NCBI GenBank assembly: GCA_023898485.1 | Contig: CP060225.1 | Coordinates: 412,824-444,823 of the forward strand | Length of the DNA stretch: 32,000 nucleotides | Reading direction: 5' to 3' | DNA from: Candidatus Peribacteria bacterium | Lineage (GTDB): Bacteria > Patescibacteriota > Gracilibacteria > Absconditabacterales > Absconditicoccaceae | Shown here: in pieces, positions 1 through 32,000 of the stretch | Numbering within the stretch: position 1 is the first letter of the stretch | Layout: every line of letters begins with the position of its first letter | Position numbers and translations under genes: made by a program | The notes under the pieces: model-generated | Databases searched by the model: none | What the model was told of the DNA's origin: nothing | Seen by the model: only the letters and a program-made list of their open reading frames with translations

Positions 1-265
<265 letters not shown>

Positions 266-476
266 ATGAAAAAGATGTTAGTATAAAAAGTATACGAGCA
301 TACGAGTGTACAAGATTTTTTATGTTTCGTTTCAACGTTTGGGCGTTTCAACAATTCACCACTATCGCACGCGGAAGGAAATAATGCGCGCAAATGGGAG
401 TTCTGTCACGGAGCACTATTTCGATGAGTCGAGCATAGTGATTGATTGGGTAGTTTGCAAGGGGTTTATTCATCTC

Positions 477-504
477 TTGCAATCATGCCATATGCGATTA
501 TATT
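477..504 (+). promoter_or_regulatory. sigma70-like promoter: TTGCAA (477-482), 16-nt spacer, TATATT (499-504)
   Basis: Hexamers read directly from the sequence, about 40 nt upstream of the ATG at 547. The same TTGCAA -35 hexamer recurs upstream of several other genes in this window. Confidence 0.45.
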
Positions 505-546
505 TGTTCACAGTGAAATGTGTTTTACTCTCTCCTTCTTGGCACC

Positions 547-1053
547 ATGAACAACCGTCGATTATTAGCATTGGGAGCATTACTCAGCATTGTACTTGCT
601 ATTGTCCTTTTCATCAATCCTGTAGAAGGTGCTCTAAGCATCATACTGTATCTTGGTATTCTCCTCTTAGTGTCTGGTATTCTCCTTGTAGTCAGTTGAT
701 TTAGGGGCCAGGATATGAAAGCGCCACTGCTGGTGAGTGGCTTATTTACCTTGGTTCTCGGTGTAGTATTTTTGACTCGCCCTGCTATTAGTGTTGAACT
801 TTTGGCAATCTTTTTGGGTATGTGGGGTGTCATCGCTGGTATTGGAACGCTTGTTTTCTCTTTCGATGTTGCCAAAAAAGTATTCACACATCGATGGTGA
901 TTCGTTGTCATTGGTCTCGTGGAATTAGTCTTATGAGTGATCATTATCAATAACCCTTTGGCTACCACTGTGGCTGTGACCTACCTCATCGCTGCCAATT
1001 TTTTGCTGTCGGGTATTATTTGGTTGATTATGGCTTTTCATAAGAGAGCATAA
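547..1053 (+). CDS. HdeD/DUF308-family small membrane protein
   Basis: MNNRRLLALGALLSIVLAIVLFINPVEGALSIILYLGILLLVSGILLVVS[G]FRGQDMKAPLLVSGLFTLVLGVVFLTRPAISVELLAIFLGMWGVIAGIGTLVFSF..HRW[G]FVVIGLVELVL[G]VIIINNPLATTVAVTYLIAANFLLSGIIWLIMAFHKRA. This is the repeated-TM architecture typical of HdeD. Three in-frame TGAs (e.g. 697-699) join track ORF 715..900 to its flanking sequence. TAA stop at 1051-1053. Confidence 0.75.
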
Positions 1054-1080
1054 ATATTTATACTTATGCTTTTAAAAAAG

Positions 1081-1106
1081 AAACACCCTCACGTGGGTGT
1101 TTTTAT
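1081..1106. terminator. bidirectional intrinsic terminator between convergent genes
   Basis: Hairpin AAACACCC-tcacgt-GGGTGTTT, flanked by an A-run on the left and a T-run on the right. It therefore gives hairpin plus U-tract on both strands. It lies directly after the HdeD-like stop and abuts the stop of the minus-strand flavoprotein gene. Confidence 0.7.
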
Positions 1107-2326
1107 ATACTCTCCCCCACTACAGCCGCACTAGCCCAACATCGTTGCAGATTGTATCATCCAGTCACACCATCCACATCTACCACTTCACCTGCGAAAT
1201 AGAGTCAGGGGACAAGACGAGACTGCATCGTCTGGGGATCTATCTCTTCACGAGCGACACCACCTGCGGTGACGAATTCATCACCTGGTCTGCGTCCCAC
1301 AATAGTAATGGGTAATCCGTTTCCAAGCAGTGAAGAAAGATTCAGACGCTGATCACGAGTCAGGGTGCCGATGGGAGTCTGCATGTCGATTCACGTCTGA
1401 TGGATCACTGCTTCCGCGAAACGTTTGGGGAAGTGTTGTGAGAGTATGGTAAAAATAGTTTTGCGAGGGTGATCTGCTACTGCATCAAGTAAGAGCTGAT
1501 CTCGATCATCTGCAGATGTGGTAGCATCAGGCTGGAAATGGATGGATAATGGATGATCTTGCGAGATCGTCTCAAATGCAGACTGTGATGCGAGGACGAA
1601 CGTAGCCGGTCACGAGAGGCCAAAGTGTGTCAAAAGTACTGGTCAGGTACATGATCCACCATGTCGTGTCAGACGAGCGCTAGGGAAAGCGATTCATGAG
1701 AGTTCGTGGAGATATTTTTGGGTGGTGAGGAAACTATTGAGCGAGGGACCAAGTGGCGTCACTCTATGTCCGAGCATACGAGCAAAAGCGTATCCATCAC
1801 CTGTCGATCAGGTCTGGGTGTATGCATTGCCTCCTGTCGTGATCACGACGCGATTGAAGTGATAGGTGTCTTGATCAGTGGTGAGGGTAAATCAGTCTTC
1901 ATCATGTGTGATACTCTTTACTCATTCTCTGAAATGAAGGGAAACTCCCCTCTCAGCGAACAGCTGCTCGTACATACCCACCACCTCACGTCCATCATCC
2001 GAGACAGGGAAGACTCTGTGGTCTGACTCCTCTTTGGTCCTGATCCCACGATCTTCGAATCGTTGACGGATTTTTTTGGGAGAGTATTGTTTGAAAATCT
2101 GCTGAGCAAACTCCCCTCCTCTGGTATAATGAGGAAGTAAATCACGCGATCTATAGTAGCCAGTAGTTAGGTTGCAGCGTCATCAGCCAGAAATAATCAC
2201 TTTGGCACCGAGTGATTTGTTCTTCTCAAATATGGTGATAGTTCACTGGAAATCATCCCTGAGCGCGAGTGTAGCTGCCGTCATCATACCTGCAGCTCCT
2301 CCTCCTATGATGGCTACTTTTGTCAT
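1103..2326 (-). CDS. NAD(P)/FAD-dependent oxidoreductase, HI0933/YhiN (BaiN-like) family
   Basis: MTKVAIIGGGAAGMMTAA (GxGxxG) ..KVIISG[G][G]RCNLT (TGA-TGA at 2180-2185) ..TQT[G]STGDGYAFARMLGH..LLTHFGLS[G]PATF..EFVTAGGV..VP[G]LYFAGEVVDVDGVTG[G]YNLQRCWAS. About a dozen in-frame TGAs, each at a Gly-consensus position of this family. TAA stop at 1103-1105. The track ORF 1918..2145 is in the wrong frame. Confidence 0.9.
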
Positions 2327-2725
2327 TTATTCCGTTGTCCTCCCGTCAAAATCTTCGTCATCCTGCTCGGCTTGTGCTTTGGTTGCATGGATGATGCCAT
2401 CGCGATGGTGAGGTGGAGAGTAGAGCGTATACATCTGTAGTGGATCAGTCGTGGAAATATTGATGATATTATGTTCTGCTCCTGCCGGTATGATGATTGC
2501 TACACCATCATGGAGATCATACTCATGTCCATCGATGATCGCTTTTCACTGACCTGATTCGAAGCGAAAAAATTGATCATTATCATGATGGACTTCAAGT
2601 CCAATCTCTTCCTCTGGCTGAAGTGACATGAGGACAAGCTGGGTATGCTTTCCTGTATAGAGTACTTTGCGAAAGTTGGTATTATCATGTGTTTGCTGTT
2701 CAATATTGGTGTGATATCAGTGCAT
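2327..2725 (-). CDS. cupin-domain protein
   Basis: MH[G]YHTNIEQQTHDNTNFRKVLYTGKHTQLVLMSLQPEEEIGLEVHHDNDQFFRFESGQ[G]KAIIDGHEYDLHDGVAIIIPAGAEHNIINIS.. (cupin_2-like G..H.H and PAG..HN motifs). Its TAA stop (2327-2329) directly abuts the ATG (2326) of the downstream flavoprotein gene, which indicates an operon. Confidence 0.8.
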
Positions 2726-2758
2726 GGTACCTGCCTATAAAAAAGTAAATATATCTAT

Positions 2759-2787
2759 ACTATAATAGATATTGCCTATGTTTTCAA
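2759..2787 (-). promoter_or_regulatory. sigma70-like promoter: TTGAAA, 17-nt spacer, TATAGT (minus strand)
   Basis: On the minus strand, TTGAAA (2787-2782), the 17-nt spacer acataggcaatatctat, then TATAGT (2764-2759). This lies about 35 nt upstream of the cupin ATG at 2725. Confidence 0.5.
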
Positions 2788-2824
2788 TGGTAGAAATGGT
2801 GAGTACATATACGACGATTGTGTT

Positions 2825-3427
2825 TTACAAAGGTATATTGACGCCCAATTTTTTGAGCAGGAAATCATAGAGTACAAAGGTCGCTCCAAACACGAAGATA
2901 GTAATAATGATCTTGTATGTGGATCTATGTTTTTGGTATGTGATGCGATCAGCATGGGTGGCGACATCCATCATCTCATCACCGAAATAGATCGAAAACA
3001 CCGTCCCTATGATCGAGAGTACGATGATACCCCAGAACGGTCGTGGTTGGGAGAGGATATGGTAAAAAAGATTGAGAATCACCGTTTTGGTATATATCTC
3101 TGGCATCGCAAAGTAGGTATAGAGATTGAGTCCTGCAGCTATCACAAACGCTGCCAACTGTGTATAGAGCATCCTCACATGGAGGAGAAGTCTCACTGGA
3201 AATGCCAAGATAAACCCCGCATCTGCTATCGGCGTACAGAAGACGAAAAATGACCATGTTAACACTGTCACCAGCAGCCCATCACTCGTGCCAAATTTGT
3301 GCGCCATGTAGAAAAAATATCCTACTACGATCAAAATAAGAAGAAAAAATCTGACGAGGGCTTCTTTTTTGGTAGGGTGACGTGTGAGGTGAGTCAGGTC
3401 GGGGTTGGTGGTCTGAGACATGATCAT
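2825..3427 (-). CDS. hypothetical polytopic membrane protein
   Basis: Uninterrupted ORF with no internal TGA. It has 5-6 hydrophobic segments (..ALVRFFLLILIVVGYFFYMAHKF..LLVTVLTWSFFVFCTPIADAGFILAFPV..). The start is ambiguous (3451, 3427 or 3421). TAA stop. I recognise no family. Confidence 0.6.
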   Translation of the reverse strand: MIMSQTTNPDLTHLTRHPTKKEALVRFFLLILIVVGYFFYMAHKFGTSDGLLVTVLTWSFFVFCTPIADAGFILAFPVRLLLHVRMLYTQLAAFVIAAGLNLYTYFAMPEIYTKTVILNLFYHILSQPRPFWGIIVLSIIGTVFSIYFGDEMMDVATHADRITYQKHRSTYKIIITIFVFGATFVLYDFLLKKLGVNIPL

Positions 3428-3466
3428 TGGTACAAGTAAATCTCCCTGCACTATACGAGACCTACA

Positions 3467-4228
3467 CTATTTAGCAACAGCAACTGTCACCTGTGCAGTA
3501 CCAGACCACGGATCGCCTGCCATCATGTTTTCGCTCAAGATCAGCTGATAGCCGCCGTTTTGTGTGAGATCATAGGTGGTATCTAGTCCAAATGGCCCAT
3601 CCATCGAGCCATCAGGCATGATGATCTGTGAGAGGCGGAGATTAGCGCCTGTCTGACCAGCTGGAAGCACAATATCTACACTAAGCTGAGTAAATCCATC
3701 ATTGATGAAGGAGATAGTGTCACTCTGCTCTGCTTCATGGTAAACTGTAAATGTTTTGGTCGTGTTCACATCATCGAAAGAGAGTGTGTACTCGTGATTC
3801 GCCCCTGAGACATCATCAGTGAGTGGAGCCTGGACACCATCCACATTTTCAAACACTCCCGCAAAGGGAGATAACCTCATTACTTTATTAGTATCTTTAT
3901 AGAATCTATATACTTCTGTAGAGTAATTAAGGGGATTTGCTTTTTGTATTTCATCAGCATTTTGTGGCAGAAATGCTACTTCATAATAATTTCCCTGATC
4001 CAGACCAGTAAAGAATAGGTTTTCTATACAGTCTTTTTGATTTGATAAGCACAAGTCTTGTAGATACCCATCTACCGCAGTATCAGTAATAAGAACCTGG
4101 CGTACGCTCTCTATACTAGCCTGAGTATCACTCGCACCGCTATCGATCGTATCCTCTGGTGGTACGACCGTGGTGCAGGCGGTGAGAACAAAAATGACAG
4201 TAAGTAATGATACAATAGATAGATTCAT
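3467..4228 (-). CDS. putative lipoprotein, unknown function
   Basis: Starting at an internal Met gives MNLSIVSLLTVIFVLTAC, a signal peptide plus lipobox (L-T-A-C), followed by a hydrophilic Thr/Asp-rich mature domain. TAG stop at 3467-3469. Confidence 0.65.
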   Translation of the reverse strand: MNLSIVSLLTVIFVLTACTTVVPPEDTIDSGASDTQASIESVRQVLITDTAVDGYLQDLCLSNQKDCIENLFFTGLDQGNYYEVAFLPQNADEIQKANPLNYSTEVYRFYKDTNKVMRLSPFAGVFENVDGVQAPLTDDVSGANHEYTLSFDDVNTTKTFTVYHEAEQSDTISFINDGFTQLSVDIVLPAGQTGANLRLSQIIMPDGSMDGPFGLDTTYDLTQNGGYQLILSENMMAGDPWSGTAQVTVAVAK

Positions 4229-4382
4229 CAAATAACATAATAGGGTAAAATATGTTTTTTGTGTATAGTCTAATGCCATGTAATAACAAGAAAAAAATAC
4301 TCCCCTCGCAAACCACTCTCACATCATTAATAGAAAGAAAAAATATTTTGAGGACTTTCTCTATGAATAGAGTCATAAAAAC

Positions 4383-4410
4383 TTGCAATTATAATACAAA
4401 TTATTACTAT
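4383..4410 (+). promoter_or_regulatory. candidate promoter: TTGCAA, 16-nt spacer, TACTAT
   Basis: TTGCAA at 4383-4388 and TACTAT at 4405-4410, about 30 nt upstream of the antitoxin ATG. The -10 is weak and the region is AT-rich. Confidence 0.3.
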
Positions 4411-4440
4411 TGTGTTATATTTATCATATATGTTATACCT

Positions 4441-4689
4441 ATGGCTACAATTACCGCAAGGGTGGATGATGCTGTCAAAGTTGATCTCTATGCGATTGCT
4501 AAGGAAATCGGCATCCCTGTGTCTTCTCTTTTCAATGCATGGGCAAAAGATTTGATTCGTACCAAAAAAGTATCATTTGCCGTGGATGATGAGACTCTTG
4601 AAGATGAAGAAATGTATGCAAATGCATATGCAATCAAAAAAAGAGCTGAACAATCTATTGCATCATGACGTTCATCTTTAGTCATATAA
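4441..4689 (+). CDS. RelB/DinJ-family type II antitoxin
   Basis: MATITARVDDAVKVDLYAIAKEIGIPVSSLFNAWAKDLIRTKKVSF.. is a ribbon-helix-helix DinJ/RelB-like N-terminus. It sits immediately upstream of a RelE-like toxin. The TGA at 4666-4668 is read through (..SIAS[G]RSSLVI) to the TAA at 4687-4689. Confidence 0.7.
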
Positions 4690-4698
4690 TATTTTTCT

Positions 4699-4944
4699 AT
4701 GGCATTCTTTTTTACTGAACAAGCGAAAAAAGAATTTTTGTCATTGGACAAATCAGCACAATCAATGATCCGCAAAAAACTTGAAAAAATAAAGCAATGA
4801 TGATGATATTCACTCAAACCGATCATCAACCTACCTCCTTACACTCATAGACTCAGGGTGGGTGACTATAGGTTACTCCTCAGGCAGTGTGATGATGGAT
4901 ATGAAATCCTTACACTCTGACACAGATCTACTATCTATCTCTAA
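4699..4944 (+). CDS. RelE/ParE-family type II toxin
   Basis: MAFFFTEQAKKEFLSLDKSAQSMIRKKLEKIKQ[G][G][G]YSLKPIINLPPYTHRLRVGDYRLLLRQCDDGYEILTL[G]HRSTIYL. The RLRVGDYR.....I..GHR..IY core is typical of RelE/ParE. There are four in-frame TGAs, three of them consecutive at 4798-4806. TAA stop at 4942-4944. Confidence 0.75.
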
Positions 4945-4954
4945 TCATCTCTCT

Positions 4955-6403
4955 ATGCAAAAAAACACTATCCTCTCCTCTGTCACCATCAGCGAACTCG
5001 ATCAGAGTGGTGTGGGGATCATCCATATCGAATGACAGGACAGACCCATCGAAGTGTCGGGCGGGGTGCTTCCGGGTATGGTCTGCGATGTTCGTGTGGT
5101 CAAAAAGACGAGAAACAAGATCATTGGTAGAATCATCGCTATCCATGATGCTGGTCCCTATGCGACGCTGACGCCCCGCTGTAGTCATACCGTCCAGTCT
5201 CAGGGAGACGAACACAAGGTCTGATGCGGTGGTTGCAAACGACAGACTGTCACCTACACCGATCAGCTAAAACTCAAAAAGAAAGCTGTCGAGCAATGCA
5301 TCTATGGCGAGTGAATCGCATGCGAAGTCCGTGAGACGCTGCCTGCGCCGGATATCCGATGATATAGGAACAAGGTCGAGTACAGCTTCGGCAACTACAT
5401 CACGGGTGCTGGTCCCGACAAACGCATCCTGAGCCATCGATCGATGGGTTTCAACAAGCAGGGGCAGTTTGGGAAGATCGTGGATATCGATCACTGTGAT
5501 CTCGTCGATGAAAAGGTAAACGATATCATGAATCATCTCAAAAATCTCCTCAGACCCTTCCCGACGTACGATCAGAGACGTCACGAATGAGTGCTCAGAT
5601 ACTGTATGATCCGTGAAGGAAAAGGTGCAGATGAACTCATGGTCGTCCTCTCGATCTCTCATCAAGGAGAGAGGGTTGATGAGGTATTATGAGTTTTGCA
5701 ACAAGATAATTTTCTCTGTGAGCAGGTGACGACGATGATGGTTATCGAGCATGATGGACTGGGTGGAGTGATCGCTGATCGCGATTCGACCCGGCATACG
5801 CTACGAGGTGATGGAACAACACAGGAAATATTGCATATTGATGGGAAGTCGTTTGCTTTCTCACTGTCACCACAGTCATTCTTCCAGACGAATACGAGAG
5901 GATGTGAACTCCTCTACTCTACCGTGGCCAATATTCTCCAAGAATCACAAGCCACCACGCTCTACGATCTCTACTGTGGGACAGGGACGATCGGGCAGAT
6001 CATCGGATCACTGGTACCGAGTGTGCAGAAGGTGATCGGTATCGATATCGTACCCGAAGCGATCGATGACGCCAGAGCCAACGCGGAGCGTCTGGGTGTA
6101 GCCTTCCAGACCGAGTATCATGCAGGTCCTGTCGAAGCCATCTTCCCGACACTGACGGTCGATCAGGCGAGCACGATCATCGTCGATCCTCCGAGAGCAG
6201 GTCTCCATCAGTGAGCCATCGATACACTGATCGAGATCAAAAAAGCATATCCTCAGATGAAGTTGTGCTATGTCTCGTGCAATCCTGCGACGCTTGCTCG
6301 TGATTTAGCACTATTGCAACAAGTGTATCGTATCGAGAGCGTCCAGCCGGTGGATATGTTCCCTCATACGCATCATGTGGAGACAGTGATTAGTTTGAGC
6401 TAG
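4955..6403 (+). CDS. 23S rRNA (uracil-5-)-methyltransferase, RumA/RlmD (TrmA) family
   Basis: TRAM-like N-terminus ([17 protein letters not shown][G][23 protein letters not shown]), Fe-S Cys cluster (PRC..V[G]CGGCK), then ..FFQTN.., [22 protein letters not shown] and [12 protein letters not shown]. Six in-frame TGAs join the upstream sequence (untracked in this frame) to track ORF 5696..6214 and its downstream continuation. TAG stop at 6401-6403. Confidence 0.9.
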
Positions 6404-7221
6404 TGAAACTGTAATACGTTAATTTTTTCTTTAATGTTGTGTACTGTGGCAGTCTTTGATTCTATTTGGTCTAAAATGCTAATCATATCATCCTTGTTGT
6501 ATGACATTGTTATTTTAATAACGTGTTTGGTTAATATTTTTTCTATTTTATCCAAAATCCACGAATATTGAATTTTATTATCTAATGCAATTTTTAAAGC
6601 ACTAAAATATCAGGAGAGTGCGTTTGATGGTACTGGAGAACTTCTGTTGAGTCGGCTATCAGCCTCCATAACAAGAATATCCCTATTTAAATAGACTACC
6701 TCTCTTTTCACTTTATTAATTTTTTCTTCACATAGACTATTAATTCTCCCCTCTATCTTTATTACATCAGCTAATCTACTGTCTATATCACTCAATAGTC
6801 CTTCCCTATCTTTTCAGACGCTTTTCATCATATTTTTAATTTTTTCATCAATTAGTAATTCATAATCTCTTCTCTCTTTATCAATAACATTTAATTCTTT
6901 TTTAATATCTTCTGATAATTCATTTTTTAATTCTGCTTTATTGGATTTACTTCTCACATCAGCGATATAAAAATTTCAACCAACAACCATCAACAATACT
7001 GTCAACATTCATCATAAAGCCCAATATACTGTATTTGTAATTTTATTATATATTTCTGATCTTTCTTGATATAGTATCTCATATATACTTTCATCTTGTT
7101 TGATTTTCTCTGTAGTTCCACTATCAACAATTACACTCACTTCTTCTGCAAGATTTCATGTTGCTGACACAATAGACAAACTCACTCAGACCAACAACAA
7201 CAAAGATATCATTTTTTTCAT
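6400..7221 (-). CDS. hypothetical secreted/membrane-anchored coiled-coil protein (very AT-rich gene)
   Basis: [11 protein letters not shown][G]VSLSIVSAT[G]NLAEE.. (signal peptide), one TM segment (VYWAL[G][G][10 protein letters not shown][G]NFYIA), then a Lys/Glu/Ile-rich heptad-like region. About 7 in-frame TGAs. The TAG stop at 6400-6402 overlaps the TAG of the convergent RumA gene (shared CTAG). Confidence 0.55.
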
Positions 7222-7287
7222 TTATAAAAATTATATACAAGTAAATATTTCTTGTAATATAAACAAACCTACACTCTTATGCAATCA

Positions 7288-7578
7288 TTATCCCTTCCTA
7301 AAAAACTCTGTTCTCAAAAATATCGTACCATTTTTGGGTGATTTGGCGCGGACGTGGGTCGGATCGTCAGTGAGAGAAATATTGGTAAATTTTTCTCACT
7401 GTTTAATATCAGTGCCACCTTTGACGGGGAGATTTTTGATAGCGATGATGCTATCTCCATTGGCTAATTCGTTACCATTAGCATCTCGCGTCTTCTGTGC
7501 TTTGAGATGTTCTTTTCGCTCTTCGAGGGGCATAGGGATGACATTTCGGTCTTCGTCGTAGTAGATTTCTGAGGTCAT
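7288..7578 (-). CDS. PhnA-domain protein (C-terminal PhnA domain only)
   Basis: ..RDANGNELANGDSIIAIKNLPVKGGTDIKQ[G]EKFTNISLTDDPTHVRAKSPKNGTIFLRTEFFRKG matches the PhnA C-terminal domain pattern (DxNGNxLxDGDS..IKDLxVKG....K.G..V..I.L). I see no N-terminal zinc ribbon. One in-frame TGA at 7396-7398. TAA stop. Confidence 0.75.
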
Positions 7579-7650
7579 ACGTCATGGTGTGATAAAGGAC
7601 TACATTTTGGTCTGTATATGGTTTTGGAGTATCTATCGCAAGCTTTTGTC

Positions 7651-7679
7651 TTGCAAGATGAGGACCACATACATATAGA
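7651..7679 (+). promoter_or_regulatory. promoter of the tRNA pair: TTGCAA, 17-nt spacer, TATAGA
   Basis: TTGCAA at 7651-7656 and TATAGA at 7674-7679. tRNA-Pro begins 11 nt downstream of the -10. Confidence 0.55.
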
Positions 7680-7689
7680 TGATACGCAT

Positions 7690-7763
7690 CGGGATATAGC
7701 TCAGATGGCTAGAGCGCAAGGCTGGGGGTCTTGAGGCCGCAGGTTCGAGTCCTGTTATCCCGA
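7690..7763 (+). tRNA. tRNA-Pro (anticodon GGG)
   Basis: Hand-folded cloverleaf: acceptor CGGGATA/TATCCCG, D-arm GCTC..GAGC, anticodon stem CAAGG/TCTTG with loop CT-GGG-GG (G37), T-arm GCAGG-TTCGAGT-CCTGT, discriminator A73. No CCA is encoded. Confidence 0.85.
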
Positions 7764-7766
7764 GAT

Positions 7767-7848
7767 GCCGAGGTGATGGAATTGGTAGACATGTACGCTT
7801 CAGGTGCGTATGCCGCAAGGTGTGTGGGTTCGACTCCCATCCTCGGTA
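7767..7848 (+). tRNA. tRNA-Leu (anticodon CAG), type II with long variable arm
   Basis: Acceptor GCCGAGG/CCTCGGT, anticodon stem TACGC/GCGTA with loop TT-CAG-GT, long variable arm TGCCGCAAGGTGT, T-arm GTGGG-TTCGACT-CCCAT, discriminator A73. It starts 3 nt after tRNA-Pro. Confidence 0.85.
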
Positions 7849-7881
7849 ATTCACGTAATTTTGATTATTCATCATATATCT

Positions 7882-8334
7882 ATGAAAACACGACTTCGTC
7901 AGCCACACACGATCATTATCGTTTTGGCAATCATCGCTATACTCAATGCTGTGTATCTCACCAGTGTCGCATATGGCTGATCATCTGTCTGTGATATCAA
8001 TGCAACACTCTCCTGTGGTGGTGTCTTCGGATTTTCATGGGCATGGATAGGTGGGATACCTTTTCCTGTGATCGCGCTTGTGGTCTATCCTGTCTTAGGC
8101 TTCCTCGCTTGGAAAGGAAGAAAGTATAACAAAAATAGCATCAGACGATGGAAGTACGTCCGCGTCATTTCTGGTCTGGGTATGCTATTCAATCTGTATT
8201 TTCTCTATCACGAAATTATTAGCGGTGTGTACTGTCCTTTCTGCTTGATTTGCTTAGTAATCATTATAACAATTTTTGTAACAAGCTGGAAAGAAGTGAG
8301 GCACCTTACACATACCGGACAACATCATCAATAG
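7882..8334 (+). CDS. vitamin K epoxide reductase (VKOR)-family membrane protein
   Basis: MKTRLRQPHTIIIVLAIIAILNAVYLTSVAYG[G]SSVCDINATLSCGGVFGFSWAWIGGIPFPV..GVYCPFCLICLVIII. It has the loop Cys pair (C..C) and the TM CxxC (CPFC) typical of bacterial VKOR. One in-frame TGA. TAG stop at 8332-8334. Confidence 0.8.
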
Positions 8335-8348
8335 ATCATTGATCAACA

Positions 8349-9239
8349 CTATATATTACTCGTATACTGTCCACTTTCGAGTGCTTCGATCCTTTGCTCA
8401 ACAGTAGGATGAGACCTAAACATTCATTTTAAGTCTCCAAAGATCATCAACTGAGAGGTTGCATTTTCTTTGAGTTGATATTTTTTGGTTTGAAAGGCCG
8501 TGTCTAGCTTGCGAAGAGCTGCTATCATAGGTGTCGGTGTATGCATAAACTCTGCCGCACCTGCATCAGCATGATATTCTCTTTTGCGTGAATAACTCAT
8601 TAAAACCAATGACGCCAATACACCCAATACTATGTTGAAAAATATATGCAGACCCAAACGAACTAATCCTGATATTTTGTCGTCTACCAACGAAGCGACA
8701 ATATTGCTTAGTACATTAGAAAAGAAAATAATGAACGCATTCAATACTCACTGCAATAGTGTCATGGATACCATATCACCATTCAGCACATGTGCCATCT
8801 CATGTCCAACGACTGCCCTGACCTCATCATCAGTCATCAGTTGCAATAATCCTGTCGAGACAGCTACAAGTGCAGTATTCTTGCTTGCTCCAGTAGCAAA
8901 TGCATTGGGCTGAGTAGACTCGTAGATACCTACTTCAGGTATCGTTATATTGTGGTCATTCGCGACTGATGCGACCATTTGGTAGACGACACGTTCACGA
9001 AAGTCTGTATTATTTTCATCAATAATATGAATCTTATATGTCCATTTGGCGATTTGCTTGGACATCAATAATGAAAATAGTGATCACATCAATCATCGTA
9101 CGATAGACCAAATTATCAATCATGTATAGCTACCAGGTACTATATGTATGCCAAACTGACCGAGCACATATACAATTATATTGATCATAATAATGAATGC
9201 GAGATTGGTCAGAACGAAGAGTCAGATTCTTTTGAGCAT
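8349..9239 (-). CDS. htpX: zinc metalloprotease HtpX
   Basis: MLKRI[G]LFVLTNLAFIIMINI..LMSKQIAKWTYK..PNAFATGASKNTALVAVSTGLLQLMTDDEVRAVVGHEMAHVLNGDMV..YSRKREYHADAGAAEF..[G]MFRSHPTVEQRIEALE. It carries the HExxH motif and the typical HtpX N- and C-termini. About 7 in-frame TGAs join track ORFs 8748..9068 and 8424..8744. TAG stop. Confidence 0.9.
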
Positions 9240-9331
9240 AGGGAGAAATAATAATAAAAAGAGATGTTGAGGAGTATAACAGCTACTGAGTAACTCTTAG
9301 ACTGTGATCCTCGTGTGCTGTTATGTTATCG

Positions 9332-9790
9332 TTAGCCTGCAGGCAACGCCTCACACACGATACCATCATTGTCTCCATCGAGACCATACACATCGAGTTC
9401 GTTGAGGTCAGTAATGTTTGGGTTATTTTTGAGTATTTGATCCATGCATCCTTGATATTTTTCCTGTGCTTGGGCCTGAGTAGTAAAATCAATACAGTTA
9501 AGATCATCGGTCACACAGCTACCATAGAGTGTCACACCATCATTCGTGTGCTGGACTCTTGATGCCTGTATGTTACCACCCGTTTCGATCATCTTCCCCA
9601 AATCAATATCATAGTCCATGACCTGAATACCAATAGCTGCCAAGATAATAATCGCCAGACCGATAAGGAGGCCCTTCATCTTGCCGACGGTGAAGTATAA
9701 TACTATGATAATCACCAATAGCAGTATCATAAACCATATACGAGTCGACTTACGTTGACGTGCGTCAGAGAGAATCTTGGTAAGTGACAT
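9332..9790 (-). CDS. membrane-anchored Excalibur (calcium-binding) domain protein
   Basis: N-terminal TM segments, then a C-terminal ..DVYGLDGDNDGIVCEALPAG that matches the Excalibur DxDxDGxxCE motif. No internal TGA. TAA stop. The start is ambiguous (9790 or 9814). Confidence 0.7.
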   Translation of the reverse strand: MSLTKILSDARQRKSTRIWFMILLLVIIIVLYFTVGKMKGLLIGLAIIILAAIGIQVMDYDIDLGKMIETGGNIQASRVQHTNDGVTLYGSCVTDDLNCIDFTTQAQAQEKYQGCMDQILKNNPNITDLNELDVYGLDGDNDGIVCEALPAG

Positions 9791-9832
9791 GATTACTGAA
9801 AATATTAAAAACATTCCACTTGGATTTTAGTT

Positions 9833-9861
9833 ATTTTTGTATCTGTTTGCAAGGTGTCTCA
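9833..9861 (-). promoter_or_regulatory. promoter: TTGCAA, 17-nt spacer, TAAAAT (minus strand)
   Basis: On the minus strand, TTGCAA (9861-9856), the 17-nt spacer acagatacaaaaataac, then TAAAAT (9838-9833), upstream of the Excalibur-domain gene. Confidence 0.5.
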
Positions 9862-9939
9862 TCAACCGTAGCAGATGATATCGATGCTCTGATAGATATC
9901 GTGCAGAATGCGAAAGATACACTATTGTTTCTCTAAAGA

Positions 9940-10530
9940 TTATCATCCAAACTTAAAATATTCACAAGGACATCGAATGCCATCCAGTCATTCTTCTACA
10001 AGAGAAAATCAATCCATAACTCCATTTAACATAAAATCACTGGTAGCAAGAATATCCTGACATTTATAATATCACTCTTTACTCAAATCACCAAAAACCA
10101 AGGTAGTGTGAGGCTGAAACTTATCTATGTCATCAAACAAAGTGCCATAATACAAATCTTGATCATAAACTAATTCATTTTGCACCGATACAAGCAAATC
10201 TACCAGGTAGGAAGATTTTTCTATATCTAAAAAGACAAGATACGGATTCAGTCAATCTTCTGCGCCCTTATACCGATTGTTCATAAAATCAAATCCACAT
10301 GATTGCAATGAAAAAACAGAACGACTATTGGCAAACAAATGACAACGCTTCACAAAAATACCATATTCCTCCTCTCCCAATATAACACCAGCACCTACTG
10401 TCAAATGAGGATCTCGATGATTACTCGCGTAGGTAGAATCGGCAGCAGATTCTAAATCATGTTGTAGTTTTTTCAAAGATTTCATAGTATCGCTAGAATA
10501 ATAGTGAACTAATGCATATCTTTTTTTCAT
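9940..10530 (-). CDS. 2H phosphoesterase superfamily protein (LigT / 2'-5' RNA ligase-like)
   Basis: Two H-x-T-x motifs at the expected spacing: ..HRDPHLTVGAGV.. and ..FQPHTTLVFGD... Five in-frame TGAs extend track ORF 10252..10530 by about 100 codons to the TAA at 9940-9942. Confidence 0.65.
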
Positions 10531-10554
10531 TATTAGCGTAGCAATAGATAAAAT

Positions 10555-11682
10555 CTACTTCCTCTTCCACAATTTCACCTCCTCTCCTCCGTTTCGCCAG
10601 GTCTCATATTTTCGATCGTTCAGATCCATCTTGCCCACATCATACGAGGTAATAAATCAGCCATTCGTCCCCTCTTGTTCCAAGAGTGTGATCAAATCTT
10701 CATAAAATACTTCCATATCCATTTGGTCCATTTCATCTACTGAGCCTAATTTCTCCCCTGTTTGCGGAAGCAAACGTTTACCATACGGAGGATTGGAGAC
10801 GATCATCCCATCTCGATGAGCTCGCTCACCTAATGCTTTGCGCTCTCGTGACACCAGATCACTGACGCCCGCTCTGTCTGCATTCGCTTTTGCATGAGCG
10901 ATCATTTGCAGATCTCTATCTGTACCCTTCAGGACATATTCTTTGCCAAAGAGCATTTTTGCCTCTTCGGTTTTTTTCTTGTTCGCCATATCCACGTTCC
11001 ATGTCGGCCATCTCTCACATCAGAACTCACGACTCAGACCCGGTGCACGATTGACTGCCATCATGGCTGCCTCGATGATGAACGTCCCTGATCCACACGT
11101 CGGATCCAGCAGTGGTTGTCTCCATGACCATCCCATACTCAGGAGGATGGCTGCTGCGACGTTTTCTTTGAGCGGAGCATCACCAGTATCCAGTCTATAG
11201 CCACGCTGATAGAGCGGATCGCCACTCGCATCGACGATCACTTGTACTCTATCCTGAAGGATCGACACCGTCACGAGCTGACGAATCTTCCCATCATCCT
11301 GCTGTCGATGTCCCTCTCCTCCGACCAGCGACTGGATGATAGATTTGTGGGCAATAGACTGTGTCGTACGATCTGACTGGAGTTGGGATTTTCGACTCTG
11401 CACGTGCACGATCACTCCTCTTCATTCGCCAATATACTGAGACCAATCACAAGCAACCACACGATCAAAAAGTGTATCATAATCCGTGATCATCTCATCT
11501 ACCACCACGAGTCAGACCCTATTCGCCACCCTCGATCGGATATTCACGTCCGCAATCGTGTCATAGTCTCCCTCGACCATCACCGAGCTCGTCGTCGTCT
11601 CAGTCGTGACGCAGTCCAGACGCCTGAGTTCTTTTTTGAGTATTTGTCCGGTACCACGCGGACACGTCACTAATAGTTGCAT
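10555..11682 (-). CDS. THUMP-domain class I SAM-dependent RNA methyltransferase (COG0116, RlmL/RlmK-like)
   Basis: [22 protein letters not shown].. (THUMP N-terminus) ..[37 protein letters not shown] (motif I) ..[14 protein letters not shown] (motif IV NPPY). In-frame TGAs join track ORFs 11020..11415 and 10657..10995. TAG stop at 10555-10557. Confidence 0.85.
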
Positions 11683-11715
11683 TGACACACCATCTATAAA
11701 TCAAATAAACTCGTA

Positions 11716-13266
11716 CTACTCTTGATATTGCTTAGTCGCATATCCCAACCGCGCGCCCATCATCAGCATCCATGGATAGATACTCATGCTCTCCATCATA
11801 CTATGGAGCACCAGTCACACGATACCCAGTCACACTGCTCCAAGTAGCAAATATGTTCCATCACTATTTCGTCCATTTCTTCTCCTTATTCCATTTCGTC
11901 CTACCGCCACCCACAAAGCCACCCACAGCACAAAACCAATAATACCCACTTCCATCAGGATTTGGATATACTGATTTTCGGGATGATACACTATCGTGTT
12001 CTCTCCATCTTCTGCTCTATATGCTCCTGGTCAGACCGAAGCAACTCCGTATCCTGTTCGTGGGGACTGTCAGACTTTTTGTATTCATTCAATAAGCAAT
12101 TCAACATGACCCTTGTCAGACAGATCTCTCATCAACACCCCCTGATCACGATCAGCAGCCTGAGGCACATCCACCGGTCAGGCGACACGGATCAGTCCTA
12201 TCGTAGCTATCATTCATAGTCATACTGCCACAAAAAGTGAAACTACTGAACACCAAACACTACTATAAGAGTTTGTCGTAGCAGGTGTACGACAAGTGTT
12301 TGCAAGATCAACACCCGTAGCAGGTGTCGAGCACGCACCGGCTGCGAGACTTGATTTTTTTGCGTACTTTTTGGATCAAGCCAAAAAGTTCGTCCCAGCG
12401 AAGCGTCTCACTAAGAAATGAACAACAAGAACCAGTAAAAGTTCCACCAAGAAAACTCCCCACGCTGCACGAGAGAAGGTCAGTCCCACATTGACCGTCA
12501 ATAACACTATCCAAAACACCATATGTCACCACTTGCTACCATTGGCTACCATTTGTGACCACCTCCATATATACCATGGCGCAAACGCTATCAAGAAAAA
12601 TCCCCAACTGGTCGGTCCACCAAAGATCGATCCATTGCGGATATAGCCCCATCGAACCTGCGTCAGATAGCGTACAGGCGGCGCAAATCATTCACTCCAC
12701 TGATACGCATCCATACTGTATCCAAGCGATACAAGGAGATCTGGGAGCCAGACGCTCAGTCCTCGTCGCGCAATTCCAACGACAAGTAAGACGCTGATGA
12801 TGGTCTGCATGGTTTTGGCAAGACGCTCGTATCATCACTGTAGGCGAACGACGATATATCCTGTGAGGAGGACTATTCGTGGGATGATATCGTATTTGAT
12901 GAAGACGATCCACTCACGGAGTAACTGGTCATGCACACCGAATGCCAGGATCGCAGAGAGAATCAGTAATGTAAGTAATAATCCAATCATCGTCAGGAGA
13001 AACTTGTCTGCAAACAGTTCCTTCATGCTACTTATTCTATTTATTCCACTTCGTCTCTTTCTTCCAAAGACTACCAACCACAGACTACCAACCAATAATC
13101 CTCCAATAATGAGTTCTTTCCACAGCCACACCATTTCTGGTACATCTATACCAAAACCATACACCAGTATCGTACGTAAGACGAATGGTAAGGTCATACC
13201 TATCAACCATAACTGGAGAATACGAATCATAGAAAAGAAAAGAAGAATAAAAGCAACAAGTAACAA
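11716..13266 (-). CDS. O-antigen ligase/polymerase-like (Wzy_C-type) polytopic membrane protein, paralog B, carrying an in-frame inserted element
   Basis: Many TM segments. ..GLTFSRAAWGVFLVELL.. is the Wzy_C-like SR[GA]A motif, followed by ..RTGYGVASV[G]PGAYR..PENQYIQILMEVGIIGFVLW... It is colinear with paralog A. More than 10 in-frame TGAs. TAG stop at 11716-11718. The start is uncertain (TTG at 13266 or ATG at 13230). The loop at 12247-12408 is about 45 aa longer than in paralog A. Confidence 0.7.
12340..12390. repeat. copy A of a conserved hairpin/pseudoknot module, inside the paralog B CDS
   Basis: GGCTG..GACTTGAT-ttttttgcg-TACTTTTTGG-ATCAAG-CCAAAAAGT. There are 35/42 identities to 19629-19670, and the only stem differences are compensatory (GG:CC versus CT:AG). 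Confidence 0.6.
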
Positions 13267-13280
13267 GTAATAAGTACCTG

Positions 13281-14651
13281 CTACCTCTGTTCTACCTGAT
13301 ACCTGTTACTGACATATGCTACCGTCACTCCGTATGGAATGAAAAAGAGGTAATTGACCATGCTATCGATGAAGACATGGAGTACCAGTCACTCGATCAG
13401 TAGGCCACCGAAACCCAATGACATCAGCAATATTAGCAATGAAAATAGCCCTTCATCACCCTCTATAGCCCTTCATCACCCTCTATAGCCCTTCATCACA
13501 TACCCAAACCATGTCAGGACAAACATACCAATCAATACAAGTCATGGTCGTCACATATTGACCACTCGCTGGATATAAACACTCTCTACCATAGACAGAT
13601 CATGCTGAGGACGAGTTTGGTAATCAGGTGCATAGTGCTGTGCTGGTCACGACATGCCCAATCCATAACCTCGTGGATTGTCTTGGATGACACGTCGAGC
13701 AGTAGATCGAGCACTCTCATGGGTCTGTGTCGATCCGACTTTTCGCTGCTGGATGAGACCGATAAAATATCGTGATACCAGTCATACGAAGATACTAAAC
13801 AGCAGTTTTCTCGCTCGAGAAATATTCCACAGGAGGATGATACCCGCAATCATCTGTACACCAAAGGCGACCACTGCTCCTCTACTAAGCGTCGCAAACA
13901 GCGACACCACAAAAAGTACTGTGAACAAGAACACCTGCCAACGGCGGCGGAAAAAGTTCACCACTGCAGATCTATACGATGCAAATGCTACGAGCAAAAA
14001 TCCTAAGACATTGGGTCATGCAAAGAGTCCTGACAGACGCGGATGTCCGTCTGGTCCCGTGAGATAGTACACCGGTGGAGCCATGTCTGGAGAGAAATCA
14101 CCAAATGGCCCATAGCCTAGATACTGGATGAAGATATCAGGAAAAAAGAATTTGAGCCCCTGCCATAGCCAACCGACAATCAGTAACCAGTAAAGAATAT
14201 GAAATACTGCCTTGTGTAACTGTAACAATGAGGCGGATCCTCCATTATCGTCCATAGTCCTTCACCGTCCTTCCTGTTCCTTCCGCCAAAACCCCAACCA
14301 TGTCGCTGATGTCAGGAGGACGAAGGGATAAATATCGTATTTGAAGCCGATGATAAGCTGATATCGTGTCTCTCATACCCACAGTGAGTGTCCGACTCAC
14401 CACACGACCAAAACCAGAAGAGCGAGAAGTAGTCGTTTTCGTTCATGAGCTCGTCTGATCAGCGCTTTGGGATATGAAAACGCAAGTCGTACCAGTAGAC
14501 CAAACCGCAAAACTTCTCTGCCAAAAATTCGCATTCGTTTGGTTCGAGCGAGATCGAGTCCATACGTCACTCGCGCTTGAAGGACGAAACTCGCCGCAAT
14601 CAATACCAAAAATCCGATAACATAATGTGTCACGCGCTGGAGAGAAGACAT
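13281..14651 (-). CDS. O-antigen ligase/polymerase-like (Wzy_C-type) polytopic membrane protein, paralog A
   Basis: (M)MSSLQRVTHYVIGFLVLIAASF.. ..FKYDIYPFVLL.. ..LFATLSRGAVVAFGVQMIAG.. ..PRGYGLGMS[G]PAQHY..ESVYIQRVVNM[G]RP[G]LVLIGMFV... In-frame TGAs join track ORFs 14397..14654, 14016..14255 and 13782..13997, plus the C-terminal TM region. A TAG lies immediately upstream of the start. TAG stop at 13281-13283. Confidence 0.75.
13445..13499. repeat. perfect 20-bp tandem repeat, 2.75 copies, inside the paralog A CDS
   Basis: ATAGCCCTTCATCACCCTCT x2, then ATAGCCCTTCATCAC (plus strand). On the coding strand it reads VMKGYRG[G][G]RAIEGDEGLF, so successive copies are read in different frames. Confidence 0.95.
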
Positions 14652-14763
14652 CACCTACATCATAGAATAAATATCCGTCAATCGTAATCGCCCCTGTCAT
14701 GGTTGCATCCGTCGGAAGCTTCTCTATGCTTGTGGAGCTTTTAGGTTCGTAGGTAGTGTAGGT

Positions 14764-15102
14764 ATGTCTGGCGCAAAAGCAAGAACGACCATCAACGAGA
14801 CATGGACATGGATCCAAAATCACAGATCAGACGTGATTCTCGGTCTGCTTGTTTTGAATACGTTGCTCATGCTGATCAGTTTGTGTGTGCATACAACTCC
14901 TCGTGATGTGCGCCAGATCCTCAGATCAGCACAGATGGAAGAACTCGGTGGCGAGGCCAACTATGATCGCTATCAAGACATCATCCAGAGTGATGCATAC
15001 CGCCAACAACAAACCTTCCTCATCGACCAAAAGTACAAATCATTCTTCCCGGACTCGTATACATACGATGACGCTGATATTCTCAGTGGCAGTGAAGAAT
15101 AA
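14764..15102 (+). CDS. hypothetical single-pass membrane protein sharing a module with the N-terminus of the adjacent DsbA-like protein
   Basis: Uninterrupted ORF with a TM segment (VILGLLVLNTLLMLISLC). Its segment AQMEELGGEANYDRYQDIIQSDAYRQQQ parallels MEIEKAGGDANYELLQQIYASDAFQSQQQ in the next gene. TAA stop. Confidence 0.6.
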   Translation: MSGAKARTTINETWTWIQNHRSDVILGLLVLNTLLMLISLCVHTTPRDVRQILRSAQMEELGGEANYDRYQDIIQSDAYRQQQTFLIDQKYKSFFPDSYTYDDADILSGSEE

Positions 15103-15141
15103 TCGTAATGTTGTATTTTTATTCTTGTTATATTAACCTTT

Positions 15142-16002
15142 ATGAATCAAAATGCTATTAACACCATCCTTTTGGTAGCGCTGCTCATCTTGGGTGTCGC
15201 AGGATTTGCTATGAATATGAATGGCGGTGGCAATGTAGAAAAAGCCGTCACCAATGCTCTTACTCAAATGGAAATCGAAAAAGCTGGTGGCGATGCTAAT
15301 TACGAACTCTTGCAACAAATCTATGCAAGTGATGCATTCCAATCACAACAGCAACAAGGACTCCAATCTACACTCGATCAGCTCAATGGTGCAGCTCCTT
15401 CTACTGATGATTCTGCTGCAGTTGCTCCTAGCTCGTCTACACTGACTGATGATCAGCTCGCTGCAGTGACTACTGACGTTGTTATCAAAGGAAACGCTGA
15501 CGCTCCTCTTATGCTCATCGAGTATACTGATATCGAGTGTCCTTTCTGTAAGAAACACTACGAAAATGGTACAGTAGACCAAGTCTTGGAAAACTATCCA
15601 GATGATGTACAAGTAGTGATCAAAAACTTCCCATTGAGCTTCCACCCAGAAGCACAACACAATGCAGAAGCTATCGAATGTGCTAAAGATCAAGCAGATG
15701 CTGACACAGTCTATGAGTTTATCGGTGCGCTCTTCTCTGCTGATGATATCACTGAATCAGGAACTATCGCTGTCGCTCAGTCTGTAGGACTCGATACTGA
15801 TGCCCTCCAAGCATGTATGGATAGTGGAGAAAAGACTGATGCTGTCGCTGCTGAAATGGCAGAAGGCCAGTCTGTCTTCGGTGTCAATGGCACGCCTGGA
15901 AACGTTATCCTCAACCTCGAAACTGGTGAATACAAAGTAGTTTCTGGCGCTCAACCATACAGTGCCTTCTCAGCCGCTATTAATGCTCTCTTGGCTGAAT
16001 AA
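15142..16002 (+). CDS. DsbA-family thiol:disulfide oxidoreductase (thioredoxin fold), membrane-anchored
   Basis: N-terminal TM segment (AINTILLVALLILGVAGFAM), a low-complexity linker, then ..LMLIEYTDIECPFCKKHYENG.. (CPFC active site) ..NFPLSFHPEAQHNAEA..VFGVNGTPGNVI (cis-Pro loop). No internal TGA. TAA stop. Confidence 0.85.
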   Translation: MNQNAINTILLVALLILGVAGFAMNMNGGGNVEKAVTNALTQMEIEKAGGDANYELLQQIYASDAFQSQQQQGLQSTLDQLNGAAPSTDDSAAVAPSSSTLTDDQLAAVTTDVVIKGNADAPLMLIEYTDIECPFCKKHYENGTVDQVLENYPDDVQVVIKNFPLSFHPEAQHNAEAIECAKDQADADTVYEFIGALFSADDITESGTIAVAQSVGLDTDALQACMDSGEKTDAVAAEMAEGQSVFGVNGTPGNVILNLETGEYKVVSGAQPYSAFSAAINALLAE

Positions 16003-16033
16003 TCTAGCCATCATTCCACTCATAATTATACAA

Positions 16034-16064
16034 AAACCTGGTCGCTAATGGCTAGGTTTTTTTC
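16034..16064 (+). terminator. intrinsic terminator after the DsbA-like gene
   Basis: AAACCTGGTC-gctaat-GGCTAGGTTT, a 10-bp stem with two G.U pairs, followed by TTTTTTT. Confidence 0.65.
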
Positions 16065-16220
16065 TTTAATATAAGCGACCCATACTCTCGTGCATTATTT
16101 CGCAATATAATGCAGCTTACAATCTATTGACTTCTATATCCATATATATATTTGCTATGCCTCGAAACTGAAACACAGTGGGATAGGCGATCATTACAAA
16201 CAATTTAAAAAGTATAAAAC

Positions 16221-16622
16221 ATGGAATCAAACACTTTTATAATCGTATGGATCGTTTTCAGTGTTATTAATCTGTGGTTCTTCTTTATTGAGAAGCCACA
16301 ATGGAAAACGATTGGGGATGCGCTATGGAGATTTGCAATAGCAATAACTCCCATAGCGAACATTATTATCTATGTGGTAAGGATAATAGCAGTACTAATT
16401 GCATTAAAAGAAAAAAAGTACGAAAGTTATCATTGGATAATGCGGGGTGCAGAAATTGGAGAAACCCCGCTGACCAAAAAAAATCATTTTATTACTAAAA
16501 TAGATATCCCATTGGTATTGCTCTTAACAACAATGGTATTTCTGTTTGAAAAAATCTTTACCATTTTTGAAGATGTGGGATCTTTTTGTAAAAAAATCCT
16601 TAACATCCCAATACGCAAGTAA
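16221..16622 (+). CDS. hypothetical small membrane protein (AT-rich)
   Basis: Uninterrupted 133-codon ORF with 3-4 hydrophobic segments. TAA stop, followed by a terminator hairpin. I recognise no family. Confidence 0.5.
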   Translation: MESNTFIIVWIVFSVINLWFFFIEKPQWKTIGDALWRFAIAITPIANIIIYVVRIIAVLIALKEKKYESYHWIMRGAEIGETPLTKKNHFITKIDIPLVLLLTTMVFLFEKIFTIFEDVGSFCKKILNIPIRK

Positions 16623-16626
16623 CTTG

Positions 16627-16666
16627 GTCCCCGCACCATATTGGTTTCAAGGTCGGGGATTTTTTA
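16627..16666 (+). terminator. intrinsic terminator
   Basis: TCCCCG(c)ACC-atattggtttcaa-GGTCGGGGA followed by TTTTTTAT. Confidence 0.6.
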
Positions 16667-16676
16667 TATCGATATT

Positions 16677-16696
16677 TTTCAAGTCCGGACTTGAAA
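16677..16696. repeat. perfect 20-nt palindrome TTTCAAGTCCGGACTTGAAA, with a degenerate second copy AAGTCTGGACTT at 16711-16722
   Basis: Read directly from the sequence, in the 184-bp convergent spacer between 16622 and 16807. Confidence 0.8.
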
Positions 16697-16744
16697 TGCA
16701 TCAGCTGCAGAAGTCTGGACTTTTTCTATACCAGATTTTTTCCA

Positions 16745-16777
16745 CCAAAACAAAAATCCCGCACTCTCATGCAGGAT
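16745..16777 (-). terminator. intrinsic terminator of the RNase J gene (member of a conserved terminator family)
   Basis: Minus-strand RNA is AUCCUGCA-ugagag-UGCGGGAU followed by UUUUUGUUUUGG. The stem closes with G.U pairs only on the minus strand; the plus strand would have C.A mismatches. Confidence 0.7.
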
Positions 16778-16806
16778 ATCTTGCAACTAGTCACTAGTAA
16801 CTTCTC

Positions 16807-18762
16807 TTATTCCTCTCCTCCCTGTTCTTCGATAGTCATACCGACGATATCATCGGTGACATCCATATCAGTCAGACCATCTCTATTGATATAGACATAC
16901 GATGGGACAATCATTGGCTCACGTCCGATCAGTCCTTTGACGAAGCCTCAGAGTTCGTCTTTGATAGCTTTAAGATTATCTTTGACAGAGCGAGATTTAC
17001 GCATATTATCAGTATATTTTTTGCGAGCGAACTGGACGATCGCCGTATGTACTTTCTGTACTTCTGACGAATAGACGAATCCGCGAGACTCGATCTGGAT
17101 ATTTCCGACTAGCTCTTTGGTAGTAGTATCTACTTTGAAGATGAGATTGATAACACCATGCTCTGCCATGATCTGACGAGCTTTGATCACATATTCTCCA
17201 GAGAGATGGCCTTTTCCTTTTCCATCGATCATCACTGTGTGAAGTTTGAGTGCTTCATCAGACACTTGGATCACATCATCATACACTTCGATGATCGCAC
17301 CATTGTGGTGTGGCATCAGGATTCTCTCCTCTTCCATACCCATTTTCATCGCAAGTTTCTTGTATGCAAAACGAGGTGCTGCATCGATATAATACGGCAT
17401 AAAAAACTCTGGACGAGTCATCGCTAGCACAAATTTGTGCTCCTCCTCTCCTCCGTGTCCAGATGCGTGGATATCCATATCTTTGTTCGTGATGACGTTG
17501 ATTTCTCTCTCAGCGAAGTTGTTGAGCATGTCTTGCATTTGAGATTCATTGCCTGGGATCACACTCGCAGACAGCAAGACGGTGTCGCCCTTCGCGATTC
17601 TGACACCATTGAAGTCGTCTCTCGAAATACGTGTCAGAGCAGCAAATTCCTCACCCTGTGCACCAGTCGAAAGAACGAGTACCCTCTTATCTGGTACAGA
17701 GTTAATGTCATCTGTTTTCAAGTTACGAATCAGACCCTTCGGAGCGTTGATATACCCAAGTTGTTGGCAGATTTCAATATTGTTGATCATCGATCTTCCT
17801 GCTACGAACACGATTCTATCATGTCTCACAGCAGATTGGATGAGCTGGATCACACGACCCACATTCGATGCAAATGTCGCGACGAAAAGCCTTCCATCTG
17901 TATGTTTCACGGTACTATCGATAGTATCACCGATCGCAGCTTCTGATTTGGACCATCCGGGAGTCGTACATCCGAGTGAATCTGCTATCAGCAGCTTACA
18001 TCCCTCCGCACCAAAACGTGCAAACTTTGCCAAATCTGCTGGCTTATCGATTGCAGGAGTATGGTCTATTTTGAAATCAGGAATATTGACGATCATACCC
18101 TTGGGTGTGTGGATAGCCATCGCCATCGTCTCAGGGATATTGTGGTTTACATTTGCGAACTCGATCGTAAAACATCCCAATTTGACAATATCAGTATCAG
18201 GATTGACGATAGTGTATTTGATCTTCGCAGCTTCTTTCTGGTCATCGAAGGTCTTTTTGATGATACCGAGTGCAAGTGGCGTCGTATAGATCATCGGAAA
18301 GCCAAGATCAGGGAGGATATCTCTGAGGGCTCCCACGTGATCCAAGTGACCATGGGTGACGATAATACCTCTGAGTTTCTTAATATTCTTTTTGATATAT
18401 GATACATCAGGGATAATATAATCAGCTCCGAGTGTCTCTGTCGCTGCGAATTCCATACCTGCATCGATCAGGATAAGATCATCTCCGTATTCTAAAAAAA
18501 GACACTGACCCACCTGAGTCAGACCCATCAGCGATGCCATACGAAGTGGTTTTTCTCCTTTTTTGATCTGACCAATCGGTTCACTATGAGCCAAGATGCT
18601 GTGTGTTTGTGCTACTTGATGAGCTCAGAAAGATCCCTGTTCACGACTGTATGCATTCTTAGAACGCACACTTGGGCCACGCTGAGGAGATGAAGAAGGT
18701 TTTTTAGGTGCATTTTTGCGCGCACCTGAACGAATTGTTAAATTTCCGTGTAATTCTGACAT
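16807..18762 (-). CDS. rnj: ribonuclease J (beta-CASP metallo-beta-lactamase RNase) with a basic N-terminal extension
   Basis: Core is ..LFLEYGDDLILIDAGMEF..IIVTHGHLDHVGAL..HASGHGGEEEH... The TGA at 18625-18627 links an upstream Lys/Arg/Ser/Pro-rich segment (MSELHGNLTIRSGARKNAPKKPSSSPQRGPSVRSKN..). The TGA at 16948-16950 extends the C-terminus (..KDEL[G]GFVKGLIGREPMIVPSYVYINRDG..EEQGGEE) to the TAA at 16807-16809. Confidence 0.9.
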
Positions 18763-18812
18763 AGAAAATATATAGTATATGTAAATAAAGTTTACTATCG
18801 TATCATAAACCC

Positions 18813-19364
18813 ATGCAATCACTCGATCAGCTCTACACCTACTGTAGGCAGTGCGATATCCCCTGTATGAGTCATGCGACTCGTGTCTGGCTCGAAGATT
18901 TTCTCCTCCAACACAAACCCAAAAATATCGTAGAAATCGGTGCTGCTGCGGGTTATAGTAGTCTTGTTATGGCGTCACTTGCGCAGTCTCGGTGATGAAC
19001 TATCGTCAGTAGTGAAATCTCTCGACCTCAGTACAAAAAATGTCTTTTTCACCAGAAGGCATTCCATCAGTATCACGGTCTCCAATATTATCATATCGAT
19101 GCAACACAGTCACATCAGCTACAAAAAATTATACCAGATTCCGTGTCGTTTGCGTTCGTTGATGGGATGAAAGCAGATTATATCACGTTTGTACAGCAGT
19201 TACTACCATACATGTCAGTTGGAAATTCATATATCGTCTGTGACGATGTGATACAATACCACAACAAGATACAACCATTATATGAATACTTATCAAAAAT
19301 GCAAATCCAATATCAAACCATCCCATTGGATGATGATGACGGTCTCCTTTTGATCAGTCTATAG
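18813..19364 (+). CDS. class I SAM-dependent O-methyltransferase (YrrM/caffeoyl-CoA OMT-like)
   Basis: ..PKNIVEIGAAAGYSSLVMASLAQSR[G][G]TIVSSEISRPQY..SFAFVDGMKADYITFVQ..IVCDDVIQ... The TGA-TGA at 18993-18998 joins track ORFs 18813..18995 and 19143..19364, which share a frame. Confidence 0.8.
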
Positions 19365-19482
19365 AGTTGACAAAAAAGAAAATTATAAAACGATAAGGCA
19401 AAATAATGAAAAAACAACAAAAACATTATGTAGGTGCAACTACTCTAACTATACTCCCATGATATATCCATCACATACATGG

Positions 19483-19671
19483 CGTCGCAAACACGGCCTG
19501 AGAATAACTAGTTTGTTCATGAAGACAGACTAAACAATCAGATTGCGACTGGGTCCCACCGCAGGTGGGGAGGAGTAATCATCCGTAAACCAAATACGAA
19601 AAAATAACTACACAGAAGGCTGTTTGCGACTTGATCTTTTTGGTTACTTTTTCTATCAAGAGAAAAAGTAA
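19483..19671. ncRNA. candidate structured RNA of unknown class (strand unresolved)
   Basis: It lies in a 370-bp convergent intergenic gap, which is unusually long for this dense window. Elements: a 10-bp long-range helix GTCGCAAACA (19484-19493) with TGTTTGCGAC (19621-19630); a GC hairpin CCCACC-gcag-GTGGGG (19555-19570); and the hairpin/pseudoknot module at 19629-19670. I found no motifs of tmRNA, RNase P, SRP or tRNA. Confidence 0.3.
19618..19671. repeat. copy B of the conserved hairpin/pseudoknot module (intergenic)
   Basis: GGCTGTTTGCGACTTGAT-ctttttggt-TACTTTTTCT-ATCAAG-AGAAAAAGTA. It has a 10-bp stem with loop ATCAAG. The upstream CTTGAT is complementary to that loop. Confidence 0.6.
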
Positions 19672-19673
19672 CA

Positions 19674-19709
19674 ATAAAAAAATAAAAATCCCACACTTGC
19701 GTGCAGGAT
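19674..19709 (-). terminator. intrinsic terminator of the 19735-20307 gene (conserved terminator family)
   Basis: Minus-strand RNA is AUCCUGCAC-GCAA-GUGUGGGAU (GNRA loop) followed by UUUUUAUUUUUUUAUU. The stem arms are identical to those of the copy at 22263-22284. Confidence 0.75.
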
Positions 19710-19734
19710 TCTCATAGAACTAGAAAAATTAATC

Positions 19735-20307
19735 TTAATATAACACATAATCAAAAGGAAATATAACACCTTCAATAGGAATAAGTGGATTACTGATATA
19801 AAGATATGATCCATCATCTAAGATATAATAATACCAGTGTGGGTATATTCAATACGTCTCAATATCTTCTATAATAGCACCTCTTGTCGTACTATCAGCT
19901 ACGATAGAATCAGCAAAATCACTATACACGACATATTGTGGAGCCTGATCAGAGACAACAGCTACCCATGAGCATGTATCCAAGCCACTCACTTCCTGAT
20001 TGGTGCAAACCTCATACACAGTACCACTCAGATGTAACACATCGTCATCATACACACTACCGGTCATTTGTTTTGCCGTAAATATAGGGAACATCCACAG
20101 CATGTCATCAGACATATTATCTATTGCGTCATCTATCATAACTTCCTCCTCAGAGTCAGATGACATATCTGATAAGTCTACGTATGAATTCGAAGCACTA
20201 TCTGCCCAGTCCATTACTATGTTTTCTGGATCAGCCCAGAGATATGCAAGACCCAATCAGACACCAATTCCTAACAAGAATAACAACCATGTTGCAATAC
20301 GATTCAT
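19735..20307 (-). CDS. hypothetical secreted/membrane-anchored acidic protein
   Basis: MNRIATWLLFLLGIGV[G]LGLAYLWADP.. (N-terminal hydrophobic anchor), then an Asp/Ser-rich region. The TGA at 19849-19851 is read through (..IETY[G]IYPHWYYYILDDGSYLYISNPL..) to the TAA at 19735-19737. Confidence 0.55.
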
Positions 20308-20338
20308 ATTTTTATTTAAATACATAATAAAACAAGAA

Positions 20339-20731
20339 TTATTCTATTTCTCCCAATACTACTGTCTCTCATTCCAATTCCATCTTCTCCCATGTGTCAC
20401 GGAGTTTAGGCTCAGTGAAGATCCATGTATCTACCTCATCAGGAAGCTCATCAGTCTGGAGATATTTTTTGGTCTGACACAATACCGAAGTCGTACTAGC
20501 CGTAATGATACTATAGTTCAGCTCACCATCCTGTGATACCCAGACACGATATTGCACACCATCGATATCATACTCACCAGGGTATGAGATCACTCACGAT
20601 ACCACATCATACTCCATATCACTACCGATATGCGACATCAGTGATACATACGCACTATCATGTGTGAGTGGAGCCCAAAGTGTCTTCTGACCTATTTTAT
20701 ACCCATTATCTGTCTTTTTTACCTGTACCAT
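20339..20731 (-). CDS. hypothetical protein
   Basis: MVQVKKTDNGYKIGQKTLWAPLTHDSAYVSLMSHIGSDMEYDVVS[G]VISYPGEYDIDGVQYRVWVSQDGELNY..KMELE[G]ETVVLGEIE. An in-frame TAA lies upstream of the ATG. Two in-frame TGAs. TAA stop at 20339-20341. I recognise no family with confidence. Confidence 0.5.
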
Positions 20732-20797
20732 TACGATTATTTACAAAGAAACAAAACTACTTACTCTATTTACTCTTTTTGCGCGATTTACGCTTTA

Positions 20798-21571
20798 TTA
20801 TCCAAAGAAGACTGGATTAATCAGTCTCAGGATGATACCAGAAGCACCGAGCAATACAAGCGAAAGTATCACTCTCCTCATCATCTTCTTACCCTGCTCT
20901 GCATCACCACTCGTCCACATCACACCTGATACGACGAGAAGTACTATCGAACCGACCAAAATCAGCGTCATCACAATATTGGCAAGTGCTCTCATCAGAC
21001 GAGGAAACGCTGTTGCTGTGCCTGCTTGCGTATTACCTTCCAAACCATCTAATTGATTAATACATCTTCCTACAAAAGGGACATCAGTATTGAGTTTCAC
21101 CCCACAACAAAAATCTTTTTCATCAAACTTTGCACCATTTTTTCAGGCAGCCTTATCTGCTGGATTAGCTGCACCTATATAATCACAACCCATATGAACC
21201 TCCTCACCATTAATCTCACCATTAAACCACATACAATAAGTATCATTATTACTACCTACAGAATAAGTTCCACCATAGTAAGTAATTGTTTTAGCTGTAA
21301 TGAGATTAAATTGAGCATCCTTACTACTGCCACCCTTTGCCCCTAAGCAAGAACGAATACCAGTACATGCATCTACACATGCTTGTATATTTGAGCCAGC
21401 TGGTCCAGCAATAATGGTATTCGTACAGGCATCCATGCAGGATGTAGCACAAGAAGAACCAGATGGACAGTTTTGAGCACTTCATCATGTCTGTGCAAAA
21501 GCACCCATACCGCCCAATACAATAATCCCAAGCATAATGCCCAAAATACGATACAACATCTCCAAAAACAT
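20798..21571 (-). CDS. secreted Cys-rich protein with a C-terminal two-TM module resembling CPR T4SS-pilin (TrbC/VirB2-like) proteins
   Basis: Signal peptide MFLEMLYRILGIMLGIIVLGGMGAFAQT[G][G]S.., a Cys-rich region (CPSGSSCATSCMDACTN..ACVDACTGIRSC), then a C-terminus ..AFPRLMRALANIVMTLILVGSIVLLVVSGVMWTSGDAEQGKKMMRRVILSLVLLGASGIILRLINPVFFG (TM, polar loop, TM). In-frame TGAs join track ORFs 21143..21436 and 20798..21100. The ATG overlaps the yqeY-like TAA (TAATG). The functional call is tentative. Confidence 0.55.
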
Positions 21572-22002
21572 TAAACTAAAACACTATCCAATACTATTTG
21601 CAATCTAGCAGGATCTATCACTGCTCTGTGGTCTTTCATGAGTGTGCCGATGATCTTCCCTCTATTACTCTGGATCAGTTCCATACCACTCTGCTGAATA
21701 AGTGCACGAAGATTATCATCAGACAGCATCTGCGGCAAATACCCTTCGAGTACGTTTATCTTCTGCTGTTCGTCAGCAACTTCATCATCTCTTCCGGCAC
21801 TGATATAGAGTTGTTGAGTTTCACGGACTGACTTGATCTCCTTTTTTATCATTTGGATGACGGTCTCTTCACTCAGTTCTGGCTCATCGATCTCGCGTTG
21901 CTGGATAGCAGCAAGCACCAAGCTCAGCACATCCTTGATAGGAGTCTGTTTCTCTTTCATTGCTTGGATACGGTCTTGCTTCATCTGAACTACCAATCAC
22001 AT
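21571..22002 (-). CDS. GatB/YqeY-domain protein
   Basis: M[G]LVVQMKQDRIQAMKEKQTPIKDVLSLVLAAIQQREID..IKKEIKSVRETQQLY..INVLEGYLPQMLSDDNLRALI..NRGKIIGTLMKDHRAVIDPARLQIVL has the typical YqeY layout. ATG at 22002-22000 followed by TGA. TAA stop at 21571-21573. Confidence 0.8.
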
Positions 22003-22085
22003 AGTCACATCCCACGAGATAAATATGCCTCCACTCTAGCCAAAAGCGACTTCGTTGCAACATTATCTTTTCTCCCTATCTTGAC

Positions 22086-22113
22086 TTGCAATGAGTATCA
22101 TAATCTCTATACA
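22086..22113 (+). promoter_or_regulatory. candidate promoter of tRNA-Leu(GAG): TTGCAA, 16-nt spacer, TATACA
   Basis: TTGCAA at 22086-22091 (overlapping TTGACT at 22081-22086) and TATACA at 22108-22113, about 20 nt upstream of the tRNA. Confidence 0.35.
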
Positions 22114-22133
22114 TACGTCCACGTCATCGCTAC

Positions 22134-22221
22134 GCTGGGGTGATGGAATTGGTAGACATGCACGCTTGAGGGGCGTGTGGGCAACTTGCCCGTGGGGGTT
22201 CAACTCCCCCTCCCAGCACCA
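22134..22221 (+). tRNA. tRNA-Leu (anticodon GAG), type II, with encoded CCA
   Basis: Acceptor GCTGGGG/TCCCAGC, the same D-arm as the other Leu tRNA (TGATGGAATTGGTAGACATG), anticodon stem CACGC/GCGTG with loop TT-GAG-GG, long variable arm, T-arm GGGGG-TTCAACT-CCCCC, then A73-CCA. Confidence 0.85.
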
Positions 22222-22225
22222 CTTG

Positions 22226-22249
22226 ATACTCTATTTAAGAGTATTTTTT
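22226..22249 (+). terminator. intrinsic terminator after tRNA-Leu(GAG)
   Basis: ATACTCT-attta-AGAGTAT followed by TTTTTTG. Confidence 0.6.
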
Positions 22250-22256
22250 GTTAGTA

Positions 22257-22284
22257 GAAAAAATCCCACACGCTCGTGCAGGAT
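22257..22284 (-). terminator. intrinsic terminator of the sigma4/HTH gene (conserved terminator family)
   Basis: Minus-strand RNA is AUCCUGCAC-GAGC-GUGUGGGAU followed by UUUUUUCU, 20 nt downstream of the TAA at 22304-22306. Confidence 0.75.
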
Positions 22285-22303
22285 ATGTTTTATGATGAAA
22301 TTA

Positions 22304-23392
22304 TTATTTCTTCAGCTGATAGACTCCTTTGTCTGTTCTTTCGAAGAGTTCTTTATGTTTCTGGAGATTGAGCAAGACTGTATTTGCACTTGCCATCTTC
22401 TCTTTGAGAAGCTCTCTGCAAATCTCTTTGACCGTCATAGGTCTATCGTTTTCATCCAAGATTCTGACAATAATATCTTTGACCAGACCCCCTTCATATC
22501 CCCACTCCTTGAGTGCGTACGTACCGAGACCAACATTCACAAAAACATCACTATTTTTCACCAATTCATTGTGAACGGTATTTACTTTGATATTTTTCCC
22601 AGGAAACCATTCCATGATCTTAGCTGGAAGTTCTTGATAGTGCAGTGGTTTTTTTGCTTTTCTCAGTGTATAGAGTACTTTGAGTTTCACTGTTTTGATG
22701 TTGATATCATCAAACGTATCCAAACCAACTTTCCCATCAAAGACCATCAAACCTCTCACAATGGTGAAGAAATTCATATAGAATGCGTCATCTCTGAAGA
22801 ATTCTACTTCATCGTATTCTTTACCAAACTTGTCTTTCATAAATGCTACAAATTCGTAGAGATTCTGACTCTCTTGTCTCTTGGTAAAATAATCTACCAC
22901 AAAGATAGACATAGTAGTCAGTAGGTCCTCATATAATGGGTCAATATAGAATGCCTTATCAAGATTTCTATTTCTCTTCAGATAAGAAATGGTAAAATCA
23001 GACACCAAGATGAGTTTGATCTCCTGAAACGTAAACGTGAAAGCAGGATTATTGACCAATTTTGTAATAAGTGTTTTTTCTGGCAAAATACCACCATTTT
23101 GACTTAATACTTTGTTCGCCTCTTCCAGCAGAGAAATATACTTTTTGTTTCCAACGATCAATCTGCGGAATCTCATCAGAGCCTGTGTTTCTACTTGGCG
23201 AACGCGCTCACGGGTCAGATTAAATCTTTTTCCTATTCTTTGGAGAGGTATTTCTTTCCCATCTTTGAGACCAAATTTTTGCAAAAGCACTAGTTGCTCC
23301 TTGGGTTTGCAATATTGCAAAACATCTTGAAGCTGAGTAATACTCAAATCTACATCGATGGATTTATCATCCATTTTGGTATTAAAATTCAT
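22304..23392 (-). CDS. DNA-binding protein with a sigma-70 region-4-like HTH and C-terminal HARE-HTH/winged-helix domains
   Basis: ..LKPKEQLVLLQKFGLKDGKEIPLQRIGKRFNLTRERVRQVETQALMRFRRL (region-4 signature), then later ..KKPLHYQELPAKIMEWFPGKNIKVNTVHNELVKNSDVFVNVGLGTYALKEW.. and ..RPMTVKEICRELL..KGVYQLKK. The start is placed at MNFNTK (23392) because a TTGACA promoter lies inside the longer track ORF. No internal TGA. TAA stop. Confidence 0.7.
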   Translation of the reverse strand: MNFNTKMDDKSIDVDLSITQLQDVLQYCKPKEQLVLLQKFGLKDGKEIPLQRIGKRFNLTRERVRQVETQALMRFRRLIVGNKKYISLLEEANKVLSQNGGILPEKTLITKLVNNPAFTFTFQEIKLILVSDFTISYLKRNRNLDKAFYIDPLYEDLLTTMSIFVVDYFTKRQESQNLYEFVAFMKDKFGKEYDEVEFFRDDAFYMNFFTIVRGLMVFDGKVGLDTFDDINIKTVKLKVLYTLRKAKKPLHYQELPAKIMEWFPGKNIKVNTVHNELVKNSDVFVNVGLGTYALKEWGYEGGLVKDIIVRILDENDRPMTVKEICRELLKEKMASANTVLLNLQKHKELFERTDKGVYQLKK

Positions 23393-23429
23393 AAGAGTTT
23401 CGTCTATATGATATAAACATGTTATCACT

Positions 23430-23457
23430 ATACTACCAAACAAGAATACAATGTCAA
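23430..23457 (-). promoter_or_regulatory. promoter: TTGACA, 16-nt spacer, TAGTAT (or 19-nt spacer, TATAGT) on the minus strand
   Basis: On the minus strand, TTGACA (23457-23452) and TAGTAT (23435-23430), about 40 nt upstream of the ATG at 23392. Confidence 0.5.
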
Positions 23458-23495
23458 GCAAATGTTGTGCCAAAAATACAATCGAATCTTGACGC

Positions 23496-24581
23496 TTAGG
23501 TAGCGAATTTGAATATGATTACGTCCCCATCCTGTACGATATACTCCTTGCCTTGTAGTTTCAATTTCCCATGTTCTTTCGCTTGGTTCCATCATCCAGT
23601 AGCTACTAAATCATCATACGACACTACCTCTGCCTTGATAAATCCGCGTTCAAAATCTTTGTGAATAGCAGCTGCTGCCTGTGGCGCAGTACTTCCCTGA
23701 CGAACCGTCCAGGCTCTGGTCTCTTTGATTCCTGTGGTGAAGTAATACATCAGACCCACTTCACGAAAAGCGAGAGCAATCAGATCATCCAGTGTCGGTA
23801 CATCACCATACTCTTCCAGTAACATTTTCCTCTCATCATCATCCATTTCTATCATCTCCGATTCTAATTTTGCACACACGACAGCAGTTGGCTTACCAAA
23901 CCTCTGTTCAAAATCTGCTTGGATAGCCCTCGCCTGACTGAGTTCTGACTCCCCCACATTCATCGCATAGACGAACGGCTTATTGGTCAGGAAATTATAA
24001 GTTTTCAGATATTTCTTCTCATCTTTGGTCAGATCACCCTGGAGATCATAGATGAGCTTCCTATCCTCAAGCAGTGCTTTTGCGCTTTCGAGCACTTTCA
24101 TCTCTTCGAGTGTCTCTTTGTCGCCACTTTTGGCTTTGCGCTGGAGTTGAGGGAGTTTCTTTTCTATTTGTTCCAAATCTGATAAAATCAATTCAGTAGT
24201 AATAATATCCTCATCCCTGATGGGATCTACTTCTCCTTCGACATGATTGATATCTGCGTCTTTGAAGTGTCTCAACACTTGCACGATCGCATCCACCTCA
24301 CGAATATGGCTCAAGAATGCATTTCCCATCCCTTCGCCCTGTGATGCGCCCTTTACCAGACCAGCAATATCCACGAACTTGATCGTCGCAGGGATAATTT
24401 TCTGAGTCTGTGAAATCTCCGCCAAAGTCTGCAATCTCGGATCATTCACATCTACTACCCCAATATTCGGATCTATCGTACAGAATGGAAAATTCGCCGC
24501 ATCCGCCGCATACGACTTCGTCAACGCATTAAACAATGTCGACTTCCCTACATTTGGAAGTCCTACAATACCTATTTTCAT
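23496..24581 (-). CDS. ychF: redox-regulated ribosome-binding ATPase YchF
   Basis: [21 protein letters not shown].. (G1) ..[10 protein letters not shown].. ..YDDLVATG[TGA=G][31 protein letters not shown]. Reading TGA 23592-23594 as Gly restores the canonical YchF C-terminal TGS/beta-grasp end. TAA stop at 23496-23498. Confidence 0.95.
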
Positions 24582-24625
24582 TGTACCAAACTATAATCAA
24601 ACACTAAAATAATACTTGCTACCTG

Positions 24626-25939
24626 TTACTTGCTACCTATAGCATGTTCTAATTCCTCTTTTTCACTCCACTTCTCACGCCCAAATTGTGTCAGCATCAC
24701 TTCTTCATGACCTTTTCCTGCTAAGAAAACGATATCACCAGACCCCGCTTCACGTGTGAGAAACGATATCGCGTCACGTCTCTGAGGCAGGATAAAGAGC
24801 CCATTTCCTATCTTCTTCTGTTTGATACCACTCGCGACATCACTCATGATCGCAAAACGATTTTCTGACCCAGGATCTTCATCTGCTAGCACGACAACAT
24901 CTGCATATTTGTCCAGAAGTGCTCACATCTTAGGACGTTTTGCCTTGTCACGACCGTCACCCATTGCACCTGACAGGATCAGGAGTCTGCCTCCTTTTTT
25001 GAGAGAGTTCAGATAGCGAAGTGTCTTCTCTAGTGCGTCTTCTGTATGCGCATAATCGATGAAATAGTGAGCTCCATTCGCTTCATACTCATCCATACGA
25101 CCTGTCACACCCTGGATAGTGGCAACTGTCTTGATAGCAGCTTCCAGCGGCACACCGAGCATCGTCACTGCACTCAGCGCTGCCAGGATATTGTTGATAT
25201 TGTATGCGCCACGAAGTGACGTCTGTAGCGGATATGATTCTTGGAGATAGTTGACAGTAGCTGTCGTACCATCCACTCATTCTATGATATTCGTCCCCAT
25301 GACCGATGCTTGACCTGCGATACCATACGTAATTTTTTCATCGAAAAGGAATTCATCATACCACTGACGACCCGTCGCGTCATCCTTGGGGAAGACAGCA
25401 TATGTCTTACCTTTGCGATTGGCTGCTGTCTGGACGAAGAGTTTTTTCTTGGCAGCAACATAGGATTCTCGTCCGCCATGATATTCCAGGTGATCATTCG
25501 TGATATTGGTCAAGATCGCCATATCGAAATCGATTCACTCAAACCTATGCTGATCCAGTCCATGCGATGTCACTTCAATCACCGCCACCTGACAACCTTC
25601 ATTTTTCGCTTGGCGAAACACTTTTTGGAGTGCAAATGGATCCAGTGAACTCATCTTGGAAGCATTGAGAGAAGACTGATCACCGATACGAATCTTAGCC
25701 GTACTGACCGAAAATGTCTTCCCCACATGCGCCTGGAGGAGGTCATGAAGCACATTGACCGTGGTGGTCTTACCATTTGTACCCGTCACTCCGATCACAA
25801 AAAAATCACCCGACGGATGTCCAAACCACACATTAGCTAGACGAGCGCTGAGTGTCTTTTGCAATTTCGAGAGTGAGCTGTGTTGTCGCAGTGGAGCCCA
25901 CTTATCATAGAAAAATAATGTTTTGAGAAAAGCTTTCAT
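24626..25939 (-). CDS. murE: Mur ligase family protein, MurE-like (short N-terminal domain)
   Basis: ..FFVIGVTGTNGKTTT.. ..AVIEVTSHGLDQHRFE[G]IDFDMAILTNITNDHLEYHG.. ..HYFIDYAHTEDALEKTL..GGRLLILSGAMGDGRDKAKRPKM[G]ALLDKYADVVVLADEDPGSENR..IVFLAGKGHEEVM. Three in-frame TGAs join four track ORFs. AGGAG lies 5 nt upstream of the ATG at 25939. TAA stop. Confidence 0.8.
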
Positions 25940-25978
25940 TAGACTCCTACACAAGCAGTAAAACATCCATTATGACAT

Positions 25979-26006
25979 AACATACATAAGGTGATGAATA
26001 TTGCAA
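25979..26006 (-). promoter_or_regulatory. candidate promoter: TTGCAA, 16-nt spacer, TATGTT (minus strand)
   Basis: TTGCAA (26006-26001) and TATGTT (25984-25979), upstream of the MurE-like gene. Confidence 0.35.
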
Positions 26007-26065
26007 TGCTTTCTCTTGGTTAGCAAGTTATGAGCATTATATTTGTAAACTGTGAACAAGTATTA

Positions 26066-27676
26066 TTATTTTCTCATCGCCATCCTCTCGGCATGTCTCA
26101 CATCAGGATGTTTTCTGGGCAATGGAAGGTTGTGTTTTGTATAAAAATCTATCTCCTGTGGTATCAGACGGAAAAGCTTCCCACTCACTTCACATCTGAT
26201 CGCATAGCGTAGGATATCACTGAGAAATTCAGGCTTCTTCTCCTGTATCGTCGCACAGCCATACTCAGGCAGTTTCTCTCCAGGGATGATCTTGTCTACT
26301 TGGGGTTGTGGTGCTTCGTAGGTACTCCACTGATATCACCAATCTGGTAAACTGTTATCCTGGTAAGTTGTTATGCTCTCCACTGGATAATACTCATTCG
26401 CCACCGTCTCATTATATCCGAATGGACTCAGCGATGGATGGAAAAACTCACCTCGCTCTCCGGTCTGTTTCATATGATCGATGATTTTGGGAGCAAGTTC
26501 ATTGTATTCTTCTTTGGTGTATTGCTGATTGAAGATGCAGTATTCTTTGTTGCGGAGACCGTCGCAACCAAAACAATGCACACAACTTGTACAATGAAAA
26601 CTATACAGTACGTCACTAGCATTATTATCAATATTACAATTAAACAATAATCACGAAACATTATCACCTATTGCAACATCTTCATAACAAAGTTGACTAT
26701 TCTGACCCCAGGCATACACATCAAAACAGTCTGTAGAGTCATACAACCATGCTACATAAGAACAGTCCTCTAAATTACGCACATTATATCATTTCTGCAC
26801 TCTTGTGCTATTGTCTATGTGGAGCCCATCCACATTAGTACTAAAAAAATTAGTGTTCTGTTGTTTTCTATTCTTCCACCTGGAAAATGTCTCTAGGTGA
26901 TTAACATTATCCAACAACTTCTGATATTCTTCTTGAGAATATTGTTGATTATCAAAACAATACTTTGCATTGTCTAATCCATCACAATTATAACAGGATT
27001 GACAGTTAGTACAATTCGTCAGAAACCAAGAAGATGATGAATTTCTTGTGTTAGAGCAGTATAAAAGACCATAACTATCATAGCAATCCACCAATCCATA
27101 AGAATTTTCACACCTGAAAACCATATAACTATCAACGGTATTTTTACAATCTATAATATAGGCAGAATAAAGAGAATTCTGATTTTGTGAAGCAGAAGAT
27201 GTTAAGTAACAACTTCTCTCATAATTACAACAATTACAATAATCACTATTTTCACCAAAATAATTATAAAGGGAAGGAAAAGGTGTATCCTTTATAAGTT
27301 CTCCAAACTGCTCGGTAAAAGTACGAGAAAAATCAAAATCACGACCATAGTCCATTGGGTCTCGAGCATCAGATCGCCAGATCTTCTGATCATAGACTTT
27401 GTAGGGTTTATCAGGACTATACATAGAAATAATCGGCTTCTTGGATGCGTCACATGTCCTGGTATAGAGCTTCCTCTCATTGCGAAAAGCGAGACGACGA
27501 CGTTGACGACAGTCAGGACAGAGAGTGGGAGTAGGTATCTCTGCGACATAGTCTCCAAACTTCGGAGAAACTTTGGCATAGAAATCCAGATCCTCTTGCA
27601 TGATATCAAAGGATGATGAGCAGTGTCTACATGTTCTTGTCCCGACTTCAGCGGGATTGGTTTCAATGACAGACAT
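26066..27676 (-). CDS. Cys-rich zinc-ribbon repeat protein of unknown function, paralog 1
   Basis: MSVIETNPAEVGTRTCRHCSSSFDIMQEDLDFYAKV..TPTLCPDCRQRRRLAFRNERKLYTRTCD..ISMYSPDKPYKVYDQKIW.. then two Cys-rich modules ending ..CTNCQSCYNCDGLDNAKYCFDNQQYSQEEY.. and ..CTSCVHCFGCDGLRNKEYCIFNQQYTKEEY.., with C-terminus ..IRCEVSGKLFRLIPQEIDFYTKHNLPLPRKHP... Three in-frame TGAs join track ORFs 26789..27712 and 26336..26647 and the tail. TAA-TAA stop at 26066-26068. Confidence 0.75.
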
Positions 27677-27742
27677 GGGAGAAAGGATAAGAGCATAAAA
27701 GTGTAAGAGCATAAGAGGTATATGTGTTGGGAGGATAGGAGT

Positions 27743-27770
27743 ATCATAATGATTTCCTCAATCTTGTCTA
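27743..27770 (-). promoter_or_regulatory. candidate promoter of the Cys-rich gene: TAGACA, 16-nt spacer, TATGAT (minus strand)
   Basis: TAGACA (27770-27765) lies inside one copy of the GATAGACA direct repeat. TATGAT is at 27748-27743. Confidence 0.4.
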
Positions 27771-27891
27771 TCACAAATTGTGTCTATCTGTGCAATGACT
27801 TGCACAACAGAAAGAAATCACTATAAAACAAAAAAACGTTCTCCTTTGGAAAAGGAGGGGCTGCTTGCGGTGGAGGATTTTCTCAATCACA

Positions 27892-27919
27892 GTCACAAGA
27901 TATTTTTGCTCTCTATAAT
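27892..27919 (+). promoter_or_regulatory. candidate promoter of the TrmB-like gene: GTCACA, 16-nt spacer, TATAAT, giving a possibly leaderless mRNA
   Basis: A perfect TATAAT at 27914-27919 ends only 6 nt before the ATG at 27926. Confidence 0.45.
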
Positions 27920-27925
27920 CATTCT

Positions 27926-28699
27926 ATGCTCCTATCATCTTTTCTCTCCTCCATCGGCATGTCCGACAAAGAAATCGATATCTATCGCACCGTCGTTGAG
28001 CGCCACAAAACGACACCCGCCATCGTCGCAGAACAGTTGGGTCGTGAGAGGACGTCCACCTACAAGATGATGAAAAATATGGTCTGATCAGGGTTTTTGA
28101 GTACCACCCATGAGCATGGGACGACATTTTTCTTGGCAGTAGATCTTGCTATCCTCCAGCAGCGTTTCGAAACTCAACGCCAATCACTCAATACGATTGC
28201 AGACTCCTACGACGACATCCTCCACGAATACGAGTCAATCCAGAGTGCGCATCAGTTCCGTACGAGTATCCGTCTTCTCTCGGGTACGTCTAGCATCCGC
28301 TATGCATACCACACGATGAGCGAGATCATAGCACGTGAGTGACTTCGCTATATCACATGCATAGCTAGTCATACCCTGGACATGATGAGTGGTGGTGATC
28401 CTGTGTTGCAAGAGCTCTATAGCGGATTCTTCTCATCACTCCACGATCAAAAAATCACCGTCTCCAGCCACCTGGGCCAATGACTCTGACTGATGGAAAG
28501 ACTCCAGCATGCCCTGACACTCGACGCGATCTCCGAGATGCCCTACGCCAACAGTGCGACCCACGTACGGATAGTCGGGTATGATATTTTTCTCCTCCTC
28601 TTCACGGCCGATCCACAAGTCATCCATATCCACAGCCCTCAAGTTGCGGGCCTCCTGATGTTCGTTGCTGAACAATTAGAAAAGGAGGGAAAATCATAA
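27926..28699 (+). CDS. TrmB-family (winged-helix) transcriptional regulator
   Basis: MLLSSFLSSIGMSDKEIDIYRTVVERHKTTPAIVAEQLGRERTSTYKMMKNMV[G]SGFL.. is a TrmB-type N-terminal wHTH. Four in-frame TGAs join track ORFs 28097..28342 and 28493..28699 in one frame. TAA stop at 28697-28699. Confidence 0.7.
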
Positions 28700-28729
28700 T
28701 CCCGTAAACTCGTATGCTTGTATACCTCC

Positions 28730-30976
28730 CTAAATAAGTGGTGCCGCAAACTCTTCTATCTTCTCTGTGACATCTGCTTGCTTGGAGACTGCTTCCTTTG
28801 CCTCAGCGATCGAACGTGAGTATTTGCTACGTGAAATTTCGTACAATTCTTGGATATAAGTCGGTGATATTTTCGCGTCAGGTGTGTAGAGCGTCTTGAG
28901 TGAGAAAGGATCCTTGACCTGACCCTGGATGATCGTCTTGCAGTATAGTTCACGTATATTGAGATTGGCAATATCGTAGTCATCTACAAAGGGTGAGAAG
29001 TGCTGTTTCATATAGATCGCATCCTCCGACGATATTCTAAAACTCATCAGCGTACCCACGTTTCCAAACAGTGATTCAGACAGCTTGGTCGGTATCTGCC
29101 TGATGAACTGGTGTGCGACAGACAGACCTAGTCCGTACTTACGCGCTTCGGAGAGGATCTCGTTAAACGTGTCGGTAGCAAAGTTTTGAAACTCATCCAC
29201 ATAGAGGAAAAAGGGGATACGCTCCGACTTGGACAAATTTTGTCTACTCATCGATGCTTGGAAGATCTTGGTCACGAACATTGCTCCCAAAAAGCCCATG
29301 ATATCTTCTTGAAGTTTGCCTTTGGGGAGTTTGACAAGGAGGATTTTGGATTCATCCATCATCTCACGGAAATCAAGTTTATTGTCAGGAGAGGCGAAGA
29401 TATTTTTGAGGATGTCGATACTGAGCAGCTGACCTACTTTATTCAAGATCGGCATGATAGCCTCCGTATTGAACTGCTGTGACCGACCTGCAAATTCATT
29501 GGTCCAGAAGTTGCGCACGACGTCATCATTGATAGAGTCGATCATATCATAGCGGAAATCTTTGTCTGTCAGCGCACGGATGATGTCAAACAGTGTCGAA
29601 TTCGGTTTGTCAAGGAGCGCTAAGAAGATCATACGAAGTACATGTTCCAGTTTTGCATTCCAGTTGGAGCCAAAAAATTTATTGAAGATATCGATAAATC
29701 ACTTCGCCAAAATTTGTTTGGACTCCGTCTCTTTAACATCCAGCGGATTGAGACAAAAAGGATATTCTTCATCCGTCGGATCGAAGATAATCACATCATC
29801 TTTGCGTTCAGGTGGAATGTGAGTGATAAGCTCACTGATCAGATCTCCATGTGGATCAATCACACCGATACCTTTGCCTGCTTGGATATCGCGAATCATC
29901 AGCGACAGGAGAAACTTCGATTTACCCGTACCAGTCTTACCCACGACGTAGGTATGTCTCAGTCTATCCTCATCATAGACCGCGAGTGGCACACGAGTCG
30001 AGCGATAGTCTGAGATACCCAGTGGAGTCATCTCACGAGGTACGTTGACAGGCACGATCTCACCGTTTTCCAGTGTCTTATGAGGTAGTGACGGAACTCC
30101 AACAGGGACACCGAGCTTCTTGCTCTTCACCGTCAGAAGAGAAGTTTCTGTATCAGGACGCGCAGGGAAGTGAAATATTTCTGCTATCTCATGGCTCGTC
30201 AGGTTGATAGGTGCCCGATTACCATCACCTTTAAGGAGAGTTTTGAGTGCTCCAGTTCCCTTGGTCGTACGCAGGAGAAACTGATTATATGGAATATCCT
30301 TCAGTACCAAAAATTTATTAAATACCGATCTCAGTTTACCGAGCGCGATATCCTGTGTCGATGCTTGCGCGATGATCGCTATGCGAGTCGCGAAAAGTGG
30401 CTTAATACGCTTTTGTGCGAAGAATGCATGACCTTTCTTCTTCCATTCTTTGGGCAGGTTTCTCATCATCATATATTTGGGAAACTGCGCCCTGAGCATC
30501 CACCTAAACGCCCGATAATCAAATTTTTGACGCAAAAAATGAGTCAGACTCTCTGTCTGGAGCGGCGTAATTTGGACGATATAACTCACCTTCTCGGTAG
30601 CGATATCTACTCCTTCAAGTGATCTCAATATACTGTCAATAAAAGCACTATCATCATTCCTATCTTCTGCAAAAGGGAAAAATCCTCCATTCTCGAGATA
30701 GACTTCTCCTACAACTGTTTTGTTGCTCTCATAGTTCCAGATATTCTTATCATCGGGGACGATCTGAAAATCATTAAAATCTGTATAGAACTGACTCTCA
30801 AAACTTGCATATGTCGATGGACTCGCATCGAACGAGTACAGAAGCTCACCCTGATTGGCATGCAGACCGAACATCATGGTCTGATTGGTCATCGTTTTTT
30901 GGATATCATCGAGAAAATCTTGGAACGACGACTGCGTCTGACGAAAACCATGATATATCTTGATAAGATGAGTCAT
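28730..30976 (-). CDS. FtsK/HerA/VirD4(TraG/TraD)-superfamily P-loop ATPase (T4SS coupling-protein-like, no N-terminal TM segments)
   Basis: ~300-aa unique N-terminal domain, then ..HTYVVGKTGTGKSKFLLSLMIRD..GIGVIDPHGDL.. (Walker A) ..IPFFLYVDEFQNFAT (Walker B) ..YGLGLSVAHQFIRQ... A single in-frame TGA at 29699-29701 (..QILAK[G]FIDIFNKFF..) joins track ORFs 29699..30976 and 28730..29632. TAA stop. Confidence 0.8.
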
Positions 30977-31093
30977 CAGAAAAGAAGAAAAACAAACAAT
31001 ACAATAAGGTTTAGTATACAGATGATAAGTAAAAAATGCAAGAAAAGAGGCTGGTTTTTTACCTCCGTTATTGCATCATTACTATAGAAGTAG

Positions 31094-32000
31094 CTATTTC
31101 ACCCTAAAATGTTCCTTGAGTCTTTCTAACCAGTGTTTCCTCGGGAGTGGTAATCCATACTTGACGAGGAAATCGTATTCCATCTTGATCACTCTGTAGA
31201 CGTTTCACTGCTCATCTCTGATTACTTTTTTCAATATCGACGGATCTATGGTCCAGTCTCCATTATCATCAAATCATTCATAATTTCCAAGATCTGCGAC
31301 TTCCACCACATCCATCCACTCTGGGACATCGACAGCGATCGGTTCATCTCTTCGGAGGTATCATGCTGCAGTGACTTCTTCTTTGGTGAAAGTATCGTCT
31401 ATCAGGTAAGCAGCGGTGTCGTTGAAGTAGAAGGGATTCATAGAGCCAGGGAAAAACTTCCCAAGATCACCATCCTTTTCCATCTGAGTAAATATTTCGT
31501 CGACTTTATCATATCGTTCTTCTTTGGTGTATTGGCGATTGAAGATGCAGTAGGACTTGTTTTTAAGACCAATGCAGCCGAGGCAGTAGGAACAAGCATC
31601 CATATCAATACAATAAAAAAGATTATAACACTTATATCATCCGAACAGAAAACAATACAAATGGGACGAAAGTGTTCATGCCTGACATGTTGCATAAAAA
31701 TTATCTGAATCAATACCAATATCAATTCCATCATAAAAATTATTACTTCATGTATTTCATCATTCAAATAAAACAACATTCCTCGAATCTGCTACATCAA
31801 AAGCAAGATACCCATTAGTAACATTACGAGAATTATTAACACCCATACAATTATTCAAATCTTGAGATCAAATATTTTTCATATTAAATTTCGCAACATT
31901 TCACCACTGGTCAAAAGATGCCTTATCTTCCAAGATAGATATTTTTTTAGTCAGATAGTCTTCTTTTGCATATTGAACATTGGCGATGCAATATTGTTGA
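31094..32000 (-). CDS. Cys-rich zinc-ribbon repeat protein, paralog 2 (C-terminal ~300 codons; gene runs off the window end)
   Basis: ..QQYCIANVQYAKEDYLTKK.. ..MDACSYCLGCIGLKNKSYCIFNRQYTKEERY.. ..VYRVIKMEYDFLVKYGLPLPRKHWLERL.. is colinear with paralog 1 (second module plus the C-terminal FY/LPLPRKH motif). Many in-frame TGAs. TAG stop at 31094-31096. Confidence 0.7.

What the first reader, a model, noticed from the sequence alone, without database searches (positions are those of the whole stretch)
12240..12410. Hairpin-rich ~150-nt element embedded in frame in an O-antigen-ligase-like gene (analogous to Rickettsia palindromic elements)
Paralogs A and B are colinear, but the short loop between two TM helices is NISRARKLL (9 aa) in A. 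In B it is about 52 aa: RRFAGTNFLA[G]SKKYAKKSSLAAGACSTPATGVDLANTCRTPATTNSYSSVWC. The extra DNA is built from nested inverted and direct repeats. CGTAGCAGGTGT occurs at 12277-12288 and 12316-12327, giving the duplicated peptide C[SR]TPAT. There are also hairpins TTGTCGTA/TACGACAA and ACACC/GGTGT, plus the module at 12340-12390 that recurs in an intergenic region. The element keeps the reading frame open only because TGA is sense. This looks like a mobile or structured nucleic-acid element tolerated in a protein loop. I am not aware of this being described for CPR bacteria.
Basis: seen in the sequence. Interest (0 to 1): 0.7.

Follow-up and report, generated by a model that had tools for sequence, protein, structure and literature searches.

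The report
Structured repeat embedded in-frame in a gene
A membrane-protein gene of a TGA-recoded candidate-phyla bacterium carries, in frame and on its antisense strand, a copy of a small pseudoknot-forming repeat that I found in over 130 copies across Bacteroidota genomes (the scan hit its limit) and in related recoded bacteria, and that matches no Rfam family.

Summary
Gene B (minus strand, 11716-13230, Wzy_C, code 25) has a roughly 52-aa loop where paralog A and distant homologs have 7-9 aa. One ortholog (L001) lacks about 40 of those codons. Another (L002) carries a decayed, same-frame version.

The core of the insert (12342-12395, + strand, antisense to the gene) scores 66 bits (E 3e-13) against a covariance model built only from Bacteroidota sequences. 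A second copy lies between convergent genes at 19622-19675 (69 bits).

The module is CTTGAT, then T6G, then a 12-bp A/U-rich hairpin with loop ATCAAG. A 24-nt hairpin pattern hit the 120-locus limit of the genome scan. Nearly all hits were Bacteroidota, plus SR1-like recoded contigs, and about 93% were intergenic.

- Stem pairs covary.
- The loop covaries with the upstream CTTGAY, which indicates a pseudoknot.
- The U-rich linker tracks a stem pair in the way a major-groove triplex would.

No Rfam family matches and no transposase is linked. In Arcicella the module sits inside a 242-bp unit with 23-bp terminal inverted repeats. The function is inferred, not shown. The other ~85 nt of the insert has no copy elsewhere in the data I could reach.

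The parts
11716..13230 (-). Gene B, the host gene. It is a 504-aa O-antigen-ligase-like (Wzy_C) membrane protein read with TGA = Gly.
   Evidence: The ORF is open under table 25. It hits Pfam PF04932 at 38.6 bits against a 31.7-bit cutoff. It keeps all family-invariant residues.
13281..14651 (-). Gene A, the colinear paralog, with the short 9-aa loop NISRARKLL at the equivalent position.
   Evidence: BLASTP of A against B gives E 2e-10.
12258..12412 (+). The whole insert, about 155 nt or about 52 codons of the loop, given in the element's canonical orientation (antisense to gene B). The boundaries are approximate.
   Evidence: Protein and DNA alignments with orthologs L001 (no insert) and L002 (shorter, decayed, same frame). 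Hydropathy places it between two hydrophobic helices. The peptide has a net charge of +6.
12342..12395 (+). Module copy c1, the conserved repeat core.
   Evidence: cmsearch with model R1, which was built from 35 Bacteroidota sequences and neither window copy, gives 66.1 bits and E 3e-13. All positions that are invariant in the seed alignment are intact here.
12350..12355 (+). CTTGAT, the 5' strand of the pseudoknot helix. It pairs with the hairpin loop.
   Evidence: It was not part of the search pattern, yet it is present in nearly all hits. Its last pair covaries with the loop: T-A 98, C-G 8, A-T 2, mismatched 2. Fisher p = 2e-11.
12356..12362 (+). TTTTTTG, the U-rich linker and candidate third strand of a major-groove triplex.
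   Evidence: Its first base tracks the stem pair n2. It is C in 0 of 29 when n2 = A, in 7 of 8 when n2 = G, and in 9 of 26 when n2 = C.
12363..12392 (+). The 12-bp hairpin CGTACTTTTTGG / CCAAAAAGTTCG with loop ATCAAG (12375-12380).
   Evidence: Family-wide covariation is seen at 5 pairs and 61 cells. U-G wobbles occur on this strand in 10 of 35 sequences.
12376..12378 (-). The single in-frame TGA (Gly) codon of the insert. It is the complement of the loop read in gene B's frame.
   Evidence: Read directly from the sequence.
12397..12406 (+). The AGCGAAGCGT motif that directly follows the module. It extends the repeated unit to about 12410.
   Evidence: The same motif sits at the same offset in recoded contigs L071/L134 (TCTAGCGAAGCGTTT), and a close variant (GCCAGCGCAGCGTT) sits there in L131.
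12254..12341 (+). The remaining ~85 nt of the insert. It contains the nested hairpin 12254-12302 (inner stem TTGTCGTA/TACGACAA), the hairpin ACACC/GGTGT, and the 12-nt direct repeat CGTAGCAGGTGT at 12277-12288 and 12316-12327.
   Evidence: The only significant similarity is to the orthologous L002 insert (AACACCCGnAGCA, 5 of 200 shuffles reached the score). There is none to other module-bearing loci.
19622..19675 (+). Module copy c2. It is intergenic, between convergent genes, 258 nt 3' of the + strand methyltransferase-like gene.
   Evidence: cmsearch gives 69.3 bits and E 6e-14.
19484..19632 (+). Structured domain closed by a helix (GTCGCAAACA...TGTTTGCGAC) that abuts CTTGAT of c2. Together with c2 it makes a candidate ~200-nt non-coding RNA.
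   Evidence: The fold has MFE -63.1 kcal/mol and z = -6.6. The same closing-helix architecture, with different sequences, appears in L131, L135, L071 and L136.
19682..19715 (-). Intrinsic terminator of the minus-strand gene 19735-20343, directly 3' of c2 on the + strand.

Best explanation
The extra ~155 nt in gene B is a copy of a small, non-autonomous dispersed repeat. It landed in the DNA that encodes a short, positively charged (probably cytoplasmic) loop between two transmembrane helices of a Wzy_C protein. It has been kept in frame and is presumably translated as a long loop.

Its conserved core (12342-12395, extending to about 12410) belongs to a very large family. On the + strand, the core folds as a 12-bp A/U-rich hairpin. 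The 6-nt loop ATCAAG pairs with CTTGAT 17 nt upstream, which makes a pseudoknot. The U-rich linker probably lies in the major groove as a U.A-U / C+.G-C triplex.

In its usual setting the module is intergenic. It is preferentially co-oriented with the upstream gene and lies between convergent genes. I therefore infer that it acts in RNA at transcript 3' ends, as a protective or termination-related structure. I also infer that it spreads as cargo of lineage-specific MITE-like units moved in trans.

In gene B the folded strand is antisense, so the copy is most simply a tolerated passenger. It is tolerated because the loop is permissive, because TGA (from CTTGAT) is Gly in this organism, and because this copy lacks the in-frame TAA of the consensus.

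Shown: membership of the repeat family, the structural covariation, the ortholog polymorphism, and the open frame. Inferred: the mobility mechanism, RNA-level function, translation of the insert, and loop topology.
For: - Family membership. The covariance model R1 was built without the window copies. It scores c1 at 66.1 bits and c2 at 69.3 bits, and there is no other significant + strand match in the 32-kb window; the only other hit below E 0.01 (25.9 bits) is the reverse strand of c2 itself.
- Copy number. Almost all 130 sites also carry the unsearched CTTGAT-T7G upstream.
- Recoded lineages. Copies occur in five contigs that show far more long-ORF sequence under table 25 than under table 11. 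All of these copies are intergenic.
- Structure. Hairpin covariation and U-G wobbles appear on the canonical strand. The pseudoknot pair covaries. The linker correlates with a stem pair.
- Context. 121 of 130 sites are intergenic. The upstream gene is co-oriented at 51 of 73 sites (p = 9e-4). Convergent contexts outnumber divergent ones 30 to 12.
- Autonomy. No neighbouring protein family recurs.
- Mobility. In Arcicella the module sits in a 242-bp unit with perfect 23-bp terminal inverted repeats.
- Orthologs. L001 lacks the insert. L002 has a same-frame, decayed copy, which gives a weak CM hit at the orthologous site.
- Host gene. Gene B keeps every family-invariant residue.
- Assembly. The locus is identical in four independent assemblies.
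- Frame. The gene frame of c1 is open only under code 25. The consensus, c2 and L071 all have a TAA in that frame.
Against: - No terminal inverted repeats bound the window insert. The only flanking direct repeat is a weak one of 23 nt at 74% identity. Transposition into gene B is therefore inferred and the insertion mechanism is unknown.
- About 85 nt of the insert has no detected copy elsewhere.
- Four-fold degenerate sites between the window and L002 are only 41% identical. Yet the window copy matches all family-invariant positions. A purely neutral passenger inserted before that split should have decayed. This points to selection, gene conversion or re-insertion.
- There are no expression data, and the triplex rests on correlations that could partly reflect subfamily descent.
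Confidence: 0.75

Rival explanations
1. The in-gene copy is not a passive passenger. It is kept by selection for a nucleic-acid function inside gene B. Candidates are an antisense RNA or its 3' end, a roadblock or pause site affecting expression of the Wzy_C gene, or a DNA-level site.
For: - All invariant positions of the seed alignment are intact in c1, although neutral sites between the window and L002 are near saturation (41% identity at four-fold sites).
- The L002 copy has decayed.
- The peptide encoded across the module is not conserved, at 4 of 11 codons (read from the codon alignment). Protein-level selection therefore does not explain the nucleotide conservation.
- The stop-removing change in the stem is compensated (G-C, seen in 1 of 35 family members at that pair), so pairing was preserved.
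Against: - Ortholog L001 does without the segment, and the L002 copy has lost one hairpin arm. Any such function is dispensable in close relatives.
- Gene conversion from other genomic copies, or a recent re-insertion, would equally give a pristine copy.
- Promoter-like sites are not enriched in the region (26 found against 30.8 expected).
Confidence: 0.25
2. There were two independent arrivals rather than one ancient insertion. In this reading the window copy is young. It either re-inserted at, or was converted onto, an older decayed copy at the same codon. The L002 copy is the old one.
For: - aa identities make the window and L001 sisters (69% against 64% and 64%). The insert is present in the window and in the outgroup L002, but absent from L001.
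- The window copy is pristine and the L002 copy is decayed.
- The 5' half of the L002 module is still about 80% like the consensus by my hand count. That is higher than the 41% identity at neutral sites.
Against: - The window and L002 inserts align codon by codon in the same frame over both the module and the AACACCCGnAGCA block. That is what a single ancestral event predicts.
- One gain plus one loss is as parsimonious as two gains at an identical site.
Confidence: 0.3
3. The loop is an ordinary lineage-specific expansion produced by local duplication or template switching. Its hairpins and its resemblance to the intergenic segment are chance or low-complexity effects.
For: - There is an internal 12-nt direct repeat spaced 39 nt apart. 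The window insert is about 14 codons longer than the L002 insert, which fits a local duplication.
- The generic fold z-scores are modest.
- The non-module 85 nt has no copy elsewhere.
Against: - The CM E-value of 3e-13 comes from a model trained on another phylum.
- Shuffled windows gave 0 matches.
- Flank motifs are shared with other recoded contigs.
- Local duplication explains only part of the non-module region.
Confidence: 0.05
4. The segment is removed before the protein is made (intron-like or intein-like), or it is an assembly artefact or chimera.
For: None found.
Against: - No Rfam intron or ribozyme family matches.
- Pfam finds only Wzy_C, with no intein domains.
- The frame is continuous and the length is a multiple of three.
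- The sequence is identical in four independent assemblies from different samples.
Confidence: 0.02

Closest known systems
Rickettsia palindromic elements (RPEs)
   Same: Both are short (about 100-150 bp), hairpin-rich repeats present in many genomic copies. In both, some copies sit in frame inside otherwise intact protein-coding genes and add a peptide segment (RPE description from PMC10969869). The outcome here is the same: the host ORF stays intact and the insert lies in a loop.
   Different: - RPEs are confined to Rickettsia, very often lie inside ORFs, and encode a conserved peptide.
- This family is overwhelmingly intergenic. Only 9 of 130 pattern sites fell inside any ORF of 100 aa or more, and the one of those I inspected (L030) is a chance match lacking the upstream CTTGAT. 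The gene B copy is the only in-gene copy I verified.
- Its core is conserved across a whole phylum and in candidate-phyla lineages.
- The encoded peptide is not conserved.
- The core has pseudoknot (and probably triplex) covariation.
- Sequence similarity to RPE consensus sequences was not tested.
MITEs such as Neisseria Correia elements, ERIC, RUP and SPRITE
   Same: Both are small, non-autonomous and multi-copy, with no transposase of their own. They lie mostly in intergenic 3' regions and are occasionally intragenic. In Arcicella the module sits in a 242-bp unit with perfect 23-bp terminal inverted repeats.
   Different: - The conserved part is an internal structured module, not the termini.
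- The flanks differ between lineages (Pontibacter, Filimonas, Arcicella and the recoded contigs).
- The window insert has no terminal inverted repeats and no clear target-site duplication.
- No parent IS was identified.
REP/BIME elements mobilised by RAYT transposases
   Same: Both are short imperfect palindromes, enriched between convergent genes and combined in mosaics with other repeats.
   Different: - There is no GTAG or CGTC tag.
- REPs are species-specific, whereas this core is conserved at 31 of 54 positions across classes of Bacteroidota.
- This module has a pseudoknot with an upstream segment.
- No RAYT gene was seen near any copy.
[quoted passage not shown]
   Same: All share a compact pseudoknot in which a U-rich strand is positioned to run along the major groove of an A-U-rich helix. 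The linker-to-stem correlation here fits U.A-U and C+.G-C triples. The SAM-V architecture is described in PMC6061858, whose abstract I saw.
   Different: - No Rfam model matches.
- Copies are multi-copy and sit in 3' or convergent intergenic contexts, not in 5' leaders of specific metabolic genes.
- The entire 6-nt hairpin loop is used for the second helix, which is a kissing-loop-like geometry.

Membership tests
Rickettsia palindromic elements (RPE) | Short palindromic repeat present in several genomic copies | tested here: met
   There are two copies in this 32-kb window, and the family is widespread.
Rickettsia palindromic elements (RPE) | In-frame insertion that leaves the host ORF intact | tested here: met
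   The ORF is open under code 25, and the invariant Wzy_C residues are kept.
Rickettsia palindromic elements (RPE) | Copies encode a conserved peptide segment | tested here: not met
   The other copies are intergenic. The peptide across the module is identical at only 4 of 11 codons between the window and L002.
Rickettsia palindromic elements (RPE) | Sequence homology to the RPE families of Rickettsia | not tested
   No RPE consensus was available in the tools. The host organism is a TGA-recoded candidate-phyla bacterium, not a Rickettsia.
MITE | Terminal inverted repeats at the element ends | tested here: not met
   In window 12200-12460 the only inverted repeat of 12 nt or more is the module's own hairpin. 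The feature is met in Arcicella loci L036 and L055, which have 23-bp perfect terminal inverted repeats.
MITE | Target-site duplication | tested here: inconclusive
   The only candidate is a 23-nt imperfect direct repeat (74% identity) at 12247-12269 and 12419-12441.
MITE | Small, non-autonomous and multi-copy | tested here: met
   No protein family recurs within 2.5 kb of the 130 sites. Several genomes carry multiple copies.
MITE | A parent IS with matching ends | not testable with these tools
REP/BIME | GTAG or CGTC tetranucleotide tag next to the palindrome | tested here: not met
   The consensus and all aligned copies lack such a tag.
REP/BIME | An associated RAYT transposase in the genome | not testable with these tools
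None was found within 2.5 kb of any copy.
Triple-helix H-type pseudoknot RNAs (SAM-II/V, preQ1-II) | Two helices in pseudoknot topology supported by covariation | tested here: met
   The hairpin shows double-sided changes at 5 pairs and 61 cells. The loop-to-upstream pair is T-A 98, C-G 8, A-T 2.
Triple-helix H-type pseudoknot RNAs (SAM-II/V, preQ1-II) | Major-groove base triples | tested here: inconclusive
   The first linker base correlates with stem pair n2 (p = 8e-7 for G against A). A variant with a matched C/G insertion also fits. Subfamily descent is not excluded and there are no structural data.
Triple-helix H-type pseudoknot RNAs (SAM-II/V, preQ1-II) | Match to the curated Rfam models | tested here: not met
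   There was no Rfam hit at gathering score on the window or on 18 loci. Nothing relevant appeared at E up to 10.
Wzy_C / O-antigen ligase (host gene) | Pfam PF04932 above the gathering score | tested here: met
   B scores 38.6 bits and A scores 36.5 bits, against a cutoff of 31.7.

The most novel reading that the evidence does not exclude
The ~54-nt module may be a previously uncatalogued class of bacterial structured RNA: a hairpin-loop pseudoknot with a U-rich major-groove triplex. Under this reading:

- It is conserved across Bacteroidota and TGA-recoded candidate-phyla lineages.
- It is spread as cargo of lineage-specific MITEs.
- It forms the 3' domain of a ~200-nt closed, multi-branched non-coding RNA in the recoded lineages (c2, L131, L135, L071, L136).
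- It acts at transcript 3' ends, for example as an exonuclease block.
- The copy inside gene B is kept intact by selection or by concerted evolution, not merely tolerated.
Probability: 0.4. Interest if true: 0.85.

Novelty: new variant of a known kind. Interest (0 to 1): 0.72.

Why it matters
- It extends in-frame "selfish DNA in genes", known from Rickettsia RPEs, to a candidate-phyla bacterium with a reassigned stop codon. It also shows concretely how TGA reassignment widens the set of frames in which such an element can be tolerated: 6 of 6 frames are open for this copy under code 25, against 4 of 6 under code 11.
- Following the element outward revealed a compact pseudoknot module, probably with a triplex. 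It has phylum-wide sequence conservation, more than 130 copies found before the scan hit its limit, and no Rfam entry, and it is shared between Bacteroidota and SR1/Gracilibacteria-like lineages.
- If the module is a functional RNA at transcript 3' ends, it would be a new and easily testable kind of bacterial RNA element. Cultured Pontibacter, Arcicella and Flavobacterium strains carry multiple copies.
- The module would also be a marker of horizontal exchange between these phyla.

Tried and rejected
- AlphaFold2 on the B family alignment gave a poor model (mean pLDDT 45.6). It says nothing about the loop, so I ran no fold search.
- A profile search against PDB sequences found nothing. The cytoplasmic side of the loop therefore rests only on the positive-inside rule.
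- A JGI metagenome scan with protein B found no relatives. Ortholog sampling stays at three lineages.
- Rfam gave only tRNAs or sub-threshold noise.
- Literature searches by sequence strings and by topic found no description of the module. The Cardinium MITE paper describes an unrelated IS982 derivative. The Flavobacterium transcriptome paper does not mention the module.
- Clustering the ORFs that neighbour the 130 sites found no transposase or any other recurrent partner.
- Local alignment of the non-module part of the insert against the domains upstream of other copies was not significant.
- I considered and rejected a canonical intrinsic terminator, because no U-tract follows the hairpin on either strand. 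I also rejected a CRISPR array and an integron attC site: spacings of 140 to 2300 nt do not fit a CRISPR array, and no GTTRRRY core fits attC.
- A viral-contig scan gave only 5 loci, so the family is not mainly phage-borne.
Full report
**1. The observation**

The window is from an organism that reads TGA as sense. Table-11 ORFs are fragmented, while table 25 gives long ORFs. TGA codons align with conserved Gly in homologs.

On the minus strand lie two adjacent Wzy_C (PF04932) paralogs. A is 13281-14651 and B is 11716-13230. After the conserved TFSRAAW helix, A has the loop NISRARKLL. B has about 52 residues (RRFAGTNFLAgSKKYAKKSS...NSYSS), lying between two strongly hydrophobic segments.

So is the recurrence of 12348-12389 at 19628-19669. 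The locus is 100% identical in three other assemblies from different samples, so it is not an assembly artefact.

**2. Orthologs**

A search of 5.8 billion proteins found only three close relatives.

| Relative | Relation to gene B | State of the loop |
|---|---|---|
| P0001 | Same sequence, with TGA translated as Trp | Same insert |
| P0002 / L001 | 69% aa identity | About 40 codons absent |
| P0003 / L002 | 64% aa identity | 25 codons longer than L001 |

More distant homologs have 7-9-aa basic loops.

The L002 insert aligns codon by codon, in the same frame, with the window insert. This holds across both the module (GCT TGA TCC AAA AAG... against GAT TGA TAC AAC AAA...) and a second block (AACACCCGnAGCA). 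However, L002 has lost one hairpin arm and scores only 11 bits with the model.

The window and L001 are slightly closer to each other than either is to L002. The simplest history is therefore one insertion before the three lineages split, loss in L001 and decay in L002.

Against a purely neutral history, four-fold degenerate sites between the window and L002 are only 41% identical. Yet the window copy is intact at every family-invariant position. Selection, gene conversion from other copies, or re-insertion must be invoked. I could not tell these apart.

**3. What the core is**

I scanned GTDB representative genomes with only the hairpin (ACTTTTTNNATCAAGNNAAAAAGT). The scan stopped at its 120-locus limit, with 130 sites. 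Almost all were in Bacteroidota: Pontibacter, Arcicella, Flavobacterium, Filimonas, Saprospiraceae, Chitinophagaceae, Bacteroidales and others. Some Ignavibacteria and Chlorobi also appeared, along with a few MAGs labelled as other phyla and one SR1 MAG.

Nearly every site also carries CTTGAT-TTTTTTG-NN-T immediately upstream, although this was not part of the pattern. The unit is therefore about 45-54 nt.

A covariance model built from 35 of these sequences, with the window copies excluded, scores the two window copies at 69.3 and 66.1 bits (E about 1e-13). Nothing else in the window scores significantly apart from a 25.9-bit reverse-strand echo of c2.

A second pattern scan of JGI metagenomes found seven more loci. 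Four of them (plus L071) show far more long-ORF sequence under table 25 than under table 11, so the family is established in SR1/Gracilibacteria-like lineages. There the copies are intergenic.

Those copies share with c1 the motif AGCGAAGCGT directly after the module. This extends the repeated unit in gene B to about 12410.

Viral contigs hold very few copies. One unannotated copy lies on an Aureibacter plasmid.

**4. Structure**

- *Hairpin.* In the seed alignment the 12-bp hairpin shows double-sided changes at five pairs (61 cells; 0 of 500 shuffles reached this). It also has ten U-G wobbles at one pair. These would be C-A mismatches on the other strand, so the canonical (+) strand is the folded one.
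- *Pseudoknot.* Diverged copies found by the model show the last pair of CTTGAY with the first loop base RTCAAG as T-A 98, C-G 8, A-T 2 and mismatched 2 (Fisher p = 2e-11). This supports pairing of the whole 6-nt loop with the upstream hexamer.
- *Possible triplex.* The first base of the U-rich linker is never C when the stem pair n2 is U-A (0 of 29). It is C in 7 of 8 cases when the purine strand has G there, and mixed when it has C (9 of 26). A variant with an extra G in the purine arm has a matching C in the linker, in the same register. This fits a parallel U.A-U / C+.G-C major-groove triplex. Because repeats form subfamilies, these counts are not independent events and I treat the triplex as likely, not shown.

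No Rfam 15 family matches, at gathering score or at permissive E-values.

**5. Context and mobility**

Of the 130 sites, 121 are intergenic. The upstream gene is co-oriented in 51 of 73 cases (p = 9e-4). Convergent contexts outnumber divergent ones 30 to 12.

Copy c2 fits this pattern. It lies 258 nt 3' of a + strand methyltransferase-like gene, facing the terminator of a minus-strand gene.

No protein family recurs next to the sites. Copies are often multiple per genome and often sit at contig ends. The flanks are lineage-specific mosaics. In Arcicella the module lies within a 242-bp unit bounded by perfect 23-bp terminal inverted repeats, which makes that unit a MITE.

The window insert itself has no such termini. 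Its remaining ~85 nt has no detectable copy elsewhere. Part of that stretch looks like a local duplication: the CGTAGCAGGTGT repeat is spaced 39 nt apart, and the window insert is about 14 codons longer than the L002 insert.

**6. Why the gene survives**

- The insert peptide is hydrophilic and basic (+6), like the short loop it replaces, so a cytoplasmic loop is likely by the positive-inside rule. This is an inference.
- In the gene's frame the module gives ...GCT TGA TCC AAA AAG TAC GCA... TGA comes from the conserved CTTGAT and is Gly here.
- At the next risk point the family consensus would read AAG TAA. This copy has a G-C pair there instead of the usual U-A. G-C is seen in 1 of 35 family members at that pair, and the change is compensated on both arms.
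- Under code 25 this copy is open in all six frames. Under code 11 it is open in four. The consensus, c2 and L071 are closed in the gene's frame under either code.

**7. Verdict**

It is not an RPE by membership. It fits best as a new variant of the "small dispersed repeat tolerated in a coding loop" theme. The added result is that its core belongs to a very large, cross-phylum, apparently uncatalogued pseudoknot family.

Function at RNA 3' ends and mobilisation by MITE carriers are inferences.

Noticed in passing
window 13445-13499 (gene A, minus strand): There is a perfect 20-nt tandem repeat (ATAGCCCTTCATCACCCTCT, 2.8 copies) inside the coding region of paralog A. Assembly L004, from another sample, has exactly one unit fewer (-20 nt). 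That shifts the frame of the C-terminal part of this O-antigen-ligase-like protein. It looks like slipped-strand phase variation.
   Followed up: partly
window 16753-16777, 19685-19709 and 22260-22284 (all minus strand): Three intrinsic terminators share almost the same stem sequence, ATCCTGCAYGNNNGTGYGGGATTTT (0.01 matches expected by chance). This is a terminator-type repeat family in the genome.
   Followed up: partly
window 19484-19675 (+); also L131, L135, L071, L136: The ~150 nt 5' of the intergenic module copy folds into a closed multi-branch structure (z = -6.6). Its roughly 10-bp closing helix abuts CTTGAT. Four other TGA-recoded contigs show the same architecture with different, still complementary, closing-helix sequences. 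This suggests a ~200-nt non-coding RNA with the module as its 3' domain. There is no Rfam hit.
   Followed up: partly
L055 3678-3919; L036 6659-6900: In Arcicella the module sits in a 242-bp repeat bounded by perfect 23-bp terminal inverted repeats (AAACATGAGTCATCCCGAATTTT). The unit also contains a terminator-like 22-bp hairpin.
   Followed up: partly
Pontibacter loci (e.g. L018), Arcicella loci (e.g. L036), Filimonas loci (e.g. L019): Immediately 5' of the module, these Cytophagales and Chitinophagales copies have a hairpin whose stem sequences differ between lineages. It encloses a conserved TGTTTGAGCG...GCGAGTT motif. Many copies are also followed by a GC-rich hairpin whose loop can pair with the sequence just downstream (e.g. 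GCC-TGTCC-GGC...GGACA).
   Followed up: no
L020 640-1600 (Flavobacterium sp. GT2N3): There is a dense cluster of module variants (TTTCTTTTG..ATCAAG..CAAAAGAAA). One has a ~38-nt segment inserted in the hairpin loop, flanked by a duplicated ATCAA. This suggests the loop is itself an insertion target.
   Followed up: no
window 11682-11711 (+): A promoter-like site (TTGACA, 18 nt, TAAACT) just beyond the 3' end of gene B points antisense into it, towards the module 630 nt away. Such sites are not enriched in the region, so this may be chance.
   Followed up: no

Follow-up and report, generated by a model that had tools for sequence, protein, structure and literature searches.

Rickettsia palindromic elements (RPE), reportedly described by Ogata et al. 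in 2000, are said to be folding palindromes of 100-150 bp that lie in frame in protein genes, essential ones included.

Another kind of short repeat, the TAACTGA direct repeat, occurs in marine Beggiatoaceae, in Cyanobacteria and in some Bacteroidetes (MacGregor 2015, PMC4679880). A few tandem copies immediately precede start codons without a Shine-Dalgarno (SD) site; reverse copies are found inside open reading frames (ORFs), where forward copies are limited by stop codons (PMC4679880). In simple sequence repeat (SSR) contingency loci, rates rise with the repeat number (PMC11868660). Among the papers retrieved on phase variation and SSRs, none mentioned Patescibacteria.

The repeat analyzed here lies in a window of 32,000 nucleotides (the whole stretch of DNA presented above), which belongs to a 1.0-Mb single-contig genome (G000). 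A sequence-only reading of this window had proposed that a perfect 20-bp tandem repeat, located inside an O-antigen-ligase-like coding sequence, could act as a slipped-strand on/off switch. The tract, its host gene and a paralog of the latter are located as follows:

13445..13499, plus strand, antisense to Wzy-A: 20-bp repeat tract, 20 bp × 2.75
13281..14654, minus strand: Wzy-A, WaaL/Wzy_C-like polytopic membrane protein, 457 aa (table 25), 11 in-frame TGA
11716..13266, minus strand: paralog Wzy-B, Wzy_C, 516 aa, 38.7 bits against PF04932

The sole Rfam matches within the window are two adjacent tRNA genes, at 7690-7763 and 7767-7848 on the plus strand.

The perfect tandem repeat was confirmed by TRF, which returned a period of 20, 2.8 copies, 100% matches and no indels at 13445-13499; the score of 110 is the highest within the 32-kb window. 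The tract consists of ATAGCCCTTCATCACCCTCT repeated 2.75 times without a mismatch, and its 35 matches in a row at lag 20 are beyond chance for 32 kb. An underlying period of 10 was also detected by TRF in the same tract (13459-13492). The 20-mer is made of two 10-bp units, CCTTCATCAC and CCTCTATAGC, and the tract reads as five phased units, CCTTCATCAC CCTCTATAGC CCTTCATCAC CCTCTATAGC CCTTCATCAC, with ATAG at the 5' end. In Wzy-A it encodes residues 385-403, VMKGYRGGGRAIEGDEGLF, a Gly/Arg/Glu/Asp-rich linker of 18-19 residues, which matches the translation given earlier. This stretch contains two in-frame TGA (Gly) codons and is readable only when TGA is a sense codon, as had been stated. The accompanying statement that all three frames are open has to be corrected, the register in use being the only open one among the three antisense registers.

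The nature of the host protein was examined at the level of both family and fold. When compared with the Pfam family Wzy_C (PF04932), Wzy-A scored 36.5 bits, above the gathering cut-off of 31.7. An AlphaFold model built on 12 homologues had a pTM of 0.80, and its top Foldseek match was WaaL (7TPG, E 4.9e-4, probability 1.00), followed by the SEDS proteins FtsW and RodA. The model predicts a WaaL-type polytopic fold for Wzy-A. The likeness to WaaL/Wzy_C (PF04932; PDB 7TPG) consists of the Pfam threshold passed and of this best structural match; the two proteins differ by a low identity (14%, with a TM-score of 0.44-0.48), and Wzy-A may be either a ligase or a polymerase. Across the 12 homologues, R258 and S431 never vary, and H312, H426 and D430 vary little or not at all. 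The motif LHVFxDSMVNY, to which the last two of these residues and S431 belong, is near-invariant; in it L425 is also invariant, and M432 and Y435 show little or no variation.

In the Wzy-A model, the tract covers the last part of helix 369-392, all of the loop 393-398 and the first residues of helix 399-425. WaaL has 12 transmembrane (TM) helices, cytoplasmic N- and C-termini and an outward-facing domain before TM10. By analogy with WaaL, the tract-encoded loop would lie between TM10 and TM11 (the last-but-two and last-but-one helices) on the cytoplasmic side, and the Lys/Arg-rich loops of the homologues agree with this placing. The stretch from E357 to H426 counts 70 residues in Wzy-A and 59-67 in the homologues, a net gain of about 3-11 residues. 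As this gain is modest, a plain 55-bp insertion is not demonstrated; earlier codons of the loop may have given way to the tract, or the tract may have expanded where it stands.

The best homologues of Wzy-A, searched for in 40 related genomes and in a collection of 5.8 billion proteins, are 36-37% identical to it. TRF analysis of 14 orthologous loci detected no repeat in the loop equivalent to the tract loop. Neither the left flank nor a 30-mer of the repeat had an exact match among JGI metagenome contigs, a collection from which records very close to this genome may be missing. A perfect (GAATGAC)x8.9 array was observed 3 nt past the stop codon of a Wzy orthologue from a related genus (L011:2421-2482, G016:C132); the heptamer occurs at just two loci in the genome of that relative.

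The corresponding loop of the paralog Wzy-B counts only 59 residues from E to H, against 70 in Wzy-A. The short direct repeat that had been reported in this loop does exist, but it is limited to a 9-mer, ATTTCGTCC, present at 11866 and at 11893. The 27-nt spacing of the pair preserves the reading frame, and about five such pairs are expected by chance per 32 kb, according to our estimate. Wzy-B also carries a separate 52-aa insertion (window about 12240-12410, alignment columns 319-370), which is absent in all 11 homologues.

The consequences of a change in copy number were followed by rebuilding Wzy-A in silico with 0.75 to 5.75 repeat copies. Over this whole range, only the present 2.75 copies gave the full-length protein of 457 aa. 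With 0.75 copies the product was reduced to 393 aa, with 1.75 copies it reached 423 aa and ended in an out-of-frame tail, and with 3.75 copies or more it stopped at 403 aa on an internal TAG. The reason for the last result is found at the edge of the array, which ends exactly between CTAT and TTTC: a complete third copy would give CTA followed by TAG, which truncates all the longer alleles. Gain or loss of one 20-bp unit therefore removes the last two helices, as had been predicted, the truncation falling before TM11-TM12 and before the LHVFxDSMVNY motif.

One reading of these properties is that of a slipped-strand contingency locus, at which gain and loss of 20-bp units would reversibly toggle a WaaL-like enzyme and vary the surface glycan under phage or host pressure. 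The copies are perfect, as slippage requires, the unit is not divisible by three, the host gene is glycan-related, and a change of one unit suffices to cut the protein short of TM11-12 and of the invariant H426/D430/S431 motif. However, the tract holds only 2.75 copies, whereas phase-variation rates scale with the repeat number (PMC11868660). It has a single ON length, to which the usual rule of every third unit being ON does not apply, and the loop that it encodes is cytoplasmic by analogy. The frame shift and truncation on which the switch reading was built are supported; the single ON length, the position of the loop and the arrays of essential genes described below weigh against the switch itself.

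A census of similar arrays was then established for the 1.0-Mb genome, by scoring phased units of the form CCTYYAT. It revealed about 43 arrays of three to seven head-to-tail 10-bp units, CCTYYATNRN, against none in Markov shuffles. Among the 208 units, CCT and T7 are near-invariant, and the commonest unit is CCTTCATCAC. The best relative of the tract elsewhere in the genome is 94% identical over 33 nt (G000:697220-697252), within an ABA-type array that is nearly identical to the tract (G000:697213-697252). Many arrays also show higher-order periods, of 20 or 30 bp, and 15 of the 43, mostly those inside essential genes, contain perfect internal duplications of 10 or 20 bp. Besides the tract, examples are the arrays of LysRS (G000:184493-184532), CysRS (231788-231847) and a MurJ-like gene (469768-469807, 40 bp). 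The 13445-13499 tract is a member of this family.

Could the tract nevertheless have been born in place from duplicated codons of the loop, its resemblance to the dispersed arrays being a matter of chance? The loop is just 3-11 residues longer than in the homologues, which would suit such an origin. But both 10-bp halves of the repeat fit the family profile and one of them is its commonest unit, an ABA array almost the same as the tract stands at G000:697213-697252, and shuffled genomes are devoid of such arrays. We regard a purely local birth as very improbable.

The distribution of the family was examined with a four-unit pattern (at most one mismatch), run on G000 and on 60 other genomes of the same family, from 43 genera. 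In G000, 23 matches were obtained with this pattern and none with a reversed control; in the 60 other genomes there was no match. From these scans, the array family appears to be lineage-specific, being found in one genus among 61 genomes of its family. As a possible mobilizer of the arrays, a Y1/RAYT transposase was looked for, and none was found in the genome.

A pattern scan was also carried out GTDB-wide, and it returned matches in Saprospiraceae, Verrucomicrobiota, a Patescibacteria MAG and others. The long 10-bp arrays are found in the following loci:

L077, L092, L094, L101: Saprospiraceae/Saprospirales MAGs
L057, L059, L098: Verrucomicrobiota MAGs
L116: Patescibacteria MAG

Their units are, for example, CCTTCATAAC, CCTCCATAAT and ACCTTTATTG; a hairpin, CCCCGATGAATATCGGGG, breaks up the arrays of Saprospiraceae, many of which are at contig ends. 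No homology to these arrays is claimed, since the likeness of the units is imposed by the search pattern and the scan had no control.

Back-to-back divergent pairs of arrays, 1-10 bp apart, were observed five times in the 1.0-Mb genome, three of them between divergent genes and two in frame inside genes (an RluA-type synthase and the CCA-adding enzyme):

G000:C1:226148-226239, 366590-366699, 349025-349126, 555307-555424 and 579896-579996: divergent array pairs

Such a pair may represent the full element. The same genome contains two reverse-transcriptase (RVT_1) genes, at G000:C1:494439-494999 and at 849787-850482 (plus strand).

Arrays embedded in genes were classified on the basis of ORFs, Pfam and orthologues. 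At least 12 arrays lie in frame inside long ORFs, and 10 of these 12 are antisense to their host. Pfam confirmed as hosts IleRS, CysRS, LysRS, the CCA-adding enzyme, an RluA-type pseudouridine synthase and a Polysacc_synt (MurJ-like) flippase; a DnaE-like ORF of 1033 aa, identified by eye, is a further one. In every confirmed host but CysRS, the array falls within the matched Pfam region; in CysRS it is situated just beyond the catalytic-domain match. In LysRS the array region, with the peptide MMKGDEGGGR, is longer by about 8-9 residues than in most of 10 relatives and by 4 than in the closest one, and in IleRS it is longer than in the relatives by at least 7 residues. On the evidence of these alignments, the arrays of LysRS and IleRS are lineage-specific additions.

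Nine of the 12 embedded arrays are carried by IleRS, LysRS, CysRS, the CCA-adding enzyme, RluA and DnaE; the other three belong to glycan-related membrane proteins, two being in Wzy-A and one in the MurJ-like flippase. The idea of a repeat dedicated to surface-glycan genes does not survive this comparison: the family is genome-wide, and copies as perfect as that of Wzy-A are found in LysRS, IleRS, CysRS, the CCA-adding enzyme and DnaE. The numbers are small, and they leave room for some bias of the embedded arrays toward glycan-related genes.

This result bears directly on the switch. Since arrays just as perfect are found in essential genes, whose switching off a cell would not survive, perfection is a trait of the family and no evidence of selected switching. 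Considering also the copy number and the single ON length, we hold a contingency locus at this site to be unlikely, and we infer that adaptive switching is absent at the tract. More probably, slippage here would inactivate Wzy-A, and the tract would be a mutational weak spot, not an evolved contingency switch.

The embedding of the arrays depends on the genetic code. One or two in-frame TGA codons are present in 10 of the 12 embedded arrays, which can therefore be read through only under a UGA-recoded code, and nine of the 12 have no open frame at all under the standard code. A tRNA with the anticodon UCA is encoded at G000:C1:851214-851287 (plus strand); it was labelled SeC by ARAGORN and fits the tRNA-Gly(UCA) that is expected for table 25.

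Besides this location inside genes, the arrays showed a marked association with gene starts. After 19 of the 43 arrays, an ORF of 100 aa or more begins with its ATG within -12 to +20 nt in the same orientation, compared with a baseline of 12.8% at random genome positions (p=4e-7). From their N-terminal sequences, the genes preceded by an array include GlyRS, RecA, MurA and RsmI. Throughout the genome, the sequence ahead of genes is poor in G and rich in T. Furthermore, the 3' end of the 16S rRNA after helix 45 (G000:C1 about 623470-623543, minus strand) reads ...GGAAGGTGGGGATAGACCATTATCCTAACAC, without the canonical anti-Shine-Dalgarno CCTCC. With G-poor upstream regions and a 16S tail devoid of CCUCC, the genes preceded by arrays have no Shine-Dalgarno site. 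The 16S tail, CCATTATCCT, agrees in sense with certain array units, such as CCTTCATTAT CCT. A single unit was also considered as a general start signal; this was rejected, as the enrichment of CCTYYAT upstream of genes is due only to the arrays.

A single response regulator of the OmpR/PhoB family was found in the genome, at G000:C1:707999-708661 (plus strand; L189:1072-1734). It is a protein of 220 aa with REC and Trans_reg_C domains. Proteins of this family bind head-to-tail direct repeats of 10-11 bp. By this analogy, the OmpR-type regulator could speculatively be regarded as a candidate binder of the arrays.

Such an association with gene starts raises the question of whether the Wzy-A array is itself functional as DNA or RNA, as a plus-strand promoter, leader or protein-binding module that would drive or regulate either an antisense transcript against Wzy-A or an ORF of 27 codons beginning 11 nt downstream. 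The family is strongly tied to start codons in the sense orientation, and an ATG is indeed present 11 nt past the tract, and likewise past the second array of Wzy-A (see below). But the ORFs that follow have just 27 and 18 codons, the ATG and its flank are accounted for by the TWFGY/TWLGF codons of the host protein, and the CCTT spacer that usually precedes the ATG is absent. The sole sigma-70-like match nearby (plus strand, 13418-13446, at the left edge of the tract) is weak, with 9 of 12 positions, and such matches are fewer than in shuffles. In addition, the tract strand does not fold better than shuffles (-2.7 kcal/mol, z 0.33), and the search of the tract region in Rfam gave no match. A role of this kind for the Wzy-A copy is, in our opinion, improbable.

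A second array is present in Wzy-A itself, and both arrays are followed by related sequences:

14239..14288, plus strand: second, degenerate array, CCTCCATTAT CGTCCATAGT CCTTCACCGT CCTTCCTGTT CCTTCCGCCA
13500..13515, plus strand: 16-nt flank, ATACCCAAACCATGTC, directly after the 13445-13499 tract

Residues 122-138, the loop WRKEQEGRGRTMDDNGG, are encoded by the second array; at this place Wzy-A is about 10 residues longer than most homologues. The flank of the tract recurs as AAACCCCAACCATGTC at 14289-14304, right after the second array, in the same register and with 14 of 16 positions identical. On their other side, the two arrays also have in common an SLL-encoding stretch, again in the same register. 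The 16-nt flank was found beside no other array of the genome. As it is shared by the two Wzy-A arrays and by no others, it suggests that the two loops are related by intragenic copying of an array together with its flanks.

Taken together, the data lead us to consider, with a probability of about 0.65, that the tract is one copy of a dispersed genome-wide array family and a tolerated passenger in Wzy-A, rather than a purpose-built switch. The family consists of genus-specific arrays of short direct repeats that occupy two settings in this genome: some point at a gene from just before its ATG, and others lie in frame, mostly antisense, in protein loops. The tract is embedded antisense in a loop of Wzy-A, where it would simply be translated as a linker, UGA being read as glycine. 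Its 20-bp perfection would be the usual behavior of the family, resulting from a recent local duplication or from copying of an ABA-type donor such as that at G000:697213, and a perfect periodicity need not mean selection for switching. Because no length other than 2.75 copies yields a full-length protein, purifying selection would hold the tract at its present length, slippage producing null alleles.

A broader reading, which is possible but to which we give clearly less credit than to the passenger one, is that the arrays form a real control module. They would then be the sites of one regulator at about 20 gene starts, this regulator being of the OmpR type or an RNA-binding protein acting on SD-less leaders. 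The reading of UGA as glycine would have opened genes, essential ones included, to arrays as translated linkers, and the Wzy-A copy could in addition be a slippage switch with one ON state. If this were true, the reassignment of a stop codon would have opened coding sequence to repeats that are otherwise full of stops.

On the preferred reading of the tract as a tolerated passenger, what has the look of a textbook slippage switch, in a bacterium of a candidate phylum, is more likely to be a single member of a repeat family that extends over the genome. A single perfect repeat, when no genome-wide census accompanies it, is thus poor ground for calling phase variation. The array family is worth attention for its own sake: it has one unit per helical turn, appears genus-specific, stands exactly at start codons without a Shine-Dalgarno system, and is translated in frame in essential enzymes, where it is readable only through UGA=Gly. 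If the interpretation is right, it would link a change of the genetic code to the tolerance of repeats within genes, and would provide about 20 concrete gene starts at which initiation or regulation could be probed in Absconditabacteria.

How does this locus compare with the systems mentioned at the outset? With the SSR contingency loci of Haemophilus, Neisseria and Campylobacter (PMC11868660), it shares a non-triplet unit in a glycan-related gene and a shift of frame when the number of units changes. It differs from them by its 20-bp unit, its 2.75 copies, its one ON length and the presence of arrays in essential genes as well; both the periodic restoration of the frame over successive lengths and the concentration in non-essential surface genes are absent here.

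The likeness to the RPE, which are compared here by description alone, is that of a dispersed repeat in the reduced genome of a host-dependent bacterium, inserted in frame and translated as an extra surface loop. The tract differs from these elements as a 55-bp array of direct repeats without a fold, and inverted pairs are found in some members of the family only.

The closest published analogue of the array family is provided by the TAACTGA direct repeats, together with the heptamer arrays (STRR) of cyanobacteria. In these systems as in ours, a genome contains many sets, in each of which one short unit is repeated in tandem a few times. As with TAACTGA, most sets end a few nt ahead of start codons without a Shine-Dalgarno site, the genes that follow share no pattern of function and include essential ones, and reverse copies are tolerated in ORFs, as are the antisense arrays that make up 10 of the 12 embedded ones here. 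The unit, however, is not a heptamer: it has 10 bp, that is, one helical turn, and is degenerate (CCTYYATNRN). Further differences separate the family from the TAACTGA repeats. It often has higher-order periods, of 20 or 30 bp, the embedded copies are in mid-domain positions of essential enzymes and not mainly at protein ends, and their embedding depends on UGA=Gly in a family confined to one genus among the 61 genomes. Judged from unit sequence and distribution, the array family works like the TAACTGA/STRR type, yet does not belong to it.

What the first reader, a model, noticed from the sequence alone, without database searches (positions are those of the whole stretch)
19618..19671. Conserved hairpin/pseudoknot module present in two copies with a compensatory stem substitution
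Copy B is GACTTGAT-ctttttggt-TACTTTTTCT-ATCAAG-AGAAAAAGTA (19629-19670). Copy A is GACTTGAT-ttttttgcg-TACTTTTTGG-ATCAAG-CCAAAAAGT (12348-12389). They are identical at 35 of 42 positions. Four of the seven differences are a double compensatory change at the base of the 10-bp stem (CT:AG versus GG:CC). The 6-nt loop ATCAAG is exactly complementary to the conserved upstream CTTGAT, so an H-type pseudoknot or alternative pairing is possible. No U-tract follows on either strand, so it is not a simple terminator. Conservation of structure rather than sequence argues for a functional RNA or DNA element, such as a recombination or nuclease target, a ribozyme core or a protein-binding site.
Basis: seen in the sequence. 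Interest (0 to 1): 0.65.

Follow-up and report, generated by a model that had tools for sequence, protein, structure and literature searches.

The report
Widespread uncatalogued hairpin-pseudoknot repeat module
The two 42-base look-alikes are real and belong to a large, apparently undescribed family of strand-specific hairpin/pseudoknot modules that are scattered between genes in Bacteroidota and a few recoded candidate-phylum bacteria; what the module does is still unknown.

Summary
**Observation:** confirmed. They share 35 of 42 bases, their flanks do not align, and chance predicts no such match.

**What it is:** not a private duplication.
By record title these are mostly Bacteroidota, with a few Ignavibacteria and TGA-recoded Patescibacteria.
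- No Rfam 15 family matches and no paper was found.

**Anatomy:** CTTGAT, a Y-T(n)-G linker, an 11-12 bp A/T-rich hairpin, and the loop ATCAAG.
- The hairpin covaries strongly.
- Wobble pairs favour the window's + strand 35 to 5.
- The hexamer-loop pairing shows compensatory T:A to C:G changes and one to A:T, all at a single position.
- The linker T-run tracks the stem A-run. This fits a pseudoknot with a U·A-U triplex (inferred, not shown).

**Context:**
- In Bacteroidota the module ends a mosaic 150-330 nt structured intergenic repeat.
- Copy B sits between convergent genes and has a syntenic copy in a distant relative.
- Copy A lies in frame, antisense, in a Wzy-like gene.

**Best guess:** a nuclease-resistant RNA fold of an interspersed element. 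An ssDNA transposition or nicking signal is the main rival.

The parts
19628..19672 (+). Copy B of the module, complete (GA + CTTGAT + linker + 12-bp hairpin)
   Evidence: Read. Scores 66.8 bits, E 7e-12, with model R1 built from foreign copies.
19630..19635 (+). Copy B 5' hexamer CTTGAT, which pairs with the loop
   Evidence: Exact complement of 19655-19660. The family-wide pairing shows T:A to C:G and A:T swaps.
19636..19642 (+). Copy B linker CTTTTTG (Y-T5-G), the candidate third strand
   Evidence: Its T-run of 5 equals the stem A-run of 5. C-first linkers have equal runs in 18 of 20 family members.
19643..19654 (+). Copy B hairpin 5' arm GTTACTTTTTCT
   Evidence: Forms 12 Watson-Crick pairs with 19661-19672.
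19655..19660 (+). Copy B loop ATCAAG
19661..19672 (+). Copy B hairpin 3' arm AGAAAAAGTAAC
19493..19627 (+). Possible upstream structured domain of copy B. It is a predicted helix (ACGGCCU with AGGCUGU) closing three hairpins. This is a weak, prediction-only assignment.
   Evidence: The minimum-energy fold has z = -4.2. It resembles the GGC...GCC-closed domain of Bacteroidota elements. It does not align with copy A or with the syntenic L132 copy.
12348..12392 (+). Copy A of the module. It lies inside, and antisense to, the Wzy_C-family gene 11716-13230(-).
   Evidence: Read. Scores 64.1 bits. The gene reads through it in frame, with TGA as Gly.
12350..12355 (+). Copy A 5' hexamer CTTGAT
12356..12362 (+). 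Copy A linker TTTTTTG
12363..12374 (+). Copy A hairpin 5' arm CGTACTTTTTGG
   Evidence: one T·T mismatch.
12375..12380 (+). Copy A loop ATCAAG. On the gene strand it reads CTTGAT and supplies an in-frame TGA (Gly) codon.
12381..12392 (+). Copy A hairpin 3' arm CCAAAAAGTTCG
12394..12405 (+). 3' extension CCCAGCGAAGCG. It is shared with other Patescibacteria copies: L132 has CCCAGCGCAGCG, and L042 and L090 have CCCAGCGGAGCG.

Best explanation
**What it is (shown)**
- Each copy is one member of a large family of strand-specific structured modules. No Rfam family matches and I found no paper describing it.
- The layout is: CTTGAT, a Y-U(n)-G linker, an 11-12 bp A/U-rich hairpin, and a 6-nt loop AUCAAG that pairs back to the hexamer.

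**How it most likely folds (inferred)**
- The + strand transcript forms a compact H-type or kissing-type pseudoknot.
- The U-run linker lies in the major groove of the A·U run as U·A-U triples.
- One or two connector bases then cross the outer 4-7 pairs of the stem.

**Where it sits (shown)**
- In Bacteroidota the module is the invariant 3' core of mosaic, 150-330 nt, rod-like structured intergenic repeats.
- It also occurs sporadically in TGA-recoded Patescibacteria, including this genome.

**Likely role (inferred, weakest step)**
- It may be a nuclease-resistant RNA fold that protects or defines transcript 3' regions, much as REP elements do.
- The same fold may also serve as the handle by which the interspersed element is kept or spread.

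**The two window copies**
- Copy B lies in a convergent intergenic spacer downstream of an O-methyltransferase gene.
- Copy A is an old in-frame insertion, antisense, in a loop of a Wzy-like membrane protein. It resembles Rickettsia palindromic elements in this respect.

**How sure**
- Family membership and the hairpin: about 0.9.
- The pseudoknot and triplex RNA fold: about 0.5.
- The protective 3'-end role: about 0.3.
- The confidence figure given is for the statement as a whole.
For: **Family size and novelty**
- No Rfam 15 match at gathering or E-value thresholds.
- No description found in the literature searches and papers read.

**Hairpin**
- 96-97% of cells are paired.
- 7-8 of 12 pairs show changes on both sides.
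- Covariation is 0.37-0.38 against 0.09-0.10 in shuffles (0 of 500) and against slid controls.

**Strand**
- There are 35 G·T/T·G pairs against 5 A·C/C·A in the stem.
- In the reverse orientation, 8 nt would have to span the minor groove of 12 pairs. This is my inference from standard pseudoknot geometry.

**Pseudoknot**
- CTTGAC/GTCAAG occurs in several different genomes, and CTTGAA/TTCAAG occurs once.

**Triplex-compatible coupling**
- The linker T-run is within ±1 of the A-run in 95% of copies, against 76% in shuffles.
- C-first linkers have equal runs in 18 of 20 copies.
- C never faces an extra A·U pair (Fisher 6e-8).

**Larger structured element**
- Same-genome copies share sequence from a 5' boundary up to the hairpin end.
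- 12 of 12 elements fold as a GGC...GCC-closed rod, then a single-stranded hexamer and U-run, then the hairpin. The helices differ in sequence while the loops are conserved.
- Upstream submotifs are enriched about 10-25 fold.

**Placement**
- The module is never inside ORFs in Bacteroidota.
- The upstream gene is co-directional in 63 cases against 33.

**Persistence in this lineage**
- L132 carries a syntenic copy (66.2 bits) downstream of the O-methyltransferase gene, in an otherwise unalignable spacer.
- L123 carries a decayed copy at the copy-A site, while the window copy is intact.
Against: **No direct evidence of an RNA**
- No transcript evidence of any kind is available.
- No own promoter is visible. 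Conservation starts at the element's 5' end.
- Copy A is antisense to its host gene, so an RNA role there would need antisense transcription.

**Limits of the pseudoknot and triplex evidence**
- Only one of the six pseudoknot pairs varies.
- The sample was collected with a pattern and a model that both fix the hexamers.
- Near-invariance of the hexamers would also fit recognition by a protein.
- There is no linker on either side of the loop, which is unusual for an H-type pseudoknot.
- The triplex is inferred from run lengths only. The shuffle tests ignore relatedness between copies.

**Placement is only weakly informative**
- Orientation relative to neighbouring genes is only 2:1.
- Same-strand terminators do not follow the module (9 of 102).

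**Patchy distribution**
- Nine other relatives lack a copy at the copy-B site.
- This pattern also fits repeated insertion rather than retention.
Confidence: 0.45

Rival explanations
1. The module is a single-stranded DNA signal. The hairpin plus the CTTGAT hexamer would be the recognition or nicking site of an HUH-type (Y1/Y2) transposase or Rep, or of a structure-specific recombinase. That enzyme would move a non-autonomous element, in the manner of IS200/IS605-derived PATEs, IS91-type elements or attC sites.
For: - The copies are multicopy, intergenic and mosaic. Some form tandem arrays, and presence is patchy between relatives.
- Copy A is inserted inside a gene.
- Folding is strand-specific.
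- The hexamers are almost invariant while the stems vary, which fits protein recognition.
- From my own knowledge, as a lead and not a test: CTTG/ATA is the nick-site core of the phiX174 and pC194-type origins. IS91 targets CTTG/GTTC, and ISDra2 targets TTGAT.
Against: - No transposase, Rep or any other recurrent protein lies next to the 119 loci.
- Orientation shows no bias relative to GC skew (58:42). IS200/IS605-type elements are strongly biased.
- No conserved cleavage tetranucleotide follows the hairpin.
- There is no second, matching hairpin at the other end of the element.
- The long multi-helix domain, with covarying stems and conserved loops, looks more like an RNA than a transposon end.
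- The module is rare in phage contigs, and no match to a full Flavobacterium element was found in the phage or plasmid collections.
Confidence: 0.25
2. The module is a double-stranded DNA binding site. The two inverted CTTGAT hexamers, 19 bp apart, would bind a dimeric protein such as a regulator or nucleoid protein, and the hairpin would be incidental.
For: - The hexamers are nearly invariant and inverted.
- When they change, both change together.
Against: - The stem between them covaries to keep pairing, not sequence.
- The wobble asymmetry of 35:5 makes no sense for duplex DNA.
- The coupling of linker and stem run lengths would be unexplained.
- There is no consistent position relative to gene starts.
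Confidence: 0.04
3. The module is an intrinsic terminator or attenuator hairpin for the neighbouring genes.
For: - It is often downstream of a co-directional gene or between convergent genes.
- Copy B lies between convergent genes.
Against: - The stem is A/U-rich and no U-tract follows on either strand. The 3' flank is A-rich.
- The minus-strand gene next to copy B has its own canonical terminator at 19709-19684.
- The conserved upstream hexamer and linker have no role in a terminator.
Confidence: 0.05
4. The match is chance similarity or a recent local duplication with no function.
For: None after testing.
Against: - No match occurs in 100 shuffles.
- The flanks are unrelated.
- More than 130 further copies exist in other phyla.
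Confidence: 0.01

Closest known systems
REP/BIME-type interspersed intergenic repeats (E. coli REP, Pseudomonas REPIN, TwoAYGGAY-associated repeats)
   Same: - Short structured units in many copies, placed between genes.
- Mosaic combination with other small motifs, and occasional tandem arrays.
- A plausible role in protecting upstream mRNA from 3' exonucleases.
   Different: - A/U-rich rather than G+C-rich.
- A pseudoknot with a U-run linker rather than a plain imperfect palindrome.
- No GTAG-type head, and no RAYT-like gene seen nearby.
- The same core is kept across phyla, whereas REPs are species- or genus-specific.
Rickettsia palindromic elements (RPE; Ogata et al. 2000, cited from my own knowledge)
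   Same: A palindromic repeat inserted in frame in a protein-coding gene, adding a peptide segment to a tolerated loop (copy A in the Wzy-like protein).
   Different: - No sequence relation was tested.
- RPEs are 100-150 nt, restricted to Rickettsia, and have no described pseudoknot.
- In Bacteroidota this family avoids ORFs altogether.
H-type pseudoknots with a major-groove U·A-U triplex (telomerase RNA pseudoknot, SAM-II and preQ1-II riboswitches)
   Same: - The order is stem 1, U-rich loop 1, stem 2 with an A·U run.
- The loop-1 length matches the A-run.
- The third strand would run parallel to the purine strand.
   Different: - There is no loop 3 at all. The whole 6-nt hairpin loop is used for stem 1, as in a kissing loop.
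- Stem 2 is about 12 bp.
- The module is multicopy and shows no association with any gene or ligand.
ENE / MALAT1-type triple-helix RNA stability elements (including those of transposable-element RNAs)
   Same: - Two U-runs and one A-run of matching length.
- A location towards the 3' side of a repeated element.
- A suggested role in blocking 3' decay.
   Different: - ENEs clamp a 3' A-tract in a U-rich internal loop. Here one U-run and the A-run are the two arms of a single hairpin.
- ENEs are known from eukaryotes and their viruses, not from bacteria.
IS200/IS605-derived PATEs and rolling-circle (HUH) nick-site hairpins
   Same: - A strand-specific hairpin next to a conserved short motif.
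- No terminal inverted repeats.
- Small non-autonomous copies.
   Different: - No transposase was found.
- No replication-strand bias.
- No conserved flank tetranucleotide.
- Only one end carries the hairpin.

Membership tests
The module family defined here (covariance model R1) | CTTGAT, a Y-T(n)-G linker, an 11-12 bp hairpin with a T(n)/A(n) core, and the 6-nt loop ATCAAG | tested here: met
   The window copies score 66.8 and 64.1 bits over all 50 model positions. This is within the 57-71 bit range of most foreign copies.
Any Rfam 15 family | A score at or above the family's gathering threshold | tested here: not met
   Only tRNA and SSU rRNA hits were found in the window and in 19 foreign loci. 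E-value mode gave only chance-level hits, such as Phe_leader at 21 bits against a threshold of 55 and STnc410 at 22 against 50.
Intrinsic (Rho-independent) terminator | A G+C-rich stem immediately followed by a U-tract | tested here: not met
   The stem is A/T-rich and no T-run follows on either strand. The terminator scan does not call either module. The 3' flank is A-rich across the family.
REP/BIME | Multicopy extragenic palindromic units | tested here: met
   All Bacteroidota copies lie outside ORFs of 120 aa or more. Some loci hold several copies.
REP/BIME | A G+C-rich imperfect palindrome with a conserved GT(A/G)G head, plus an associated RAYT gene | tested here: not met
   The module is 20-38% G+C and has no such head. 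No recurrent neighbouring protein was found. A genome-wide search for RAYT genes was not possible.
MITE | Terminal inverted repeats at both ends, plus a target-site duplication | tested here: not met
   The 5' end pairs with the segment before the module, not with the module end. The paired sequences differ between genomes while the loops are conserved. No direct repeat flanks the same-genome copies.
IS200/IS605-type PATE or HUH element | A conserved cleavage or target tetra- or pentanucleotide at the element flank | tested here: not met
   No conserved positions occur in the 12 nt after the hairpin. The bases before the 5' boundary vary.
IS200/IS605-type PATE or HUH element | Strong orientation bias relative to the direction of replication | tested here: not met
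   GC skew on the module strand is positive in 58 loci and negative in 42 (p = 0.13). GC skew is only a proxy for replication direction.
IS200/IS605-type PATE or HUH element | A cognate Y1/Y2 transposase or Rep encoded in the same genomes | not testable with these tools
   Only 8-kb windows were available and none carried one. Whole carrier genomes could not be scanned.
H-type pseudoknot with major-groove triplex | Stem 1 formed between the hairpin loop and an upstream strand, supported by covariation | tested here: inconclusive
   One of six pairs shows both-sided changes: UA 111, CG 5 and UG 1, plus one A:U case (CTTGAA/TTCAAG). The other five pairs never vary. The sample is biased by the pattern and the model.
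H-type pseudoknot with major-groove triplex | A U-rich loop 1 matched to an A·U run in stem 2 | tested here: met
   Run lengths agree within ±1 in 95% of 120 distinct copies, against 76% in shuffles. C-first linkers never face an extra A·U pair.
H-type pseudoknot with major-groove triplex | A loop 3 that crosses the minor groove of stem 1, and physical formation of base triples | tested here: not met
   The loop is exactly 6 nt with no linker on either side. Whether triples form cannot be tested with these tools.
Rickettsia palindromic element-like in-frame insertion | A repeat inserted in frame inside a conserved ORF and absent from orthologues | tested here: met
   The Wzy_C ORF reads through copy A. 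Orthologue P0002/L122 lacks about 39 aa there, and P0003/L123 has a decayed copy at the same site.
Type III toxin-antitoxin RNA repeats | Tandem pseudoknot repeats directly upstream of a toxin gene | tested here: not met
   Most copies are single and there is no recurrent neighbouring gene.

The most novel reading that the evidence does not exclude
The module is a new bacterial class of self-contained triple-helix pseudoknot. A 6-bp loop-to-hexamer helix would position a U-run in the major groove of an A·U hairpin. The fold would cap transcripts against 3' decay, as a bacterial counterpart of ENE/MALAT1-type elements. It would be carried by a mosaic, structured, non-coding repeat that has crossed between Bacteroidota and TGA-recoded Patescibacteria.
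Probability: 0.22. Interest if true: 0.8.

Novelty: new variant of a known kind. Interest (0 to 1): 0.62.

Why it matters
**If the reading holds**
- This is a very widespread structured nucleic-acid motif that the curated RNA libraries miss.
- It has unusually clean comparative support: stem covariation, strand-specific wobble pairs, pseudoknot swaps, and coupled U-run and A-run lengths.
- It would give RNA biologists a compact, testable candidate for a bacterial triple-helix pseudoknot.
- It would give genome annotators a marker for a large class of Bacteroidota intergenic repeats.

**The cross-phylum pattern**
- A near-identical core occurs in Bacteroidota, Ignavibacteria and code-25 Patescibacteria, and sometimes in phage contigs.
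- This raises the question of how such an element is kept or moved without any visible enzyme of its own.

**For this window**
- It explains a 39-residue insert in a Wzy-like protein.
- It explains the one conserved island in an otherwise fast-evolving spacer.

Tried and rejected
**Known RNA families**
- Searched Rfam at gathering and E-value thresholds, on the window and on full foreign elements. Nothing was found.

**Literature**
- Searched by sequence strings, Bacteroidetes repeats and MITEs, triple helix and pseudoknot, new RNA motifs, and FopS sRNAs. No description was found.
- FopS sRNAs (65-70 nt, Bacteroidaceae only), TwoAYGGAY and REP surveys are unrelated.

**Partner protein**
- All-against-all BLAST of ORFs within 2.5 kb of 119 loci gave no cluster spanning more than 3 loci.

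**Phages and plasmids**
- BLAST of a full Flavobacterium element gave no match.
- The IMG/VR scan found only 6 contigs. These look like tailed-phage contigs, with the module in intergenic spots.

**ssDNA-transposon predictions**
- GC-skew orientation and a conserved flank motif were both tested, and both were negative.

**Same-strand terminators after the module**
- Not enriched.

**Ideas dropped**
- A promoter reading (TTGATC-17-TATCAA): the hexamers are poor, and it does not explain the covariation.
- Hammerhead, group II domain 5, k-turn, T-arm and attC resemblances of the upstream submotifs. All were recalled from memory and failed on inspection.
- My first idea that copy A's element started at GCCTGAGG (about 12157). 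That stretch encodes the conserved PVDVPQAAD motif.

**Practical failures**
- The table-11 fragment found only 1.3-1.4 kb contigs.
Full report
**1.

- The two sequences are GACTTGATTTTTTTGCGTACTTTTTGGATCAAGCCAAAAAGT at 12348-12389 and GACTTGATCTTTTTGGTTACTTTTTCTATCAAGAGAAAAAGT at 19628-19669.
- They share 35 of 42 positions. The GG/CC versus CT/AG difference is a double compensatory change, but it lies in the two pairs next to the loop, not at the stem base.
- No such match appears in 100 dinucleotide shuffles, even with three mismatches allowed. CTTGAT-N12-26-ATCAAG is expected 0.08 times and is seen twice.
- The flanks do not align, so a local duplication that carried flanking sequence is excluded.
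- No T-run follows either hairpin on either strand.

**2. Setting in the window**

- With the standard code the window looks almost non-coding. With TGA read as sense, long ORFs tile it, mostly on the minus strand.
- In RNase J alignments with relatives, TGA columns hold Gly 253 times and Trp never. This is a code-25, Gracilibacteria-type genome.
- Copy A lies inside, and antisense to, a 504-aa Wzy_C (PF04932) gene at 11716-13230(-). The gene reads through it in frame. The loop, read on the gene strand as CTTGAT, supplies a TGA Gly codon.
- Copy B lies in the 370-nt spacer between two convergent genes. One is an O-methyltransferase-like gene ending at 19364(+). The other is ORF 19735-20343(-), which has its own canonical terminator at 19709-19684.

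**3. It is not a two-copy curiosity**

- By record title, the large majority of these loci are Bacteroidota. Examples include Flavobacterium, Pontibacter, Chitinophagaceae, Saprospiraceae, Cyclobacteriaceae, Rikenellaceae and Sphingobacterium.
- The rest are two contigs of one Ignavibacteria MAG, five contigs labelled Peribacteria, one labelled Gracilibacteria, and four probably mis-binned contigs.
- Three of the 'Peribacteria' contigs have about 1.7 to 5 times more ORF sequence under code 25 than under code 11. The non-Bacteroidota carriers are therefore mainly recoded Patescibacteria, like the window.
- The window's copy B is 95-98% identical over 41-44 nt to Bacteroidota copies. Nothing else in the window matches those loci at the DNA level, apart from one unrelated 43-nt hit near position 74-116.

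**4. Anatomy and comparative support**

*Hairpin.*
- In 53 hand-picked and 120 model-aligned distinct copies, 96-97% of cells are paired.
- 7-8 of 12 pairs show changes on both sides.
- The covariation score is 0.37-0.38, against 0.09-0.10 in shuffles (0 of 500). Slid controls are equally low.

*Which strand folds.*
- The stem holds 35 G·T/T·G pairs against 5 A·C/C·A. The strand that folds is the one written above, the window's + strand.

*Hexamer-loop pairing.*
- The scan fixed the hexamers by design, so I built a covariance model of the hairpin and searched all loci.
- It found 21 extra copies that the pattern had missed.
- Among them are CTTGAC...GTCAAG in several different genomes and ATTGAA...TTCAAG. 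A structure-only search added CTTGAA...TTCAAG.
- The terminal pseudoknot pair therefore occurs as U:A (111), C:G (5) and U·G (1) in the model alignment, and as A:U.
- The other five pairs never change. This is real but narrow support. It also shows that the hexamer sequence itself is constrained.

*Linker.*
- The linker is Y-T(n)-G.
- Its T-run is within ±1 of the stem A-run in 95% of copies, against 76% after shuffling. This holds across n = 4 to 8.
- When the first base is C, the runs are equal in 18 of 20 copies.
- C never lies opposite an additional A·U pair (Fisher 6e-8).
- These tests ignore relatedness between copies.

**5. Structural reading (inference)**

- The hexamer-loop helix places the linker at the loop end of the hairpin. 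The linker then runs parallel to the A-rich arm.
- That is the polarity needed for U·A-U major-groove triples.
- After n+1 bases, one or two connector bases would cross the remaining 4-7 outer pairs. This matches the classical observation that one or two bases can span 6-7 pairs of the deep groove.
- Copies with a longer outer stem (L018, L069) have a longer connector.
- The reverse strand could not do this. Eight bases would have to span the minor groove of 12 pairs. That agrees with the wobble asymmetry.
- The unusual point is that no spare base lies on either side of the 6-nt loop. The geometry must therefore resemble a fully paired kissing loop rather than a textbook H-type knot.
- None of this was physically tested.

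**6. The module is the core of a larger mosaic element**

- Same-genome or same-genus copies share sequence from a sharp 5' boundary up to the end of the hairpin, and diverge immediately outside.
- Twelve of twelve elements from different genomes fold the same way. A GGC...GCC closing helix abuts the hexamer. Then comes a long irregular rod, then a single-stranded CTTGAT plus U-run, then the hairpin.
- The helices differ in sequence between genomes. The unpaired strands (GTTAAGAAA, TTTAG) and an apical CTGTTTGAGC...GCGAGTT motif recur.
- These submotifs occur in 23-33% of upstream flanks, against 1-3.5% of background windows. The elements are therefore mosaics rather than one fixed unit.
- Some classes continue 3' of the module.
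- Some loci hold tandem arrays. One variant carries a 45-nt insertion in the loop.
- Variable paired regions with conserved loops is the opposite of a MITE's conserved terminal repeats. It is what a selected single-stranded fold looks like.

**7. Genomic behaviour**

- No protein recurs near the module.
- In Bacteroidota it never lies in an ORF of 120 aa or more.
- The upstream gene is co-directional in 63 cases against 33. The downstream gene shows no preference, 51 against 53.
- Divergent (promoter) spacers are under-represented.
- There is no orientation bias relative to GC skew (58:42).
- There is no conserved flank motif, only an A-rich 3' flank.
- There is no excess of same-strand terminators after the module.
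- It is nearly absent from phage contigs. A full Flavobacterium element found no match in the phage or plasmid collections.

**8. History of the two window copies**

*Copy A.*
- The window gene is identical in three independent assemblies, so the insert is not an assembly artefact.
- The closest orthologue (P0002/L122) lacks about 39 residues here.
- A more distant orthologue (P0003/L123) has, at the same site, a decayed module: GGATTGATACAACAAACAAACCAAAAAAGACCAAG, scoring 17.5 bits.
- The insertion is therefore old. The window's copy has stayed at consensus quality (64 bits) while the surrounding gene diverged by 26-32% at the protein level.

*Copy B.*
- Among 41 related contigs (about 450 kb) found through RNase J, only one strong extra copy exists. 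It is L132:8372-8421, at 66.2 bits.
- It sits in the same place and orientation, downstream of the O-methyltransferase gene that is divergent from RNase J.
- The rest of that spacer does not align.
- Nine other relatives with the same gene pair lack it.
- Either the module has been kept by selection at this site in two deep lineages, or the site has been hit twice.

**9. What it most likely is**

- *Shown:* a cross-phylum family of strand-specific structured modules that matches no Rfam family. The two window copies are full members.
- *Inferred, moderately supported:* the fold is a pseudoknot with a linker-stem triplex, formed by the + sense strand, most simply as RNA.
- *Inferred, weakly supported:* it acts as a nuclease-resistant block that protects or defines 3' regions of transcripts, as REP elements do. 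It may also be the handle through which the element persists.
- *Main rival (about 0.25):* a single-stranded DNA signal for an HUH-type transposase, Rep or structure-specific recombinase. The invariant CTTGAT recalls the phiX174 and pC194 nick sites and the IS91 and ISDra2 target sequences. These are recalled from my own knowledge and were not tested.
- Against that rival: no enzyme was found, there is no replication-strand bias, there is no flank motif, and the upstream domain looks like an RNA.
- Terminator, duplex binding site and chance are effectively excluded.

**10. Novelty and score**

- No Rfam 15 family matches and no paper in the searchable library describes it. A description elsewhere cannot be excluded.
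- I class it as a new variant of a known kind, namely interspersed structured repeats. Its distinguishing features are a pseudoknot or triplex core and a cross-phylum range.
- Interest is 0.62. The comparative signal is strong and the structural hypothesis is directly testable. However, function is unknown and no transcript evidence is available.

Noticed in passing
window 1-32000: The genome reads TGA as glycine (code 25). Standard-code ORFs of 150 aa or more total about 18 kb summed over all six frames. With TGA as sense the total is about 61 kb. In RNase J alignments, TGA columns hold Gly 253 times and Trp never. Public gene calls for the same proteins render these positions as W.
   Followed up: yes
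window 16752-16777, 19684-19709, 22259-22284 (minus-strand features): Three 85-100% identical copies of one intrinsic terminator (ATCCTGCAYG-NNN-GTGYGGGAT + T-run). Each lies directly after a minus-strand stop codon. The G·U pairs exist only on the minus strand. This is a reused terminator sequence, separate from the module.
   Followed up: partly
window 13445-13504: A tandem 20-nt repeat (ATAGCCCTTCATCACCCTCT, 2 exact copies plus 1 at 80%) lies inside the second Wzy-like ORF, 13281-14654(-).
   Followed up: no
window 11716-13230(-) and 13281-14654(-): Two adjacent paralogous Wzy_C/O-antigen-ligase-like membrane protein genes. Only the first carries the module insert.
   Followed up: partly
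window 26066-27820(-) and 31094-31999(-); DNA repeats 26507-26569 and 31517-31579: Two paralogous cysteine-rich proteins share a 63-nt stretch at 78% identity and similar C-terminal ends (...LPLPRKH...).
   Followed up: no
window 19443-19544(+) versus L132 about 8492-8908 region (minus strand of L132): A 33-codon ORF after the O-methyltransferase gene may be a remnant of a longer ORF that L132 carries at the same place. Reading L132's sequence by eye, that ORF would encode a roughly 95-aa membrane-like protein. Only a short stretch (AGGTGCAACT) aligns.
   Followed up: partly
L042, L069, L090 (records titled 'Candidatus Peribacteria'): These contigs have about 1.7 to 5 times more ORF sequence under code 25 than under code 11. 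They look TGA-recoded despite the Peribacteria label.
   Followed up: partly
L031:630-1620 and L063:4590-5500 (Flavobacterium sp. GT2N3): Arrays of modules are separated by a conserved spacer of about 40 nt. One variant carries a roughly 45-nt insertion between the 5' arm and the ATCAAG loop.
   Followed up: partly
L069:about 6600-6640, L144:about 17280-17320, L094, L015/L096 (just 3' of the module): A second small hairpin, GGGTTTGGGG-loop-CCCCA(A)TAA, recurs right after the module in both Bacteroidota-type and recoded Patescibacteria contigs. This suggests that further shared mosaic pieces exist.
   Followed up: no
L018:743-782(+) with SSU rRNA 3' end at 1127-1195(-): One module lies about 345 nt beyond the 3' end of a 16S rRNA gene, on the opposite strand. 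That places it antisense within the presumed rRNA spacer.
   Followed up: no
window 9447-9500(+): A weak model hit (14.9 bits, E = 0.2) begins CCTTGATATTTTT, inside ORF 9332-9826(-). It is probably chance.
   Followed up: no

Follow-up and report, generated by a model that had tools for sequence, protein, structure and literature searches.

A gene for an anchor-less VirD4/TrwB-type ATPase in a conserved module with cysteine-rich protein genes and a TrmB-like gene in Candidatus Peribacteria

The genes of the analysed window, i.e. the whole 32,000-nucleotide stretch of Candidatus Peribacteria DNA, are intact only under genetic code 25, in which UGA is read as glycine. Table 11 breaks up every gene of the block described here; the summed length of ORFs of at least 150 aa is 20,387 aa with table 25 and 5,908 aa with table 11. 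UGA codons of ATPase orthologues fall overwhelmingly in glycine alignment columns, and the ATPase of the window contains a single in-frame UGA (Gly) at residue 426. The observation of a three-family block holds once code 25 is applied to the window. Under this reading the gene order and orientations given in the initial annotation were borne out. The minus strand carries a partial cysteine-rich gene (cys2), the gene of a 748-aa ATPase and a further cysteine-rich gene (cys1). A TrmB-like gene lies on the plus strand between the ATPase gene and cys1, convergent with the former and divergent from the latter. The features are:

26066-27676/27712, minus strand: cys1, 536-548 aa; ATG at 27676 (536 aa), alternative ATG at 27712
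27789-27806, strand not applicable: perfect 18-bp palindrome TGTGCAATGACTTGCACA, sited where cys1 and the TrmB-like gene diverge, between their starts
27926-28699, plus strand: TrmB-like gene, 257 aa; Pfam TrmB (PF01978)
28730-30976, minus strand: ATPase gene, 748 aa, VirD4/TrwB-type; Pfam TrwB_AAD_bind
29186-29206, minus strand: ATPase Walker B, LYVDEFQ
29918-29941, minus strand: ATPase Walker A, GKTGTGKS
30077-30976, minus strand: ATPase N-terminal domain
31094 to beyond 32000, minus strand: cys2, C-terminal 301 aa in the window; the gene continues past the window end

The GC content is 0.36-0.39 in the Cys genes and 0.45-0.48 in the ATPase gene. The rest of the window consists of housekeeping genes; MurE, YchF and RNase J enclose the block. 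Around the block no integrase, relaxase, VirB4, flanking tRNA or repeat was found. The block had initially been regarded as accessory-looking. An accessory island is not supported in view of these surroundings, the lack of integrase, relaxase and flanking tRNA, and the conservation of the ATPase, which is 57-72% identical at full length to the best 120 protein clusters by score.

The ATPase matches Pfam TrwB_AAD_bind with 49.5 bits (cut-off 20.5) over residues 327-652, and the matches to T4SS-DNA_transf and TraG-D_C likewise exceed their cut-offs. Walker A and Walker B are intact, and no 19-residue window reaches a Kyte-Doolittle value of 1.6, so that both motif calls and the missing TM anchor reported initially could be confirmed. 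An AF2 model of a 72% identical orthologue (P0121) opens with a beta strand and places an all-alpha insertion, a helical block at about 421-540, between the two Walker motifs. The structure search suggested for the ATPase was carried out with this model: Foldseek returned VirB4 (E 5e-13), TrwB (E 2e-10, target-normalised TM about 0.6) and Sulfolobus HerA (E 2e-10), with Cagbeta and DotL also among the matches. In an hhalign comparison with a B. subtilis plasmid coupling protein the probability was 99.6% (E 7e-25) over columns 48-718, which include the N-terminal domain. The 300-aa N-terminal domain had been called unique; this had to be dropped, since Bacillus plasmid coupling proteins have the same domain. 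An identity as a HerA-type defence or repair ATPase is not supported either (best PADLOC match mad8, 45 bits; no partner nuclease or effector in the neighbourhoods). Judged by sequence profiles and the orthologue model, the ATPase is a soluble type IV coupling protein (T4CP) of the VirD4/TrwB type without a membrane anchor, presumably hexameric. The family is widespread and strongly conserved, usually with one copy per locus. Two T4CP paralogues carry additional domains: one located beside a Cys gene (L106) has a zf_Tbcl_2 finger (50 bits) as found at Cys-family C-termini, the other (L031) an S1 domain.

The two cysteine-rich proteins are homologous (BLASTP, 28% identity, E 1e-31), while on the DNA level cys1 and cys2 share only one 63-nt stretch with 78% identity. 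The family profile HMM scores 727 bits for cys1 and 170 bits for the partial cys2. The family is multi-copy and not a single-copy housekeeping family: we obtained 3469 matches, with many copies per MAG. Its members hold about 32 cysteines, cys1 29. Cys1 belongs to a type A: its N-terminus is basic and forms a putative treble-clef zinc ribbon, its centre is an acidic beta-solenoid with a Cys ladder, and the C-terminal domain is conserved. It groups with other TrmB-paired copies. In type-A members generally the zinc ribbons at the ends are basic (median pI 9.1), the solenoid centre is acidic and variable, and the C-terminal domain is again conserved. The N-terminus of cys1 scores 17.2 bits against zf_Tbcl (cut-off 24) with all four cysteines present, and the homologues P0016 and P0085 reach 27.5 and 28.7 bits against zf_Tbcl_2 (cut-off 27); cys1 and cys2 both stop short of this C-terminal finger. 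Cys2 represents a type B, a subtype without terminal zinc ribbons. Of the initial description as two paralogous zinc-ribbon proteins the homology thus stands, whereas the terminal ribbons do not apply to cys2. Cys2 lies immediately upstream of the ATPase gene on the same strand and is 52% identical to a full-length orthologue of 491 aa, which in L116 adjoins the gene of the closest ATPase orthologue on its upstream side. Of the seven full-length copies that were scored as lying just downstream of an ATPase gene, six belong to the cys2 clade. A recent flanking duplication, as initially suggested, was rejected: with 28% identity, and with orthologues of each at the same relative position elsewhere, cys1 and cys2 are ancient, deep subtypes.

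An AF2 model of a cys1 orthologue (P0002, 54% identical) has a pLDDT of 84. The structure search proposed for the Cys protein was run on the fold and gave no PDB or BFVD match (best PDB match in Foldseek E 0.017, TM at most 0.2; best BFVD match E 0.19), and a biochemical activity can therefore not be assigned. A left-handed beta-helix (hexapeptide) enzyme was rejected because there was no significant structural match. The Cys proteins may bind zinc and nucleic acid. We also considered a VirB/D4-type effector signal, which was rejected: no Arg-rich, positively charged tail was found, the last 30 residues of 210 Cys proteins having a median net charge of -1, compared with +1 for 376 neighbouring ORFs. 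The Cys proteins therefore lack a classical C-terminal signal of the VirB/D4 type.

The 257-aa protein encoded between ATPase gene and cys1 scores 39.4 bits against Pfam TrmB (cut-off 25.6), and its homologues 33-37 bits. The family profile matches P. furiosus TrmB (3qph, E 1.5e-6) and TrmBL2, in agreement with the initial assignment as a TrmB-like regulator. Its C-terminal part, a conserved domain of about 150 aa, gave no sequence match in Pfam or the PDB, and none to the sugar-binding domain of TrmB was detectable. The palindrome TGTGCAATGACTTGCACA is the only site of the form TGTNNN-N6-NNNACA in the 32-kb window. In 1.45 Mb of loci we found 18 perfect copies of this form, compared with 7.4 +/- 2.8 in shuffles, and 12 of the 18 sit between the starts of a TrmB-like and a Cys gene. 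We take TGTGCAATGACTTGCACA as a candidate operator for this TrmB-like regulator.

Besides the window we analysed 31 loci from other genomes seeded on the ATPase and, for the reverse linkage, 80 metagenome loci seeded on the Cys family. Cys-family genes occur within 10 kb in 22 of the 31 ATPase loci and directly adjoin the ATPase gene in at least 15, about half; every Cys ORF but one is located on the ATPase strand. Six ATPase loci whose flank extends over at least 5 kb on one side (L010, L011, L013, L019, L022, L027) have no nearby Cys gene. The Cys-seeded loci contain same-strand tandem arrays, the largest with 9 copies. A TrmB-like gene is present in 24 of the 80, in most cases adjoining a Cys gene on its upstream side and divergent from it, and an ATPase gene adjoins the Cys genes in 8; in the other 72 there is no ATPase within 10 kb. 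Linkage is kept where the adjoining ATPase is only 35-42% identical to that of the window (L040, L044, L061, L070, L106). Within 10 kb no further family recurs in either set, VirB4, VirB6 and relaxase included, and the module is conserved in many species with differing flanking genes. The central suggestion of the initial annotation, that these genes act as a unit, is supported: Cys, ATPase and TrmB-like genes repeatedly co-localise in fixed relative orientation, and they are the sole recurrent families in these neighbourhoods. The outcome named there as refuting, a lack of co-localisation or a uniform single-copy Cys family, did not arise. A link to the pilin-like gene is not supported. The call at 20801-21571 is a sub-threshold Pfam match (19.5 bits, cut-off 26.6), and none of the 111 comparison loci contains a homologue.

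The block is one case of a conserved three-family module of Gracilibacteria, Absconditabacteria, Peribacteria and some other CPR bacteria. The initial annotation had listed translocation, attachment and defence as possible functions; this list can be narrowed, although not to a single entry. Tentatively, we read the Cys proteins as clients or adaptors that are regulated and dedicated to an orphan T4CP, a reading that may well be right but to which we do not commit. As a cytoplasmic, anchor-less T4CP, the ATPase would work as an ATP-driven translocase. Type-B copies such as cys2 tend to fill the slot at the ATPase side, which in plasmids is held by the relaxase gene, and type-A copies such as cys1 make up the arrays. 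The TrmB-like regulator, its gene divergent from the type-A gene, most likely has its binding site at the 18-bp palindrome in the control region common to both and would thereby control its own gene and that Cys gene. The clients or adaptors probably act as nucleic-acid-associated complexes, and the T4CP would spend ATP to pass them, or their cargo, to a translocation channel. A physical contact between ATPase and Cys proteins, the direction of regulation and the translocated substrate are inferred. For the client reading speak the two-way linkage, the T4CP homology, the shared zf_Tbcl_2 finger, the palindromes and the literature on orphan T4CPs. Against it count that folded proteins rich in cysteine and stabilised by zinc make awkward substrates for secretion, that their tails carry no positive charge, that 72 of 80 Cys loci have no ATPase within 10 kb and six ATPase loci no Cys gene, that VirB4, VirB6 and relaxase are not recurrent, and that the fold has no match. 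The conserved Cys-rich and TrmB-like neighbours point to partners for this orphan motor ATPase of CPR bacteria.

It is conceivable, if rather unlikely, that nothing is secreted and that the exapted T4CP-like ATPase pumps or remodels DNA or RNA in the cytoplasm, for instance in the handling of the chromosome, in repair or in the processing of imported DNA, with the zinc-ribbon Cys proteins as its nucleic-acid-binding cofactors. A soluble, highly conserved ATPase among housekeeping genes would suit such a role, as would the S1 and zf_Tbcl_2 domains on its paralogues, the basic zinc-ribbon termini and Cys C-termini devoid of any positively charged signal for secretion. Among 5,713 VirD4-type T4CP homologues found in Patescibacteria, only 148 lie near virB4; Ca. 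S. epibionticum did not require the gene for its epibiotic growth, and exaptation "cannot be ruled out" (PMC12102498). However, for a housekeeping cofactor up to 9 diverged paralogues in an array, variable in their centres, are unexpected, the nearest homologues outside CPR are bona fide conjugative T4CPs, and the nucleic-acid binding is a prediction.

We regard an anti-phage or conflict system as improbable. Here a HerA/FtsK-like ATPase would be effector or motor, the Cys paralogues sensors or decoys, under TrmB-like control. Variable copy number and centres of the Cys proteins, interruption of some arrays by Fic or toxin-antitoxin genes, weak PADLOC matches of the ATPase to mad8 and HerA, a distant PDB sequence match to the defence HerA 8xau and the resemblance of the ATPase domain to phage proteins of phrog_5156 are consistent with it. 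But defence genes are patchy, whereas this ATPase has a wide distribution, strong conservation and usually one copy per locus; its full-length homology is to T4CPs and not to defence HerA. PADLOC gave no match for the Cys and TrmB-like proteins, the 31 ATPase and 80 Cys loci show no recurrent nuclease, Sir2 or other effector partner, and a viral-contig search gave a single marginal match. A remnant of an integrated conjugative element, with the block as accessory DNA, would fit the conjugative origin of the ATPase family and the lower GC content of the Cys genes, but is very improbable given a module kept across many species with different flanking genes, its position between MurE, YchF and RNase J, and the missing integrase, relaxase, VirB4, flanking tRNA and repeat. 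Equally improbable is chance adjacency without functional link, which the size of the Cys family would allow but against which stand adjacency at roughly every second locus, the common strand of all Cys ORFs but one, the enrichment of a specific subtype in the ATPase-side slot, linkage surviving to 35% ATPase identity and a zf_Tbcl_2 finger common to both by fusion.

Among known systems the closest is a Bacillus plasmid T4CP ("DUF87 domain-containing protein"; VirD4/TrwB/PcfC class), to which the ATPase is homologous over residues of about 48-718, N-terminal domain included. Walker A and B, the helical insertion and a TrwB-like fold (P0121 model, TM about 0.6) are likewise those of conjugative T4CPs. 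The Bacillus protein also has no predicted TM segment, whereas an Embleya T4CP has one. In B. subtilis the plasmid T4CP gene is directly followed by a Replic_Relax relaxase gene within a VirB4 cluster, and the Embleya plasmid shows the same layout. In contrast, the ATPase gene described here is found in a chromosomal housekeeping context with Cys-rich and TrmB-like neighbours and without relaxase or VirB4.

With TrmB and TrmBL2 of Thermococcales the TrmB-like protein shares the N-terminal winged helix and the next helix; TrmBL2, with about 260 aa, is also close in size. These regulators have a palindromic site in their own control region, as the TrmB-like gene does with its candidate operator, and the half-sites of the Thermococcales glycolytic motif TATCAC-N5-GTGATA are similar to the palindrome form of the window. 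The putative targets differ, being Cys-rich genes instead of sugar metabolism.

VirD4 of the Xanthomonas X-T4SS recognises effector families through a shared conserved domain, XVIPCD. The likeness to the Cys proteins is one of concept: paralogues with conserved terminal regions, variable elsewhere, whose genes lie with or near that of a T4CP. In sequence the two groups are unrelated, the Cys proteins have no toxin domain, immunity gene or positively charged tail, and their whole architecture is conserved, only the centre varying in sequence. HerA defence ATPases and HerA-NurA repair systems have the ASCE/FtsK-HerA superfamily in common with the ATPase, with weak PADLOC matches; the ATPase has no NurA, Sir2 or DUF4297 partner, and sequence profiles favour T4CP families.

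In the literature searched we did not find a linkage of a T4CP to Cys-rich arrays, a TrmB-like gene and a palindrome. As a T4CP homologue away from virB4, the ATPase fits the orphan T4CPs of Patescibacteria; the accessible part of that report names no partner genes (PMC12102498), whereas the ATPase of the window is linked to Cys genes, a TrmB-like gene and the palindrome.

When the window was read with translation table 11, all genes in the region fell into pieces, and this reading was rejected. Once UGA was translated as sense, ORFs of at least 150 aa increased from a total of 5,908 to 20,387 amino acids. Among 32 ATPase orthologues read from the DNA, UGA-bearing alignment columns are otherwise overwhelmingly Gly, therefore code 25 and not code 4 was adopted. 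Under this code the four genes appear as the initial annotation had described them, with the Walker motifs of the ATPase present:

26066-27676/27712, minus strand: cys1, ORF with two candidate start codons
27789-27806: perfect palindrome TGTGCAATGACTTGCACA in the cys1/TrmB intergenic region
27926-28699, plus strand: ORF of the TrmB-like gene
28730-30976, minus strand: ORF of the ATPase, 748 aa
31094->32000, minus strand: ORF of cys2, C-terminal 301 aa

The genome uses UGA as Gly sparingly: the ATPase of the window contains one internal UGA versus up to 40 in orthologues elsewhere, and cys2 has 10 in 301 codons versus 3 in 536 codons for cys1. The GC content of the Cys genes (0.36-0.39) lies below that of the ATPase gene (0.45-0.48). 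Between both candidate start codons of cys1 we noticed a tandem 16-nt direct repeat (AAAGGATAAGAGCATA / AAAGTGTAAGAGCATA, 27682-27713). A further Cys paralogue (P0308), 80% identical to the N-terminus of cys1, is deposited at NCBI under 'Candidatus Peribacteria bacterium' with the locus tag H6766_03930. The source genome of the window therefore holds at least three members of the Cys family, annotated under a code that truncates them.

The ATPase, the Cys family and the TrmB-like regulator form a conserved module of three families. They co-localise repeatedly elsewhere, which upholds the central inference made from the sequence alone, namely that the genes are one unit. Outside the source genome, 31 ATPase loci were compared: Cys genes occur within 10 kb in 22 and directly adjacent in at least 15, and all Cys ORFs except one lie on the ATPase strand. 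When the ORFs of 32 loci including the window were clustered, only the Cys family (23/32) and the TrmB-like family (6 loci) recurred. The 80 metagenome loci seeded with Cys proteins feature same-strand arrays of up to 9 copies. Of these loci, 24 hold a TrmB-like gene, mostly in divergent orientation directly upstream of a Cys gene, and in 8 an ATPase adjoins the array. Among these 8, the ATPases of loci L040, L044, L061, L070 and L106 are just 35-42% identical to the window ATPase, so the linkage is old. No further recurrent family, channel genes included, surrounds the 80 Cys-seeded or the 31 ATPase loci, and Cys genes are missing near six ATPase loci whose flanks are of reasonable length.

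In a neighbour-joining tree, cys2 of the window falls into one clade (type B) with 6 of the 7 full-length copies scored immediately downstream of an ATPase, while cys1 clusters with the TrmB-paired copies of loci L007 and L008. The gene order is type-B, type-B, ATPase in the closest relative (L116) and divergent TrmB-like, Cys, Cys, ATPase in another close relative (L117). A coupling protein (T4CP) paralogue beside a Cys gene in L106 (1637-3358, plus strand) carries a C-terminal zf_Tbcl_2 finger (50.2 bits), the same finger that ends Cys-family proteins; another in L031 (10702-13653, minus strand) ends in an S1 domain (25.5 bits). As to individual arrays, a Fic-domain gene splits the one in L002 (7358-8110), and in L001 the ATPase is separated from a further Cys array by a SocA_Panacea/PemK toxin-antitoxin pair together with AAA_14/DUF4143 genes (15547-16684).

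Other parts of the initial annotation were not supported. It had described the block as accessory-looking, with a flanking duplication. By sequence inspection the remainder of the window is housekeeping (RNase J, MurE, YchF, HtpX, rRNA/tRNA methyltransferases, O-antigen-ligase-like membrane proteins), its three tRNA genes are all at least 4 kb from the block, and it contains no integrase, relaxase or VirB4, unlike an island. The tRNA genes comprise an adjacent tRNA-Pro(GGG)/tRNA-Leu(CAG) pair (7689-7849) and a separate tRNA-Leu(GAG) (22134-22221); Rfam at gathering threshold reported the pair only. Nor does the pair look like a recent duplication: the DNA similarity between cys1 and cys2 is confined to one 63-nt stretch of 78% identity, and the homologous proteins (E 1e-31) are just 28% identical. 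A pilin-like gene had also been connected with the block. Its product (20801-21571, minus strand) is Cys-rich and has hydrophobic stretches at either terminus, the N-terminal one probably a signal peptide; its T4SS_pilin match is sub-threshold (19.5 bits, cut-off 26.6). No homologue was found near any of the ATPase or Cys comparison loci examined, hence this gene lies outside the module.

The ATPase is a soluble protein and belongs to a T4CP clade of monoderms. Its matches to the Pfam families TrwB_AAD_bind (49.5 bits), T4SS-DNA_transf (24.7) and TraG-D_C (23.9) are all over cut-off. The best 120 protein clusters are 57-72% identical, nearly all full-length, and stem by name from Gracilibacteria, Absconditabacteria or 'gcode 4' bacteria. 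A confident AF2 model of a 72%-identical orthologue (P0121; pLDDT 85, pTM 0.82) matched TrwB across the ATPase domain in Foldseek (TM about 0.6, rmsd about 5 Å), as well as Cagbeta, DotL and HerA and, over its entire length, VirB4/TrwK (E 5e-13 at low TM). Among 1.84 billion proteins the 300-aa N-terminal domain retrieved no more than 68 representative clusters, which are all N-termini of ~750-aa proteins or fragments; it is therefore lineage-restricted at the single-sequence level. The earlier view that this domain is unique does not hold: tblastn against plasmids detected Bacillus 'DUF87' proteins covering 87-92% of the query, and in a profile comparison the Bacillus plasmid T4CP profile aligned with 99.6% probability over columns 48-718. 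In a B. subtilis plasmid the T4CP gene is directly followed by a Replic_Relax relaxase gene, within a conjugation cluster that includes VirB4 (AAA_10, 387 bits), and an Embleya plasmid shows the same T4CP-relaxase order. The type-B Cys genes are positionally equivalent to the relaxase slot of these plasmid systems. No TM segment is predicted in the window ATPase or in the Bacillus plasmid homologue. The ATPase domain also matches an uncharacterised phage family, phrog_5156 (189 bits), with members in large Bacillus and Geobacillus phages (e.g. Bacillus phage G gp156).

The Cys family comprises 3469 proteins at E <= 1e-3, with many copies within single MAGs and a median of 32 Cys per member. 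Conservation is concentrated in N-terminal residues 21-120 and in the C-terminal third, where columns average 0.63-0.83 except for the variable residues 441-480; the centre varies (0.27-0.57). Median pI values are 9.1 for the N-terminus, which is basic, and 5.1 for the acidic centre. Pfam detected treble-clef fingers at the termini only, at sub- or near-threshold scores. The AF2 model of a cys1 orthologue (P0002, 54% identical) is confident (pLDDT 84, pTM 0.84) and predicts two beta-solenoid stretches, and a zinc ribbon at either end of the protein. Foldseek of this model against PDB and BFVD gave nothing significant, with faint resemblance to hexapeptide beta-helices and generic zinc ribbons only, and a PDB sequence-profile search returned only LIM-like noise. 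Both cys1 and cys2 end before the terminal zf_Tbcl_2 ribbon of the family. Since cys2 runs off the window, its full-length features were taken from the contig of the closest relative, whose 491-aa orthologue lacks the N-terminal ribbon too. No TM segment is predicted in cys1. Our literature search found no paper on the family or its linkage, and the family stays biochemically uncharacterised; a Gracilibacteria 'hypervariable locus' paper was set aside, its subject being an unrelated PTD-repeat surface protein.

The TrmB-like protein scores 39.4 bits to Pfam TrmB and belongs to a coherent family of about 255 aa whose profile matches P. furiosus TrmB and TrmBL2. A diverged Replic_Relax relaxase was considered and rejected (hhalign probability 0.3%). 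The loci, 1.45 Mb in total, contain 18 palindromes of the form TGTNNN-N6-NNNACA versus 7.4 +/- 2.8 in shuffles; 12 of the 18 are located between the starts of a TrmB-like and a Cys gene, in many cases 8-27 nt from the regulator start codon. This is good evidence that the palindrome in the TrmB-like control region is a conserved operator. Promoter and terminator scans showed no excess over shuffles, and the operator may mediate either repression or activation. Just upstream of cys1 the same intergenic region contains a hairpin (CTCCTTTTCCAAAGGAG, 27841-27857, minus strand) followed by a minus-strand T-run, which might shield cys1 from read-through out of the ATPase gene or serve as another site of protein binding.

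Our inference is that the orphan T4CP has the Cys proteins as its regulated clients or adaptors, and that these are probably associated with nucleic acid. That they are secreted substrates is weakened by their C-termini, which lack the positively charged tail typical of VirB/D4 substrates, by the absence of linked channel genes and by the six ATPase loci without a Cys neighbour. The strongest competing reading is an internal machine that handles DNA or RNA. Defence is a less probable role, as the Cys and TrmB-like proteins match no PADLOC model and the ATPase is too strongly conserved and too widespread for it. A viral origin was rejected: the Cys family has one marginal match among 2.9 million viral contigs, and the phage relatives of the ATPase are just 21-26% identical.

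According to a 2025 survey (PMC12102498), Patescibacteria hold 5,713 VirD4-type T4CP homologues, of which just 148 lie close to virB4; exaptation, it states, 'cannot be ruled out'. What the orphan genes far from a secretion apparatus do is acknowledged there to be an open question. In the supplementary tables of a Gracilibacteria metaproteogenomic study (PMC11452946), a protein annotated with T4SS-DNA_transf stands under 'Secretion system'; it may be an orthologue of our ATPase. In kind the ATPase is a familiar protein, a T4CP; what is new is its conserved genomic partnership. Orphan T4CPs gain concrete candidate partners in a large family and a dedicated candidate regulator with a predicted operator, which makes the question of their role testable. 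If the Cys proteins were translocated or acted as nucleic-acid pilots, this would bear directly on host exploitation by CPR epibionts.

A bolder proposal, which we consider rather unlikely, is that the Cys family would supply patescibacterial type IV machinery with its missing cargo or with a relaxase substitute: nucleic-acid-binding proteins piloted by the orphan T4CP into or out of host cells, with arrays of diverged paralogues setting host range under TrmB-like control. In a B. subtilis plasmid the T4CP gene is directly followed by a Replic_Relax relaxase gene, within a conjugation cluster that includes VirB4 (AAA_10, 387 bits), and an Embleya plasmid shows the same T4CP-relaxase order. The type-B Cys genes are positionally equivalent to the relaxase slot of these plasmid systems.
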